Assembly: GCA_963813715.1 (NCBI GenBank)
Contig: CAWFAK010000006.1
Span: forward strand, 32,001-96,000
Origin: an uncultured Planctomycetaceae bacterium
Lineage (GTDB): Bacteria > Planctomycetota > Planctomycetia > Planctomycetales > Planctomycetaceae
Direction of reading: 5' to 3'
Length of the DNA: 64,000 nt
Notes under the pieces: generated by a model
What the model was told of the DNA's origin: nothing
The model's database searches: none
The model's input: the letters and a program-made list of their open reading frames with translations, nothing else
Program-made: the position numbers and the translations under genes
Shown here: one piece after another, positions 1 through 64,000 of the stretch
How the letters are laid out: each line of letters begins with the position of its first letter
Position numbering within the stretch: the stretch's first letter is position 1

Positions 1-2
1 CC

Positions 3-938
3 GATCTGTTCGCGGGCGAGCAGCTCGTCTGGGTCGGCCGCTATCGCGAACCGGGCCCGGTCAAGCTCACGCTTTCGGGCGATCTGGGCGGGAAGCGACA
101 GACATACACGCTGGCGGCGAACTTCGCGGCGCATTCGGTTCCCGACGCCAACGCCTTCGTCGAAAAGGTCTGGGCGACGCGGCGCATCGGGGAGCTGATC
201 GATGAAATTGATCTCAATGGCAAAAACCGCGAGCTGACCGACGAACTCGTGCACCTGTCGCTCAAGTACGGCATTATGACGCCTTACACGTCCTTTCTGG
301 CCGATGAGCATGTCGATCTGGCAAACCGCGGCAACTTGAACCGCCGCGCCGGCGAGTCGCTCAACCAACTGCAAGCCGCCGACGGAACCTCGGGGTTCGA
401 GCAGCGCAAATTCAAGCAACGTGCGAAATCCGCTGACCTCTTGCCGCCTCCAGCGAATTTCGGAGGGGGATTCGGTGGCATGGGCGGCGGGGGAATGGGC
501 GGAGGCGGCGCGGGTATGGGCGGCGGTGGAGGCAGGGGCGGCGGTGGAGGCGGCATGGGCGGAGGTGGCATGGGTGGTGCCGCTGTCCCCAGCCCGGCTC
601 CCGTCTCCCCCATGTCGATGAGCGGCAAGAGCGTGCGCTCGTCGCGGAAGCACCAGACCGCTCCGCAACCGGGCGATCGCTCCGAAGTTTCGCCCCGGCC
701 CGTGATGCAAACCGTCGGCGACAAGACCTTCTATTGGAAAAACAATCGCTGGCGCGATGCGGATCTGACCGAAGAGACCGAGAAGGACCCGATTCGCGTC
801 CAGCAATTCAGCGACGCGTACTTCGCCCTGGCCGCCCGCGACAACGGCCGCTTCTCGAAGTATCTCGCCCTGGAGGGCCCGATCCTCGTGAGACTCGACG
901 ACAAGACGTACTTGATCGAGGCAGCCGAGACGAAGTGA
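3..938 (+). CDS. VIT/VWA (inter-alpha-trypsin-inhibitor-like) domain protein, C-terminal part; 5' truncated by window edge
   Basis: The frame is open from base 3 (DLFAGEQLVWVGRY...VWATRRIGELIDEIDLNG...LSLKYGIMTPYTSFL), typical of VIT-VWA C-termini. A Gly/Met-rich tract lies at about 462-580. Confidence 0.75.
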   Translation, partial: DLFAGEQLVWVGRYREPGPVKLTLSGDLGGKRQTYTLAANFAAHSVPDANAFVEKVWATRRIGELIDEIDLNGKNRELTDELVHLSLKYGIMTPYTSFLADEHVDLANRGNLNRRAGESLNQLQAADGTSGFEQRKFKQRAKSADLLPPPANFGGGFGGMGGGGMGGGGAGMGGGGGRGGGGGGMGGGGMGGAAVPSPAPVSPMSMSGKSVRSSRKHQTAPQPGDRSEVSPRPVMQTVGDKTFYWKNNRWRDADLTEETEKDPIRVQQFSDAYFALAARDNGRFSKYLALEGPILVRLDDKTYLIEAAETK

Positions 939-956
939 GAGCCGAAACTGCTCGAC

Positions 957-1946
957 CTACGCGGCTGCCGCGTGGGTCGCGGCCCGCGGTGCCTGGGCGC
1001 TAAAGGCCACGTTGATCGTCGCGGCGAGGCTCGACTGGCCCGATTGCCGGGCCTCGATCCGCAGCCCGTACGACTTCGCCGCCGTGATCCGCACCCGCCC
1101 TTCGAAATCCGAGAGCAAGTGGCACTCGGCCCGCGGATCACAAGCCAGCGGCGGCGAGAACGCCAGGTGAGCGACGCCTACCTTTTCGGCGGGGTCCAAC
1201 TCGATCCGCACGGCCCCCTCGATCACTTCGCCTCCGTCGGCCAAGCGCCGTCTCGTCATCCATTGCACGATCGATTCATCAGCCTCGCGCTCCTCATCGG
1301 TCAGCGTCTCGGATTCCTCGTCCGCGAACGAATCGTCGACGAGGGATTCGGCCGACTCGTGGCCAAGCTCGATGTCAGGTTCGACGTCGGCCGCGGGAAC
1401 GGATGCCATCGCGGAAGGTGCGTCCAAAAGCGGTGCAGCAACCTGCCTCTCTGTGTCACGAATCGTATTCACGAGGCGTTCCGGCTCGGCGGGGGCCCGC
1501 GCGAAGAGTGCCGATCGCAGCTCGTCGGTGAGAACAAATCCGCCCGCGGAATCCTCAATTGCCACCGCGCCGATCAGACAGGCGAGCGCTAGTGCCGCGA
1601 GGTAACCGCCGACAAACGCCGACGGAGTCAGCCACAATGCGGCCCCGAGCGCTAACGGCGCCAACACGGCCAGCGCGAGCGCCGCCAGTGGGATCCAAGC
1701 CTGCCGGAAACGAGCGGGCGCGGCCTGTCTCCACAGCGCCAGCGCCGCCAGCGACAAGAGCGCAGCCAGCGTGGCGACCAGGCACGGAACAGCCGGGGCG
1801 ACCGGTCCGCGAAACGATCCGCTCAGGCGGCGAGAAACGACGACGACCGTCACGAGGGCGATCGCCGTTTCGGTCGTCAGCGCGAAGACTTTGCGAAAGT
1901 CGTCAGGCGCTCGCAGCCGTTGGAGCCGACGGTTCGTTGTCGACAT
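957..1946 (-). CDS. hypothetical membrane protein (about 4 TM helices, acidic linker, C-terminal soluble domain), probably co-transcribed with metK
   Basis: 329-aa ORF with hydrophobic segments and an AAGGA RBS, starting 33 bp after the metK stop. Confidence 0.7.
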   Translation of the reverse strand: MSTTNRRLQRLRAPDDFRKVFALTTETAIALVTVVVVSRRLSGSFRGPVAPAVPCLVATLAALLSLAALALWRQAAPARFRQAWIPLAALALAVLAPLALGAALWLTPSAFVGGYLAALALACLIGAVAIEDSAGGFVLTDELRSALFARAPAEPERLVNTIRDTERQVAAPLLDAPSAMASVPAADVEPDIELGHESAESLVDDSFADEESETLTDEEREADESIVQWMTRRRLADGGEVIEGAVRIELDPAEKVGVAHLAFSPPLACDPRAECHLLSDFEGRVRITAAKSYGLRIEARQSGQSSLAATINVAFSAQAPRAATHAAAA

Positions 1947-1979
1947 GGGATTGGCATCCTTGCCAAAGGTTTCACCGAC

Positions 1980-3122
1980 TTACAGTCCGGCCGCTTTAGC
2001 CAACTCGGCGGCGCGGTCGGTCTTTTCCCAGGTGAAGTCCGGATCGTTGCGGCCGAAATGCCCGCCGGAGGCCGTCTTGCGGAAGATGGGCCGCCGCAGT
2101 TTGAGATACTCGATGATCCCACGGGGAGTCAGCGGGAAGATCTCGCGGACAGCCGCCGCGATCCGCTCCTCGGGCACTTTAGCGGTGCCGTTAGTGTCCA
2201 CGCAGATGCCGACCGGATCGGCAACGCCAATCGCGTAGGCAATTTGCATCTCGCACTCGTCCGCCAGGCCCGAGGCCACGACGTTCTTGGCCACATGCCG
2301 GGCCATGTAGGCGGCCGAGCGATCGACCTTGGTCGGATCCTTGCCGCTGAAAGCCCCGCCGCCGTGGCGTCCCCAGCCGCCGTAGGTGTCGACGATGATC
2401 TTGCGGCCGGTCAGTCCGCAGTCGCCGTGGGGCCCGCCGATGACGAAGCGGCCCGTGGGGTTGATGTGGTATTTCGTGTCGCGGGTGAGCAGATGCTCGG
2501 GCACGGACCGGGGGATGATCTTCTTGCGGATGTACTCGCCGATCTCGGACTGTTCGACTTTCTCGGAGTGCTGCGTCGAGACGACGATCGCCGTAATGCC
2601 GACAGCCTTGCGGCCATCGAACTCGACAGTGACCTGGCTCTTGCTGTCGGGCCGCAGCCAGTCGACTTCTTTCTTGTAGCGGGCCTCGGTCAGCTTCTCG
2701 AGGATGCGGTGAGCCAGCGCGATCGGCAGCGGCATCAGCTCGTCGGTCTGGCGGCAGGCGTAGCCGAACATCAGCCCCTGGTCGCCCGCTCCGTCGCGGT
2801 CGACGCCCATGGCGATGTCGCCCGACTGGCTGTGAATCGTCGTGCAGACCTTGCAGGTGGCGGCGTTAAAGCCCTCGTCCTCGCCGTTGTAGCCGATGTC
2901 GTGGGCGACCTTGCGGGCGATGTCGGCGAAGTCGACCTGGCCCCGCGAAGTGATCTCGCCCGCCAGCACGACCTGATCGGTGGTGCACAGCGTCTCGCAG
3001 GCAACGCGGGACATCGGGTCCTGGGCGATCAAGGCGTCGAGGATCCCGTCAGAGATCTGGTCGCAGACCTTGTCCGGATGCCCCATGCTGACCGATTCGC
3101 TGCTGAACAAAAACTTCGACAT
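1980..3122 (-). CDS. metK: S-adenosylmethionine synthetase
   Basis: Motifs [36 protein letters not shown]. Start placed at MSKFLF, preceded by GAGG. Confidence 0.99.
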
Positions 3123-3251
3123 GAACCTCGCTCCGCACTCAACAGTCGGCTGGTTGGAAGGCCAAAACTCTCCGGACGACGCCTGTTCTCCCACGTTTCG
3201 CCGGCTGCTGGACGAACTCGACAGATTGGGGCGCACAAGCGCGGACGCATC

Positions 3252-3280
3252 ATTCTACTGCCCCGGGCCGTACCCAACAA
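3252..3280 (-). promoter_or_regulatory. sigma70-like promoter for metK (TTGTTG-17-TAGAAT)
   Basis: Hexamers with exact 17-nt spacing, about 130 bp upstream of the metK start. Confidence 0.5.
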
Positions 3281-3361
3281 TAATATCGGGGGCCGGAAGG
3301 GGGCCGACCTGCCGACGTCGCCCCCGCCGATCTGCCGGGCCGAAAACAGCATCCGGAGCCC

Positions 3362-3767
3362 CGCTTCGGCTTGGTACGACGCATTCACCAACCCGAAGCG
3401 TCGGCGAGGGCTCTGCGTGGCATCGAATCCCTGGACGAACTCACACCAAGCCGTGGCCGTAACGCGCGGTCCGGCGGGGGCCGGGACGACGCGCAAAACC
3501 GCGAAGGGGTGGAACTCCTCTTGCCACCGGACCTCGGCGAGCTCCCTTCGGGTCCGAGCCTCAGGGTCGAAGACAGTCGAGGCGTGCAAACCGGTGGAAG
3601 AGCGGCCGCCTCTGTTTCCGAAGCCCCCGAAGGGGGCGACACTCTGCTAGCCACCGGTGTCAACCGGTGGTCCGCGAGCCTCTCTCCGCGCTCAAAGCCC
3701 CCGAAGCGGGGCGACACTTTTCATTTCGCTAGCCGCGGGCGTTGGTCGCCGCAACAGTGTCGCCCCC
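3362..3767. repeat. cluster of REP-like palindromes (several families, partly nested)
   Basis: CGCTTCGGCTTGGT/ACCAACCCGAAGCG inverted pair (3362-3400); two GCCACCGG-loop-CCGGTGG hairpins (3523-3597, 3650-3670); two AAGCCCCCGAAG(G/C)GGGGCGACAC-type copies; an inverted GTGTCGCCCCC at 3757-3767. Confidence 0.85.
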
Positions 3768-4060
3768 ATCGCACTTCCCCGAAGCTCTTGCTTCGCCGCG
3801 GAATGGCGAGCACGCATGCACGACGATCGGCCTCTCGTAACGGCGATCGGCGCTGGTGGCGCTTCGTCAATCGGCAGCGCACCAACTTCGATAGAAGACA
3901 GAGAGCGACAGGAAGGTCTGGCAAGAGCCGACCATTCGGGGCGACTGCGGCGCACTCTTCGTTTCCGGCGGACTGACGTTTTCCAGCGATCTTGGCGACC
4001 GACGCGGCGATAGACTATTGGACGAGATCCTCTACCCGGCCCTTTTTAGGACGGCATGGT

Positions 4061-5216
4061 ATGGCCGCGACAGAAGCCCAAAAACCCTGGCTCGCGATCG
4101 AGATTCCGCGCATTGGACGACGCGAATTCGCCAACGCCAGTGAAGTCGTAAATTGGATCCAAAATCAGGAGATTCGGCGATGGGAGCCGATTCGAAACGC
4201 GATCCCGAGTAACATGCAGGATACGAGACAATTTGCCGAGAGAGTCCTTTCCGGTTTCGTCCGGCTGCTAGAGGCGGTAAGGAGGGCCGACCAAGCGGCC
4301 CGCGCCACCGGTGCTCAGGCGCATGCGCAGGCGATCGAACGGGAAATCTCGGCTGCGTTCACCAAGGACTGCCTTTCCGTATCGGCGCCAGAGGTCGAAT
4401 TCCTTGCACATTTCATAAGGCCGTGGCCGCCGGTGTACGGCGGGCTGGCAGAATTCGTCCTGAAGCGACACTTCTCACCCGACACGCTGCGCACGACGCC
4501 CGAGCTCGGGTATCTTCTTGGGATTCTACAAGAAGAAGGAGTCGTTAAACGCGGCGACTATGAACCGATTAGGCGATTGCACGACGAATGGAAAGAAAAA
4601 CACGAGCAGGTCAAACGGGAATTCGACCTTTGGCTTGCGGCCGCGAAGATTGAGAACGATCAATTTACCGAACGATACAAACAAGTGCAGATCGCTGCGG
4701 AACCGGTTTCCTACTGGAACGAGAAAAAGAAACGACATCGCTGGGGCGCAATCGCCTTCGGGGTTTTCTTTGTCGTCCTCGCGGTTGCTGGCGGCGCAGT
4801 CGCTGATCCTCTGGATGGGAACGACTCAACAGGCGGCCGTCGACGCCATAAAGGCATCGGGGAGCGTCGATCATACGGCCCTCCTGTTAACTCTGGCCCA
4901 ACCGCTGTTCGGCAAGCTTCTCGCAGCACTCGGCCTATTTTGGGCTCTCCGAATAGTTAGCCGGATCCTGCTGGCCGAGCTGCATCTCTATGCGGATGCT
5001 GACGAGCGCGTAGTGATGGGGAAAACTTACATCTCGCTACTGCTAGGCAAGGGAATCCTAGAGGGAAAGCCCGGCGTCGATAAAGAGGATATAACGATCA
5101 TCCTGTCGCAACTCTTCCGTCCGACGACGAGCGGAATCTTCCCGGACGATGTGGCACCACAGATCCCGATCGCCGAATTGACCAAACTGGGGTCGGCGTC
5201 AAAAGCGAAGGACTGA
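4061..5216 (+). CDS. DUF6161-like membrane protein (frameshift near 4795)
   Basis: Two overlapping ORFs join into coiled-coil + 2 TM + LHLYADADERVVMGKTYISLL...IILSQLFRPTTSGI, which resembles the DUF6161 C-terminus. Visibly lower GC than the flanks. Confidence 0.65.
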
Positions 5217-5280
5217 ACAAACTTCCGTCGCGCAATAAATCAAATGATCATGCAAACTGATCTTCGGAAACTTCAGCATC

Positions 5281-5289
5281 TGGTATAAT
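5281..5289 (+). promoter_or_regulatory. extended -10 promoter (TGnTATAAT)
   Basis: Perfect TGGTATAAT in an AT-rich spacer upstream of the AAA ATPase. Confidence 0.55.
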
Positions 5290-5454
5290 GGAAGCGTGAC
5301 AACCTGATGTCGCATGACGGAGACGCGTAAAGCGTCGCAAGTTTCTTAACGAAAGCCGTCGCCTTTTCAGCCGCTGGGCTGGGCGATGGCTTTGTTCGTT
5401 TGCAAGCCGGTCTCGCTCAGCAAGGCGGTGCAACAACCAATTTGCGAGGCTGGT

Positions 5455-8576
<3,122 letters not shown>

Positions 8577-10145
8577 TCAATCTGCCTGGACGATCTCACA
8601 CAAGTGAGCGAGGACTTTGGCGATCGTCTTGGTTTCCGCCGCCTTGTCGATCGCGACGCCGGTGACCACGAACGAAAAAACCAGCTGGCGGTCGCTCTTC
8701 GTTGTGAGGTAGCCGGCGAGGGCCTTACTCGTCACCAGGAAGTGATCGTCGAGCAGGTTTTCCCAGAGGAGCGTGCCCGTCTTGGCGTGGACTTTTCCCC
8801 AGACGGGGCTGGTTTTGGGGACGTCGTCCGCCAACGTGCCGTCGACACCGAGAATCGGCAACGCCCGCTCGAAGGCGGAGAAATCGGGACGTGTCGACAA
8901 ATAACGCAGCAACGTGACCGTCATGCGGGGCGTGGTGTAGTCGGATGGGGCACCGCCGGCGCCGCCGCCGAAGGAAAGCGACCCAGCGTCCAGCCCGGCA
9001 CGCCGAAAGAACTCGCGTTCGAAGTGCATGCCGTCCGTCAGCTCCCGCTTGCCGTGCCGCATTGCAATCAACAGGGGCAGCGTGCTCGCGTGCAGATTGT
9101 GGCTCACCTTGAGAATCAGACGGGCGTTCTCGGCGAAGGGAGGCGACTTGAGCGTCGCCACTTTGACCAGCCCGTGCAGGTCTCCCGGTTTGGGCAGCAG
9201 GCTGTCGGGATTAAAGTCGTAAAGCGAAGCCGAGACGCGGACGCCGGCCCGCGCGAGGGCTTCGATGAAGAGCGTTCGGGCCCAGCGAGACGGGTCGGCC
9301 ACTTCACTCACGCAAACGAACTGCGGGCGGTCGGCAGCAATTCGGCCCCGCACGACGAAGCGATCGTCGCCGGCCGGACGGCAGTCGATCGTCGATTGGC
9401 CGCCCGGAGCAATCGTCTCGACCTGCGCGTCGACGCCAAGCGCGGCCGACTTCGGCCGCCAGTCAACCTTGGCGGGCGAGCCTTTGGCGGCCGGCGTGAT
9501 CGTGAAGTCGATCAGGTTGTCGTTGACCATGATGGGCGTCAAACGCGAAGGTCCGCTGCCCGTGCCGCTGGCCGGAGCGAACGCCCGGGCATCGATGATC
9601 ACTTGCCCGCGGACTTCCCGCACGCCGGTTGCCGCGACTTGCCGCGCGAGCGAGTTCAGACCGGCGAGCGGATCGCCCGCCGTCAGCACGGCGATGCCTG
9701 CCGGGTTGGCATAGGTGTGGTCAGCCTTGGTGTATTCGATCTCGTTCGCCTTGGTCGTCCGGCCGCCCAGCGTGAGATCGCCCACCGCCACCAGGATCAG
9801 GTCGCCGTTCAGCACGCCCGCCGCATCGACGGTTCCCCGGCGGAACACGGGCGTCTCGAAGCAGAAATTGCTGCCCAGCGTGTCCAGCGCGGCCGAAACC
9901 GAGTAGAGCTTGGTCGTGGACGCCGGCGGAAAGAGCTTGTCGGCATCGCGCTCGTACAACACTTCGCCCGTGCGACGGTCAGCGACGAGCAGGCCCCAGC
10001 GCGCGTGCTGGAAGCGTGGGCCGTCGATCACTTCGCGAATTTGAGGCGACAGCTTTTCGCCCGCGGTGGCGGAGGCGGCCGCCAGCATCAGGCCCGCGCC
10101 GCAAACAACCAGCTGAGCGACAAGGCAAACGGCGGCACGGGACAT
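8577..10145 (-). CDS. dacB: D-alanyl-D-alanine carboxypeptidase/endopeptidase (PBP4, peptidase S13)
   Basis: Signal peptide; SxxK (ASTTK), SxN (SHN) and KTG motifs. Confidence 0.92.
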   Translation of the reverse strand: MSRAAVCLVAQLVVCGAGLMLAAASATAGEKLSPQIREVIDGPRFQHARWGLLVADRRTGEVLYERDADKLFPPASTTKLYSVSAALDTLGSNFCFETPVFRRGTVDAAGVLNGDLILVAVGDLTLGGRTTKANEIEYTKADHTYANPAGIAVLTAGDPLAGLNSLARQVAATGVREVRGQVIIDARAFAPASGTGSGPSRLTPIMVNDNLIDFTITPAAKGSPAKVDWRPKSAALGVDAQVETIAPGGQSTIDCRPAGDDRFVVRGRIAADRPQFVCVSEVADPSRWARTLFIEALARAGVRVSASLYDFNPDSLLPKPGDLHGLVKVATLKSPPFAENARLILKVSHNLHASTLPLLIAMRHGKRELTDGMHFEREFFRRAGLDAGSLSFGGGAGGAPSDYTTPRMTVTLLRYLSTRPDFSAFERALPILGVDGTLADDVPKTSPVWGKVHAKTGTLLWENLLDDHFLVTSKALAGYLTTKSDRQLVFSFVVTGVAIDKAAETKTIAKVLAHLCEIVQAD

Positions 10146-10209
10146 GGAGCGGCTCCCAGCAAATTCGAGCAGGATGGTCGATCTAGAAGCGAAGGCGATT
10201 GAGGCGCGG

Positions 10210-11667
10210 CTAGGACGGATCGTCGTGGAGGATCTTGCTCACGGTCAGTCCGAGTTCCTGCAGACGTGTCCGCAGCGTATTGCGCGAGAGCCCCAGAATC
10301 TCGGCCGCCCGCGCCTGGTGGCCGCCGACCGACGCCAGCACCTGTTCCAGCAGCACCCGATCGACGGCCGCGTGAACCTGGTCGCTCAGGTTGGCAGTTC
10401 CCTGGGCGAGCAGCTTTTGGACGAGGGCCCGCACGTCCGACAAATCGCCGGCCCCCACCTCGCGCGGCGACTCCTGCGGACGGGTTGCCTCGCGCGAGTG
10501 GCCGCGAACGCTCGTCGGCAGCGCTTGGGGCGTCACGATCTCGCCCGTCGTGTGCACCAGGGCGAACTTGATCGCGCTTTCCAGCTCCCGCACGTTGCCC
10601 GGCCAACTGTGTCGGGCCAGCGCATCGATCGCCTCTGCCGAAATGCCGCGGACGCCGTCGGCCAGATCACGACGGAAGCGCTTCAAAAAGTGTTCGGCCA
10701 ACAGCGGGATATCATCAGGTCGCTCGCGCAAGGGGGGCAGCGTCAGCGTGAACGTGTTGAGCCGGAAGAAGAGGTCGGGGCGGAATTCCTTCCGCTGCAT
10801 CGCTTGTTCGAGGTCCTTGCTGGTGGCGGCAATGATCCGCACGTCGACATGAATTGTCTGGTTGCCGCCCACGCGCTCGAACTTCCCGTCCTGCAGCACG
10901 CGCAAGATCTTAGCCTGCGTGGCCGGGGCCGCGTCGCCAATTTCGTCGAGGAACAGCGTCCCCTGATGGGCCTGTTCGAACTTGCCGATCCGCACGCGGT
11001 CGGCCCCGGTAAACGCCCCCTTCTCGTGCCCGAAGAGTTCGCTTTCCAGAAGTGTTTCGGGGATCGCCGCGCAGTTGATCGCCAGAAACGCCCGGTCGCT
11101 GCGCCGGCTGTGATCGTAGATGGCCCGCGCGATCAGCTCTTTGCCCGTGCCGCTCTCGCCCAGAATCAGCACGGTCACGTCCTGTGCGGCAATCCGGCCG
11201 ACTTCCTTGAAGATGGATTGCATCGCCGCCGATCGACCGATCACGTGGTCGGCGCGGTCGTCCGCGACGGCGTCGGGATCGATCACCGTGCGGACGTGGG
11301 CCAGCCGTCCTGCTTCGAGCGCTTTGTGCACCAGCCCGGTCAATTCGTCCAGGTCCCACGGCTTGAGCAAGTAGTCGAAGGCCCCGCGCTGCATCGCCTC
11401 GATCGCCGTCTCCGCTGTGCCATGAGTCGTCATCACGATCACGGGCAGCTTGGGGTCGGCCGCTCGCAGTTCCTTCAGAACGTCGAGGCCGGAGAGATCG
11501 GGGAGCCGGACGTCGAGCAGCACGGCGTCGGGCTGTTCGCGGCTTGCCGCCTCGATGCCCGCTTTTCCGGTTTGTGCCGTCACGATCCGCAGGCCGTCGC
11601 AGCGCAGCCCCTTCTCCAGGGCGTAGAGCACGTTTCGCTCGTCATCGACGACCAGGAGTGTCGGCAT
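10210..11667 (-). CDS. sigma54-dependent response regulator (NtrC family: REC-AAA+-HTH)
   Basis: LLVVDD, GESGTGKE, GAFTGA, FLDEIG, WPGNVRELE and a Fis-type HTH. Confidence 0.97.
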   Translation of the reverse strand: MPTLLVVDDERNVLYALEKGLRCDGLRIVTAQTGKAGIEAASREQPDAVLLDVRLPDLSGLDVLKELRAADPKLPVIVMTTHGTAETAIEAMQRGAFDYLLKPWDLDELTGLVHKALEAGRLAHVRTVIDPDAVADDRADHVIGRSAAMQSIFKEVGRIAAQDVTVLILGESGTGKELIARAIYDHSRRSDRAFLAINCAAIPETLLESELFGHEKGAFTGADRVRIGKFEQAHQGTLFLDEIGDAAPATQAKILRVLQDGKFERVGGNQTIHVDVRIIAATSKDLEQAMQRKEFRPDLFFRLNTFTLTLPPLRERPDDIPLLAEHFLKRFRRDLADGVRGISAEAIDALARHSWPGNVRELESAIKFALVHTTGEIVTPQALPTSVRGHSREATRPQESPREVGAGDLSDVRALVQKLLAQGTANLSDQVHAAVDRVLLEQVLASVGGHQARAAEILGLSRNTLRTRLQELGLTVSKILHDDPS

Positions 11668-11675
11668 CGGTTGGT

Positions 11676-13290
11676 TTACTCTTGTCCGCGTGGTGCACCC
11701 ATCGACGACTCGGCCGAAATGGTCGTTTGGCCGTTCGTCGATTTATCGGTGGTCGTTCCGTCGCTAACCGGTTTGTCGCCGGGCGCGGACCGACCGAGGG
11801 TCGGCAGCGTGACGGTGAAAATCGCGCCGCCTTGTGGGCCGTTGGCCGCTTCGATACAGCCACGATGATCTTCGACAATGCGGCGGCAGATTGTCAGCCC
11901 CAAGCCGGTCCCCGATTCCTTCGTGCTGACAAACGGCTCGAACAGGCGGTCCCGCACAGCCTGCGAAATGCCCGGACCGCTGTCGGCTACAGTGACCACC
12001 GCGCAGCTCGGCCTCCGTCTCTCAATGCGGATCGTCACCTGGCCCTCGCTGCGAACGGCGTCGAACGCGTTGAGCAGGAGGTTGAGCAGCACCTGGTGCA
12101 ACTGCTCCGGATCGGCGTCGACTTCGATCGGGCGTTCCGGCGGCTCGACGACAACCCGAATCGACTGCTGCTCCGCGCGGCCGGCGAGGAGCTGGCACGT
12201 CCGTTCGACGACCGACGCCAGATCCACCCGCCGCTTGGCGATGGCCGGCGGACGGGCGTAGTCCAGAAACGATTGCAGCGAGCGATTCAATCGCTGGATT
12301 TCCTCGTCGAGCACGGCCAGGTCGCGGGCATTGAGCGATTCGGTCTCCGGATCACGGCGTGCGGCGTCGACGATCGTCTTCATGGCCGTCAGCGGATTGC
12401 GCAGCTCGTGCGCCAGGCCAGCGGCCAACTGCCCCAGCGCGGCCATCTGATCGTTGCGCAACCGATCGCGCTCGGCCGACTGCAGCCGCTCGACGACCTG
12501 CGCGACCCGCTGGGCCAGGCCGGCCGCCGCCGCATCGAGCTGTGCGAAGTTGTCGGTCGAGACGACCTGGACCGGCCCGACGACCTGGTCCAGCGAACCC
12601 AGGGCGCTACGAATCGGGATGCTCAATTCGATCAGCTCGCGACGGAGACTGCGGGCGATGCCGAAGCCCGGCCACCACTCCGCCCAGCGTGCCCCCCATG
12701 CCCAACACGAACAGGGCCCAGTCGGCCCGCCGCGTCACTTCGAGTCCGTTCTTCCGTGCCGCATGCAGCGCCTCGACGCAAAGCTCGCGTTCTTCGCGGG
12801 CGCGGGACAGAAGCTGCGGATCGAGCAGCGTGCCGATCACGCGGCGGGCGACGGCTTCGCGAGCCTCGCGGGGCGTCGGTGCCGTGGGCATTTGATTGAG
12901 CTCGCGTCGCAGGGCGACCGTGTACTGCTCCATCTCGGCGACCAGCGAATGGCCGCGTTCGGACATCACCAGGCCGTCCACCTGCACCAGGTCGTTATCC
13001 CCCTCCTGGCCCAGGCCGCGGGCCACTTCGACCTCGCGGGCCTGCCCGGCCGAAGCATAGTCGGTGAGGTGCCGTCGGCACTCGTCGAAGACCTGCTCGA
13101 CGCGCTCGGCCGCTTCGCTGGCGGACATCGCCTGGTCGATCACGCGGTCTGCCTCGAGCTGCATCCGCCGCAGTGCCAGCGACGCGATGGCGACGGTCGC
13201 CAACAGAAGCACGCTCAGCACCAAGGTGGGAGCGGCGACCCGCCAGACAATTCCGCGACCGGCAAAAGTCATCCTGTGAGTCTCGGACAA
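11676..13290 (-). CDS. membrane sensor histidine kinase (frameshift near 12665)
   Basis: Two TMs and a periplasmic helical domain in one frame; H-box LAHELRNPL, N box, DSGPG and GTGLGL in the next. Confidence 0.92.
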
Positions 13291-13500
13291 ATCAGTGGCC
13301 TGTCAACCTGCGGAAAACTAAATGACCGGCAAATCACAACGACCAAGGTGCACCGTCAAGGTTCGCGCGCGGCGGTTAAAAACTGAGCGCGATTTCCATC
13401 GTAACCGACCGGATCGGGAATTGGGCGCGCCGCTATTTATTCGCATTAACTCGAATCCTCTGGAGGTTTTCCGCCCCAATCGCGAGCGGCCACGTCGGAC

Positions 13501-13517
13501 TTGGCACATGGCCTGCA
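13501..13517 (+). promoter_or_regulatory. putative sigma54 (-24/-12) promoter
   Basis: TTGGCACATGGCCTGCA has GG-N10-GC spacing and lies divergent from an NtrC-family system. Confidence 0.65.
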
Positions 13518-13646
13518 TAGGTAGTGAATCGTTCAGAACTCTTACGAGGCATGTTGGAAAGAACTCGGATCGAAATCAGGGAAGTACGGGCCAGCTATTC
13601 ACGGTGCCACCCATTCACGGGACCACTGCGATCCGGGAGGGCCGCC

Positions 13647-13787
13647 ATGTCGGACGCAAAGCGAAGACGCAGGCATTCTCCCAACCATGTGAAACGCGCT
13701 TGGTATGCCCGGCACCGCTGCATTCGCTTCGCCCGTCGTTTCTTCGCGGGAAGCAACCCCGCCATTTCGCAAAGTGATCGAGGATGA
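13647..13787 (+). CDS. putative 46-aa Arg-rich small protein coupled to the recombinase
   Basis: GGGAGG RBS, then MSDAKRRRRHSPNHVKRAWYARHR...; the stop overlaps the recombinase start (ATGA). Confidence 0.4.
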   Translation: MSDAKRRRRHSPNHVKRAWYARHRCIRFARRFFAGSNPAISQSDRG

Positions 13788-14383
13788 GCACTTCACTCGG
13801 GCCATTGGATAAGACACGGATTCTGAGCCGCTCGGAAATCGCGGCCGTGATCGCCGACCTGAAACGGAAACGGCGATCGGTCAACACGCGGCAGAATCTG
13901 ATCGTGTTTCGCCTGTCTGCCTCCTGCGGCTTGCGGGTCTCGGAGATCGCTGGAATTTGCATTCGCGACGTCCAGACCGAAGGCCCGCGGCCGCACCTTT
14001 GTATCCCCCAAACCGGGGCCAAGCGATGTCGGCCCCGCACCGTGCCCCTCTGGTGGGACGCGGAGACTCTCGCTGACATCGCTGCTTGGAAGCGCGAGCG
14101 GATCGAGGCGGGAGCGCAACCGTCCGATCCGCTCGTTTGCAGCCAGCACAAAGACACCTGGGGCAAGACGCTCTCGGCACGCAACCTCCAACATCGCTGG
14201 AGTGTGGCCATCAAAGTGCTGGGCCGGGACCGCGCCAAACGGCTCAGTATTCAAAAGGGACGCCATTCGTTCTGCTCGCACGCCCTGGCCAGCGGCCGCA
14301 GCATTGCCGAAGTTCGCGAGGCCGCCGGCCACGCCAATCTCGCCACCACCGCCAGCTACTTTCAGTTGAGGTCGGATCACTGA
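13784..14383 (+). CDS. tyrosine recombinase/integrase, catalytic domain only (199 aa)
   Basis: GLRVSEI (catalytic R), K-containing loop (GAKR), QKGRH in place of HxxRH, AGH, and TTASY (catalytic Y). Confidence 0.93.
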   Translation: MSTSLGPLDKTRILSRSEIAAVIADLKRKRRSVNTRQNLIVFRLSASCGLRVSEIAGICIRDVQTEGPRPHLCIPQTGAKRCRPRTVPLWWDAETLADIAAWKRERIEAGAQPSDPLVCSQHKDTWGKTLSARNLQHRWSVAIKVLGRDRAKRLSIQKGRHSFCSHALASGRSIAEVREAAGHANLATTASYFQLRSDH

Positions 14384-14463
14384 AGGTCTGCCGTCAGCAG
14401 GGCGACTCGAGCGGACCATCTCGACGAATTTCTCACCGCTCCATGAGCCGCGTTTGACGGCCG

Positions 14464-14499
14464 GACCCCGGGGTGCCTCTGGCCCCGGGGTCTCTTTTT
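14464..14499 (+). terminator. intrinsic terminator after the recombinase
   Basis: 10-bp stem GACCCCGGGG/CCCCGGGGTC followed by TCTTTTT. Confidence 0.75.
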
Positions 14500-14725
14500 G
14501 CGCGTCCGCCGCCACGCTGCGTCCACCGGCGAGTTTTTCGGTTCTTACGCCTGAGCCGATTCCCGCGGTTCTCTTGGGTCGGTTTAGACGCAGTAAACCG
14601 GTTTTGCTGAGGCGAAGGCCGGCTCACAAGTGGCGTGCACGCGCCAACCGATGAAAACGGCGCGTCGTTCTTTCTCGATAGGCCCGGTCGGTTGTGCTTA
14701 ATCGACCCCAGCCGAGAGTCGTGCC

Positions 14726-16168
14726 ATGCGATTGTCCATCCGTGCCTTCGGAGTCGCCCTGCTGGTGGGAACGCTGGCCGCGTCGGGTCGCTGCGGTGAC
14801 CTGTCACTCGACCTGACGGAAACGCCGCCTCCCGATCCGACGGCTCCGGCCGCCCCGGCGACTCCTCCCGCGGCTCCGGGACTCTCGACGCTGCCGGCCC
14901 CGGTCATCGCCCAACCGTGCGACAGCCCGAGCCTTCCCGCCTGCACGCCATCCCCCTTCGACGGCGACTGCTGCACGCGACCGCTCCTGTTAGGCAGTTT
15001 GTGCGGGGTCCGCGACCAGCTGGCCGCCCACGGAATCACCTTCAACGCCGATACCTATCAGTTCTACCAGGGAGTGGCGACCGGCGGCATTCACGACGTC
15101 GGCGACTATTCCGGCCGCAACGACTACTTCGTCAACATCGACGGCGAAAAGCTGGGCCTCTGGAAAGGCTTCTTCATTACCCTCCACGGCGAAACGCGCT
15201 ACGGCGACACGGTCAACGGCGACACGGGCGCCATCATCCCCGTCAACACGGCCGAGCTCTTCCCCACGGCGAGGGGGTCCGAAACGGCGCTCACCGGCGT
15301 GAAATTCACGCAGGCCCTGTCCGAGAACTTCGTGCTGTTTGGCGGCAAGCTCAACATGCTCGACGAGTTCAAGATGCCGTTCACGGGCGACCGTGCGATC
15401 GACGGCTTCTGGAACCTCGGCATGTCGTTCCCCGTCATCGTGGCCCGCACCGTCCCGTATTCGACTCTCGGTGCCGGAGCGGCCATCCTCAAGGACGGAG
15501 CGCCCATCTTCACCGTCATGGTGCTCGATACCAACAACACGCCGACGACGAGCGGCTTCAACGAGCTCTTCAGCAACGGCGTGACGATCTTTGCAAACCT
15601 CACCTTGCCGACCAAGTTCTTCGGCCTGCCGGGCTCGCAAGGCGTCTCCGGCACGTTCGGCACCGGCAATTACAACAGTTTGTCGCCAACCGCTTACTTC
15701 GATCCCGAGCAAGGACTCGTGATTACGCAGGAATTCGTCCGCGACTCGTGGTGCGTCTTCTACACGGGCACCCAGGCCCTGTGGGTCGATCCCTGCAATC
15801 CCAAGCGTGAGTACGGCGTCTTCACCAACATCGGGACCGCCGACAACGGCCCTAGCCCGATCAGCTTCGCCGCCAACGTGGCCCTGTACGGCAGCAGCCC
15901 GATCACCAATCGTCCGCTGGACACGTTCGGCATCGGCTACACGTTCACGCGATATTCGTCGCCCATCCGCGACTTCGCCCCGGTCCTCTTGCCGATCGGC
16001 AACGATCAGGCCATCGAGTTGTTCTACAACTTCGCCGTCACGCCCTGGTTCAACGTCGCTCCGGACCTGCAGGTCGTCTTCCCCGCCCGCGAAGAAACCC
16101 TGCCGCCTAATCGCGAATCGATCGACACGGCCCTCGTCCTCGGCATCCGCGCAAAGATCAACTTCTAA
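14726..16168 (+). CDS. carbohydrate-selective porin (OprB family)
   Basis: Signal peptide, Pro-rich linker, RDQLAAHGITF, ELFYNFAVTPWFNVAPDLQVV and a C-terminal Phe. Confidence 0.9.
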   Translation: MRLSIRAFGVALLVGTLAASGRCGDLSLDLTETPPPDPTAPAAPATPPAAPGLSTLPAPVIAQPCDSPSLPACTPSPFDGDCCTRPLLLGSLCGVRDQLAAHGITFNADTYQFYQGVATGGIHDVGDYSGRNDYFVNIDGEKLGLWKGFFITLHGETRYGDTVNGDTGAIIPVNTAELFPTARGSETALTGVKFTQALSENFVLFGGKLNMLDEFKMPFTGDRAIDGFWNLGMSFPVIVARTVPYSTLGAGAAILKDGAPIFTVMVLDTNNTPTTSGFNELFSNGVTIFANLTLPTKFFGLPGSQGVSGTFGTGNYNSLSPTAYFDPEQGLVITQEFVRDSWCVFYTGTQALWVDPCNPKREYGVFTNIGTADNGPSPISFAANVALYGSSPITNRPLDTFGIGYTFTRYSSPIRDFAPVLLPIGNDQAIELFYNFAVTPWFNVAPDLQVVFPAREETLPPNRESIDTALVLGIRAKINF

Positions 16169-16169
16169 G

Positions 16170-16198
16170 GCAGGGGCGTGCCCCTGCACCCGGGGCGG
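16170..16198 (+). repeat. REP-like hairpin, same family as 7010-7039
   Basis: GCAGGGGCGTGCCCCTGCACCCGGGGCGG directly after the porin TAA. Confidence 0.8.
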
Positions 16199-16365
16199 TT
16201 CGAACTGCTTGAGCTGAGGCGCTGGCGCCCGCCGGGGAGTTTCTGCGAGGAAGGTTTGAGTCGGAACAGCCGACTGGTGATGCCCGCTTTGTCGGCGAAG
16301 AGTCGTTCGCTGTTCAGGATCCGGTTCTCTCAACGATCGCGTTGCTGATGGTCGGACACGAACCT

Positions 16366-17088
16366 TCACCGTTCCGATCGCGGCGCGGCGTGCATTGAGA
16401 CCAGCCGCGCGATGAGCATCGCGACGAACAGAGTGCCGGTGGTGGCTTCCAGGGCTGCCAAAAGTCGTGCGGGCCGAGACACGGGGACGATGTCTCCATA
16501 ACCGACCGTGCTCAGCGTCACAAAACTGAAGTAAAACGCGTTGAAGCCGGTCATGGTGTTCGGCCCCATCGAGTGATCGCTCGTCGCAAAGGCAGTGGGG
16601 TTGAGGCTCGCGATCAGCACGTAGGCCATGGCCCACCCCAGACCCAGCATCAGATACGTCGACACCGCCGCGCAGAGCACGCCGAACGTGACAATCTTAG
16701 CCCGGAGAATGTAGGCCAGATAAACGACAAGGACATAACTCAGGAGGGCCAGAACCGGGACCAGGTAGATGATGGGCGACAGCTGATCCGCGTAGAGATG
16801 GTGCAACCAGCGGGCGAAAATCGCCATGACGGCGAGAGCCAGCGAGCTCAGCAGGGTCGACCAGCGATTTGAGACGGCCAAGACTGCCGAGACCAGCATG
16901 AAAGTCAGCAGCAGCCCTTCGATCAACGGCCCGTGTTCCAAGTCCTCCACGAACGGCGTGACGACGATCAGCAACAGCAGTGAAATCAGGAATTCGACGG
17001 CCGACCACTGGGAGAGCACGACAAATCGCCGCCGCCGCTTCACTGTGGCATGCGTTGGGCCGGAATCTGGAGCATTGTTATCCATCAC
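16366..17088 (-). CDS. potassium channel family protein (no RCK domain)
   Basis: Multiple TMs and the selectivity filter in FYFSFVTLSTVGYGDI. Confidence 0.9.
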   Translation of the reverse strand: MMDNNAPDSGPTHATVKRRRRFVVLSQWSAVEFLISLLLLIVVTPFVEDLEHGPLIEGLLLTFMLVSAVLAVSNRWSTLLSSLALAVMAIFARWLHHLYADQLSPIIYLVPVLALLSYVLVVYLAYILRAKIVTFGVLCAAVSTYLMLGLGWAMAYVLIASLNPTAFATSDHSMGPNTMTGFNAFYFSFVTLSTVGYGDIVPVSRPARLLAALEATTGTLFVAMLIARLVSMHAAPRSER

Positions 17089-17119
17089 GATCCTTCAACC
17101 TGAGCCCAAGTTAACTCTT

Positions 17120-17160
17120 CTCCCCTCGCCCCTCGCGGGAGAGGGGTCGGGGGTGAGGGG
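17120..17160. repeat. REP-like palindrome (CCCTCNCCC...GGGAGAGGG...GGTGAGGG family)
   Basis: CTCCCCTCGCCCCTCGCGGGAGAGGGGTCGGGGGTGAGGGG. Confidence 0.8.
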
Positions 17161-17176
17161 ACCCTTTTTTAATCCT

Positions 17177-17547
17177 GTCCCAATCCGTAGGTCCCGTCCG
17201 GTTCGTGTCCCGTCCGGCCTGTCCCGTCCCGTTCGCCCCACGTTGGTCTTCAGCCCCAACGGGGCGAGATTCGATAGCCCAGGTCGGAGCGCAGCGCAGG
17301 CCTGGGATCCGGAGCGACCCAACGAGCTTGCTCGCCGAGCCCCAGCGGGGCGAGACAACGCTCCACCGCGGCACCCGGTCCCGTTCGTGTCGCGTCCCGT
17401 CGTAGAAAGTGTCCGGACCGGACCTCGGCCGTTCATAATCCATTGATTGCGTCAACTTAAGCCGGACACTTCGGTTTCGTGCGATCCGGACCGGACCCGC
17501 GGTGGGACCACTTTCGGGCGCCCCCTTATATTAAATGTGAGAGTCCC
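17177..17547. repeat. array of short GTCCC/GGGAC repeats, interrupted by a REP-like element (17252-17356), next to an AT-rich core
   Basis: Multiple GTCCCGTCC units; AGCCCCA(A/G)CGGGGCGAGA twice; TTATATTAAAT at 17526-17536. Confidence 0.7.
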
Positions 17548-17751
17548 GTCACGCCGGGGATGAAATTTCTGACCGGCTGGGACGACCTGAGAGCTGGCTG
17601 AGCACTGATTCGAGCCGCCACCGACCGCGCGCACCTCGACCGCGGGGACAAATCGTCTCATTTCATTCTGCGGCGGTTTCGAGGTTCCACCAAGCCCGCG
17701 TTTCTACGCTCTTGGAAACAACCGCCGAAGTTTTCTCTGGCGCCCGTTCTC

Positions 17752-19175
17752 TCACTTCACCTCTTCAAAATCCGCCGGTTTCCAGCTGCCGTCGAAGGCC
17801 GGCCCCTTCGGGCCGTAGATGCGGAAGTAGACGAACCAGCCTTTGCCCGGAGCGGTTTTGATCCAGCGCGACTCTTTGCCCGCCGGCGCAGTTGGGCCGA
17901 AGTAGAGGTCGACGGAATCGCCCGTCAAATCTTTGAGCTCGAACAATGAACGAAGGGCTGCCTTGTCCTGATCGGTTTGCACTTCGCTGCGCGTGGCCGC
18001 GTCGTAGGCGGTCACTGACCAGAAGAGGCCGGCCGGCACTGGCAAAGGGACCGTGAGCTTGTAGCTCTTGCCGCCGTCGAGGTAGGCGCCGCTGTGGTCG
18101 CGGGCGGCGAGCCAGTAGAGCGAGCCCGCCCCGGCCGAGCGGCGGAACATGGCCGGCGAGGCGACGATGGCCTGGGCGAACCAGCGGTCGCGGGCCTCGA
18201 GGTCGAGTCCGCTCCGCGTGCGAAAGTTGCCATTATCGGCGACGAGTCCCGCCCACTCCCACTTGCGGTCGTCCCACGCCCGGCGGTCGGCGCGAGTGCC
18301 GTCGAAGGCCGACACGAGCAGTTGCTCGCGCCGGACTTGGCGGCGCGCTCCAGGATTTCTTTCATTCGCGCGTCGGGGGCGAAGGGTTTGCCCTTCTCGA
18401 TGCCAAGCGCCATCAACGGGCCGTACATCGCGCGGAATTCGCCGACGACCGGCTCCGCCTCGACGACGTCGTGCAGCTTCTCCCAGAACTGGAGGTTGTC
18501 TTCCCAGCGGAGGCACGTGCCGTCCATCGGCTTCTGCGAGATGTCGGTGTACTTCACCAGCTGAGGATTGGCCGCGGTCGACAGGGGATAGATCTTGATC
18601 GAACGCAGAGCGGCCATCGCCCCGTCGACGTCCCCTTTCACCGGCAGCGAGCGAATGGCGACGAGCACCTTGTACGATCCCGCGCGGCCCACGTGGTAAC
18701 CGCTCGGCACTTCTCCCTTGTAGCCGGGCGGTAGCAGCAGGTGCTTCCCCCCTTTGCCCGCGTCGGGACCGGGCAAGCCCATGTCCATGATCCAGCGCTG
18801 GTGATGATCGTCCGCCAGCGCGATGAACGGCCCCGGCGGCAATTCGACCACGAGCGGCCGATCTTTGAGGTCGAACGTTCCCGAGCCGTACGGCGTGTCG
18901 GAATTGGCCGTGAAGACGACGTGCCGCGGACCGGCCGACAGGATCATCATGTCTTCGTTGACCTTCTGACCCAGTTCCAGACCGCCGTTGAAGATGCCTT
19001 CGCACGAGAGGGTCGGGTACCAGAAGCGGTAGGCCGTGACGGCCCGCTGAAAATCCTCGGCATCGCGGGCCTTTTGCGAGGCCTCGGGCGTGGGAAAGCC
19101 ACCACGCAATGTCGGCTCCTGGCCGGATGCGAATGCGGGCGCAAGAACCAGCGCGAGGAGGAATAGATTTCGCAT
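17752..19175 (-). CDS. DUF1254/DUF1214 domain secreted protein (frameshift near 18330)
   Basis: Signal peptide; TANSDTPY, DMGLPGPDAGKGGKHLLLPPGY, FWSVTAYD, YFRIYGP. Confidence 0.9.
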
Positions 19176-19211
19176 GTTGGTCTTCCGATCAAAAGCGATC
19201 AGGTCGCGGGG

Positions 19212-20655
19212 TTACTGAGCCCTCTCAACATCCGGCAGCTTCCACGTCTTCTGGTAGAGCGCCTTCGTCGGCGCGTACAGGCGGAACATCAGCTCGAACT
19301 TGCGGGCCGGATCGGTCGGCAGCCAATTGCTTTCCTTGCCGGTGGGGGCACTGGGACCGATGTAAATGTCGATTGATCCATCGGCGTTCTTCTGCAGCTC
19401 AGGGATCTGCGACGATCGGCTGCGCGCGAGACGCCCTTAATGAGCGCGTGCGTCTGCCGGTCGTACGCGGTCAGCGACCAGTACTGTTTGACCGGCGCGT
19501 TCGGCGGCACCGAGAGCTGATAGGTTTTGCCGCCGTCGAACGCCTCCCCGTTCTTGTCCTTAATCGTGATCAGATAAAACTGCCCCGCGCCGAGCCGCTT
19601 GAGGCCGATGAAAGCATAACTGTACGCCACGCCACGCTCATCGACCGGATAGTGGTCGGGGTCGGTGTAGCCCTTCTGCGCTGCCTCGACGAGCGCGGGA
19701 TACGTCGGGTACGTCCAGTGCCCGCCCGGCCAGAAGGAGGGGAAGCCGGCGTTGTACTTCATCTCCAGCCAGTCTCTGGCCTCCTTCATCGCGGCGTCTA
19801 AGATCTGCTCCGCCGCGGCGTCGGGACGGAACGGTTTGCCTTTCTCGATGCCCACCGACGTGAGCTGTTCGATCATCGCCTTGTCACGCTCCAGCCACGG
19901 CTCGCTCTGCACGATGCGGTCGAGATGTTTGAAAAAGCTGGCGTCGTAACGGATGGTCGAGTCGAAATCGACGTCCTTCACATCGGTGAACACGGTGGCC
20001 GGCGGATTGGCCGCCTGTGACAGCGGATAGACCTTCATCTGCTTGCCGTAAGCAATCGATTTCTGCACGTCGGCGTCGCCGTGGCTCTTGAGGTTCGATC
20101 GCAACAGCATGTATCCCGCGAACGTGTCGGACGACAGCGGGATGTAGCCGTCGGGCGTTCTCTCTTTGTATCCGGGCGGCAGCACGAGGAACTTGCCGCC
20201 CTTTCCCTTGTCGGCGCCGAGCAGCCCCGCATCCTCCAGCGGCATCTGCCACACGGTGACGACGTTAGCGTTGAACGATCCGTCGGCGTCGCCGGGCGGA
20301 AGATCGAGCACGACGGGGCCGTCCGCCGTGTTGTAGAACGTCATGAAATAGAGGGCATCGGGATTAGGGGTGAGCGTTTGATTCTTCGCGTCGAGCGGCC
20401 GACCCCAATAAATCACCTGGCCAACCTGGCCGGGCGTCTTCGTCAGCATTTCCTGAAGCATCAGGTCATAGTTGACCGCGGGCATGCCCCAGATCACCGC
20501 CTCGACCGCTCGGCGATGGACGGTTCGCTCGGCGAGTTGGGCCGAGGTCAGCGATGGCTGCGTTGCCTTATCCTGAGCAAGGGCGGCGCAAGACAACCCC
20601 GCAAGTAAGAAGCCCGGCAGGATCAGAGCCGCGGCGCAGATCGTGCAGCGCGCAT
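19212..20655 (-). CDS. DUF1254/DUF1214 domain secreted protein, paralog (indels near start and near 19420)
   Basis: RRAVEAVIWGMPAVN, LTPNPDALY, GADKGKGGKFLVLPPGY, YWSLTAYD; the C-terminus ...MFRLYAP...WKLPDVE lies in a shifted frame. Confidence 0.9.
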
Positions 20656-20722
20656 GATCTCAGGTTCCTTTCAGCTTGAAGGATCGGGTCGCCCGTCCGC
20701 GATCGATTGCGCGAAGCGCGAC

Positions 20723-22627
20723 CTACTCTTTTGGCCCCGGTTCGCCGGCGGGGTGACGGAGCATGGGAAAGACCTGGCGCAGCTTCTTGCCGGCTTTGAT
20801 TTCCCGGAGTTTCTGTTCCATCAGGTTGGCCGGATTGAACGACGGCGGGAAGGAGCGCGGCGGAAATTCGTCGAATGTCGCCACGAACTTGAAGACGTCG
20901 TCCATCGCTCCGTAAACGGAACCGACGTGGTTGAGATTCCAATCCCAGAAGGTGTTGGACGTGATGTCGGCCCGCTCGAACGGATCCTGCATCAGGTTGA
21001 AGACTTTCTGCAGCCGCAACGTCGTGAAAGGCTCGGCCCAGACCTGGAGCGTCCCCGGGGACCGCTGCTCCGAGAACACGTACTTGTAGTCGCCGTCGCG
21101 AAAGCCCACCAAGAGGCCGTCGTCGTCGGCATAAAAGAACTTGTCGCGGGCGCTCTTCGCACCGTTGTTCTTGGCTGCGGTCCCGGTGACCGATTTCAAG
21201 AACGCCGACTGGTCGAAGCCGTCCAGGTGCACTTTGTAGTGCTTGCCGTTGGCGTCGTATCCCTGCTTGAGCTTGCCGATGATCTCGGGCTCGCCGGCGA
21301 TCGAGCAAAGCGTGGGGATCCAGTCGTTGTGGCTCATCAATTCGTTCGTGATCGTGCCTGCGTGAATTACGCCGGGCCAGCGGACGAGGCAGGGAACGCG
21401 GAAGGCCCCCTCCCAGTTGGTGTTCTTCTCGGAGCGGAAGTGGGTCATTGCGCCGTCGGGCCAGCTGTTCATGTGCGGGCCGTTGTCGCTGGTGTAGACG
21501 ACGATCGTGTCGTTGGCGATGCCCATATCGTCGAGGGCCTTCAGCAGCGAGCCGACGGTGTCGTCGTGCTCGATCATGCCGTCGATGTATTCGCTGTCGC
21601 CGTGCTTGTAGCGACCGCGGTGCTCGGCGCGAACATGCGTGCGGAGGTGCATTCGCGTCGTGTTCATCCAGCAGAAGAACGGCTTGCCGGCTTCGTGTTG
21701 CCGTTTCATGTAGTCGATGGCCGCGCTCGAGGTTTCGTCGTCGATGGTCTCCATCCGCTTCTTGGTGAGCGCGCCGGTGTCCTCGATCGTCTGCTTGCCC
21801 ATCTTGCCGAACCGCGGATCGACGGTTTCGTCGTCCTTGTCCGTGGCCTTGCACTTGAGCACGCCGCGCGGACCGAACTTCGCGAGATAGGCGGGATCCT
21901 TGGGATAGTCGGGAAGCTCGGGCTCCTCCTCGGCGTTGAGGTGGTAGAGATTGCCGAAGAACTCGTCGAAGCCGTTGACTGTGGGCAGGCTCTCGTTGCG
22001 ATCGCCGACGTGATTTTTGCCGAACTGACCGGTCGAGTAGCCCAAGTTCTTGAGCAGGCCGCCGACCGACGGATCGAGCTGACTCATTCCCATCGGCGCG
22101 CCGGGGAAGCCGACCTTGGTCAGCCCGGTGCGAATGCCGTGTTGCCCGGTGAGAAAGGCCGCTCGCCCAGCCGTGCACGACTGCTCAGCATAATAGTGGA
22201 GAAATCGCAGCCCCTCTTTGGCGATGCGGTCGATGTTGGGCGTTTCGTAGCCCATGAGGCCGTCGCTGTAACAGCTGACATTCGTGACGCCGATGTCGTC
22301 GCCAAAGATCACGAGGATGTTCGGCTTGCCTTTGCGTTGCGGAACCACTTGCTGGTCCTGCAAGGCGGCCAGCAGCGTGTCGCTCGAGCAGCACACCGCG
22401 TCGTCGATCGCAAGCCCGGTGCTCGCGGCTGGCGTCGCAGTCTGAGGCGAATTCGTCGGGGTCGGACGAACGAGCGGAGCCGGATTGTGAAGGTCGCGCG
22501 TGCTGACTGCTGCCTGTGGCGATGCGCCGGCTTGCTTGAGCCGCGGGCCGCCACCTTGTGCCAGCAGGTAGCCCAGCATTCCGCCGATCAGAAGCACGGC
22601 CGGAATCTGCAGTCGCGTGAGGCGCAT
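20723..22627 (-). CDS. arylsulfatase (formylglycine-dependent, CTAGR type), secreted
   Basis: KPNILVIFGDDIG, SCTAGRAAFLTG, GKNHVG, SDNG, EGAFRVP. Confidence 0.95.
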   Translation of the reverse strand: MRLTRLQIPAVLLIGGMLGYLLAQGGGPRLKQAGASPQAAVSTRDLHNPAPLVRPTPTNSPQTATPAASTGLAIDDAVCCSSDTLLAALQDQQVVPQRKGKPNILVIFGDDIGVTNVSCYSDGLMGYETPNIDRIAKEGLRFLHYYAEQSCTAGRAAFLTGQHGIRTGLTKVGFPGAPMGMSQLDPSVGGLLKNLGYSTGQFGKNHVGDRNESLPTVNGFDEFFGNLYHLNAEEEPELPDYPKDPAYLAKFGPRGVLKCKATDKDDETVDPRFGKMGKQTIEDTGALTKKRMETIDDETSSAAIDYMKRQHEAGKPFFCWMNTTRMHLRTHVRAEHRGRYKHGDSEYIDGMIEHDDTVGSLLKALDDMGIANDTIVVYTSDNGPHMNSWPDGAMTHFRSEKNTNWEGAFRVPCLVRWPGVIHAGTITNELMSHNDWIPTLCSIAGEPEIIGKLKQGYDANGKHYKVHLDGFDQSAFLKSVTGTAAKNNGAKSARDKFFYADDDGLLVGFRDGDYKYVFSEQRSPGTLQVWAEPFTTLRLQKVFNLMQDPFERADITSNTFWDWNLNHVGSVYGAMDDVFKFVATFDEFPPRSFPPSFNPANLMEQKLREIKAGKKLRQVFPMLRHPAGEPGPKE

Positions 22628-22960
22628 CGTTGATTCTCCCGTCGAGAAGTTCGGGACGTCAAAGTTGTTCGGCACAGTCCGCGGGGTGGCGGCAACCGTC
22701 GACAAGCGACCGGCGCACTAGCCGACGACTCTCGCTCGGCTGGTCGCGATCGGGTGGCGACGAGCATTCATCGCACGGCTTCGGGCGGCCCGCGGACATC
22801 GCGGCAAAGATGGGAAGCGCGGCCCCAATGGTGGCACGCGAATGTCGAAATTGCAATGTCGCCGAGCGCACACCTTCTACACGCCCAACGTTTCCTAGAC
22901 GATACGTGCGACGCAAGCGCGCGGTCGGCCCGGCGCACATTCGATTGCCGAGGTGCGCGC

Positions 22961-23902
22961 TCAAGTTCCCTTCGTGCGCCACTCATACGAGAAGGTATAC
23001 GCGGCCGAGCGGGCGGCGGGGATGGGGTCGTCGGTCAGCTCGATTCCGTCGGTCACTTTCAGCGGATCGAAAATCAGTTGTCGTTCATCGGCCGCGCTCG
23101 TCGGCGAGACGGTTTCGATTTTCAGGCGGCCGAGTTCCACCTGACGGCGCTCGGCCGGCCAGATGACCGTCGCGTCGTCGGTGGGATCGCCAGCTTCGCC
23201 GATTTGCAGCATGAGGCGAAACGAGGCCGGGCCTTTCGCCACTCGGGCTTTCAGCTCGGCCTGCAGGAAGTTCGGATCGAGCTTGGAGGACTCATCGGGA
23301 TTGAGGTACGACTCGCCGGCTTCGGGTACCCAGTGATAGCGGCCGAAGCGGCTCGTCCCGTCGGCCGCGATGAAGCGGAACGCGTGAATTGCGTGGTAGA
23401 GCGCTTGGGTATAGCTGGCGGGGACCGGTTTCTGCATCAAGCGTCCCACAAACGCGCCGACGGCTGGATGGGTTTCGATGAAGCGGGGGACGGCCTGCGG
23501 ATCGGGCTGGCCCGTGGCGGGATCGGGAAGATTCGTTTTGAGGAACGCGAGAAACTCCTCGGCCGTGCGGGCCAAGAACGCCTCGTTCGTGATCGCCAGG
23601 AGATCGGTCTTCTTGCCGTCGGGCAGCGCGAATTTGATGGCCAAAGCGCGGACGTCCGGCACGCCGTCGTGTTCGTGAGGTTTGCCGCTCCCGTTGGAGA
23701 AGCGGATTGTGGCGGGAATCGACGACCCCTGCAGGTGCGCGGCTTTGCTGATGCTGCGGGCCTCCGGTCCGGCGACGAAGGTCCCCGTGCAGACGATCCC
23801 TTTCGCGTGTGCCGTGCGAAAACCCGGATTCTTGCCGGCAATCGCCTGCTGCACGTCGACAATCTGTTTGGCAACGCTCTTGACCGAGGCGGGAATTTCC
23901 AT
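22961..23902 (-). CDS. catalase-related heme peroxidase (SrpA-like)
   Basis: RTAHAKG distal His, RFS, and proximal RSAAY. Confidence 0.9.
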   Translation of the reverse strand: MEIPASVKSVAKQIVDVQQAIAGKNPGFRTAHAKGIVCTGTFVAGPEARSISKAAHLQGSSIPATIRFSNGSGKPHEHDGVPDVRALAIKFALPDGKKTDLLAITNEAFLARTAEEFLAFLKTNLPDPATGQPDPQAVPRFIETHPAVGAFVGRLMQKPVPASYTQALYHAIHAFRFIAADGTSRFGRYHWVPEAGESYLNPDESSKLDPNFLQAELKARVAKGPASFRLMLQIGEAGDPTDDATVIWPAERRQVELGRLKIETVSPTSAADERQLIFDPLKVTDGIELTDDPIPAARSAAYTFSYEWRTKGT

Positions 23903-24373
23903 GATGGCTCCTTTGACACGTTGCGCCGTTGAATGCGTTGAATCGCGAAACTGGCTGCATCGTACGCCGGCAGGCTCCGCGAGGGTAGAAGCGTGGGCGC
24001 CTGTGCAGCGCGCGTTACGGCTGGTTGTCGATAGCGTACGGGAAGTCAACGCGCGCTCGGGACGCGACGTCGGTCGCACAACGCGTCGAGAGTTTCAGAA
24101 ACTCGTCGAATCTGGCACCGCGCCGGTTGAGGAATCCGTCGCGACGGTTCGCGCCCGAAGCGTTCATCGAGCAGCCAACCCGTTTGACCTTTATAAATTA
24201 AACGAATTGCACGCGCCGTCCGATGCTAAGACGGTGGCTCGCAGGATAACCCGCAATCTTAGGCCAGATTGACATCAGATTGCCCAAACAGGGGGGAATG
24301 CGGCATCGAATCGATTGGGGTTACTAACACATGTACTGCTCCGAGTTAAGCAACGGCAGGGCATGGAACGCAA

Positions 24374-26132
24374 ATGAATCGCTCGCGACCACAGCCTACT
24401 GCCGACATTCGGAGGCAGCTCCGCGCCGTTGCGGCCGTTGCCGTCCCGGGCCTCTTGATCGTCGGCTTTGTCACGATCGGTGCCTCTGCACAATCGCCGA
24501 CACCCGGTATTAACATTGGCGACAAGCCTTCCTCGGTCGTTGCGAGTTTCGCCCCATTCGCAGGGCCCAGTTCTAACGGAACACCGCTCGCAGCGCAAGA
24601 ACCGTCCACGAACGTTCAGACACAGATGCCTACTGCCTGCCCGAATTGCCGCGGCGTCCTTGAGGGTCCAGTTCTCTCGATCGACGAGCGGGCGGCGCCG
24701 CTTGCCCGGCGCCGAGCCAGACGCAACGGACAGACCACTACCGATCAACCTGGCGACGACCCTGCGCCTGGCCGGGGCCCGGCCGGTAATCATCGAGGCG
24801 GCTCAGGCGAGTGTGGGAGTTGCGGAGGCCGCGCTGTCCAAGGCCAATGTCTTGTGGTTACCCTCGCTCAACTTTGGGGCAGGTTACTACCGGCATGACG
24901 GCGCGACCCAGGGCCAGTCCGGAACCTTCTACGACAACTCCAAAGACCAATTTTTCGCCGGCGCAGGCCTGACCGCCAGGGTGTCGATGGCAGACGCCCT
25001 GTACACGCCTCTCGCAGCACGGCAGTTGCTCCGGTCGCGAGAGATCGACACTCAAACCGCGCAGAACGATTCCTTGCTGGCGGCGGCCCTGGCGTATTTC
25101 GATGTTCAGCAGGCACGGGGCCGCGTGGCCGGGATCCGTGACGTGGTGAACAAAAGCCTGGCGCTGGGAAAGGCCATCGATGCGGAGGCCTTGGGAATCT
25201 CCAAGCCAACGGACTTGCACCGGGGGAGGGCTCTACTCGCCACATTCGAGGATGATGCCAGCACTGCCAAGGAGCAATGGGGGCTCGCCAGCGCCGCTCT
25301 GACTCGAGTGCTGCGGTTGGATCCGGTTGCCATCGTCGTCCCGCTCGAATCGCCCAACCTCCGCGTGACTCTGATCTCGCCGCACATCGCGGTGGATGCC
25401 CTGATCCCCATCGGATTGACCGGCCGGCCTGAACTTGCCTCGCAGCAGGCACTCGTGCAAGCGGCGCTCGTCAAGATCAGGCAGGAGAGCATGCGGCCGC
25501 TGGTCCCCAGCGTGATTCTGGAGGGAAGCCCCGGTCCCGCTGGACCAGGAAGCTACCTGATGGGCGGCATCTTTAGTTCCACCCTCAACGGCGTGCCGAA
25601 TCCTTCGGTGGATCGCGCGGATGTCAGCGTCGGGCTCGTGTGGGAGCTGCAAAACCTTGGGTTCGGCAATCGTGCCCTGGTTCGTGAACGACGCTCAGAG
25701 CAGGAGCAGCTCCTGGTCGAATTGTCCCACATCCAGGACACGGTCGCCGCTGAGATCGCCGCGGCCCATGTCCAGGTTCTCTCGGCGAATGCTCGCGTAG
25801 CCTCGGCTGAGAGAGGCCTCCGTGAAGCCACACTGGCCTACGAGGGCAGTCTCGAGGAAATGGGCAAAATCGAAAAAAATGGCGACGTCACAGTGATCGT
25901 CCGCCGGGCTTTTGACGTGATTGATGCGCTCAGGTCGTTGTCCAGGGCGTACGACAATTACTTTGCAAGCATCAACGACTACAACCGGGGGCAATTCAGG
26001 CTGTATCGCTCCCTGGGTTGTCCTGCTGAGATCCTGTCTTGCGAACGCTCGCCGGGACCAATCGTACCTGTGGATACGACCCGTCCGTCCCAGATGGCTC
26101 CCGTCTGCGCCCCGGACCCTTGTCCGCACTAG
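24374..26132 (+). CDS. TolC-family outer membrane efflux protein (frameshift in N-terminal low-complexity region)
   Basis: Signal peptide in one frame; PINLATTLRLA, AYFDVQQARG, GRPELA and DYNRGQFRLYRSLG in the next. Confidence 0.8.
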
Positions 26133-26723
26133 TGCAACGAAATTCCCAATCCCACAGCGATTCGACCGTCCCTCGCGCCTCAACTTAGTGGCTCGGTCGA
26201 CCCCCAACTGGGTGCGCGCTTCACGTGACCGACATCGAGCCCAATCGCGATTCGAACGGCTCAAATGAGGCAAACAGCCCCGGTTAGCCCGCTGGGGACG
26301 ACTGCTAGGCGAACCTGTTAAGCGGCGCGGAGTGGAGCGGTTTGGCGCAGTCATTTGCGCGAATGTCTCGCGTTGGGTCGCGGGAATCTTGAATCGGCGC
26401 CGCGCGAGGAGTAAGCTCGAACCCGCATTTCTGTTTTTTAAGCTAAAGCTCCCAATCAGAGCGCGGGCTGGTCCGGTGAACGACTCCCGGACGTCGACCT
26501 CGGACGGATGATTTATCCCTCGATCCGCGTGACTTCTCTCCGCGGGGACTAACTCTCACGGCCTTGTTTCGGCGCGGACTCGCGTCGCGACCGGCTGATT
26601 GCTCGAGTCACACGACCGACAATCGCGCTTAACACGCTCGGGCTCCCGGCACGCAGCGCTGACCGCAGTGACCACGTGCGCGCGGGTCGATCTCGCATTC
26701 TTATTCTCCACAAGGAATCCGCC

Positions 26724-27665
26724 ATGCGAACCCGTCTCCCACTTCTCAGCCTTGCCGGGCTGTTCGGACTGTGCCTGGCCGGCTCGGCCTTCGCTCAAAA
26801 CGCCAAGACTCCAGCCGACGACGAAGCCACGATCCGCAAGGGCGTCGAGGATTACGCCGCCGCCTACAACAAGGGGAACTTTGACGCCGCAGGCAAGCAT
26901 TGGTCCGCCGACGCCGAGTACATCAACGACGAAGGCAAAGCGACCAAGGGGCGCGACGCCATCGTCGGCCTGTTCAAGAAAGGTCGCGTGGCGACGAAGG
27001 GTTACACCCTCAAGGTCGACGTGCAGTCGGTCCGGATGCTCAAGCCCGACGTGGCGCTCGAGGACGGCACCGTCACGCTGACGGCCCCGGACGGCACCGC
27101 CGACAAAACGCGTTTTTCGGCCGTGCTGGTGAAAGCCGACGGCACGTGGCAAATGAACCGCGTGCAAGACGTCGGCTCCGTCGCCGAGTCGGAAGAAACG
27201 ACGCCCTACGCTCGGCTCAAACAGCTCGAGTGGCTGGTCGGAAAATGGGCGGACGAAGACAAGCAGGGCAGCATCCACATGACCTGCCGCTGGGGCATGG
27301 GCAAGACCTATTTGATTCAGGAATACACGATCAAGCGGCCCAATCAGGATCCGGTCGAGATCGAGCAACGCGTCGCCTGGGATCCGATCAACGGCCACTT
27401 GCGAAGTTGGATCTTCGATTCGAAGGGGGGCTTCAGCGAGGGGACCTGGCAGCGCACGGGCAATCAATGGGACGTCGCCGTTTCGGGCGTGCTGCCTGAC
27501 GCCCGCATGGCGACCGCGCGGCAGATCTGGACGTTCGTCGACGACGACCATTTCAAATGGCAGGCCGTCGATCGCTCCATCGACAGCAAGCCGCTCGCCG
27601 ATTCCCTTACCACGTTTCGTCGGGCCGCTCCGGAAACGGCGGCGAACGAGACCGGCAGTCATTGA
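26724..27665 (+). CDS. secreted SnoaL/NTF2-fold (SgcJ/EcaC, DUF4440-like) two-domain protein
   Basis: Signal peptide; YAAAYNKG, GRDAI, VALEDG, LKQLEWLVGKW, WDP...SWIFDSKGG. Confidence 0.85.
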   Translation: MRTRLPLLSLAGLFGLCLAGSAFAQNAKTPADDEATIRKGVEDYAAAYNKGNFDAAGKHWSADAEYINDEGKATKGRDAIVGLFKKGRVATKGYTLKVDVQSVRMLKPDVALEDGTVTLTAPDGTADKTRFSAVLVKADGTWQMNRVQDVGSVAESEETTPYARLKQLEWLVGKWADEDKQGSIHMTCRWGMGKTYLIQEYTIKRPNQDPVEIEQRVAWDPINGHLRSWIFDSKGGFSEGTWQRTGNQWDVAVSGVLPDARMATARQIWTFVDDDHFKWQAVDRSIDSKPLADSLTTFRRAAPETAANETGSH

Positions 27666-27688
27666 GCGCACAACCCAGGAGCAGTCCC

Positions 27689-29612
27689 ATGAAAGCTCAA
27701 CTGTTTGTCATCACGTTGTGCGTTGTGCTGTTGGCGCCGCAAGCCGGGTTTTCCATCGGCGAACGGGGTGGACGCGGCGGCTTCGCCGGGGGCAGCCGCG
27801 GCCGAGCCGGCGGCGGAGGTGGGGGCGGGGGCGGGGGCGGGGGCGGCGAACGCCGTGAATTTGGCGGCGGCGAAGCCATGCATCGCACTCCGTCAATGAG
27901 CGGCGGTTCCGGACCGATGAATCGCCCGGCAAACCGCGGCGGCGGAATGGTGCCCCACGGCGGCAACGGCGGGGGCTTCGCCAATCGCGAACGGCAGCCC
28001 GAGGGGAACCACTTTGCCGGTCGTCCCGATTTCGATCGTGGTGGATCCAACGGCGGATTCAATCGCGGCGGCGAAGGAGCGCGGCCCGGCAATCAACGCC
28101 CCGGCTTTGAGAATCGACCAGGCTCCAACAATCGCCCGGGTGGCGAGAATCGACCAGGTTTCGGCACTCGTCCCGGCGCGGGAGGCGGCGGCGAACAATG
28201 GGCGGGCATCGGCAATCGTCCGAATCAGCCCAGCCGACCCGGAGAAGGCGGCGCCGGTGAACGCTGGCCGGGAGCGGGCAATCGACCGGAACGACCCGGT
28301 CAGGGTGGCAGCGGGGAACGGTGGCCCGGCGCGGGCAATCGTCCCGACGAGCCGAGCCGTCCCGGACAGGGAGGCAGCGGCGAACGCTGGCCGAATGCCA
28401 ACAATCGGCCCAACTGGCCGGGTGGAAATGATCGGCCCAATTGGCCGAATGGTGGCAACAACCGACCCAACTGGCCGAACGGCGGCGGCAACGACCGACC
28501 TGACTGGGCGGGTGGCGGCAATCGACCGAACTGGCCGAACCGTCCGGGCCAATTGCCACGGCCGGAGAACGGACCGAACATCGGCGATCGCACGAATATT
28601 GGCAATCGCACCAATATCAACACGGGCAACCAGGGCGACATCAACGTCCACAACAACAGCAATTAACAACACCAACAACTTCGCGAACAACCGCAACTGG
28701 AACGGCGGCGGCAACTGGAACAACTGGCACGGACCGTACGACCATTGGCACGGGCAATACGGCAATTGGAACGGCGGCTCGTGGAACAACTTCTATCACG
28801 CGCCGGCGGCGTGGTACGGCACGGGCGTGGCGACCGGCTGGCTCGCGTCGCCCGGAGACACCTACGTCTACAGCAACCCCTTCTACGTGGCGCCGCAGCC
28901 GCTCGCAGTGGGCGCCGCGCCGGTCGACGTCAATTACAACTACATCGACTACTCGCAGCCGATTCCCGTGCCGCCGCAGGACGAGGCGGTGACCTACTCC
29001 GACAACGGTTCGGGTTACGCCTACGGACCCCAAACGCAGTCGGACGGCTATCCACCGAGTGACGCAGGTACGCCCGCGGCGCCGCCGGATGCTCCGGCCG
29101 CCGCGGACAACGGCCCGTCTTCGCCGGCCGCACAGGTCTTCGAGGCGGCGCGCAACGCGTTCAAGTCGAACGATTACGACCAGGCGCTGCGGCAGATCGA
29201 TCAGGCGATCAAGCTGCAATCGAGCGACCCGACGTTGCACGAGTTCCGCACACTCGTGCTATTTGCCCAGGGAAAATACCGCGACGCGGCCGCCGGCGCT
29301 TACGCCGTTCTTTCGGCCGGGCCCGGTTGGACCTGGGAGACGGTGCGCGAACTGTACGCCGATCCCGAGACCTACACGCGTCAGCTGCGGCAATTGGAGC
29401 AGTACGTCCGCGCACACGAGAGTGCCAGCGACGGACTGTTTCTCTTGGCGTACGAGTATCTGGTGTTGAACCACGTCCCCAGCGCGATCAAAGAGCTGCA
29501 GAAGTTCGAGAAGCTCGTGCCGCAGGACAAACTCGCGCCGCAATTGATTGCGGCCTTTACTCCCCCGGCTGGAGCGCAGGCGGCAAACGAGCCTCCGCCG
29601 GGGTCGAAATAG
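27689..29612 (+). CDS. secreted Gly/Arg/Asn/Pro low-complexity repeat protein with C-terminal TPRs (frameshift near 28660)
   Basis: Signal peptide, RGG and NRPNWP repeats, an N/W/H-rich segment, YSNPFY, then TPR-like helices (ARNAFKSNDYDQAL...LVLFAQGKY). Confidence 0.8.
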
Positions 29613-29659
29613 CGTGTTGATTCCGATTCGAACACAACTTGGGCCCTGAGGAGCCTGTC

Positions 29660-30034
29660 ATGGGTTTATTCACGACTCTTGCCGAAATGGTGGTCTCCGG
29701 TTTCGGCAATCCAGACTCGACGCAAGCCAAGCTGGCGAGCGCCGTCGTCAAACGATTTCAGACCAACGACGGAGGCGGCCTGGCCGAGGTGTTGCAGCAA
29801 TTGGAGCAAAAGGGACTGGGCCAGGTGGCTCAGTCGTGGGTCGGCTCGGGGGCCAACCAGTCGATCACGCCCGAGCAGCTCAAGCAGGTGATGGGCTCGG
29901 AATGGATTCAGAAGCTGGCCGCTCAAGTCGGCGTCTCGCCCGACGAGATCAGCGAGCACCTGTCGGAAATTCTGCCCAAGATCGTCGATCGCCTGACGCC
30001 GAACGGCCAGGTGCCGGCGGCCGCCCAATCCTGA
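29660..30034 (+). CDS. YidB-family (DUF937) protein
   Basis: GGL...GLGQVAQSWVGSGANQSI...LPKIVDRLTPNG. Confidence 0.9.
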   Translation: MGLFTTLAEMVVSGFGNPDSTQAKLASAVVKRFQTNDGGGLAEVLQQLEQKGLGQVAQSWVGSGANQSITPEQLKQVMGSEWIQKLAAQVGVSPDEISEHLSEILPKIVDRLTPNGQVPAAAQS

Positions 30035-30144
30035 AACCCGTGCCGCGTCGCTCCCCGGGACGACGCGGTTTCCTCTTACCGGAGTTTCTTCAACTCGTTC
30101 AGCTTCCTTCACCCCGTGCAGTTTCTTCTGGAGAACGATCACTC

Positions 30145-30950
30145 ATGTCACGCCTGCCCCTCTCTTTCACACTTTGCAGTCTGATTGTCGGGACTGCGCT
30201 GCTCGCAGCTCCCAATGTCCAAGCCAAGGATTCCGAGATCAAGGACGGGATCCCGGGAATCGTCGTCAAGGTCGACGCCGCTCAAGGCACCGTCACCATC
30301 GCGGAGAAGGAAGGCCGCGAGCGGACCTACACCGTCAACCAGGAAACGCAGATCATCGGACCGCGCGGCGGCATCGTCCATTCGCGGCTGCATGATCACC
30401 GCTTCCACGCGGGTCTGCCGATCACCGTCGTCGCCAACGGCACGACGGCGGCCGAGCTGCACTTGGGTTACGACCGCAAAGCCCGCGCGGGCCGCTCGAC
30501 GTCTTCGCGCGCAGCACAACGACCGCCCCAGCTGAAACACCGGCGACGACCGATTCGGGCGCGGCGACGCCGCCGGCCAATCCGGCCCCGACTCCGGCCC
30601 CCTCCACCACCCGCACGACCCGCTTCCGCGGAGTCGAGGCCCGTCGCGCAGCGGCTAAAGACGCCAAGGAGGAAGAGGAAGACGAAGACAACGAATTCCC
30701 GGGCAAGGTGAAGAGTGTCGATCCGACCCGCCACATGCTGGTCATTACGCTGGTCAACGGTAAGGACCGCTCGTTCCTCGTCTCGTCGGAAGCCAAGGTG
30801 CTGGTGAACAGCCGCGCGAGCCGGCACGGCCTTGGCGATCCGGCGCTGCAGCCGGGCGCCTCGCTCACCGTCGTTACCGAAGAAGGTGGACGGAAGGTCA
30901 AAGAAGTGAAGCTGACGCCGGCCGCCCGTCGCCTGCGGAAAGCCAGCTGA
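30145..30950 (+). CDS. secreted protein with two small beta-barrel (OB-like) domains (frameshift in linker)
   Basis: Signal peptide; domains GIVVKVD...TVV and GKVKSVD...TVV separated by a low-complexity/acidic linker. Confidence 0.65.
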
Positions 30951-31082
30951 ACCGCGGCTCCCGCCGCCAGCCGAAATCGACCGGGGCCGCGCGATCGTCG
31001 CGCGGTCCCGGGCCGTCGATCTTTGGAACCATTTACACAGTCGACCCGACCGAGATTCCTGCAACTTTGAGAGGCCCGCACG

Positions 31083-31388
31083 ATGTTACGCCGATACGCC
31101 ACGACGCTCTTCGCATTTCTGATCATCGCCGGCACGGTGCTGGCCGCGGACAAGACGTTCAACGCCACCTTGATCAAGGTGGACGTCAAAAAGAAGCTGC
31201 TGATCGTCAAGGTGGAGGATGAAAAGAAGGAATACGTCATCGACTCGAAGACGAAGTTCCTCGGGCCCAAGGGTGGCCTCAGCGACGACGGCATCAAGGA
31301 CGACCGCCTCAAGCCGGGTGCCGCGCTCGAACTCGTGATCGCGGGCAACAACCGGACGGTCCGCGAGGTTCATTTGCCGAAGCGATAA
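31083..31388 (+). CDS. small secreted OB-like protein, paralog of the preceding domains
   Basis: Signal peptide; LIKVD...GPKGG...DDRLKPG. Confidence 0.75.
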   Translation: MLRRYATTLFAFLIIAGTVLAADKTFNATLIKVDVKKKLLIVKVEDEKKEYVIDSKTKFLGPKGGLSDDGIKDDRLKPGAALELVIAGNNRTVREVHLPKR

Positions 31389-31424
31389 GTCGGCTGGGTC
31401 ACGCGCTGGGCGGAAGACGCGGGT

Positions 31425-31815
31425 TTAGTTCGCGATCGACGGCGACACGAACGCCCGCCCCGCCAGCGCGGCCCGCAAGGCCGGCGCGAGATCCGAGGCC
31501 AGACGCGACTTCACCACGTAGCCCAGCCCGCCGGCCGCCTGCGCCTCGCGCACATAGTCCTCGTCGGCGTGCACGGTGAGAAAGACGATTTTGGCCCGCG
31601 CCGGACGCCGTCAGTTGCCGCGCCGCCTCGATGCCGTTGACCACGGGCATCGTGATGTCGAGCACGAGCAGGTCCGGATCGTGACGCGGAACGTTCTCGA
31701 CCAGCGACTGTCCGTCGCCCACTGTGTCGACAACATCGAACTCCGGCTCAAGCAGTCGCGCCGTCGCGGCCAGAAAGTCCCGGTGATCGTCGGCCAGCAG
31801 CACGCGAGCGCGCAC
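31425..31815 (-). CDS. single-domain response regulator (receiver only; frameshift near 31600)
   Basis: VLLADDH, VLDITMP, KIVFLTVH, GYVVK; GGAG RBS before a GTG start. Confidence 0.85.
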
Positions 31816-31870
31816 CTGCCATCTCCATCGGAATTAGGAACGGGACCGGAACAATGCGTTGCTTCACAGA

Positions 31871-31918
31871 ACGCTAACACTGCGTCGCGCGAGTCGCTAC
31901 TGACAAAACTGACAGGAC
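31871..31918 (-). promoter_or_regulatory. promoter (TAGCGA-17-TAGCGT, with extended TG) plus adjacent CTG-N10-CAG operator box
   Basis: GTCCTGTCAGTTTTGTCAGTAG is 17/22 identical to 35283-35304. Confidence 0.55.
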
Positions 31919-31957
31919 GGCCGGTTAAATGTCGGCAATGTGTCATTGGTCGGTTGG

Positions 31958-32596
31958 TCAGACCGAGACCAGTCCTTGCTTCATCGCAAACTGCACCAGC
32001 TGCGCGCTCGTCTTGATCCCCAGCGTCCGCATCATGGTGTATTTGTGGAAAGCGACTGTCCGCGCCGTGATGTGCAAGAGGCCGGCGATTTCTTTCATCG
32101 TGTGCCCCTCGGCTAACAACTGCAGCACTTCTCGCTGCCGGGCACTCAGTTCGCATTGGCTCTTGGCCGGCTCGCTCTTCTGCAAGAAGCTGTCGACGAG
32201 TGACTGCGTCGCCAACGGCGTGACGTAAGAACGCCCCGCCGAGACTTCGCGGATCGCCTGCATCAACTCGGAGGCGGCCGAATTTTTGAGCAAATAGCCC
32301 GACGCTCCGACGCGAAAGGCCTCGGCAGCGAGGTCCCGATCTTCGCTCACCGTCAGGAAGATGATTTTGACGTCGGGCATCGTCTGCTTGAGCTGGCGAG
32401 CCGCGTCCATCCCGTTGAGCAGGGGCATGGCAATATCGAGCACCACAATGTCGGGCCGCAGTTCGCGGGAGAGTTCCAGCACGGCACGGCCGTCGGCCAC
32501 CGCCCCCACCACGTCGCACTCGGACTGCAAGAGCGCGGCAAAGGCCTCGCGCAACAGCCGGTGATCGTCGGCCAACAGCACTCGGGGACGGGTCAT
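31958..32596 (-). CDS. NarL/FixJ (LuxR-HTH) response regulator
   Basis: REC domain followed by LSARQREVLQLLAEGHTMKEIA...TVAFHK. Confidence 0.95.
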   Translation of the reverse strand: MTRPRVLLADDHRLLREAFAALLQSECDVVGAVADGRAVLELSRELRPDIVVLDIAMPLLNGMDAARQLKQTMPDVKIIFLTVSEDRDLAAEAFRVGASGYLLKNSAASELMQAIREVSAGRSYVTPLATQSLVDSFLQKSEPAKSQCELSARQREVLQLLAEGHTMKEIAGLLHITARTVAFHKYTMMRTLGIKTSAQLVQFAMKQGLVSV

Positions 32597-32665
32597 CGAT
32601 CGGTTTCCAGACGCCGGATTCATCTTGTTGATGATACCGGAGGTGTGACGGCGTGTAACGCGTTT

Positions 32666-34914
32666 TCAGGGGTGACCGTTCCGTGGGAAACGTCCGGCCG
32701 CTTCCCCTCGTCCGACTTTGGCCTGAAGGCCACCGCTGTACAAAGGAATCCGGGCGTCGATCCGCGTTCCGCCGGCGGGGCGCGAGTCGATCGACAGCGA
32801 GCCGCCGACGAGCTGCAGCCGCTCCCGCATGCTGACCAGCCCAAGTCCGCCGGCGCCGGCCACCGATCGCGGATCGAAACCGGTCCCGTCATCGGCGATT
32901 CGGAGGCAAATCTCCTCGATGCTCGCATTCAGTTCCACGCGGGCCTGCCGGGCGCCGCTGTGCTTGATCACGTTGCGGGCCGACTCCTGCACGATGCGAT
33001 ACAGGCACGAGGCCGCGTCGTCCGATAGTGCCGGAGGGGCCTCGTTGTGCGTGAAATCGATCGACACGCCATGGCTGCGGCTCAGTTCCCCGCACAGGGA
33101 GCGGATGGCGGCCACCAACCCCAACTGCTCGAGTTTCAGCGGATGCAGCTGGTGTGACAGGTTGTGCACCGACGACGAGAGCTGCTTCACCTGCGTCGAC
33201 AGCTCGTCGATCGACGCCCCAAACGGGCCGGCGCCGTCGGGGGCTGCTGTCGCAGCATCTCGATCTTGACGGCCAACAGTGCCAGGCTCTGGCTCAGATC
33301 GTCGTGCAGCTCGCGGGCGATGCGGCGGCGTTCGGTTTCCTGGGCCTTGATCAGCCGTCCGCTCAACAGCCGCAACTCGCGCTGGCTATCGCGGATGGCC
33401 TCTTCGACTCGTTTCTGATCGGTGATGTCGATGCAGGAGCCGATATAGCCCTCGAACGTTCCCGTCGGAGCCGCGGCGGGCGACGCCGATATCGACGATC
33501 CAGCGATACTCGCCGTCATGCCGCCGCAGACGGTACGCCATCCGGAACGGTTCCCGTGCATCGAAGGCCTGCTCGTAGGTCTGGAGGCAACGCGACAGAT
33601 CGTCGGCGTGCACACCCTCGGCCCAGCCATCCCCGAGTTCCTGCTCCAGCGAACGGCCGGTGAAATCAAGCCAGGGCTTGTTGAAGTAGGTGCACTTCTT
33701 GTCCGGGCCGGACATCCAAATCTGCACGGGGGCCGTGTCGGCCATCAGCCGGAAACGCTGCTCGCTTTCGCGAAGCGCGAGATTCGCCCGCCGCCGGCGA
33801 ATCATTTGCACGAGCAGTGAAGCGATCAGCAGCGCCTCGACGGAGCAGAGCGAAACAATTCCGACGATGGGCCACTTGTACAGCTCCCACACGCCGGCTT
33901 CCCGATAACGAATGACGCTGCCGGCGGGCAGGCTCGCCTCGCGAATCCCCCAGCGGTTCAACTGTCGCCAATCGAACATGGGGACGGTCGACGTGACTGG
34001 CTGGACGCCGATCTTTTGCGCCGATTCGCCGGCCAGAATCCGCAGACCCAAACCGGCCGCCTCCCGCGCTTCGCTGTCCAGCCCGACGAGTTTGCCTCCG
34101 ACGATTCCACGACCGAGAAACGACTCACTCACGCTGTAGAGTGGCGCGCTCGACACCGGTGCCAACCGCTCGATCACATCCGCGGGCACAAGCTCCTTCC
34201 CCAAACGATCCTGAAAGGCGAAGAGAAAGTAGACCAGGCTGTGTTGCGGCAAATGGGCGACCCGCTTCGACAGCTCGTCAGTGGTCAGCCCGGTCAGATA
34301 CGTAAACTCGGCTTTATTCTCGTAGGGTGGAAACGCCCGCTTCGCCTGGGCTTCCCAGTACGCATCGAACTTCCCGACTCCCGAGACAACGAAGATGTGC
34401 CGGGTGCGCGGATGAAGCTGGAGCGCCAAGTCCAGGGTGCCCGTCAGGTCCAGGTTCACCGGCGCGCCGATGACATCGGGGGGCAGCTTGATGTCGTGAA
34501 GTTCCCGCTCCTCGACGGCTAAAAAGACAATGGGAACGCCCGGAAAGATCTCGGAGCGATGTTCGATGGCAAACCGCAGCGATGGCGAGAGACAGGTCAT
34601 CACGAGGGCGACCTTCCGCCCCGCATACTTCCGCCGCAGAAACTCGGTCTGCAGTTGCAACAGATCGGCCTTGGCGGTGCTCGACAGCTCCAGGTATTCG
34701 TTGTAGACGTCGATCGAATCGGGAGAGTGGCTGTTAAAGACGGCCGAAATGGCCTGCTCGACCATGCGGTTGCCGACGGCCGCGTTGCTCCCCTGCGGAT
34801 ACAGCACCACCACGAGCCGACGACTTTCGCCGCCCGCGGCAGCCGGAGTCGCGGCGCTCGCGACGAGCAGCAGCGCGCCAGACCGAGCCAAAGTCTCGAA
34901 GACAAGCACATCAT
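32666..34914 (-). CDS. NarX/UhpB-type (HisKA_3) sensor kinase with substrate-binding-like periplasmic domain and PAS (several frameshifts)
   Basis: Periplasmic ABC-SBP-like region, TM, PAS (YFNKPWLDFTG), ERRRIARELHD, DDGTGF, GLGLVSMRER. Confidence 0.9.
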
Positions 34915-35262
34915 GGATGCGTGTTGGGAAGAATCCACATGAACAGGCGTTGATGCGAAAAAGGCAACCTCACGAGGCGCGTTTGGGCATCTTGAATCGC
35001 TCCGCGCGGCCGGTTATGCTGGCCCACGCACGAGCGGCTTGCTCCTTCTTCCGTTCGCCCAGAGCTTCTCTCGCCGCATCGCGCGGGCACGTCCGGCGAA
35101 CGACTCCCGGACGACAACCTCGGATGGAATTCTCCTTCTTCGTCCGCCGGAATCTCTCTGCCATCGAGTAGACGACGGCCGTTTTTGTGCTGCCGCGGGC
35201 GTCCCTCTTCTTTTCGTGCTGAACCGTCGGTGAGCAGCTTCCGACGGGTCACTCTCAGTCTA

Positions 35263-35331
35263 CTGTCGGTTTTCCCTGGGGTGTACTGGTACTTTTCTCA
35301 GTAGTCCTAGGGCGCCGCAAAAAGTACCGAT
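35263..35331 (+). promoter_or_regulatory. tandem CTG-N10-C(A/T)G boxes and promoter for the STAS-FGE-HAD-2H-sulfatase operon
   Basis: CTGTCGGTTTTCCCTG (35263-35278) and CTGGTACTTTTCTCAG (35286-35301), 23 bp apart. Confidence 0.5.
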
Positions 35332-35492
35332 AGGCCGGGTGAATTGTCGCGCCACCGAGCCGACCTTCCCGGGCCCTCGTTGCGTCGGAAACGGAATACG
35401 CGCGGAGCGAGCCCGATCGCGGTTTCCGAGTCGTAGAACACGCTCTCGGTGCGAGTCGCTTTTCGATGCTCGTCTTTCAAGGAGCCGATTCG

Positions 35493-35867
35493 ATGAACGT
35501 ATTAGAAACCGTAGCGGTCGGGCGGGTGCTGGAGGTTCACGTCACCGGCAAGCTGACCAAAGAGGCGTACCAGCAGTTTGTGCCGGCTGTCGACGCGCAG
35601 ATCCGCGAGCAGGGCAAGCTGCGAATCTTGTTCGTGATGAAAGACTTTCACGGCTGGACCGCGGGTGCCGTGTGGGAAGACCTCAAATTCGATCTCAAGC
35701 ATTGGAAGGACATCGAGCGGCTGGCCATCGTTGGCGACAAGAAGTGGGAACAGGGGATGGTCACCTTCTGCAAGCCGTTCACCAAAGCCGAAATCCGCTA
35801 CTTCGACATGGCCCAACTGGAAGACGCCCGGCAATGGCTGGGCGAGACGGCAGCCGCCAAAACCTGA
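35493..35867 (+). CDS. STAS/SEC14 (SpoIIAA-like) protein
   Basis: GKLTKEAY, FHGWTAGAVWEDLKFD, RLAIVGD, ARQWL. Confidence 0.9.
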   Translation: MNVLETVAVGRVLEVHVTGKLTKEAYQQFVPAVDAQIREQGKLRILFVMKDFHGWTAGAVWEDLKFDLKHWKDIERLAIVGDKKWEQGMVTFCKPFTKAEIRYFDMAQLEDARQWLGETAAAKT

Positions 35868-35922
35868 GGCGCGCAGCCGCACGGCCACATGACACGGCCA
35901 CGACGGCAGACGAGTTCCCACG

Positions 35923-37116
35923 ATGAGTCTTCACGCTGAGACGCAAAAGTTCAAAGAGCCTCAACGTCCCGACCGGTTGCGGGGCATGCGGCGCTGGGCG
36001 TCGTTGGCAGGTTTGGGGCTCGCTGCGTTCGGCGTCTCGTATCTGGTCTTTGCCGGCACGAGCTTTTTCGGCAGCCCGGCACCCAATCGGCCGACGCCGG
36101 CCGCCCGTTCGGGCATGGTCTGGATTCCCGGCGCCGAGTTCACGATGGGCACCGATTTGGATCTCGGCTGGGCGGAGGAAAAGCCGTCGCATCGTGTGCG
36201 GGTCGACGGCTTCTGGATGGACGAGACCGACGTCACCAACGCGCAGTTCCGCCGCTTTATCGAAGAGACCGGTTACGTCACCACCGCTGAGCGGCCGCCG
36301 AATGTGGACGAGATTCTCGCGCAGCTGCCCCCGGGCACACCACGGCCGCCCAAGGAAAACCTTGTCCCCGGATCGCTCGTCTTCACGCCCACCAAAGGGC
36401 CCGTGTCGCTCAAAGATTTCTCGCTGTGGTGGAAGTGGACGCCCGGTGCCAACTGGCGGCACCCGGAAGGCCCGGGCAGCGATCTGGCGGGCCGCGACGA
36501 TCATCCGGTCGTGCAGGTTTCCTGGGATGACGCCGTCGCGTACGCGAAGTGGGTCGGCAAGCGGCTGCCGACGGAGGCCGAGTGGGAATTCGCCGCTCGC
36601 GGCGGCCTGGACAACAAGCCCTACGTGTGGGGCGACGATCCGCCGACCGACACCAGCATTCGCGCGAACATCTGGCAGGGGGAGTTCCCGTACCAGAACA
36701 CGAGCCTCGATGGCTACGTGCGGACGAGCCCCGTGCGGGCCTTCCCCGCCAATGGGTACGGCCTTTACGACATGTCGGGCAATGTCTGGCAGTGGTGCAG
36801 CGACTGGTACCAGATCGATCTGTATCGCGAGCGGGTCGGCAAAGGGGTGGTCGTCAATCCGCACGGCCCCGAGAAGAGCTTCGACCCGCGGCAGCCCTAC
36901 AGCCCGCTGCGCGTGCAGAAAGGCGGCTCCTTCCTCTGCTGCGATTCCTACTGCACTCGTTACCGTCCGAGCGCGCGGCACGGGTGCACGCCCGACACCG
37001 GCATGTCGCACATGGGGTTTCGCTGCGTGCTGTCTGCGGAACCCGCCCCGGCGCGACGAAATAGCTTCAGCCATCAGAGGCAACCATGCGAGTTCAAACA
37101 AGAGGAACGATGCTGA
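35923..37116 (+). CDS. formylglycine-generating enzyme (sulfatase-modifying factor) with N-terminal membrane anchor
   Basis: HPVVQVSWDDA, RLPTEAEWEFAARGG, DMSGNVWQW, and catalytic Cys pair in GGSFLCCDSYCTRYR. Confidence 0.93.
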   Translation: MSLHAETQKFKEPQRPDRLRGMRRWASLAGLGLAAFGVSYLVFAGTSFFGSPAPNRPTPAARSGMVWIPGAEFTMGTDLDLGWAEEKPSHRVRVDGFWMDETDVTNAQFRRFIEETGYVTTAERPPNVDEILAQLPPGTPRPPKENLVPGSLVFTPTKGPVSLKDFSLWWKWTPGANWRHPEGPGSDLAGRDDHPVVQVSWDDAVAYAKWVGKRLPTEAEWEFAARGGLDNKPYVWGDDPPTDTSIRANIWQGEFPYQNTSLDGYVRTSPVRAFPANGYGLYDMSGNVWQWCSDWYQIDLYRERVGKGVVVNPHGPEKSFDPRQPYSPLRVQKGGSFLCCDSYCTRYRPSARHGCTPDTGMSHMGFRCVLSAEPAPARRNSFSHQRQPCEFKQEERC

Positions 37117-38186
37117 CCCGATGCGGCCGAATCTGGGCGGTCTGGGCCGCCTTTGCGCTGGCGACCCCTACGCTCGCCCCCCTTGCGCTCGCGACCGTTA
37201 CGCTCACCAACCTTGTCACGCCCGCCTTCGCTCAGGCCGACAAAACGGATCCCCTTCCCTCCTGGAACGAGGGGCCACGCAAGAGCGCGATCGTCGCGTT
37301 TGTCCAGGAAACGACCGACAAGGGCAGCCCGAAGTTCGTCCCGCTCGAGCAACGAATCGCCACCTTCGACATGGACGGCACGTTGTGGATCGAGCATCCG
37401 ATGTACACCCAGGTCGTCTATTGCCTCGACCGGGTGAAAGCGATCGTCAAACATCGGCCGCACCTCAAAGACATCGAGCCGTTCAAGACCGTGCTGTCCA
37501 GCAATCACGAAGCGATCTTCAAGCTGGGCTGGCACGAACTCGACAAAATTGTCGAGGCAACACTTTCCGGCATGTCGGTCAAAGAGTTCGATGTCGAGGT
37601 CTCGCACTGGCTGGAGACGGCCCGGCATCCGCGCTTCAAGCGACCGTACACGGACCTGATTTATCAACCGATGCTCGAAGTGCTGCGTTACTTTCGCGCC
37701 AACGGATTCAAGACGTACATCGTGACCGGCAGCGGCCAGGACTTCGTGCGTGTCTTTGCCGAAAAGACCTACGGCATTCCACCGGAACAGGTGATCGGCA
37801 GCGCGGGCGAGACCAAGTACGTGTATCGCAAGAACGGCGAGCCCGTGCTGATCAAAGAGCCGAAACTCGTCCTCAATGACAACAACGCCGGGAAGCCGGA
37901 GAGCATTCACCTCGTGATTGGTCGCCGCCCGCACGCGGCGTTCGGCAACTCGTCCGGCGATCGTCAGATGCTGGAGTACACGGGGGCGGGCGACGGCGCC
38001 CGCCTCATGATGCTCGTGCTGCACGACGACGCCGAGCGCGAGTACGCCTATGGACCGGCCGACGGCTTGCCGGAAAGCAAGGTCGGCACGTTTCCCCAAT
38101 CGCTCTACGACGAAGCCAAACAGCGCGGCTGGTCGGTCATCCACATGAAGACCGATTGGAAGCGCGTGTTCTCATTCGAGAAATAG
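37110..38186 (+). CDS. secreted HAD-family phosphatase
   Basis: Signal peptide; motif I FDMDGTLW, IVTGSG, AAFGNSSGD. Confidence 0.9.
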   Translation: MLTRCGRIWAVWAAFALATPTLAPLALATVTLTNLVTPAFAQADKTDPLPSWNEGPRKSAIVAFVQETTDKGSPKFVPLEQRIATFDMDGTLWIEHPMYTQVVYCLDRVKAIVKHRPHLKDIEPFKTVLSSNHEAIFKLGWHELDKIVEATLSGMSVKEFDVEVSHWLETARHPRFKRPYTDLIYQPMLEVLRYFRANGFKTYIVTGSGQDFVRVFAEKTYGIPPEQVIGSAGETKYVYRKNGEPVLIKEPKLVLNDNNAGKPESIHLVIGRRPHAAFGNSSGDRQMLEYTGAGDGARLMMLVLHDDAEREYAYGPADGLPESKVGTFPQSLYDEAKQRGWSVIHMKTDWKRVFSFEK

Positions 38187-38228
38187 TCGGGCGGATGTTC
38201 CGAACCGCCGTGACCCATGGTGTCTCAC

Positions 38229-38957
38229 ATGAATCGATACCTGACGATCCTGACCACACTGACCATCAGTCTGCCGGCTGTGCTGCTTGGAACAGCTCAA
38301 CCCGTGACGGCTGAGGAGTCGAGCCCGGTCACGGCCATCGACATCGTGCTCGAGCCCGACGCCACGATGGTCCGGCACGCCGCGGACGCCAATCAGCGCC
38401 TGCTCAAGGATTTCCCCAAGGGCTTCGCCTTGGGCAAGACGCATCACCCGCACATCTCCTGCCTGCAGCGGTACGTGAAGACGGCGGATCTCGACAAGGT
38501 GTACGAGGCCGTGGGCAAGGTCATCGCTGAGGACAACCCGGCCGCCTGGAAGCTGAAAGCATACAAGTACTACTACATCCCCTGGAAGGAAATCGGCCTC
38601 GCCGGGATTGTGATCGAGCCAACCGACGACCTCATCAAATACCAAAAGAAGCTAATCGACGCCGTCGCCCCGTTCACCGTGGAGACTGGGACCGCGACAG
38701 CCTTCGTCACCACGAAAGAAGACCCCGACATCAACCAGCCGACCATCGACTACGTGACGACGTTCGTGCCGAAGGAAACCGGCGAGAAGTTCAATCCGCA
38801 TGTGACGATCGGCCTCGCCACGCAGGACTACCTGAAGAAAATGCTGGACGAAAAGTTCGAGCCGTTCACGTTCTCGCCGACGGGGGCGTCTGTTTACCAC
38901 CTCGGTAACTTCGGGACGGCTCGGCAGCAACTGAAGACCTGGGAGTTGAAGCCCTGA
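38229..38957 (+). CDS. secreted 2H-phosphoesterase-like (2'-5' RNA ligase fold) protein
   Basis: Signal peptide and two Hx(S/T) motifs: PHIS and PHVT. Confidence 0.7.
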   Translation: MNRYLTILTTLTISLPAVLLGTAQPVTAEESSPVTAIDIVLEPDATMVRHAADANQRLLKDFPKGFALGKTHHPHISCLQRYVKTADLDKVYEAVGKVIAEDNPAAWKLKAYKYYYIPWKEIGLAGIVIEPTDDLIKYQKKLIDAVAPFTVETGTATAFVTTKEDPDINQPTIDYVTTFVPKETGEKFNPHVTIGLATQDYLKKMLDEKFEPFTFSPTGASVYHLGNFGTARQQLKTWELKP

Positions 38958-39089
38958 GGTCGTGTGTCGAGAGCGCAAGCTGAATCAGAGGCAAACCCAG
39001 TCCAAAGGAGCAATCAGGCCCAACGGAGTGGCATTCGGCCCGGAGCGCTTCGGGCCCTGAAGTCTTCACCACGCAACTGGAGGAAAAAC

Positions 39090-40982
39090 ATGCTGAGGAA
39101 CACGAAGGCTCAGATGATCGCCATGTTGGCGGTCGGTGGGCTGCTGGGCTACGCAGCGTCGTCGAGTCGGATCGACTTATTTCACAGCGCAAAGGCGGAG
39201 CCGTCCCGGCAAGGCGCGAAGGAAAAAACCGCAGGCATCGCCCCGCATCCGTCGACGTCGACCCTTGTCGCCGCCATCAAACCCGTCCCGAAAGAAGGCA
39301 CTTGCTGCGCGGCGGGCTCGGCCAAGAGCCGGCTTGTGGCGCTGGCCAACGTCGATGCCAAACTCGCCAGCCTGCAGGCCGACGGCAAGAAGCCGAACAT
39401 CCTGTTCATCATGGGAGACGACGTCGGTTGGTTTAACATCGGCGCGTACCACCAGGGCATCATGTCGGGGAAGACGCCGAACCTCGACAAGCTCGCCCAA
39501 GAGGGCATGCGGTTCACCGACTACTACGCCGAGGCCAGTTGCACGGCGGGTCGCGCCAACTTCATCACGGGCGAGATTCCGCTCCGCACCGGGCTGACGA
39601 CCGTCGGCCAGGCGGGCGCCGACGTCGGAATGCCGGCTCAGGCTTGCACGATCGCCACGGCCCTGAAAGCGCAGGGTTATGTCACTGGCCAATTCGGCAA
39701 GAACCACCTGGGTGACCTGAATAAATTCCTGCCCACCTTGCACGGCTTCGACGAATTCTTCGGCTATCTGTATCACCTCGACGCCATGTCCGACCCCTTC
39801 TGGTACTCGTTCCCCTCGGACCCGACTTTCTTCCAGACCTATGGGCCGCGCAACCTCGTGCATTGCTGGGCGACCGACACCGATGACGAGACGGTTATGC
39901 CTCGCTGGGGCAAAGTCGGCAAGCAGCGAGTCGTGGACGAAGGGCCTTTGCGTCCCTTCAAAAACATGGAAGGCCGCCAACACTGGCAGGTCGGACCCCC
40001 GGGTTCCAAGTACGACATGGAGACCTTTGACGAAGTGTTGGTCGAAAACACCAATCGCTTCATGGACGATGCCAAGAAAAGCGGAAAGCCGTTCTTTATT
40101 TGGCATAACACCACTCGGATGCACGTCTTTACGTTCCTGTCCCCGAAGTACCAGGAGTCGATGAATTACCAGACGAACTACGGCCTGGAAGAGGCGGGCA
40201 TGAAGCAGATGGACGATTCCATCGGCGCCATCATGAAACACCTGGACGACATCGGCGAGGCGGACAACACCCTCGTCGTCTTCAGCACCGACAACGGGGC
40301 CGAGGTGTTCACCTGGCCGGACGGCGGCATGACCCCGTTCAAGGCCACGAAGGGCACCGTCATGGAAGGCGGCTTCCGCGTGCCGTGCATCGCCCGCTGG
40401 CCGGGCAAGATCAAGCCCGGCACGATTCAGAACGGACTCTTTTCCGGTCTTGACTGGTTCCCCACCATGCTCGCCGCCGCGGGCAATCCCAACATCACCG
40501 ACGAACTCCTGAACGGCGTGAAGCTCGGGGATCGGACCTACAAGAACCACCTCGACGGCTACAACCAGTTGGACCTGCTGCTCGACAAAGGGCCGTCCAA
40601 GCGTCAAGAACTCTTCTATTTTGGCGGCCCGCATCTGGGTGCCGTCCGGATCGGCGATTTCAAGTACCAGTTCTACCAGCAACCACAAGGCTGGCCCGGA
40701 CCCAAAACCACGACGGACATGCCCACCATCGTCAATATCCGTCAGGATCCCTTCGAACGGACGCCGTCGATCGGTCAACAGAGCCTAAACGATCTCGGCG
40801 GGGGCTACATGAATGACTTCTATGCGCGTGAGTTTTGGAGGTTTGTGTTTGTGCAGAAAGAGGTGGCCAAACTTGCGCAGACCGCCATCAACTACCCGCC
40901 AATGCAGGACCCAGCTTCGTTCAACCTGGATGCGATAAAGAAGCAGATCGACGCGGTGATCAAGGCCCACCACGGCGACTAA
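39090..40982 (+). CDS. arylsulfatase (CTAGR type), secreted; paralog of 20723-22627
   Basis: KKPNILFIMGDDVG, SCTAGRANFITG, GKNHLG, TDNG, EGGFRVP. Confidence 0.95.
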   Translation: MLRNTKAQMIAMLAVGGLLGYAASSSRIDLFHSAKAEPSRQGAKEKTAGIAPHPSTSTLVAAIKPVPKEGTCCAAGSAKSRLVALANVDAKLASLQADGKKPNILFIMGDDVGWFNIGAYHQGIMSGKTPNLDKLAQEGMRFTDYYAEASCTAGRANFITGEIPLRTGLTTVGQAGADVGMPAQACTIATALKAQGYVTGQFGKNHLGDLNKFLPTLHGFDEFFGYLYHLDAMSDPFWYSFPSDPTFFQTYGPRNLVHCWATDTDDETVMPRWGKVGKQRVVDEGPLRPFKNMEGRQHWQVGPPGSKYDMETFDEVLVENTNRFMDDAKKSGKPFFIWHNTTRMHVFTFLSPKYQESMNYQTNYGLEEAGMKQMDDSIGAIMKHLDDIGEADNTLVVFSTDNGAEVFTWPDGGMTPFKATKGTVMEGGFRVPCIARWPGKIKPGTIQNGLFSGLDWFPTMLAAAGNPNITDELLNGVKLGDRTYKNHLDGYNQLDLLLDKGPSKRQELFYFGGPHLGAVRIGDFKYQFYQQPQGWPGPKTTTDMPTIVNIRQDPFERTPSIGQQSLNDLGGGYMNDFYAREFWRFVFVQKEVAKLAQTAINYPPMQDPASFNLDAIKKQIDAVIKAHHGD

Positions 40983-41149
40983 CAGATCGTTGCGATCGAG
41001 CGCCCCACACCGGGGCGCTCGTTCGCTGGCTGTTTCGTCAGCTCGTTCACCTGAGATCGCTTCAGTCTGTCACAGTTCGCTCCATACACATCTTTTCCGC
41101 ACGGCTCACTCGGAAGCCGTGCCAGTCTCAAACTTCGAGAGGGCTAAAC

Positions 41150-41740
41150 ATGTCGGCATCCCTAGGTCCGGGAGTCGGGCCGCTCGGCGCCAGCGCAATT
41201 CGGCACAGCTGGGGCTGGTTCCTGGCGCTCGGAATTCTCGAAATCATCTTGGGGACGCTGGCCATCGGTGCCACGCTGGTCGCCACCGTGGTGACGGTCG
41301 TCTTCTTCGGCTGGCTGCTGTTGATCGGCGGCATCTCGTCGGTGGTGCACGCCTTCTGGCGGAAGCACTGGCGAGGTTTTTTTCTCGACGTGCTGACCGG
41401 GGTGCTCTATGTCGTGGCCGGCTTTTTCATGGTGGTCGAGCCCCTGGCGGCGGCCGCCCCGCTCACGCTATTGATCGCCATGTTTCTGTTGATCGGAGGC
41501 ATCTTCCGTATCGTCGTCGCCCTGTCAGGTCACGTCGATCACTGGGTCTGGGTGCTGCTCAATGGCGTGGTGACGGCCGCTCTGGGCATCATGATCTGGA
41601 AGCAGTGGCCTTCGTCCGCCTTGTGGGTGATCGGCTTATTTATCGGCATCGAAATGATCTTCTACGGGTGGTCGCTGGTGATGTTAAGCTTGATTGCCAA
41701 GGGGGCCGTGGCGCCCGCCGCAGCGCCCGCCCGCACCTAA
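41150..41740 (+). CDS. HdeD/DUF308 family membrane protein
   Basis: Six short TMs; WGWFLALG...WPSSALWVIGLFIGIEMIFYG. Confidence 0.9.
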   Translation: MSASLGPGVGPLGASAIRHSWGWFLALGILEIILGTLAIGATLVATVVTVVFFGWLLLIGGISSVVHAFWRKHWRGFFLDVLTGVLYVVAGFFMVVEPLAAAAPLTLLIAMFLLIGGIFRIVVALSGHVDHWVWVLLNGVVTAALGIMIWKQWPSSALWVIGLFIGIEMIFYGWSLVMLSLIAKGAVAPAAAPART

Positions 41741-41825
41741 CGCACACGAAGGCCGATCCCACGAAATTAACTCCCGCGAAGACCAAACATCCGAGACTCG
41801 TTAACGGCTTTGGAGAGAAAACATC

Positions 41826-42869
41826 ATGCCCACGCATCTTTTAGCATTGGGGAGCGCCGCGTCGATCGCCCGGCGGCTGGCCCCGGCCTTCGCGGCCTTC
41901 GCCGTGTTCGCCGCATCGATCGCCGTGACCGCCGATGTATCGGTGGCTCAGCAGAAACAACCTGAGACGCAGCCTCCCCAACAAGCGCCGCCGACTCCAA
42001 GCGCGGCCCCCGGCTCCCCGGTGGAAAAAGCTGGCCCGGCCAACACCAACGAAGCGCACATCCGGGCCGGCGCCCAAGCATTCATCAAGGCGTTTAACGC
42101 GGGCGACGCCAAGGCACTCGCCGAGATGTGGACGGCCAACGGCACCATCGCCGACGAACAGGGCAACGTCTTCAAGGGCCGCAAGGCGATCGAAGAGCAG
42201 TACGCGGCCCTCTTCAAGGGGCATCCGGGCGTGCGAATGCAAATCGCCATCAAGTCGATCGACTTCCCCACGCCGACGACGGCAATCGAAGACGGCGTCA
42301 CTCAACTGATGACGAAAGACAGCGAACCGCCCTCGGCCGCCCGCTACACTGCGGTGCACGTGCATGAGGACGGCAAGTGGCTGATGGCCAGCGTCCGCGA
42401 AGCGGCGATGCCCGTCGCATCGAACTTCGCGCAGCTTCAAGAACTGGGCTGGCTCGTCGGCGAATGGGAGGCCAAGTCGGACGGCGTGACCGCTCACTCG
42501 CAAACTCGCTGGATCGCCAACAAGAGCTTTCTCCAGCGCACCTTCTCGGTCAATCGCGACGGGATGCAAGTCGCCTCGGGGATGCAGATCATCGGCTGGG
42601 ATCCGCGGAGCGAGCGGATCATCTCCTGGACCTTCGATTCGTCCGGAGGCCATGGCATGGGCGTCTGGAACGCGATGCCGGAAGGCTGGGGAATCGATTC
42701 GACCGGCGTGACGGCCGACGGCGTTCCCACGACGGCCAAGGATCACCTGATCCGCGTGCCCGGCGAGACCAACGTCTTCGGCTGGCGCTCGGTCGATCGC
42801 AAGCTGGGCGACATGAAAGTCCCGGACGTGCCCGAGGTCGTTTTCGATCGCGTTACCTCTAATAAGTAA
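41826..42869 (+). CDS. secreted SnoaL/NTF2-fold (SgcJ/EcaC-like) two-domain protein, paralog of 26724-27665
   Basis: FIKAFNAGDA, GRKAI, AIEDG, LQELGWLVGEW, GWDP...SWTFDSSGG. Confidence 0.85.
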   Translation: MPTHLLALGSAASIARRLAPAFAAFAVFAASIAVTADVSVAQQKQPETQPPQQAPPTPSAAPGSPVEKAGPANTNEAHIRAGAQAFIKAFNAGDAKALAEMWTANGTIADEQGNVFKGRKAIEEQYAALFKGHPGVRMQIAIKSIDFPTPTTAIEDGVTQLMTKDSEPPSAARYTAVHVHEDGKWLMASVREAAMPVASNFAQLQELGWLVGEWEAKSDGVTAHSQTRWIANKSFLQRTFSVNRDGMQVASGMQIIGWDPRSERIISWTFDSSGGHGMGVWNAMPEGWGIDSTGVTADGVPTTAKDHLIRVPGETNVFGWRSVDRKLGDMKVPDVPEVVFDRVTSNK

Positions 42870-42970
42870 TAACGACTGCGTGTGGACTGCCGGCGCCGTG
42901 TAATCCACGCGTCGGTCCTCCCATCGATCATTCGCAATCATTGGCAAATAATCGCATCAAGGCTCACTCA

Positions 42971-44266
42971 ATGAATCGTATGACGTTCAATCGAATGACG
43001 TTTTGTGTGGTGATGGCGTTGCTCGTCGCGGCGGAGCCGATCCAACAGGAAGCCTGCGCCCGCGGTTTTGGTGGCGGCTTCCACGGCGGAGGATTTGGCG
43101 GCGGTGGCTTCGGCGGGTACCGCGGAGGCGGATTCGGGGGCGGCTACCGCGGCTTCGGCGGAGGCAGCGTCGGCGATTTCCGCGGCGGTAATTACGGTGG
43201 CTTAGATCGGGGCGTCTTCGGCGGCGAAGGATTTCACCCGAATTACGGTGGATTCAACAGCTTCCGCAGCGGCGATGCCGACTTCGGCCAGCGGCAGTCG
43301 ATCGGCTATCGCGGCAATGACGTCGGCAGTTTCGACAACGGCGTGCGTAACACGGGCAACTGGGGTGGCGACGCCGGGCGTTGGAACGGCTCCGTGAATC
43401 GCGGCCAGCTCAACAGTTTTCTCGGACTGCCGACCGACGGCGGACTGGGAGCGGCCGGCAGCCGGTTCACTAACCGGGCCGCGCAGCCGGGAACATTTGC
43501 GAATCACGCCAGCTCGGACATGCAGAACCACAATCCGTACGGCACGCATCCCTGGTCGCAGACCTGGGCCCATTCGCAGGGGCACAACGTCCAGAATTGG
43601 GCCAACAATCATCCCAATGCCACCAACGCCTGGAATTCGTCGCACTCGTGGGCCTGGACGCCGGCCGGTGTCGACGCGGGCCTGTGGGCGGCGAGCGCCT
43701 GGGACTTCGCGGGCTGGCCAGGCCTGAGCAACTGGCTCGGCTGGGACAACGTCGTTTCGTATCCCTACAACTACGGCCAATACATCACCTACAACGGCGA
43801 CGACGTCTATTACGGTTCGCAACCGGCCGGCACGGTCGAGCAGTATTACCAGGAAGCCAGCAACCTGGCGGCAACTCCGGCCCCCGTCCAGACGTCCGCC
43901 AGCACCCCGCAATGGCTGCCCCTGGGCATTTTCGGCCTCGTTCAGGGACAGGACCAGAACCAGACCCCCACGCTGACCTTCCAGATCGCCATCGACAAGG
44001 CGGGGACGGTCCGCGGCAATTCGTCGAACCAATACAGCGACGTCCTGCCGATTCAGGGGGCCGTCGACAAGCGGACCCAGCGCGTCTGCTGGACTGTGGG
44101 GACGGACAAGACTACGGTCTATGACACCGGACTCGATAACCTCACAAAGAGCGAGTCGCCCATCCTGGTCCACACCGGACCCAAGCATACGCAGCAAGAA
44201 ATGCTCATCCGCTTGAAGCGGCCCGCCGCGCAGTCCGGCAACGGCGCCGTCAGTTCGACCAAGTAG
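42971..44266 (+). CDS. secreted Gly/Phe/Arg- and Trp/Asn-rich protein (planctomycete 'protocadherin-like' hypothetical)
   Basis: Signal peptide, GGFGG/YRGG repeats, QLNSFLGLP, YPYNYG, WLPLGIFGLV and a C-terminal beta domain. Confidence 0.75.
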   Translation: MNRMTFNRMTFCVVMALLVAAEPIQQEACARGFGGGFHGGGFGGGGFGGYRGGGFGGGYRGFGGGSVGDFRGGNYGGLDRGVFGGEGFHPNYGGFNSFRSGDADFGQRQSIGYRGNDVGSFDNGVRNTGNWGGDAGRWNGSVNRGQLNSFLGLPTDGGLGAAGSRFTNRAAQPGTFANHASSDMQNHNPYGTHPWSQTWAHSQGHNVQNWANNHPNATNAWNSSHSWAWTPAGVDAGLWAASAWDFAGWPGLSNWLGWDNVVSYPYNYGQYITYNGDDVYYGSQPAGTVEQYYQEASNLAATPAPVQTSASTPQWLPLGIFGLVQGQDQNQTPTLTFQIAIDKAGTVRGNSSNQYSDVLPIQGAVDKRTQRVCWTVGTDKTTVYDTGLDNLTKSESPILVHTGPKHTQQEMLIRLKRPAAQSGNGAVSSTK

Positions 44267-44313
44267 TGGCAGAGTCCAAGCCTGCCCCGCATCTTTGATT
44301 TGGAGATTCTCCC

Positions 44314-44958
44314 ATGCTCAAACCGTTCCCCATGATCTGCCTCACCGCCGCGACCATTCCCGTGGTCGGGGCCCTGCTCTGGGCTCAGAGCGATAAGCCG
44401 CCGCGCGAGGCTCACTCAACTCCCGTCGCGGTCGCGATGCAGGAATCCCGCCCGGCGGCTCCAGAGGGTGCTCAGTCCAAAACGAACGACGCCGGTTGGG
44501 TCGGCGTTATGGTCGAGGACAACAAGGGGCATGGTGTCCGCGTTGAAGGCGTCTTCCCCGGCGGACCGGCGGCATTTGCCGGCATCCGCCGCGGCGACGT
44601 CGTGCTCCGCGTCGGCAGCACCGAGATCAATTCGACGCAGGACGCCGAGACGGCCATCGAACACCTGGCGCCGCAACACGAGACTGCGGTGACCGTCGAG
44701 CGCAACCACAAAGCGGTCGAACTGAAGGTCATTCCGGGCAGCCTGACCGACTTCCGGCACGAGTACATGGCCGAAATGCTCCGACGCGACCCGCGCGATC
44801 CGAAGTTCGGCGCGCACCACGGAGTCAGCCCGGGGGACATGCAGTCCGAACTGGTTCGCCGACTCTTCGAGCAGAACGAGCGTTTGGACCGATCGATGAA
44901 CGAACTGACGAAGGAAGTGCACGCCCTGCGCAAGCAGGTGGCCGCGCTGCAGAAGTAG
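44314..44958 (+). CDS. secreted PDZ-domain protein with C-terminal coiled coil
   Basis: GWVGV...VFPGGPAAFAGIRRGDVV and a heptad-like tail. Confidence 0.85.
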   Translation: MLKPFPMICLTAATIPVVGALLWAQSDKPPREAHSTPVAVAMQESRPAAPEGAQSKTNDAGWVGVMVEDNKGHGVRVEGVFPGGPAAFAGIRRGDVVLRVGSTEINSTQDAETAIEHLAPQHETAVTVERNHKAVELKVIPGSLTDFRHEYMAEMLRRDPRDPKFGAHHGVSPGDMQSELVRRLFEQNERLDRSMNELTKEVHALRKQVAALQK

Positions 44959-45030
44959 TCGTCAACAGTTCGTCGCGATCCGGTTCGCCTTCGCTCCACG
45001 AATCCACTCACATGCAGAAAGCTGTCTGAA

Positions 45031-45378
45031 ATGACTCGCTCGAAAACCTTCATCGTGGCTTTAGTCGCCGTCGCCGCCCTCTGGATGTCGCCCGGCGCAG
45101 CCCAACAAGATTCCGTCGGCGACCTGGGACTCACCGTCCGCCAGGACGACCTCGACTCCTTCTGGCTGGATACGCACAACTGGTACTGGTACGGCTATCG
45201 CCCGTACACGAAGGCCCATATCAGCCGGTTCGACTCCAGCCTCCCCTCCTGGTCGTCGGCAGCGGCCTCCGCGACCGGCGGCTACTCGTTCGGCATCAAC
45301 GAGCCGCCCGGCAATGCTTCCTGGGAAGGCGGACCGAACACGAAGTTCCAGTTGCAGAAGAACGGCACCTGGCACTAG
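45031..45378 (+). CDS. small secreted hypothetical protein, aromatic-rich
   Basis: Signal peptide ending in AAQQ; FWLDTHNWYWYGYRPY. Confidence 0.65.
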   Translation: MTRSKTFIVALVAVAALWMSPGAAQQDSVGDLGLTVRQDDLDSFWLDTHNWYWYGYRPYTKAHISRFDSSLPSWSSAAASATGGYSFGINEPPGNASWEGGPNTKFQLQKNGTWH

Positions 45379-45409
45379 GCCGGCTCCGGACTGCGCGTCG
45401 ACCGTCTTC

Positions 45410-46781
45410 TCAGCACCAGCGCACGAACCGCGGCGCCGTCCGCGTTTCGGAGAGCAGGATCACTGCGCCGGCCGTCGGTGAAGTAGGGATCGCCGGTGAG
45501 GTTGCGGCGAGGCGCGGCCCGTCCGCACCCGCCGACGCCGTCGACATAGCCCACCGCGTCGATCCGCTCGGCCTCCATCAAGTCTTCGACGACGTAGTCC
45601 CGCGATTCGTCGACGTCGGGATCGATGCGGTGCGTCGTCAGGTTCCACGTCTTGTAGGTGAACCGCACGCCGATGTCGCGGCTGATCTGGCCGATCCAGA
45701 CCGGTTTGCCGGCAAAGTGGAGCGTGGTCAGCCAGAGCCGCAGGTGCAAGCGCTCGTTGATCGAGCGCCGGCTCCGCTGCAGGGCGACGTCCTGCGTGCG
45801 GCCGAGCAGATGCAGCGGGCTCACGGGCGAGTAGCGATACTGGGAGCCCAGCAGGAACGATCGCGCCGTCTTCCAGCACGTCGCGAAGGTGATCGTTTCG
45901 CATTCATCCCAGCGAGCGCCAAACGCGCTCAAGATCGTGGCGAACTCGCCGATCACTACGAGGTTCACCGGATCGCCCGTGCGCTTCTCTGTTTTATTGG
46001 TCGTCGCCGCGGGTACCGCCGAGAGCCGCTGCACGAGGGTCGGCAAGTCGCACTCGACCCGTTCTTGGCTCGGATAAATGGCGTCGAAATTCCGCCGCAG
46101 GTAATCGGCCCGAATCCCGGGCACGGCAATCGTGAAGGTGAGATCGACGACCGGTTGCCCGGCGGCCGCGCCCGGAGGCGGCCGGTACGTGAGGGGGTCG
46201 GCCGCGGCGGCCGGCAGCGATGCCAGGTCGAAGGGGCCGCTCGCCGCGTGGAAGCAGGCCCGCACCACCTTGGTGCCGAAGTCCAGATGCGTGAACACAA
46301 ATCCCTCGGCCTCGTGCCCGGCGGGCAGCGGGCGGAGGCGAAAGGCGTGCTGCTGAAAGTGCACGTCCATGCGGCGATTGGCCCGGTACGCCGAGACAAG
46401 CTTGAACGGAATCAGCGCCAAGAGCGGCACAAAGAACCAGCCGATCACCCCGAACGCCGACAACCGCTTGAGGATCGAGTAGTGGTTGACGCCGGCCGCC
46501 TCCAGCGGCGTGTAATAATTGCGGTCGATGGTGACCACGTGCAGCCGCAGTTGCGTTTGTGCCCGGTTCACCACGCGCAGAAAGACGGGCTGGATGCCCC
46601 GCCGCGCCAGCGGCACGCCGAACACCCGCTCCGATTCGGCCGCGTCGAGCACGGCCACGGTTACTTGGGCGAGCGGACTGTCCTGTGTTTGGGCCCGCGA
46701 CAGGAACTCCCGGTACGACGGATCCGGATCGTAGGCGATCGTAAACAGCCGCTGGAACAGTTGGCGTCCGGGATAACTCAT
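45410..46781 (-). CDS. LssY C-terminal domain protein (indel near the 3' end)
   Basis: GDPVNLVVIG, YRYSPVS, RLHLRLW, THRIDPDVDESRD, RRNLTGDPYFTDG. Confidence 0.8.
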
Positions 46782-46928
46782 CGTAAGGTTCCGCCGTCCG
46801 GCCTCGCGTCAAAACTGCGGCCGAAACCGCGACCATTCGACCCTCGAAATCCGCAGGCACCGATCGTATCGGCACGACGCGGCGGTTACTATGCGTTCGG
46901 CCCCGTTGACCTTTCCGGCTTAATCTCC

Positions 46929-47996
46929 ATGAACGACCCACTGAAATTGGACTCTCGCATGAACACCAATCTCCGCGAGGAGCAAGTCTGGCTGGCCGTC
47001 GGGTCGTTGATGATTCTGGCGACGGTCGCGCTCGCCGGCGGGCTCTTTTACACGCGGGCCGTGATGATCCCTTTCGTGATGGCCATCTTCATCACGACGG
47101 CCGTCTCGCCGACCGTCGACCAGATGGTTGTCCGCTGGCACGTCCCCGGCTGGATCGCCATTTCGCTCTCGCTGATCCTGGTGCTGGCGATCCTGATGCT
47201 CTTGGGAGCGGCGCTCGCGCTCACCGTCCAGACGATCCTCAACACGGCCGACGAGTATTCGGACCAGGTCGCTAAGCTGGGCCGCCACATGTTCGCGGAG
47301 CTCCATTCCCACGGCATGAAGCTGGACGAGGCGCAAGTCTCCAACAAACTGAAGGCGCAGCTGCCCGACCTGATCACCACGGCGGCCGGCACCGTGACGT
47401 CGATCGTCTCCGACGGCATCCTGGTGTTGTTCTTCGTGATCTTCCTGCTGTCCGGAAGAGACCCGCACCAGCGGCAGACCGGTATTTATGCCGAGATCGA
47501 GGCGGCCATCCGCGAGTACATCGTCACGAAGACGGCGATTTCAGCCGTCGCCGGCGTGCTCGTCGGCACGATCCTCTGGCTGTTGGGATTGAAGATGGCG
47601 GCTCTGTTCGGGCTGCTGGCGTTTCTCTTCAACTTCATCCCGAACGTCGGCCCAATCGTCGCCAGCCTGCTGCCGATCCCCATCGCCTTTGCCCAGTTCG
47701 AGGATCGGCTGTGGATGGTCTTGCTGGTGGTGGGGCTGCCGGGCTGCGTCCACATGACCATCGGCAACTTCGTCGAGCCGCGCCTGATGGGCCGCGGACT
47801 GGAGCTGCACCCGGTGGCCGTGCTGCTGGCCCTCGCCTTGTTGGGCCTGTTGTGGGGCGTGGTCGGAATGGTGCTGGCCGTGCCGATCGCCGCCATGGTC
47901 CGCATCGTGCTGAGCCGCTTCACGACAACGCGCGCTCTGGGCGAGCTACTCGCCGGCCGATTGCCCGGAGCCGAGCCGATGGCGCCCGTGCTATAG
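46929..47996 (+). CDS. AI-2E family transporter
   Basis: Multi-TM protein; FNFIPNVGP, GNFVEPRLMG, LHPVAV. Confidence 0.92.
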   Translation: MNDPLKLDSRMNTNLREEQVWLAVGSLMILATVALAGGLFYTRAVMIPFVMAIFITTAVSPTVDQMVVRWHVPGWIAISLSLILVLAILMLLGAALALTVQTILNTADEYSDQVAKLGRHMFAELHSHGMKLDEAQVSNKLKAQLPDLITTAAGTVTSIVSDGILVLFFVIFLLSGRDPHQRQTGIYAEIEAAIREYIVTKTAISAVAGVLVGTILWLLGLKMAALFGLLAFLFNFIPNVGPIVASLLPIPIAFAQFEDRLWMVLLVVGLPGCVHMTIGNFVEPRLMGRGLELHPVAVLLALALLGLLWGVVGMVLAVPIAAMVRIVLSRFTTTRALGELLAGRLPGAEPMAPVL

Positions 47997-48221
47997 GGCA
48001 CATCGAGAAGACGATTCCCGACACGGCCGCGCCACTGCTTTCTGTATTGCGGCGGCGGCTTCACCGGCTGGACGCACGCCGGCCTGCGCATCGTGCAGGG
48101 CTAGAACGCTGAGAGTCGGGCCTCATGACGAGCGAAAAGCCGATGTGGTTGGCCTGCTCGCGGCAGCGTCGAACGGCAGGCTTCTTTTCAATTCCCGATC
48201 GTCGCCACACCCTGTCAGCAA

Positions 48222-49635
48222 CTACTTGTTGCCGGGTTTCGAGAGCTTTTTCTTTGGATTGACTCCCTCCATCCACCCTCCGTCGCCCGTGTCCTTGAAT
48301 TCGATGTAGTCGGGCCGCGGCTGGAACGCCGTGATGCTAGCCAGCTTTCCCTCGCGGAAGAGAAACGACCATCCCTTGTGAAAATAATGCAGCTGGTCTT
48401 CCCTCAGGTGAGTCTTGATGTCCGGCTTGCCGTAGACCCGCACCACGTCATCGATTGAAGCGCCAAGTCCAATCTGCCGATCGGTCTTGCCGAGAAAATC
48501 GCGTGCAGAATCGAAATGCAAGAGGCGCCCATAGCAGCAGAAACGGGTCATGCCTTCCCGGCTCGAGACGTCGATGTCGAAGCCGAGGGACGGGTAATTG
48601 AGACGCTCTTGCACAATTTCCTTTTGCCCTTTGAGAGCGGGGCCGCCCGGATACTGGAAGCGTTCAAATCCACGGTAGGTCTCCTCGATCAGGTCGGGTG
48701 TTCCCAAGAGGGTGATGATTCGATCCTTAGAGGCTCCCATCGGTACAGGACCGAGCCCTCTTTCCGGGGAGGCGACCCAGGACTGCGTGTCGATCGGTTT
48801 GCGGTCTTTGGGCTCTTCGCACCGCGAGACCGCATATCCCGCCGGGGCCCTGATTTCGAATAGCGACTCGTCCACGGGGGCGTCGAAGACAAAATCCGTG
48901 GTCACCTCGCGATAACGTTGTCCTCCCGATCCCTTCTCGATATTGAGTTCCATTCGCAACGGCAGGTGCGTCCTCGGATCGACGAACACCACGAACTGTC
49001 CCAGCGATTCGAAGGCAAATTTCAGCACCATCTTGCCTTCGAATTCCGTCGCGCCGGCGCCTTGCGCCGCTCGCAGGAAGGTCACGGATTTGTTGGAAGA
49101 GGCCGGCGTCGGCGCTTTTCCGGCCATCATCCAGGTAGAGTTGCTGGATTCCGGCCTTGTGCGATTTGTGGTCGATCCACATCGATCTGCGTGCCTTCAA
49201 GTTTGTGATCGACACCCAGCCGTTCGGCCCTTCACTCCGCGATCCCACGCCGAGGACCGAAACTCCCGCCGAGACAGTCGGCACCTGGTCGCCCAGAATT
49301 GAGAGAGTGCGGCAGCTCATCGACTTGACACTCGAAACGGCTTGTTGGACCTGGGCAAAGGCCACGCCCGCCCCGCCGCCGGGGCCATGCGCGGATAGGA
49401 CGACAATCAGCAGCGCAATAGCCGCGATCGCTGCCCCAACTGCCATCCATCGCGCCCATATCCGCGGCTCCATCCCGGCGGGCCGCGGCGAAAATGTGCG
49501 GTCGGGGTTCCTGCCGCTCGCTTCCTGCGCGACGGACAAACCGGGGTCGCTGAAATCGGGGATTGGTTCCTCGCGCAGGGCTGTCGCAATTCGGTCGAGC
49601 AGCCCGTCCGAATCGGAAAAGTTGATTTCCGACAT
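48222..49635 (-). CDS. putative membrane-anchored anti-sigma factor with LolA-like periplasmic domain (frameshift near 49060)
   Basis: Directly after an ECF sigma; single TM, AFAQV, VDPRTHLPLR, FVFDAPVDESLF. Confidence 0.7.
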
Positions 49636-49671
49636 GATTCCTCCGATCTCGCCCAAAATCAGCGTCGAGCG

Positions 49672-50187
49672 TTACTCTTCGACGCGGCTCGGATTGAGGT
49701 CGGTCAGCAGCTTGCGCAGTCGGGCGCGGGCCCGGTGCACAAGAATGCCAACGGCATTGGTATCAGTCCCAAATTGCTCGGCGACTTCCGCGTAAGTCAA
49801 TTGTTCGACGCAGTGCAGCCAGAACGCTTCGCCCTGCCGATCAGGAAGCCGCGCGGTCGCCCGCCGCACCTGCTCCACGAGTTCGCGGAACTCGATCTCC
49901 GTGGACGGCTCGGCAACGCTCCCTGGCAAGAGCGACGGATCTTCGTCGGCGTCGACGCGACTCGTCCTACGGCGCTCGCTCCGCAGCCGATCGAGCGCTC
50001 TACGCACCGCCAGCCAGCGCAAGAACGCTGGCCAATTATCGACTCGATGCGCGCCGCATTGTTCGAAGGCCTCGAGGAAAACTTCCTGGTAACAATCGAG
50101 AGCCTGGTCGTGGTGTTTCAGGATGCGGAACACGGCGCGAAAAACGATGGCGCCGTGCAGCCGCCGAATCTGCTGCCAGTCGTGCAT
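49672..50187 (-). CDS. ECF RNA polymerase sigma-70 factor
   Basis: Region 2 DCYQEVFL...FLRWLA and region 4 LP...YAEVA...HRARARL. Confidence 0.92.
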   Translation of the reverse strand: MHDWQQIRRLHGAIVFRAVFRILKHHDQALDCYQEVFLEAFEQCGAHRVDNWPAFLRWLAVRRALDRLRSERRRTSRVDADEDPSLLPGSVAEPSTEIEFRELVEQVRRATARLPDRQGEAFWLHCVEQLTYAEVAEQFGTDTNAVGILVHRARARLRKLLTDLNPSRVEE

Positions 50188-50422
50188 CCGCAACGCCCCC
50201 ACTCGGCAAAATACGGTCACATCGGATCTGACGATACGAGCCGCCCCGTTATTTCGCGCGTTTTCGGTTGGGTCCGTCAGAATTTCCAAGAACAAGCCAC
50301 CGAACGCCGGATTTCGGTCGCGCCACGACCTCTCCCCGTCGAGCCTGCCGGGGTTTGGCATCGGCCTTGCTCTCACTCGGCCGGGGTCGGATTGCCACGG
50401 CGGGACCAGCGGCGCGGATGCG

Positions 50423-51918
50423 ATGACGGACTCTACGACACTCGAAACCGACATTCCGGCACGGCTCGACCGGCTGCCGTGGAGTGCGTTTCATTGGTTA
50501 TTGGTCGTCGCGCTTGGCGTTACCTGGGTGCTCGACGGCCTGGAAGTCACCGTAGTGTCGGCCGTCGGCAACGCGCTCCTCAAATCGACGACGCTGGCCC
50601 TCACGGCCGCCCAAGTTGGCACGGCGCAGACCGGTTACCTGTTCGGCGCCATCGGCGGAGCCCTGTTCTTTGGCCACATGACGGATCGGCTCGGCCGCAA
50701 AAAGCTGTTCACCGTCACGCTGCTGATTTATCTGGCCGGCGCGATGCTCACGGCGTTCTCCTGGAATTTTTACAGCTTCGCGCTGTTCCGCCTGATCACG
50801 GGGATGGCAATCGGCGGGGAATACGCGGCGATCAACTCGGCCATCGACGAGCTGATTCCCGCCCGGCTGCGCGGCCGCGTCGACCTGGCAATCAATGGGA
50901 CCTTCTGGCTGGGCGCGATGGGCGGAGCCGCCGTTTCGGTGCCGTTGCTCGACGCGCGGCTGTTTCCAGAATGGCTGGGCTGGCGGTTGGCGTTCGGGCT
51001 GGGGGCGCTGGTCGGCCTCGCGATGATTGTCGCCCGGCGATTTGTGCCCGAAAGTCCCCGCTGGTTGATGACCCATGGCCGCCTTGATGAAGCCGAAAAG
51101 ATCATGGCGTCGATCGAGCAACGCACCACAGGACACGCGCTGCCGCCGGGTAAGCAGTCGGCGGGCAAACAGGCGGCCGAAATTCAACGGGTTCGCATCC
51201 GTACTGGCACGCACGTCGGCTTTGGCACGATCGCCCACACGATGCTCGTTCGCTATCGGACGCGGGCCCTGCTCGGGCTGGTTCTGATCGCCTCGCAAGC
51301 CTTCTTCTACAATGGCATCTCGTTCAGCTTTCCGCTGGTGCTGGGTCAGTTCTACGGCGTGCCCAACGACCGCATCGGTCTGTATGTCTTTGCGATGGCC
51401 GCGGCCAATTTTCTCGGTCCGCTGCTGCTGGGACCGCTGTTCGACACCGTGGGTCGCCGCCGGATGATCGGCGGCACGTATGCCCTGTCCGGCGTGCTGA
51501 TCATCGCGACCCTGCCCCTTTTCCTGCACCACGGGCTGACGGCCCAATCGCAGACCCTGGTTTGGGCGGCGACTTTCTTCTTCGCCTCGGCCGCGGCCAG
51601 CGCCGGCTACCTGACCGTAAGCGAAGTCTTCCCGCTCGAGATGCGAGCGCTGGCGATCGCCCTCTTTTACGCAATGGGGACCGCGATCGGCGGCCTGGGC
51701 GCGCGGCGCTCTTCGGCAAGCTGCTCGAATCAGGCACTCGCTCCCTGGGCTACGGTTACCTGTTCGGCGCCGCGCTCATGTTGTTGGCGGCCGGCATCGA
51801 ATGGACTCTCGGAATCGATGCGGAGAAAAAGTCGCTCGAAGACATCACGCCGCCTCTCTCGAGCGAATCGCGAGCGCAGCCTGCGTCTCAGTCTGTAAGC
51901 GAGCCAGCTGCGCGTTGA
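50423..51918 (+). CDS. MFS transporter (sugar/aromatic-acid type; frameshift near 51700)
   Basis: TDRLGRKK, GGEY, ELIPARLRG, VPESPRWL, SEVFPLEMR. Confidence 0.92.
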
Positions 51919-51921
51919 CTT

Positions 51922-54124
51922 TCACCGAGTCGCGCTGGCCTGCTGCGCCGCGGCTTCTTCGCCCGGATGATAGTTCTGCTTCGAATGAGCCAGCACGTCG
52001 TCCCAGTAGAAATACGCTTCTTTCAGCCGGCACTCCGACAGCAGCTTCGCCTGATCGAAGAAGTGGGGCGAATCGGGGTTGCCGCTCTCGCCGTATTGCA
52101 GCAGGCTCCGCGTTTTGATCCGGTCGCCGAACTCGATTGAGGCCATGTAGGAGCAGCCGACGACGGCGTACCGCTTCACCATCGGCCGGACAACGGGCAG
52201 CGGGGGCGTGTAATAAATGGTGAAGACGGATCCGACCGGCCCCTGCACCCCGGCGACCGGCAAGCTGGGCAGGCGGTCGTTGAAAGGGATTTTCTCGAAG
52301 AAGTCGGCGATGTTAGCGTGCCGCTGCAGGCGATTCACGTCGCCGTAGGGCACCTTCCAGCTGCCGTAGAGGCTCGTCAGTTTGGCGGCCGCGTCGCGCA
52401 GCGCACGGAACTCGGCCGAAATATCCGAGATCATCGCCGGCCGCAGCGTCTCGAGCGTGCTGCTGAGCAGGAGGCCGTAAAGCTGCTCGTACCAAAAGAC
52501 GCATAACGTGGCCTGCGTCGAGTGAATGCTCGAACGGCAGTCCCAGTCGAGCAGATGCTTGATGTACGGCTCGACTTCCTTCGCCAGCGCCGGATCGATC
52601 TCTTTCAGCTTGCGGAACTTTCGCTCGAACTGCGGCAGTTCCTCCAGCGGCCAGTACATCGTGGTATCGAAGGCCAGAGCCTGCCAATCGTCGAAGGTGA
52701 CGCCGTGCGCCTGGCGCAGCAAATGGCGCGAGACCTTGGCCCGTCGATTATCCCAGGTCGTCTCGCCGACGATGTAGCGCTGCAGGTCGCCCGGTTCCGG
52801 GTTTTGGTCGTCGGTCGTCGTATACGGCGACTGGTTGCAGTTCTGCACGTAGCCCGAGATCGGATTGAGCACCTGCGGCAGCTCGTCGAGCGTCAGGATG
52901 CCCTTCCAGTCGGATTCAGGCCGGCGGCCATCGACCGCCTTCGACCAGTCGAGGCTCGGATCGCGCCGCGGGACGATGCCGTTATAGAGATAAAGGATGT
53001 TCCCCTCGCAGTCCGCGTACACGAGATTGAACATCCGCTGGTCGAGCGTGGCGATGGCCTCGCGAAACTCCGAAAAGTTCCGCGAGCGGACCATGCGATA
53101 GATTTGCCGGCCGAAGAGCGCGTCGTTCATCCGGCCGACGTTGCTCGCCAACTGCTGTGTCCCGTTGAGCCGTCGGACGACAGGACCGTGATGCGTCTTA
53201 CGGAAGGTGAGCGTGCGCGTTTCGACGCCGTGCGCGTTTTTGACGCGAACCGTGTCGGTCCATTCGACGGCCGTGCGGTAGCCGTCACCGTAGCGGTAAT
53301 TGAGCGGGTGCTGCGGATCGTCGAAGGTCTCCACCCATTCGTCGCCGCAATTGATGTCGTTGACGGTGTAGGTCCAGCCCAAGTGCTCGTTGTGCCCGAT
53401 GGCCAGCATGGGGCTGCCGAAGAACGTCGAGCCGGTGAAGCTCCAGCCTTCGCCGCTGTGCAAATGAGCTTCGTAATACTGGCCGAAGCCGTAGTACGGC
53501 TGGTGCGAGTTGCAAAAGAGCATGGTCTTGTGCGAGCGGGTCTTCGACGGGCCGATGGCCCAGGCGTTGCTCCCCACGGCCCCGGGCGGCACGAAGGCCT
53601 GGGCGTGCAGCATTTCGTCCGGCACGCTCTTCGAGTGGGCCGCCATGCGGTAGAGGACATAGCGATCGAGGGCAATCGGGTACCACGGCTCGAAGCGTTC
53701 GAGCAGCCGCAGCTTCTGTCGCGGGTGGCGTTCAACGTAATAGTTGAGTCCGCCGACGAACGCGCGGTTGCAGCGCCTGCAGCTTCGGATCGAGCTTGGC
53801 GAAATCTTCCCGGGCCCGCTGGGGAATCTCGAAGCGGTGCGTCGTCTCGTCCAGCGAGAAGACCGAGGGGCCGTAGAGCTCGGCATAACGGCCGAGCGCA
53901 AGCACGAACGAATCCTCGACCTGCCAGAGAAAATCCTCCGCCTGCGCATAGCCGAAGCCGAAGACCACGCTCTCATCGGTCGGGCCGTCGATGTGGGGGA
54001 CGCCCCACTCGTCGCGATGAATGGTCACCTGGCCGGCCAGCGGCGGCGGGCTCTGGGCAGCGGACGACGGCTGAAGCGGAAACGCGGACGCCAGGACCAA
54101 CAGGGCAAAGCCAATTCGCCGCAT
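51922..54124 (-). CDS. penicillin acylase family Ntn-hydrolase (peptidase S45), secreted (frameshift near 53760)
   Basis: Signal peptide, [18 protein letters not shown], nucleophile site [20 protein letters not shown]. Confidence 0.93.
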
Positions 54125-54406
54125 CAGCAGACTCCGAAGATGACCGGAAATTTATTTCTCGGGGAACCGTTCTACCGGCACCGCGCCCCGCTCTCCAGCC
54201 GCCCAGGCACGCGCGAGCGGACCCAGTGACGGCCGAATAGGCTGCGGCCGGGCAATTGAAGATAACGCACGGGCCGCGCGAGTTCAGTAGCGGAACGCGG
54301 CGAGACCGGGAGGGGGCCGAATCTCGCCTGCATTCCGCCGCGGCGAGCCCGGGCCCGAACAGACTTCGTCCAGTCGCCGGGTAGGGTCTTGTCTGGCTGG
54401 GTGGGA

Positions 54407-54428
54407 TTATGCTAAATTTTTAGCATAA
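54407..54428. promoter_or_regulatory. perfect AT-rich inverted repeat, candidate operator
   Basis: TTATGCTAAA-TT-TTTAGCATAA. Confidence 0.6.
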
Positions 54429-54588
54429 GTTCCGCATGTCCGTTCTGTTGTTGAAACGGCGGCGACGCGTAATGATGGAGGGGGAAATCGACGGCCAACT
54501 CGCCACCAGGGAGACCGGCAGAAGAGGAAGCAGCTGCTCCCCAAGCCGTTCCCCGCAGTTTCGCCCGGGAAAGCCCACCAGTTTTGAC

Positions 54589-54617
54589 TTGTCCCGTTAA
54601 CTAAACACTGTTAAGTT
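54589..54617 (+). promoter_or_regulatory. tetR promoter (TTGTCC-17-TAAGTT) overlapped by palindrome AACTAAACACTGTTAAGTT
   Basis: 19-bp near-perfect palindrome at 54599-54617, immediately before the ATG. Confidence 0.6.
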
Positions 54618-54622
54618 TAAGT

Positions 54623-55234
54623 ATGGCCAGACCCACGCTGACCGAAACGGAAGTTGAGAATTGTCGCGAGCGCGTCTGCGACGCCGCCCGCGGCTTGTTC
54701 TCCAAGCACGGCATCGACCATGTCGGCTTGCGGATGATTGGCTCGGAGGTCGGTCTAACCGGGGCCGCCCTCTATCGGTACTTCCCGGAGGGACGGGACG
54801 AGATTGTTGCGGCCGTCCGCACGCGGGCCTTCCGCGAGTTGGGCGACCTGTCGGAGCAAGCCGTCCGTTCACCGGGGACTCCGCTGGATCGGTTCCAGGC
54901 CGTGGCCAAGGCCTACGTGGCGTTCGCGGCAAGCGACACCGCGTCGTACCGGATGTTGTTCAGCTTGATGCAAACGGGAGATTTTCCGGAGCTGCGAAAA
55001 GAGGCCCGGCGGGCTCGCGACATCCTGTTTCGGGCCGCCCAGGCCGCGGCTCACAGTGAGGAATCGGTCGAAGAGGGACGTGTGCTGGCACACGTGGCAT
55101 GGGCGGCGATCCACGGGGCCGTCATGCTGGAAACGTCGGACATGCTGCAAATGGGCGTTGATATCACACAACTGGTGGACGGCATCTCGCGGGCTCTCTC
55201 ACATCTGAGCGGGGAGTCGCGACCCGTCGCCTAG
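54623..55234 (+). CDS. TetR/AcrR family regulator (WHG-type C-terminal domain), likely regulator of the paa cluster
   Basis: N-terminal HTH (ALYRYF) and WAAIHG. Confidence 0.92.
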   Translation: MARPTLTETEVENCRERVCDAARGLFSKHGIDHVGLRMIGSEVGLTGAALYRYFPEGRDEIVAAVRTRAFRELGDLSEQAVRSPGTPLDRFQAVAKAYVAFAASDTASYRMLFSLMQTGDFPELRKEARRARDILFRAAQAAAHSEESVEEGRVLAHVAWAAIHGAVMLETSDMLQMGVDITQLVDGISRALSHLSGESRPVA

Positions 55235-55382
55235 GGCGAAGCGGCGTCGTACGACTGGGCAACGGCAATCGCCGGTTCCGCGTCGGCGCTCCGAATCGAA
55301 CAGGATGAATCGCGCTGCCAGGATCAATTGCGCGGCGCAGTTGCGCCGGCGCGAGGCAAGCGCCGAAACAAGGCTGTCGAAG

Positions 55383-55868
55383 ATGGCAACGATCTCGCAA
55401 TCTGAGGTGCTCGACGCACTCAACGAGATTGAAGATCCGGAGATGCCGGTCATTTCGATCGTCGAGCTGGGGATCGTGCGGGACGTCACAATCGACGGCC
55501 CCCGCGCCGAAGTCACGCTGGCCCCCACCTTCTCCGGTTGCCCGGCCCTGTCCTCGATCACCGAGAGCGTCCGCAACAAGGTGTTGGGCATCGGCTTCGT
55601 CGAGGTCAACATCAAGCTCGCGCTCGATCCCCCTTGGACGACCGATAGCATCTCGGCCACCGGACGCGACAAATTAAAACGACTGGGCATCGCCCCGCCC
55701 GACAAGCACGGCGGCGACGTCCTCACCGCCTTGGAGCTGCCCGTCCCCTGCCCTTACTGCGGCTCCCGCAATACGACGCGGCGAAACAACTTCGGCCCGA
55801 CCGCCTGCCGCGCGATTTATTTCTGCAACCAATGCGTTCAGCCCTTCGAAAGGATGAAGCCACTCTGA
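55383..55868 (+). CDS. paaD: phenylacetyl-CoA epoxidase maturation subunit (PaaD, alias PaaJ)
   Basis: DPEMPVISIVELG, PTFSGCPA, PWTTD, CPYCGS, FGPTAC, CNQC..PFE. Confidence 0.93.
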   Translation: MATISQSEVLDALNEIEDPEMPVISIVELGIVRDVTIDGPRAEVTLAPTFSGCPALSSITESVRNKVLGIGFVEVNIKLALDPPWTTDSISATGRDKLKRLGIAPPDKHGGDVLTALELPVPCPYCGSRNTTRRNNFGPTACRAIYFCNQCVQPFERMKPL

Positions 55869-55930
55869 GAAACCGTTGGCAGTAGCCTCTCGTTGATCGA
55901 CCACTCAAAGCGCTTACGAAGTCTCGAACA

Positions 55931-56723
55931 ATGAGCTATCAAAACATCCTCTGCGAGCAGAACGACTCCGTTCTGAAAATCACACTGAACCGTCCCGAGA
56001 AGCTCAACGCGCTCACCGATGTGATGCTGCAAGAGTTGCGGGACGCGTTCGCCAAGGCGGCCGGCGACCGGGCGACACGGGCGGTCCTTTTGACCGGTGC
56101 CGGCAAAGGCTTTTGCCCCGGGCAGGATCTCGCCAACATCCAGGAGCTAAGCCACGGCGGCCAACCCGACTACGGCGACCATGTCCGCAACAACTACAAT
56201 CCGCTGATCCTGGCGATGGTCCGGCTCCCCAAGCCGATCGTGTGCGCGGTCAACGGCGTGGCGGCCGGCGCGGGGATGAGCCTGGCGATGGCCTGCGACG
56301 TGCGGATCGCCTCGGAAAAGGCCTCGTTCTTGCAAGCATTCATTAATATCGGGCTGGTGCCGGACAGTGGTTCGACGTGGTTTCTGCCGCGGCTCGTCGG
56401 CCGGCAGCGGGCCCTCGACCTGATGCTCTCGGGTCGCAAGCTGTCGGCTGCGGAAGCACTCGATTGGGGACTCGTGAATCAGGTCGTCGCGCCGGAACAG
56501 TTGCTGGACGAGGCGACCAAGACCGCCGCCCGCTACGCCGCCGCCCCGACCTTCGCGATCGGGCAGCTCAAGCGCAATCTCGACTTCGCGGAGACGCACT
56601 CGCTCGAGGACTTGCTCGCACTTGGAGGCGAAGTCGCAAGCTGAGTGCGGCTTGACGGCCGATCATCAGGAAGGGATCCGGGCCTTCCTCGAGAAGCGCA
56701 CACCGGCCTACCAGGGAGAATAG
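55931..56723 (+). CDS. paaG: enoyl-CoA hydratase/isomerase (epoxyphenylacetyl-CoA isomerase-like); C-terminal indels
   Basis: [46 protein letters not shown] lies in a shifted frame. Confidence 0.85.
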
Positions 56724-56725
56724 CC

Positions 56726-57682
56726 GTGGACGAACAAGCGCGGGCCGCCGCGTTCGAGGAACGAATCGCCCGAGGCGAGAAGATCGAGCCGGGCGACTGG
56801 ATGCCTCCGAATACCGCCGGCAACTGTTGCGGATGATGTCGCAGCACGCCCACAGCGAGATCGTCGGCATGCTGCCGGAAGGCGAATGGATCACCCGGGC
56901 GCCGTCGCTCAAGCGGAAGCTCGTCCTGTTGGCCAAGGTGCAGGACGAAGGCGGGCACGGGCAATATCTCTACGACGCGGCCGAATCGCTCGGCGCCACC
57001 CGCGACGAAATGATCGAGGCCCTGCACACCGGCCGGGCCAAGTACGCCAACGTCTTCAACTACCCGGCGCCGACGTGGGCCGACGTCGGCATGATCGGCT
57101 GGCTCGTCGACGAGGCGGCCATCCTCAACCAGTCGATGCTCGCCAAGTGCTCCTACGGACCTTACGCCCGCGCGATGCTCCGCATCTGCAGCGAAGAAAC
57201 CTTCCACAAGAAGCAGGGACAGGAACTGGTGATCCGCCTGGCCCGCGGCACTCCCGCGCAGCGGGCCATGGCGCAAGAGGCCCTCAATCGCTGGTGGTGG
57301 CCCACCTTGATGCAGTTCGGCTATCCCGATGCCGAATCGCCCCACACCGACACGCTCCGCCGTTGGGGCGTCAAAACCAAGAACGAACGACGAACTGCGC
57401 GAGACGTTCATTGCCGGCATCGTCCCCGAGCTGCGACTCTTGGGCCTCGAGCCTCCCGATCCCGAGCTGCGATGCGACAAGGCGACTGGCCGCTGGCATC
57501 ACGGCCCTATCGATTTCGACGAGCTCAAGCGGGTCGTCAACGGCGATGGGCCGTGCAATAAGCGCCGTCTCGGCGAACGAATCAAAGCGCACGAAGACGG
57601 GGCCTGGGTTCGCGAAGCGCTCTTGGCTTACAACGCCAGGCACGAATCGCCCCGGCGCGAGTTTAGCGGAGCGCCCGCATGA
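56726..57682 (+). CDS. paaA: phenylacetyl-CoA epoxidase catalytic subunit (two frameshifts)
   Basis: [44 protein letters not shown]. Confidence 0.95.
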
Positions 57683-58264
57683 GCGACTCGCAGGGACCCG
57701 TCTGGCAGGTCTTCGAGCGGCCGGCTCACGGACATCCCGTGCGCGCCGCCGGCTCGGTCCACGCCGTCGATGCCGAGACGGCCCTGCAAAACGCCTGGGC
57801 CGTTTACGGCCGCCGTCCGACCGCCGTCGCCCTGTGGGTCGTCCCGCGCTCGCCTCGTATTGATCGAAGAGACACAGGATCCGGCCGTCGACGAGACCCT
57901 CTCCCATTCCGATGGGAGAGGGCAGGGTGAGGGCTCTTCGTCACTTTCCCCCAACGGCTCGCAGCAAAACTATCTGCGTCTTCCGCCGCTCGCGGCACGA
58001 AGATCACCTACGAAGAGGAGTATCAGTCGTCGCCGCGAGCGCCGAACAGGCGCTGGCCCGCGCGATTGGCCGCAGCTCAACGGCGAAGACTGTCACGCGA
58101 TCTGGGTCTTTCCGGCTGCGGCCATCATCTCGAGCGAGTCGCCCACGGCCGAGTGCTCGTTCTCGCCCCAGCCGTACAAGTGGTTTCGCGATCACAAATC
58201 GTTTCCCACGGGCGCGCTGATGCGGGAAATCGAGAAAGAAGCGAGCAAATCCGAACATGCTTGA
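57679..58264 (+). CDS. paaB: phenylacetyl-CoA epoxidase subunit B, long tandem-domain form (several indels)
   Basis: WQVF...GSVHAVDAETALQNA...LWVVP, then a second unit CVF...VVAASAEQALARA...IWVFP...KWFR. Confidence 0.8.
57897..57933. repeat. REP-like hairpin inside paaB
   Basis: CCCTCTCCCAT-TCCG-ATGGGAGAGGG followed by CAGGGTGAGGG; same family as 17120-17160. Confidence 0.8.
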
Positions 58265-59029
58265 TCCCCGGCAACGCGCGGCCCTCGACTCCAAGCTACT
58301 CCGCCTGGCGGATGACGAGTTCATTCTCGGCCACCGCAATTCGGAGTGGACGGGGCACGGGCCGATCCTCGAAGAAGACATCGCCTTCGCGAATCTGGCC
58401 CTCGACGAACTCGGCCACGGAATCCTCTGGTATCGCATCGTGGCCGGCCTCCGCGGCGAAGATGCCGAGACCTATCCCGACAAGCTCGTGTACGAGCGGA
58501 CGGCCGGGGAATTCCAGAACGTCGACGTCGTCGCGCTGCCGCACACCGACTGGGCGTTCAGCATGCTGCGGCAGTTTTTGTTCGACGCCTACGAGTCGAT
58601 CCATGTCCCCGCGCTCCTGACCAGCAACTACCGCCCGATCGCCGAGGCCGCGACCAAGATCAAGCAGGAAGAGGTCTATCACCTCTATCACACGCGGGCC
58701 TGGGTGCAGCGGTTGGGCCTGGGCACCGACGAGAGCCGGCGACGGATGCAAACGGCCCTCGATCAGCTCTGGTCCCCTTTCCAGCAGCTCTTTGCCCCCG
58801 GAGCGGACGAATCGCTGCTCGTCGACGCCGGCATCACGCCCGATCTGCGGCCGGTTCACGGCAAATGGAGCGAGACCTGGTGGTGCCGTTTCTCGAATCG
58901 TGCGCGCTCGTCCTGCCTGATGCCGGGATCGTCCCCGTTGTTCGTGGGCCCGCAAATCTCGAACGAATGACCGCGCTCATCAGCGAACTGCAAGAGGTCT
59001 CGAGGATCTCGCCCGGCACCGTTTGGTGA
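58257..59029 (+). CDS. paaC: phenylacetyl-CoA epoxidase subunit C (frameshift near 58875)
   Basis: LADDEFILGHRNSEW..HGPILEEDIA, DELGH, EEVYH; LISELQEVSRISPGTVW in a shifted frame. Confidence 0.93.
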
Positions 59030-59100
59030 CGACCGGGCGAATGGACTGACTCGCTCCCAATCGATCGACACGCGCAATCGGCGAATGAGGAGGCCGCGAC

Positions 59101-61131
59101 ATGGCGACGATCACTCTGAAGAACTACGCGGAAGACCGTTGGGTGGCTGGCTCCGGAGAGCCGGCGGAGCTGCGCTCGGCGGTGACAGGCGACGTGGTCG
59201 CGCTGGCCTCGTCGCGGGGACTCGATTTCGCCGCGATGGCCCGGTTCGCCCGCGAGCAGGGGGGGCCGGCGCTCAGGGCCCTCACGTTTCATCAGCGGGC
59301 CGGCATGCTCAAGGCCCTGGCCGAGGCGCTCACCGCCCGTAAGCAGGAACTCTACGAACTGAGCTACGAAACCGGCGCGACCAAGGGCGACACCTGGATC
59401 GACGTCGACGGCGGCATCGGCACGTTCGCCGTCTATCAATCGAAGGGCCGCCGCGAGTTGCCCAACGACCGCATCCTGATCGACGGCAACGTCGAAGGCC
59501 TGTCGAAAGGGGGTACCTTCCAGGGTCTGCACGTCTTCACCTCGCTGCAGGGTGTCGCCGTCCACATCAACGCGTTCAACTTCCCCGTCTGGGGGATGTT
59601 GGAAAAACTCGCGCCCACGCTCTTGGCCGGCCTGCCCGCGATCGTCAAACCGGCGAGCGCCACCGCGTACCTGGCCGAGGCGGCCGTCCGCATCCTGATC
59701 GAAGCGAACGTGCTCCCCAAGGGGGCGCTGCAACTCGTGACCGGCTCGCTCGGCGACCTGTTCGAGCATCTCACCTGTCAGGACGTCGTCTCCTTCACCG
59801 GCTCGGCGGAGACCGCCCAGAAGCTGCAAAGCCATCCCGTGATCGCCCGAGAAAGCGTGCGGTTCGTCGCCGAGCGCGACTCGCTCAATGCCTCGGTCCT
59901 CGGCCCCGACGTCCGACCCGATTCGCCCGAGTTCGAGCTCTTCGTCAAGGAAGTCGTCAAGGAGATGAGCGTAAAGGCGGGCCAAAAGTGTACGGCCATC
60001 CGCCGCGCCCTCGTCGCCGCGCCGCTCGTCGATGCGGTGCAGGCCGCCCTCAAATCGCGCTTGGAGAAAATCACCGTCGGCAACCCGCGCGACGAGGCCA
60101 CCCGGATGGGCGCGCTCGTCAGCCTCGCCCAGCGCGATGCCGTCCGCGCCAAGATCAAAGAGCTGGCGGGCGAAGCGTCGATCGTTTACGGCGATCCGGC
60201 GCACGTGAACGTCAGCGGGGCCGACGATCAGAAAGGGGCCTTCCTCTCGCCCGTCCTGTTGCGGTGCGATCGGCCGTGGCAGGCGCGGGCCGTGCACGAC
60301 GTCGAGGCCTTTGGCCCGGTCACGACTCTGATGCCTTACCAAGACGGCGCCGACGCCATCGCGCTGGCCAATCGCGGCAAGGGATCGCTCGTGATGAGTG
60401 TCTTCAGCTACGACACCGATTTCGCCCGCGACGTCGTGCTGGGCTGCGGCGCGTTCCACGGACGGATCGCTTTCATCGACCGCGACAGCGGCAAGGAATC
60501 GACGGGCCACGGTTCGCCCATGCCTCACATGGTCCACGGCGGGCCCGGCCGCGCGGGCGGCGGCGAAGAGCTGGGAGGCATTCGCGGCGTGACGCACTAC
60601 CTGCAGCGGACGGCCTTGCAGGGTCACCCGCGGGTCCTCACCGCGATCACCAACCGTTACATTTCGGGCGCGCCCACGCAGCCGGCCGACCCGCATCCGT
60701 TTCGTCTCAAGTTCCACGAGTTGCCGATCGGCTACCAGCTCAAAACGCAGCCCCGCGAAATCACGATGGACGACATCGAGCATTTCGCCCGCTTCACCGG
60801 CGACACGTTCTACGCCCACCTGGACGAAGAGGCGGCCCGCAAGAATCCTCTCTTCGGCGGCCGTGTGGCCCACGGCTATCTGATTCTCTCGTTCGCGGCC
60901 GGCCTGTTCGTCGACCCGGCCCCCGGCCCGGTGCTCGCCAACTACGGGCTCGACAACTTGCGATTCGTCAAACCGGTCAAGCCGGGCGAATCGATCCAGG
61001 TCGCCCTCACGGTGAAAGAGAAAACGCTCCGCAAGCCCGACCAGGGCGAAGTCCGCTGGGACGTCTTGGTCACCAACGGCGCGGGCGAAACCGTCGCGGT
61101 GTACGACCTGTTGACGATGAACGCGGCTTGA
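59101..61131 (+). CDS. paaZ: bifunctional oxepin-CoA hydrolase / aldehyde dehydrogenase
   Basis: ALDH part (HINAFNFPVWGMLEK, FTGS, KAGQKCTAIRR, EAFGP) plus a MaoC domain (FTGDTFYAH, AHGY). Confidence 0.97.
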   Translation: MATITLKNYAEDRWVAGSGEPAELRSAVTGDVVALASSRGLDFAAMARFAREQGGPALRALTFHQRAGMLKALAEALTARKQELYELSYETGATKGDTWIDVDGGIGTFAVYQSKGRRELPNDRILIDGNVEGLSKGGTFQGLHVFTSLQGVAVHINAFNFPVWGMLEKLAPTLLAGLPAIVKPASATAYLAEAAVRILIEANVLPKGALQLVTGSLGDLFEHLTCQDVVSFTGSAETAQKLQSHPVIARESVRFVAERDSLNASVLGPDVRPDSPEFELFVKEVVKEMSVKAGQKCTAIRRALVAAPLVDAVQAALKSRLEKITVGNPRDEATRMGALVSLAQRDAVRAKIKELAGEASIVYGDPAHVNVSGADDQKGAFLSPVLLRCDRPWQARAVHDVEAFGPVTTLMPYQDGADAIALANRGKGSLVMSVFSYDTDFARDVVLGCGAFHGRIAFIDRDSGKESTGHGSPMPHMVHGGPGRAGGGEELGGIRGVTHYLQRTALQGHPRVLTAITNRYISGAPTQPADPHPFRLKFHELPIGYQLKTQPREITMDDIEHFARFTGDTFYAHLDEEAARKNPLFGGRVAHGYLILSFAAGLFVDPAPGPVLANYGLDNLRFVKPVKPGESIQVALTVKEKTLRKPDQGEVRWDVLVTNGAGETVAVYDLLTMNAA

Positions 61132-61154
61132 ATCGCGCGCCGCGAGCTCACACC

Positions 61155-61221
61155 GAGCCGGGGGCGTCAGCCCCCGGAGAATTCGTTCGGAGGATTCTCG
61201 GCCAGCTCACGCTGGCCGCTC
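61155..61221. repeat. inverted pair of REP-like hairpins between convergent paaZ and the EamA gene
   Basis: GAGCCGGGGGCGTCAGCCCCCGGAG and, on the minus strand, GAGCGGCCAGCGTGAGCTGGCCGAG. Confidence 0.75.
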
Positions 61222-61240
61222 AGGATTCCACGCCCGCGCG

Positions 61241-61663
61241 CTAATTGCTCGCCAGAATGACCGCTCCCGCCACGATCAGTGCGCCGCCCGACACCACTCG
61301 CCAACCGAGCGGCTCATGCAAAAACACAAACGCCAACACGATCACGAAGACGACGCTGAGCTTGTCGACCGGCGCCACGCGGGAGGCGGGTCCCAACTGC
61401 AGGGCCCGGTAATAGCAGAGCCAGGACAGCCCCGTGGCCACTCCCGACAGGCAGAGGAAGAGCACGGAGCGCCCGGAGAGCTTGTTGAGCGGCTCCCACT
61501 CGCTGCGCCAGGAGACGATCAACGAGGTCATCGCGAAAATGACCAAGGTGCGGATCAGTGTCGCAAGATTGGAATTGATCTCGGCGACGCCCACCTTCCC
61601 AAAAATGGCCGTCAGACCGGCGAAGAATGCCGACGCGATTGCAAACATCTGCCACGAGGTCAT
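61241..61663 (-). CDS. EamA/DMT family membrane protein (single domain)
   Basis: FAGLTAIFGKVG, SWLCYYRALQLG, VAPVDKLS. Confidence 0.9.
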   Translation of the reverse strand: MTSWQMFAIASAFFAGLTAIFGKVGVAEINSNLATLIRTLVIFAMTSLIVSWRSEWEPLNKLSGRSVLFLCLSGVATGLSWLCYYRALQLGPASRVAPVDKLSVVFVIVLAFVFLHEPLGWRVVSGGALIVAGAVILASN

Positions 61664-61820
61664 TCCCTGAGCCCCTTCGCATGGGACGAGATCGATCCGC
61701 AGTAACGCGGTCGTTGACGAGGCACCCGGATTATAGACCCCGGCGCTCTGCAAGCGACCGGCCGAGTCTCACGAGCCGCGCACGAACTTGCCAGGCACGG
61801 GCTCGCCGACACAGACTCGA

Positions 61821-63161
61821 CTAGGCGGCTACGGTCGAAGCGCGCGTGGTGCCCGGCGAAGAGGTTGACACGCCCGGCAAGTTCGCCAGGATTTCGATCG
61901 TCCGTTGCGTCGCTCCCTGCTGGGAGAGGACGAGCTCTTGGGCACGGGCGCCTTGCGCGCGGGCTCGCTCGGGATGGGCCAGGCAGTCGGCGACGGCGGC
62001 CGTCAGCTCGGCACCATTGTGCACGACGCGAGCAGCGTCCGCGGAGAGCAGCCGCTCGACCACGTCGCGAAAGTTGTGAGTATTGGGGCCGAAGAGCACG
62101 GCTGCCCCGTAGCCCGCCGGCTCGATCATGTTTTGCCCACCGCGATTGGTGAGGCTGCCGCCGACAAACGCCACGTCAGCCAGTCCCCAACAGGCGGCCA
62201 ACTCGCCCAACGTGTCCAGCAGCAACACGGCCGGTGAGTCGTGGCGAAGAGCCGCGTTCGATGCGGAGCTGCGACGACAGAGTGGCAGTCCGCGGGACTC
62301 GATCAGCTGGGCCACGTCCTCGAAGCGTTCCTTATGTCGAGGAACGAGGATCAGTCGGAGAGCCGGAAAACTCGCGCGCACGGTGAGGTACGCGTCGATC
62401 GCCGCCGCCTCCTCGCTTTCCTGCGTGCTGCCGGCAACGAAAACCGGCTCGGATTCGCCGATGCCGAAGGCGGCCCGCAGCTCGAGCGTCTTCGGGTTGC
62501 GGCGATTGCTCTCGACGCGGTCGAACTTGATCGAGCCGGTAATCGAGAGCCGCTGCGGTGAGGCGCCCAGTTCCAGAAACCGCTCCGCGTAGGTCCGATT
62601 CTGGACGGCGACCGCGTGCAGGCTGCCCAGAAGCCTCGCCACCAGCGGTCGCAGCCGGCGGTAGCCACGGAGGCTGTGTTCACTTAGCCGGCCGTTAATC
62701 AGGGCGACGGGAATGCCCGAGCGATGCGCGTGCAGGATGAAGTTGGGCCACAGCTCCAGCTCAACCAGCACGATGGCGGTCGGGCGGAGGCGGGCGACGG
62801 CTTCGCGCACGGCCCAGGAAAAGTCGAGCGGGAAATAACAGACGGAGTCCCGCGGAAATTTCGCCTCCGCCACGGAGCGGCCAGTGGGCGTCGTCGTCGA
62901 GATCACAAATTCGACGGCCGGCAGGCGAATGCGGAGCTCCTTCAAAACGGGCTCGAGCTGCAACACCTCGCCCACGCTGACCGCGTGGAACCACAGACAG
63001 GGCCGATCGCCCGCGCGTCGCTGCACCTGCCCGAGCAGTTTTTCCCGCCAGCCCGTGCGGTACTTGCCGCGGACCACGATCCGCCACAAGAGCATCGGCG
63101 AGAGGGCCGCCAAGAGTGCGAAATAGGCGACGTTGAGCAACCAGGGCATTGGAGCGGGCAT
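61821..63161 (-). CDS. waaA: 3-deoxy-D-manno-octulosonic acid (Kdo) transferase
   Basis: WFHAVSVGE, ELELWPN, NGRLS, GSIKFD, VPRH, DTLGEL, GGQNMIEPA. Confidence 0.96.
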   Translation of the reverse strand: MPAPMPWLLNVAYFALLAALSPMLLWRIVVRGKYRTGWREKLLGQVQRRAGDRPCLWFHAVSVGEVLQLEPVLKELRIRLPAVEFVISTTTPTGRSVAEAKFPRDSVCYFPLDFSWAVREAVARLRPTAIVLVELELWPNFILHAHRSGIPVALINGRLSEHSLRGYRRLRPLVARLLGSLHAVAVQNRTYAERFLELGASPQRLSITGSIKFDRVESNRRNPKTLELRAAFGIGESEPVFVAGSTQESEEAAAIDAYLTVRASFPALRLILVPRHKERFEDVAQLIESRGLPLCRRSSASNAALRHDSPAVLLLDTLGELAACWGLADVAFVGGSLTNRGGQNMIEPAGYGAAVLFGPNTHNFRDVVERLLSADAARVVHNGAELTAAVADCLAHPERARAQGARAQELVLSQQGATQRTIEILANLPGVSTSSPGTTRASTVAA

Positions 63162-63231
63162 CCTTTCCCAGCTCGTTCGACTCTATCCTGCGCAAATTCA
63201 GTTTATTCGTGACAGTTCAGACGCCCGCCCG

Positions 63232-64000
63232 TCAGGCCCCCGCTCCGTGGCACTTCTTATACTTCTTGCCGCTGCCGCAGGGACACGGATCGTTGCGGCC
63301 GACCTTCGGCTGACGATTGTGAATTGGTTCGACGGCGGTCGCCTCGGGGCTGTGGCCTCCCTGGGTTTCGGTCACTTCGCCGTCGCTGCTGGTCATCGGA
63401 GCCGCTTCCGCGTGGTTGACGGCGGTGATCTCCCACAGCGAGCCGACGAAGGCCGGGCTTTCCTTTTCGATGCGGAAGATGGCCGACGTGACCTGTTGAT
63501 CGACGCGGTCCCACATCGCCAGGAAGGTTTTGCGGCCCTCGCGCTTGTACTCGACCTTGGGGTCGAGCTGAGCGTACCCGACCAGGCCAATCCCCGCGCG
63601 GAGATGGTCCATGAAATAGAGATGGTCTTTCCACGCGGTATCGAGGATTTCGAGAATCAGCGCCCGTTCCGTCTGGGCCAGCTCGGGGCGATACCGCGCG
63701 TCGTAAGCCTGCAGCACGCGGTTCTTGGCCGCTTCTTCGTCGAGCGGCTCGAGCTCGTTCGCATCGAGATTGAGGTGATAGTCCTGGCTCGCCCAGCGGG
63801 CCAGTTCGTTGAGCGTCTGGGAGCGGTCGGGCGAATTCTGCGGGGGGACGTGGCCGTTACGCTGCGTCTCCGCCTTGTGTAGGTACTCGTCGGCCTTGTC
63901 CAGCACTTCGCCGTTGACGAAGAACTTCTGGCTCGTCTCGCGGAGCAGACCTTCGATCTCGTTGCGGGGACGATTCTTGACGTCGTCGACCGGCAGCGCG
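63232..64000 (-). CDS. secA: preprotein translocase SecA, C-terminal part; 5' truncated by window edge
   Basis: LDTAWKDHL..MDHLR.GIGL.GYAQ.DPKVEYKREG and SEC-C motif GRNDPCPCGSGKKYKKCHG; the frame stays open to the window edge. Confidence 0.93.
   Translation of the reverse strand, partial: ALPVDDVKNRPRNEIEGLLRETSQKFFVNGEVLDKADEYLHKAETQRNGHVPPQNSPDRSQTLNELARWASQDYHLNLDANELEPLDEEAAKNRVLQAYDARYRPELAQTERALILEILDTAWKDHLYFMDHLRAGIGLVGYAQLDPKVEYKREGRKTFLAMWDRVDQQVTSAIFRIEKESPAFVGSLWEITAVNHAEAAPMTSSDGEVTETQGGHSPEATAVEPIHNRQPKVGRNDPCPCGSGKKYKKCHGAGA

Follow-up and report, generated by a model that had tools for sequence, protein, structure and literature searches.

A minimal tyrosine recombinase gene behind a probably sensor-controlled sigma-54 promoter in a soil planctomycete

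A divergent regulatory and recombinase locus

The window, by which we mean the whole 64-kb stretch of planctomycete DNA analysed here, carries a four-gene module arranged around a divergent spacer. On the minus strand lie the genes for an NtrC-family sigma-54 enhancer-binding response regulator with REC, AAA+, and Fis-type HTH regions (10210..11667) and for a sensor histidine kinase (11676..13290). The spacer contains a conserved block (13355..13428) and a rightward sigma-54 type -24/-12 promoter (13502..13517), followed on the plus strand by the gene for an arginine-rich, 46-aa micro-protein (13647..13787), a gene for a 199-aa tyrosine recombinase consisting of the catalytic domain only (13784..14383), and an intrinsic terminator (14463..14500). 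The first-pass annotation had recognized the leftward activator and kinase genes, the sigma-54-like promoter, the recombinase, and the terminator, all at or near these positions. Its statement that no tRNA att site lies nearby agrees with the absence of tRNAs from the 64-kb window, while its statement that phage genes are lacking fits the immediate neighbors, which encode an S13 peptidase, an OprB porin, and a K+ channel (Pfam), but not a multi-copy gene for a 792-aa AAA_25 primase/helicase-like protein about 6 kb to the left of the system (5386-7764).

The activator combines Response_reg (PF00072), Sigma54_activat (PF00158), AAA_lid_14 (PF25601), and HTH_8 (PF02954) domains, with GAFTGA and Walker A motifs readable in its translation. 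Its score against the NtrC equivalog model TIGR01818, 506.7 bits, falls below the cut-off of 558.6, making it a member of the family and not NtrC, the nitrogen regulator, itself. The genome has a single rpoN copy, and PF00158 matches 35 stretches of the assembly, where several of the genes appear to be split. The kinase had likewise been called correctly on the minus strand, but the two ORFs of the assembly are one gene interrupted by a 1-nt indel near 12666-12671, because the contigs of 4/4 runs have one base absent at 12666 or 12671 and the reading frame is intact in loci L015 and L139. The N-terminal ORF (12607-13290, minus strand) contributes two hydrophobic stretches flanking a helical outside domain of ~150 aa, and the C-terminal ORF (11676-12626, minus strand) the HisKA and HATPase_c domains that follow (Pfam).

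The promoter sequence, TGGCACatggcCTGCA at 13502-13517(+), has the form TGGCAC-N5-CTGCA and matches 10 of the 11 specified positions of TGGCAC-N5-TTGCW, with GG and GC 10 nt apart as first described; transcription would be expected to start near 13528. Its GGCA and CTGC elements are invariant in six aligned orthologs in which the spacer between them varies, and the motif recurs in metagenome contigs L138, L139, and L140. Upstream, 47 of 74 ungapped columns of the 13355-13428 block are invariant in six orthologous spacers, compared with 11 of 30 in the leader. The block includes an imperfect dyad, GCGGTTA-N5-TGAGCGC (13372-13390), which precedes the -24 GG by ~122 nt, and a 25-mer from it is unique in the 7.49-Mb assembly. 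We predict that this block is an enhancer (UAS) bound by the activator.

Downstream of the promoter, the small ORF proposed earlier is present, though the gene is shorter than the 87-aa GTG frame originally assigned to it: that frame is open, but conservation and coding pattern are confined to its last 46 codons (ATG 13647 to 13787; MSDAKRRRRHSPNHVKRAWYARHRCIRFARRFF...). The micro-protein is conserved in all loci of the recombinase clade described below, with pS of 0.11-0.79 against pN of 0.00-0.16. Its family comprises 361 representative clusters, the best 150 of which are all small proteins, and searches of Pfam and PHROG gave no match. The gene opens the operon, and its TGA stop shares bases with the ATG of the recombinase gene (ATGA), an arrangement invariant in 6/6 loci. 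Near its end, the 18-mer ATTTCGCAAAGTGATCGA (13764..13781, plus strand) encodes the micro-protein tail ISQSDRG. Past the recombinase gene, the terminator consists of a 12-bp G+C-rich stem (14463-14493) and a T run; it was recovered again in a second search and is conserved with paired changes in G002.

The sensor system and its operon form a conserved unit

The first-pass annotation had asked whether homologs of the recombinase keep both the promoter motif and the adjacent two-component system. Those of its own clade do: the GG/GC elements, the upstream block, and the small gene are present in all nine loci of the recombinase clade (six species genomes and three metagenome contigs), and the kinase adjoins the recombinase operon in all eight loci that reach far enough, so that promoter, adjacent activator, and recombinase make up a conserved unit. 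It had also anticipated that orthologous two-component loci might lack the recombinase and drive a different gene from this promoter, and half of this picture is observed. The recombinase is absent from four such loci (G004, G005, G008, and G011), two of which, G008 and G011, carry the same cassette of enhancer, promoter, and micro-protein gene followed by two unrelated genes, with the block core CTGAGCGCGxxTTCCATC again 5' of the promoter. Genomes of this genus hold 3-5 micro-protein copies each, and among the 11 that our script recognized in G004, G005, G007, G008, and G011, both the block and TGGCACGTCCCCTGCT accompany only two, those beside the orthologous sensor system in G008 and G011. 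Because the G008 and G011 cassettes precede unrelated genes, the conserved target of the system appears to be the 46-aa gene, with the recombinase a later addition in one sub-lineage. The regulatory link between the sensor system and the operon is well supported.

The -24/-12 match might nonetheless be nonfunctional and the operon read from some other, unrecognized promoter, a scenario to which we give very little credence. The motif class shows no genome-wide enrichment, a loose form of the pattern being found 19 times against 27 expected, and contigs from RNA libraries, which may contain DNA, begin upstream of the -24/-12 elements and span them with even cover across the whole stretch, which disagrees with a single start at 13528. 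Against this, conservation is specific to the promoter elements in nine loci as well as in both cassettes that lack the recombinase, the adjacent activator carries GAFTGA, and a search of 13200-14900 gave no sigma-70-like site; from the genome-wide count, moreover, the chance of a match on the correct strand within the 357-nt spacer is ~6e-4.

Recombinase features and origin

The recombinase matches PF00589 over residues 17-196 at 62.7 bits (cut-off 27.1) and has R51, K80, R160, H183, and Y192, the R, K, R, H, and Y being invariant in 27/27 aligned sequences. Its AF2 model (pLDDT 88.5, pTM 0.88) most resembles the catalytic domains of Cre, IntI4, XerH, and XerA (TMq 0.6-0.7; Foldseek E 5e-7 to Cre, IntI4, and XerH), and the solved structures closest to it in sequence are the catalytic domains of XerC-like, XerD, XerH, and XerA proteins (E 9e-12 to 1.4e-7). 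The gene is single-copy in the genome and under purifying selection, with dN/dS of 0.16-0.23 at dS of 0.3-1.1. Taken with the fold and the selection, these residues suggest a functional and probably catalytic enzyme. Its relatives are similarly small, with lengths of 161-296 aa among the 120 listed and none of at least 350 aa found at E 1e-10, a weak form of evidence.

Sensor-linked recombinases have a single origin, all falling in one clade with SH-aLRT support of 100 and a stem length of 0.39 in a quick tree of 28 rows. Relatives outside the clade adjoin genes for Prim-Pol, DUF5906, DnaB, a second integrase, or a methylase, and their genes are directly preceded by a palindromic site, where a motif resembling a binding site occurs as an inverted pair and once more in direct orientation. 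This site is gone in the captured clade, where ATTTCGCAAAGTGATCGA is the only retained copy of the family's arm-like upstream motif. These relationships indicate a single capture of the recombinase from a Planctomycetota-wide, mobile-element-borne family of ~200-aa proteins, after which selection has maintained it in one sub-lineage of a Planctomycetaceae genus.

This mobile ancestry raises the question of whether the gene is merely a passenger, the leftover integrase of a decayed element that sits behind the micro-protein gene and receives read-through from the sigma-54 promoter without serving the host. Family members outside the clade do lie in mobile-element contexts, with some copies fragmentary (L012 and L013 in G020), the flanks of the four-gene module vary from species to species, and the G003 recombinase gene is broken, lying in two frames and containing one TGA, although G003 is a single-contig assembly of 87% completeness and the break may be an assembly error. 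A passenger is hard to reconcile, however, with the same junction in six species, dN/dS of ~0.2 at dS up to 1.1, the invariant ATGA coupling, and single-copy status, and we regard it as improbable.

Within the captured clade, family features appear relaxed at two points. In place of the HxxR histidine the window protein has Gln157, and Gln occupies this position in 13 of 23 clade proteins versus 1 of 97 from outside the clade; an LFxF tail at the C-terminus persists in 3 of 23 versus 87 of 97. The substitution, the loss of the tail in 20/23 clade members, the loss of the adjacent palindromic site, and the lack of visible rearrangement in contigs would all suit a protein exapted as a sequence-specific DNA-binding or regulatory factor, made together with the micro-protein and no longer carrying out recombination. 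We consider this unlikely, if somewhat less so than a passenger, since pure binding would not call for the invariant R51, K80, R160, H183, and Y192, and changes at the HxxR histidine are tolerated by other tyrosine recombinases.

Candidate sites, known systems, and interpretation

At this locus and its orthologs we found no conserved inverted repeats, invertible segment, or rearranged contig. Inversions, which the first-pass annotation had suggested seeking in reads, did not appear in the contigs of four runs, where only the collinear form is present, though contigs drop rare variants. Its proposal that a periplasmic signal could switch on DNA rearrangement divides in two: the regulatory half is well supported, while neither repeats nor contigs yielded a target site or a rearrangement. 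Two inverted-repeat pairs in the window could in principle bound a local, fim-like switch. A 14/14 pair (14395-14408 / 14751-14764) encloses a 342-bp segment with the porin start and lies to either side of the terminator, the promoter region of the porin gene, and its start codon; a 19/23 pair (10024-10046 / 13759-13781) encloses 3.7 kb and matches the retained arm motif, which has only two other matches in the assembly at <=2 mismatches, with a site 164 nt past the activator gene. Flipping of either segment nonetheless seems highly improbable, as neither pair is conserved in orthologous loci. The left arm of the 14-mer has two changes in G002, and the second pair occurs only where the S13 peptidase is the neighbor, its arm coding for IREVID, a recurring peptide pattern. 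That arm is absent from the G003 and L015 loci at <=4 mismatches, G009 has only a direct copy with four mismatches, and in an independent DNA run contigs are collinear with no joint there among the joints listed, although rare forms can be missed.

The fim system offers a close regulatory parallel. The Escherichia coli fimS switch receives two-component inputs from OmpR acting on fimB and from ZraSR and GrpPQ acting on fimS, ZraR being an NtrC-family activator (PMC13577287; PMC11724981), and ZraR and GrpQ bind the invertible DNA while fimB and fimE mRNA levels are unchanged (PMC13577287). As described there, an environmental signal reaches recombination through two-component systems, as we propose here, but the activators bind the invertible DNA, whereas in the window the recombinase gene itself lies behind the sigma-54 promoter, and no invertible segment was found. 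FimB and FimE resemble the window protein in size (~200 aa), in lacking a core-binding domain, and in being colinear with it end to end, in keeping with the original description of a FimB/FimE-sized protein. Its designation as an invertase fares less well: similarity is at the superfamily level only (26% identity to FimB, E 0.001; hhalign probability 80% for FimE), conserved flanking repeats are lacking, and specific kinship is rejected, as the protein is no closer to FimB/FimE than to Xer catalytic domains. It also differs from Xer-type enzymes, scoring 62.6 and 44.8 bits on TIGR02224 and TIGR02225 (cut-offs 335 and 330), and 'simple' tyrosine recombinases by definition combine core-binding and catalytic domains (PMC8138268), unlike this catalytic-domain-only protein.

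Other recombinases under regulatory control allow further comparison. The integron integrase IntI, which acts with attI, is expressed under SOS control, so that here too a stress or signal pathway governs transcription of a tyrosine recombinase gene, and attI resembles the site in family members outside the captured clade, with an inverted pair and a further direct motif copy directly upstream of the gene. IntI control works through a repressor, however, whereas the window system would use an activator and sigma-54, and integron-integrase identity is ruled out by a TIGR02249 score of 30 bits against a cut-off of 265; the window protein also has no core-binding domain, and there is no cassette array. 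In developmentally timed excisions, such as those by SpoIVCA at skin in Bacillus and by XisA, XisC, and XisF in Anabaena, recombinase expression is likewise tied to a regulatory program, but these enzymes act on known interrupting elements and depend on other classes of sigma factor and activator, and SpoIVCA and XisF are serine recombinases.

We therefore favor, at a probability of roughly 65%, a sigma-54 operon of two genes governed by its own envelope-sensing two-component system, with a once-captured recombinase that would act on some site. The membrane kinase, through its outside helical domain between two hydrophobic stretches, would phosphorylate the NtrC-family activator, which would bind the conserved block ~120 nt upstream of the promoter and open the sigma-54 holoenzyme complex. 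A single mRNA ending at the 14463-14493 hairpin would encode the micro-protein and the recombinase, translationally coupled by the ATGA overlap. The micro-protein cassette would be the constant target of the sensor system, and the most likely consequence in this sub-lineage would be a signal-driven increase in an active, site-specific recombinase. More tentatively, and well short of an even chance, this domesticated minimal enzyme may convert a defined outside signal into programmed rearrangement of DNA at some distance from the locus in this free-living planctomycete of soil, with the micro-protein as a DNA-binding or directionality partner replacing the missing core-binding domain.

In the literature searched we found no example of a recombinase gene positioned immediately downstream of an activator-dependent sigma-54 promoter with a dedicated sensor encoded alongside, and no joint treatment of sigma-54 with a tyrosine recombinase and an enhancer-binding protein; a term search of a 2025 survey of sigma-54 regulons returned neither 'recombinase' nor 'integrase'. 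A few model systems are known in which recombinases rewrite DNA on cue, and sigma-54 promoters, being silent without their activator, would offer a naturally clean way to place recombination under the tight control of a signal. As by-products, our analysis yields an unannotated family of arginine-rich micro-proteins and, for the recombinase family at large, a candidate recombination site. In this soil planctomycete an outside signal probably switches the recombinase on through a sensor-controlled sigma-54 promoter, which, if true, would provide a traceable case of a host regulatory circuit capturing a mobile-element enzyme.

Sensor genes and a conserved sigma-54-type promoter

The window derives from an assembly of 7.49 Mb in 18 contigs at 63% G+C, and its relatives are labelled Planctomycetaceae. 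Two sensor genes lie on the minus strand. The response regulator (10210-11667), here called the activator, carries receiver, sigma-54 AAA+, lid and Fis-type HTH domains, and because its score against the NtrC equivalog (506.7 bits) falls below the cut-off of 558.6, it is assigned to NtrC at the family level only. The first 210 residues of the histidine kinase (11676-13290) contain a helical segment of some 150 aa that had no Pfam match, with a hydrophobic stretch on either side of it. The kinase reads as two ORFs owing to one extra base near 12666-12671, and its continuation was traced across the split by reading both frames. Each of 4 independent runs gave contigs without that base, and the kinase is in frame in the sequence from relative G006 (L015) and in a 29.5-kb metagenome contig (L139). 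As several further activator genes in the same assembly also appear split, the break is probably an assembly indel error. Elsewhere in the window, a 366-aa minus-strand ORF at 7449-8549, matched by an Old Yellow Enzyme profile only at positions 2-110 of 342, is probably another frame-shifted or truncated gene, and adjacent paralogous DUF1214/DUF1254 genes (18001-18431 and 19460-19879) have stretches in common that are 71-74% identical and 1.45 kb apart.

Within a 357-nt spacer, a sigma-54-type promoter, TGGCACatggcCTGCA, lies on the plus strand at 13502-13517; rpoN is present in one copy in the genome. By our own arithmetic, such a pattern would turn up by chance in this spacer, on the strand concerned, with a probability of about 6e-4. 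The loose form of the pattern was seen 19 times across the assembly against 27 expected, and since it is not enriched genome-wide, a lone match means little and the weight rests on comparison between species. When six spacers were aligned, GGCA and CTGC were invariant while the intervening bases varied, and three metagenome contigs (74-99% identity) showed the same conservation, with the kinase adjoining in 8 of 8 loci long enough to reach it. Conservation extends to a block lying about 95-170 nt upstream of the promoter (47 of 74 columns invariant, compared with 11 of 30 in the leader). It contains a dyad, GCGCTCA-N5-TGAGCGC, that is complete in three species and half preserved in the rest, its centre lying 122 nt from the -24 GG in the window, and the 25-mer core of the block occurs once in the assembly. 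The leader RNA fold gave a z-score of 0.49, and the single Rfam match over 8000-20000, to a miRNA, was at chance level. Control of the operon by sigma-54 and the activator is likely, with a probability of about 0.8. The coupling of recombinase homologs to a -24/-12 motif and an adjacent sensor, as envisaged in the first-pass annotation, proved constant within the recombinase-bearing lineage, as judged from aligned spacers and synteny.

A micro-protein coupled to a minimal recombinase

Downstream of the promoter is a 46-aa plus-strand ORF, from ATG 13647 to TGA 13787, that is conserved across species; it corresponds to the last 46 codons of the 87-codon ORF originally called here, the remainder of that frame not being conserved. 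Over a 29-codon core, synonymous differences between species (0.40-0.79 per site) far exceed non-synonymous ones (0.04-0.16), and the ORF therefore encodes a protein, namely MSDAKRRRRHSPNHVKRAWYARHRCIRFARRFF plus a tail. In 6 of 6 species its TGA and the ATG of the recombinase share bases (ATGA). The micro-protein belongs to an unannotated, arginine-rich family of 35-50 aa (MPDGxRKRRHSxNxxKRxWYARHRxxRFARRF) with 3-5 copies per genome in the genus, other copies in the window's own genome lying at C17:13578-13682 and C5:223052-223159. The family was matched in 12 of the 61 genomes sampled from the taxonomic family and in 361 representative clusters of a 1.84-billion-protein library (E 0.001); the best 150 relatives span 35-168 aa, with no fusion to a larger protein among them. 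Neither a Pfam nor a PHROG family nor any known domain was matched, searches of the PDB returned only non-significant bL28 matches (E 0.2-0.8), the Atlas yielded no usable match, and a word-indexed protein search returned the micro-protein alone.

The recombinase itself (13784-14383, plus strand) is a 199-aa protein matching PF00589, followed by a terminator consisting of a 12-bp hairpin and T run (14463-14493, plus strand). Every part listed in the first-pass annotation (sensor genes, promoter, small ORF, recombinase and terminator) is confirmed, with corrections to the ORF and the kinase. The residues R51, K80, R160, H183 and Y192 are invariant in the recombinase alignment, dN/dS between species is 0.16-0.23 at dS 0.3-1.1, and a confident structure model resembles the catalytic domains of Cre, IntI4, XerH and XerA. 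Of 11 further species genomes from the genus, 6 have an ortholog, at 64-99% identity, that of 64% (G007) falling outside the sensor-linked clade, and one further, more distant relative was found among 49 genomes of other genera. A search of 5.8 billion proteins returned 265 matches, the best 120 of which are 161-296 aa long, 54-99% identical and named just 'integrase' or 'XerC/D'; named records come from Planctomycetaceae, Thermoguttaceae, Gemmataceae, Pirellulaceae and one Kuenenia bin. No relatives of at least 350 aa were found, which is weak evidence.

In a quick maximum-likelihood tree, all sensor-linked sequences and 23 metagenome proteins form a single clade of 28 rows (SH-aLRT 100, stem 0.39), with G007/L016 and the tree row P0024 as nearest neighbours. 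The HxxR histidine is replaced by Gln in 13 of 23 clade proteins but in only 1 of 97 elsewhere in the family, whereas a C-terminal LFxF tail is present in 3 of 23 clade proteins against 87 of 97 elsewhere. By tblastn, the kinase and micro-protein were not found in 17 distinct non-clade loci and 6 further metagenome loci, and the one receiver-domain match near a non-clade recombinase was weak and 8 kb off (L016). Isolated sigma-54-like matches do precede some non-clade genes, at -493 in L019 (10 of 11 positions), at about -219 to -237, depending on the anchor, in L029 (9 of 11 positions) and at -326 in L144-146, with no activator found in the flanking sequence covered for any of these. Genes lying beside non-clade recombinases encode, among others, Prim-Pol, DUF5906, DnaB, a Mutator transposase fragment, a second integrase and a cytosine methylase.

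Non-clade genes are preceded, within 175 nt, by a conserved arrangement (L016 ~6561-6672, L017 ~7857-7969, L018 ~7869-7970): two inverted 14-nt arm motifs, GCGAAATCATRCAK and MTGYAYGATTTCGC, separated by 14 nt, and one further copy, in direct orientation, 10-15 nt ahead of the start codon. It is present in L016, L017, L018, L019, L020 and L023, partial in L022 and absent from L021, L009 and L030. The palindrome with its third copy looks like a candidate binding, recombination or operator site of the recombinase family's own. Clade members retain the proximal copy only (13764-13781), which doubles as codons of the micro-protein tail; a candidate recombinase-binding sequence is ATTTCGCAAAGTGATCGA. 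Genome-wide searches for paired arm motifs gave 33 and 49 matches with no pattern, and were uninformative because the motif is too short.

Sensor loci with alternative cargo

The order of kinase, spacer, small ORF and recombinase seen in the window recurs in G002, G010, G006, G009 and G003 (sequence L026), and the activator is also present in all four of those loci that reach it. Sensor orthologs occur without the recombinase in G004, G005, G008 and G011, where the sensor part of the kinase is 53-58% identical and the activator about 79-83% identical. G008 and G011 carry, convergent with the activator gene and on its other side, a cassette comprising the same upstream core (CTGAGCGCGxxTTCCATC), TGGCACGTCCCCTGCT and a micro-protein gene; next come genes for proteins of 218 aa and of 100 aa, the smaller one having two CxxC pairs. 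No Pfam match was obtained for either protein, and the 218-aa protein had no Atlas match either. Homologs of the latter adjoin the activator in G005 and G004 as well, and the two-gene cargo (L120 622-1969, minus strand, in G008; also L153, L113, L114 and L116) is conserved beside the activator gene in these four recombinase-less species. Among micro-protein copies recognised by script in five genomes, block and promoter are both present only at the G008 and G011 copies. G008 also has a second, near-perfect sigma-54 promoter, TGGCACCCGATTTGCA (L115 5509 to 4956, minus strand), which points away from the orthologous kinase and precedes a carboxymuconolactone-decarboxylase (CMD)/AhpD-like gene with a CxxC motif.

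The clade recombinase is found in G000 (the window's genome), G002, G003, G006, G009 and G010, none of which has the 218-aa gene, and the 218-aa gene is found in G001, G004, G005, G008 and G011, none of which has the clade recombinase; G007 has only the 64%-identical non-clade recombinase, and no sensor ortholog was found there. The two cargoes are therefore mutually exclusive in the 12 genomes of the genus, a sample whose members are kin and not independent and of which several are 65-87% complete. The recombinase is an add-on to the sensor system. The first-pass pairing of this promoter with the recombinase is accordingly refuted in part, in that the promoter cassette of relatives drives other genes, yet it holds throughout the recombinase-bearing lineage.

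Rearrangement, mobility and comparison with known systems

Window positions 8500-16500 were compared with contigs from four soil or rhizosphere runs, two of DNA and two of RNA. The contigs of both DNA runs are collinear with the window, and the contig joints among those listed are confined to the conserved AAA+ region and can be put down to other organisms; the RNA-library contigs span all genes alike and so are uninformative on expression or start site. Two inverted repeats were judged to be chance: 14395-14408/14751-14764, which matches at 14 of 14 positions in the window and 12 of 14 in G002, and 10024-10046/13759-13781, which is confined to genomes with an S13 peptidase neighbour and one arm of which is coding. 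Signal-induced DNA rearrangement by the recombinase may occur, though we rate its probability as fairly low.

The module is flanked by S13 peptidase and OprB genes in G000 and G002, by other genes in G006, and by DUF1501 and, farther off, an MFS gene in G009 and G003. In the other genomes the orthologs of S13 peptidase and OprB are widely separated, by 0.88 Mb in G003 and by 39 kb in G005, so an empty site for the four-gene module is not readable. Among seven loci, the regions downstream of the recombinase share sequence between close kin only; the window and G002 have a terminator there, and G010 a weak hairpin. The first-pass annotation saw no tRNA att site nearby, and no tRNA was found in the whole 64-kb window. 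The interval from the recombinase to the MFS gene is about 4 kb longer in G003 than in G009, and the added DNA includes a gene for a TIR-domain protein of the CAP12/Pycsar effector type (L118 10185-10856).

A 792-aa AAA_25 primase/helicase-like gene also lies in the window; together with the conserved TGGTATAAT-type promoter ahead of it and a leader, about 100 nt long, that carries a terminator-like hairpin, it occupies 5254-7764. The gene has 16 matching stretches (about 11 distinct copies) in G000 and 3-15 in G002, G003, G006, G007, G009 and G010, the same set of genomes that carries a recombinase of the family, and no match in G001, G004, G005 and G008. A link to the recombinase was rejected: arm motifs show no enrichment up to 4 kb from the 11 copies, and the gene is dissimilar to the primase genes beside distant family members.

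Signal-controlled expression of recombinases is known from integron integrases and developmental excisions. The likeness to FimB/FimE that was first proposed extends to size and architecture but not to specific kinship, as the recombinase is no closer to them in sequence than to Xer catalytic domains. Two-component input into fim inversion is already known: ZraR, of the NtrC family, and GrpQ bind fimS with fimB/fimE mRNA unchanged, and OmpR is cited as repressing fimB (PMC13577287, PMC11724981). Our search of freely accessible literature found no match for the combination of sigma-54 promoter, captured recombinase, micro-protein and sensor. The novelty of this locus is its wiring, in which an activator-dependent sigma-54 promoter stands directly before a captured minimal recombinase that is coupled to a micro-protein and lies beside the sensor.
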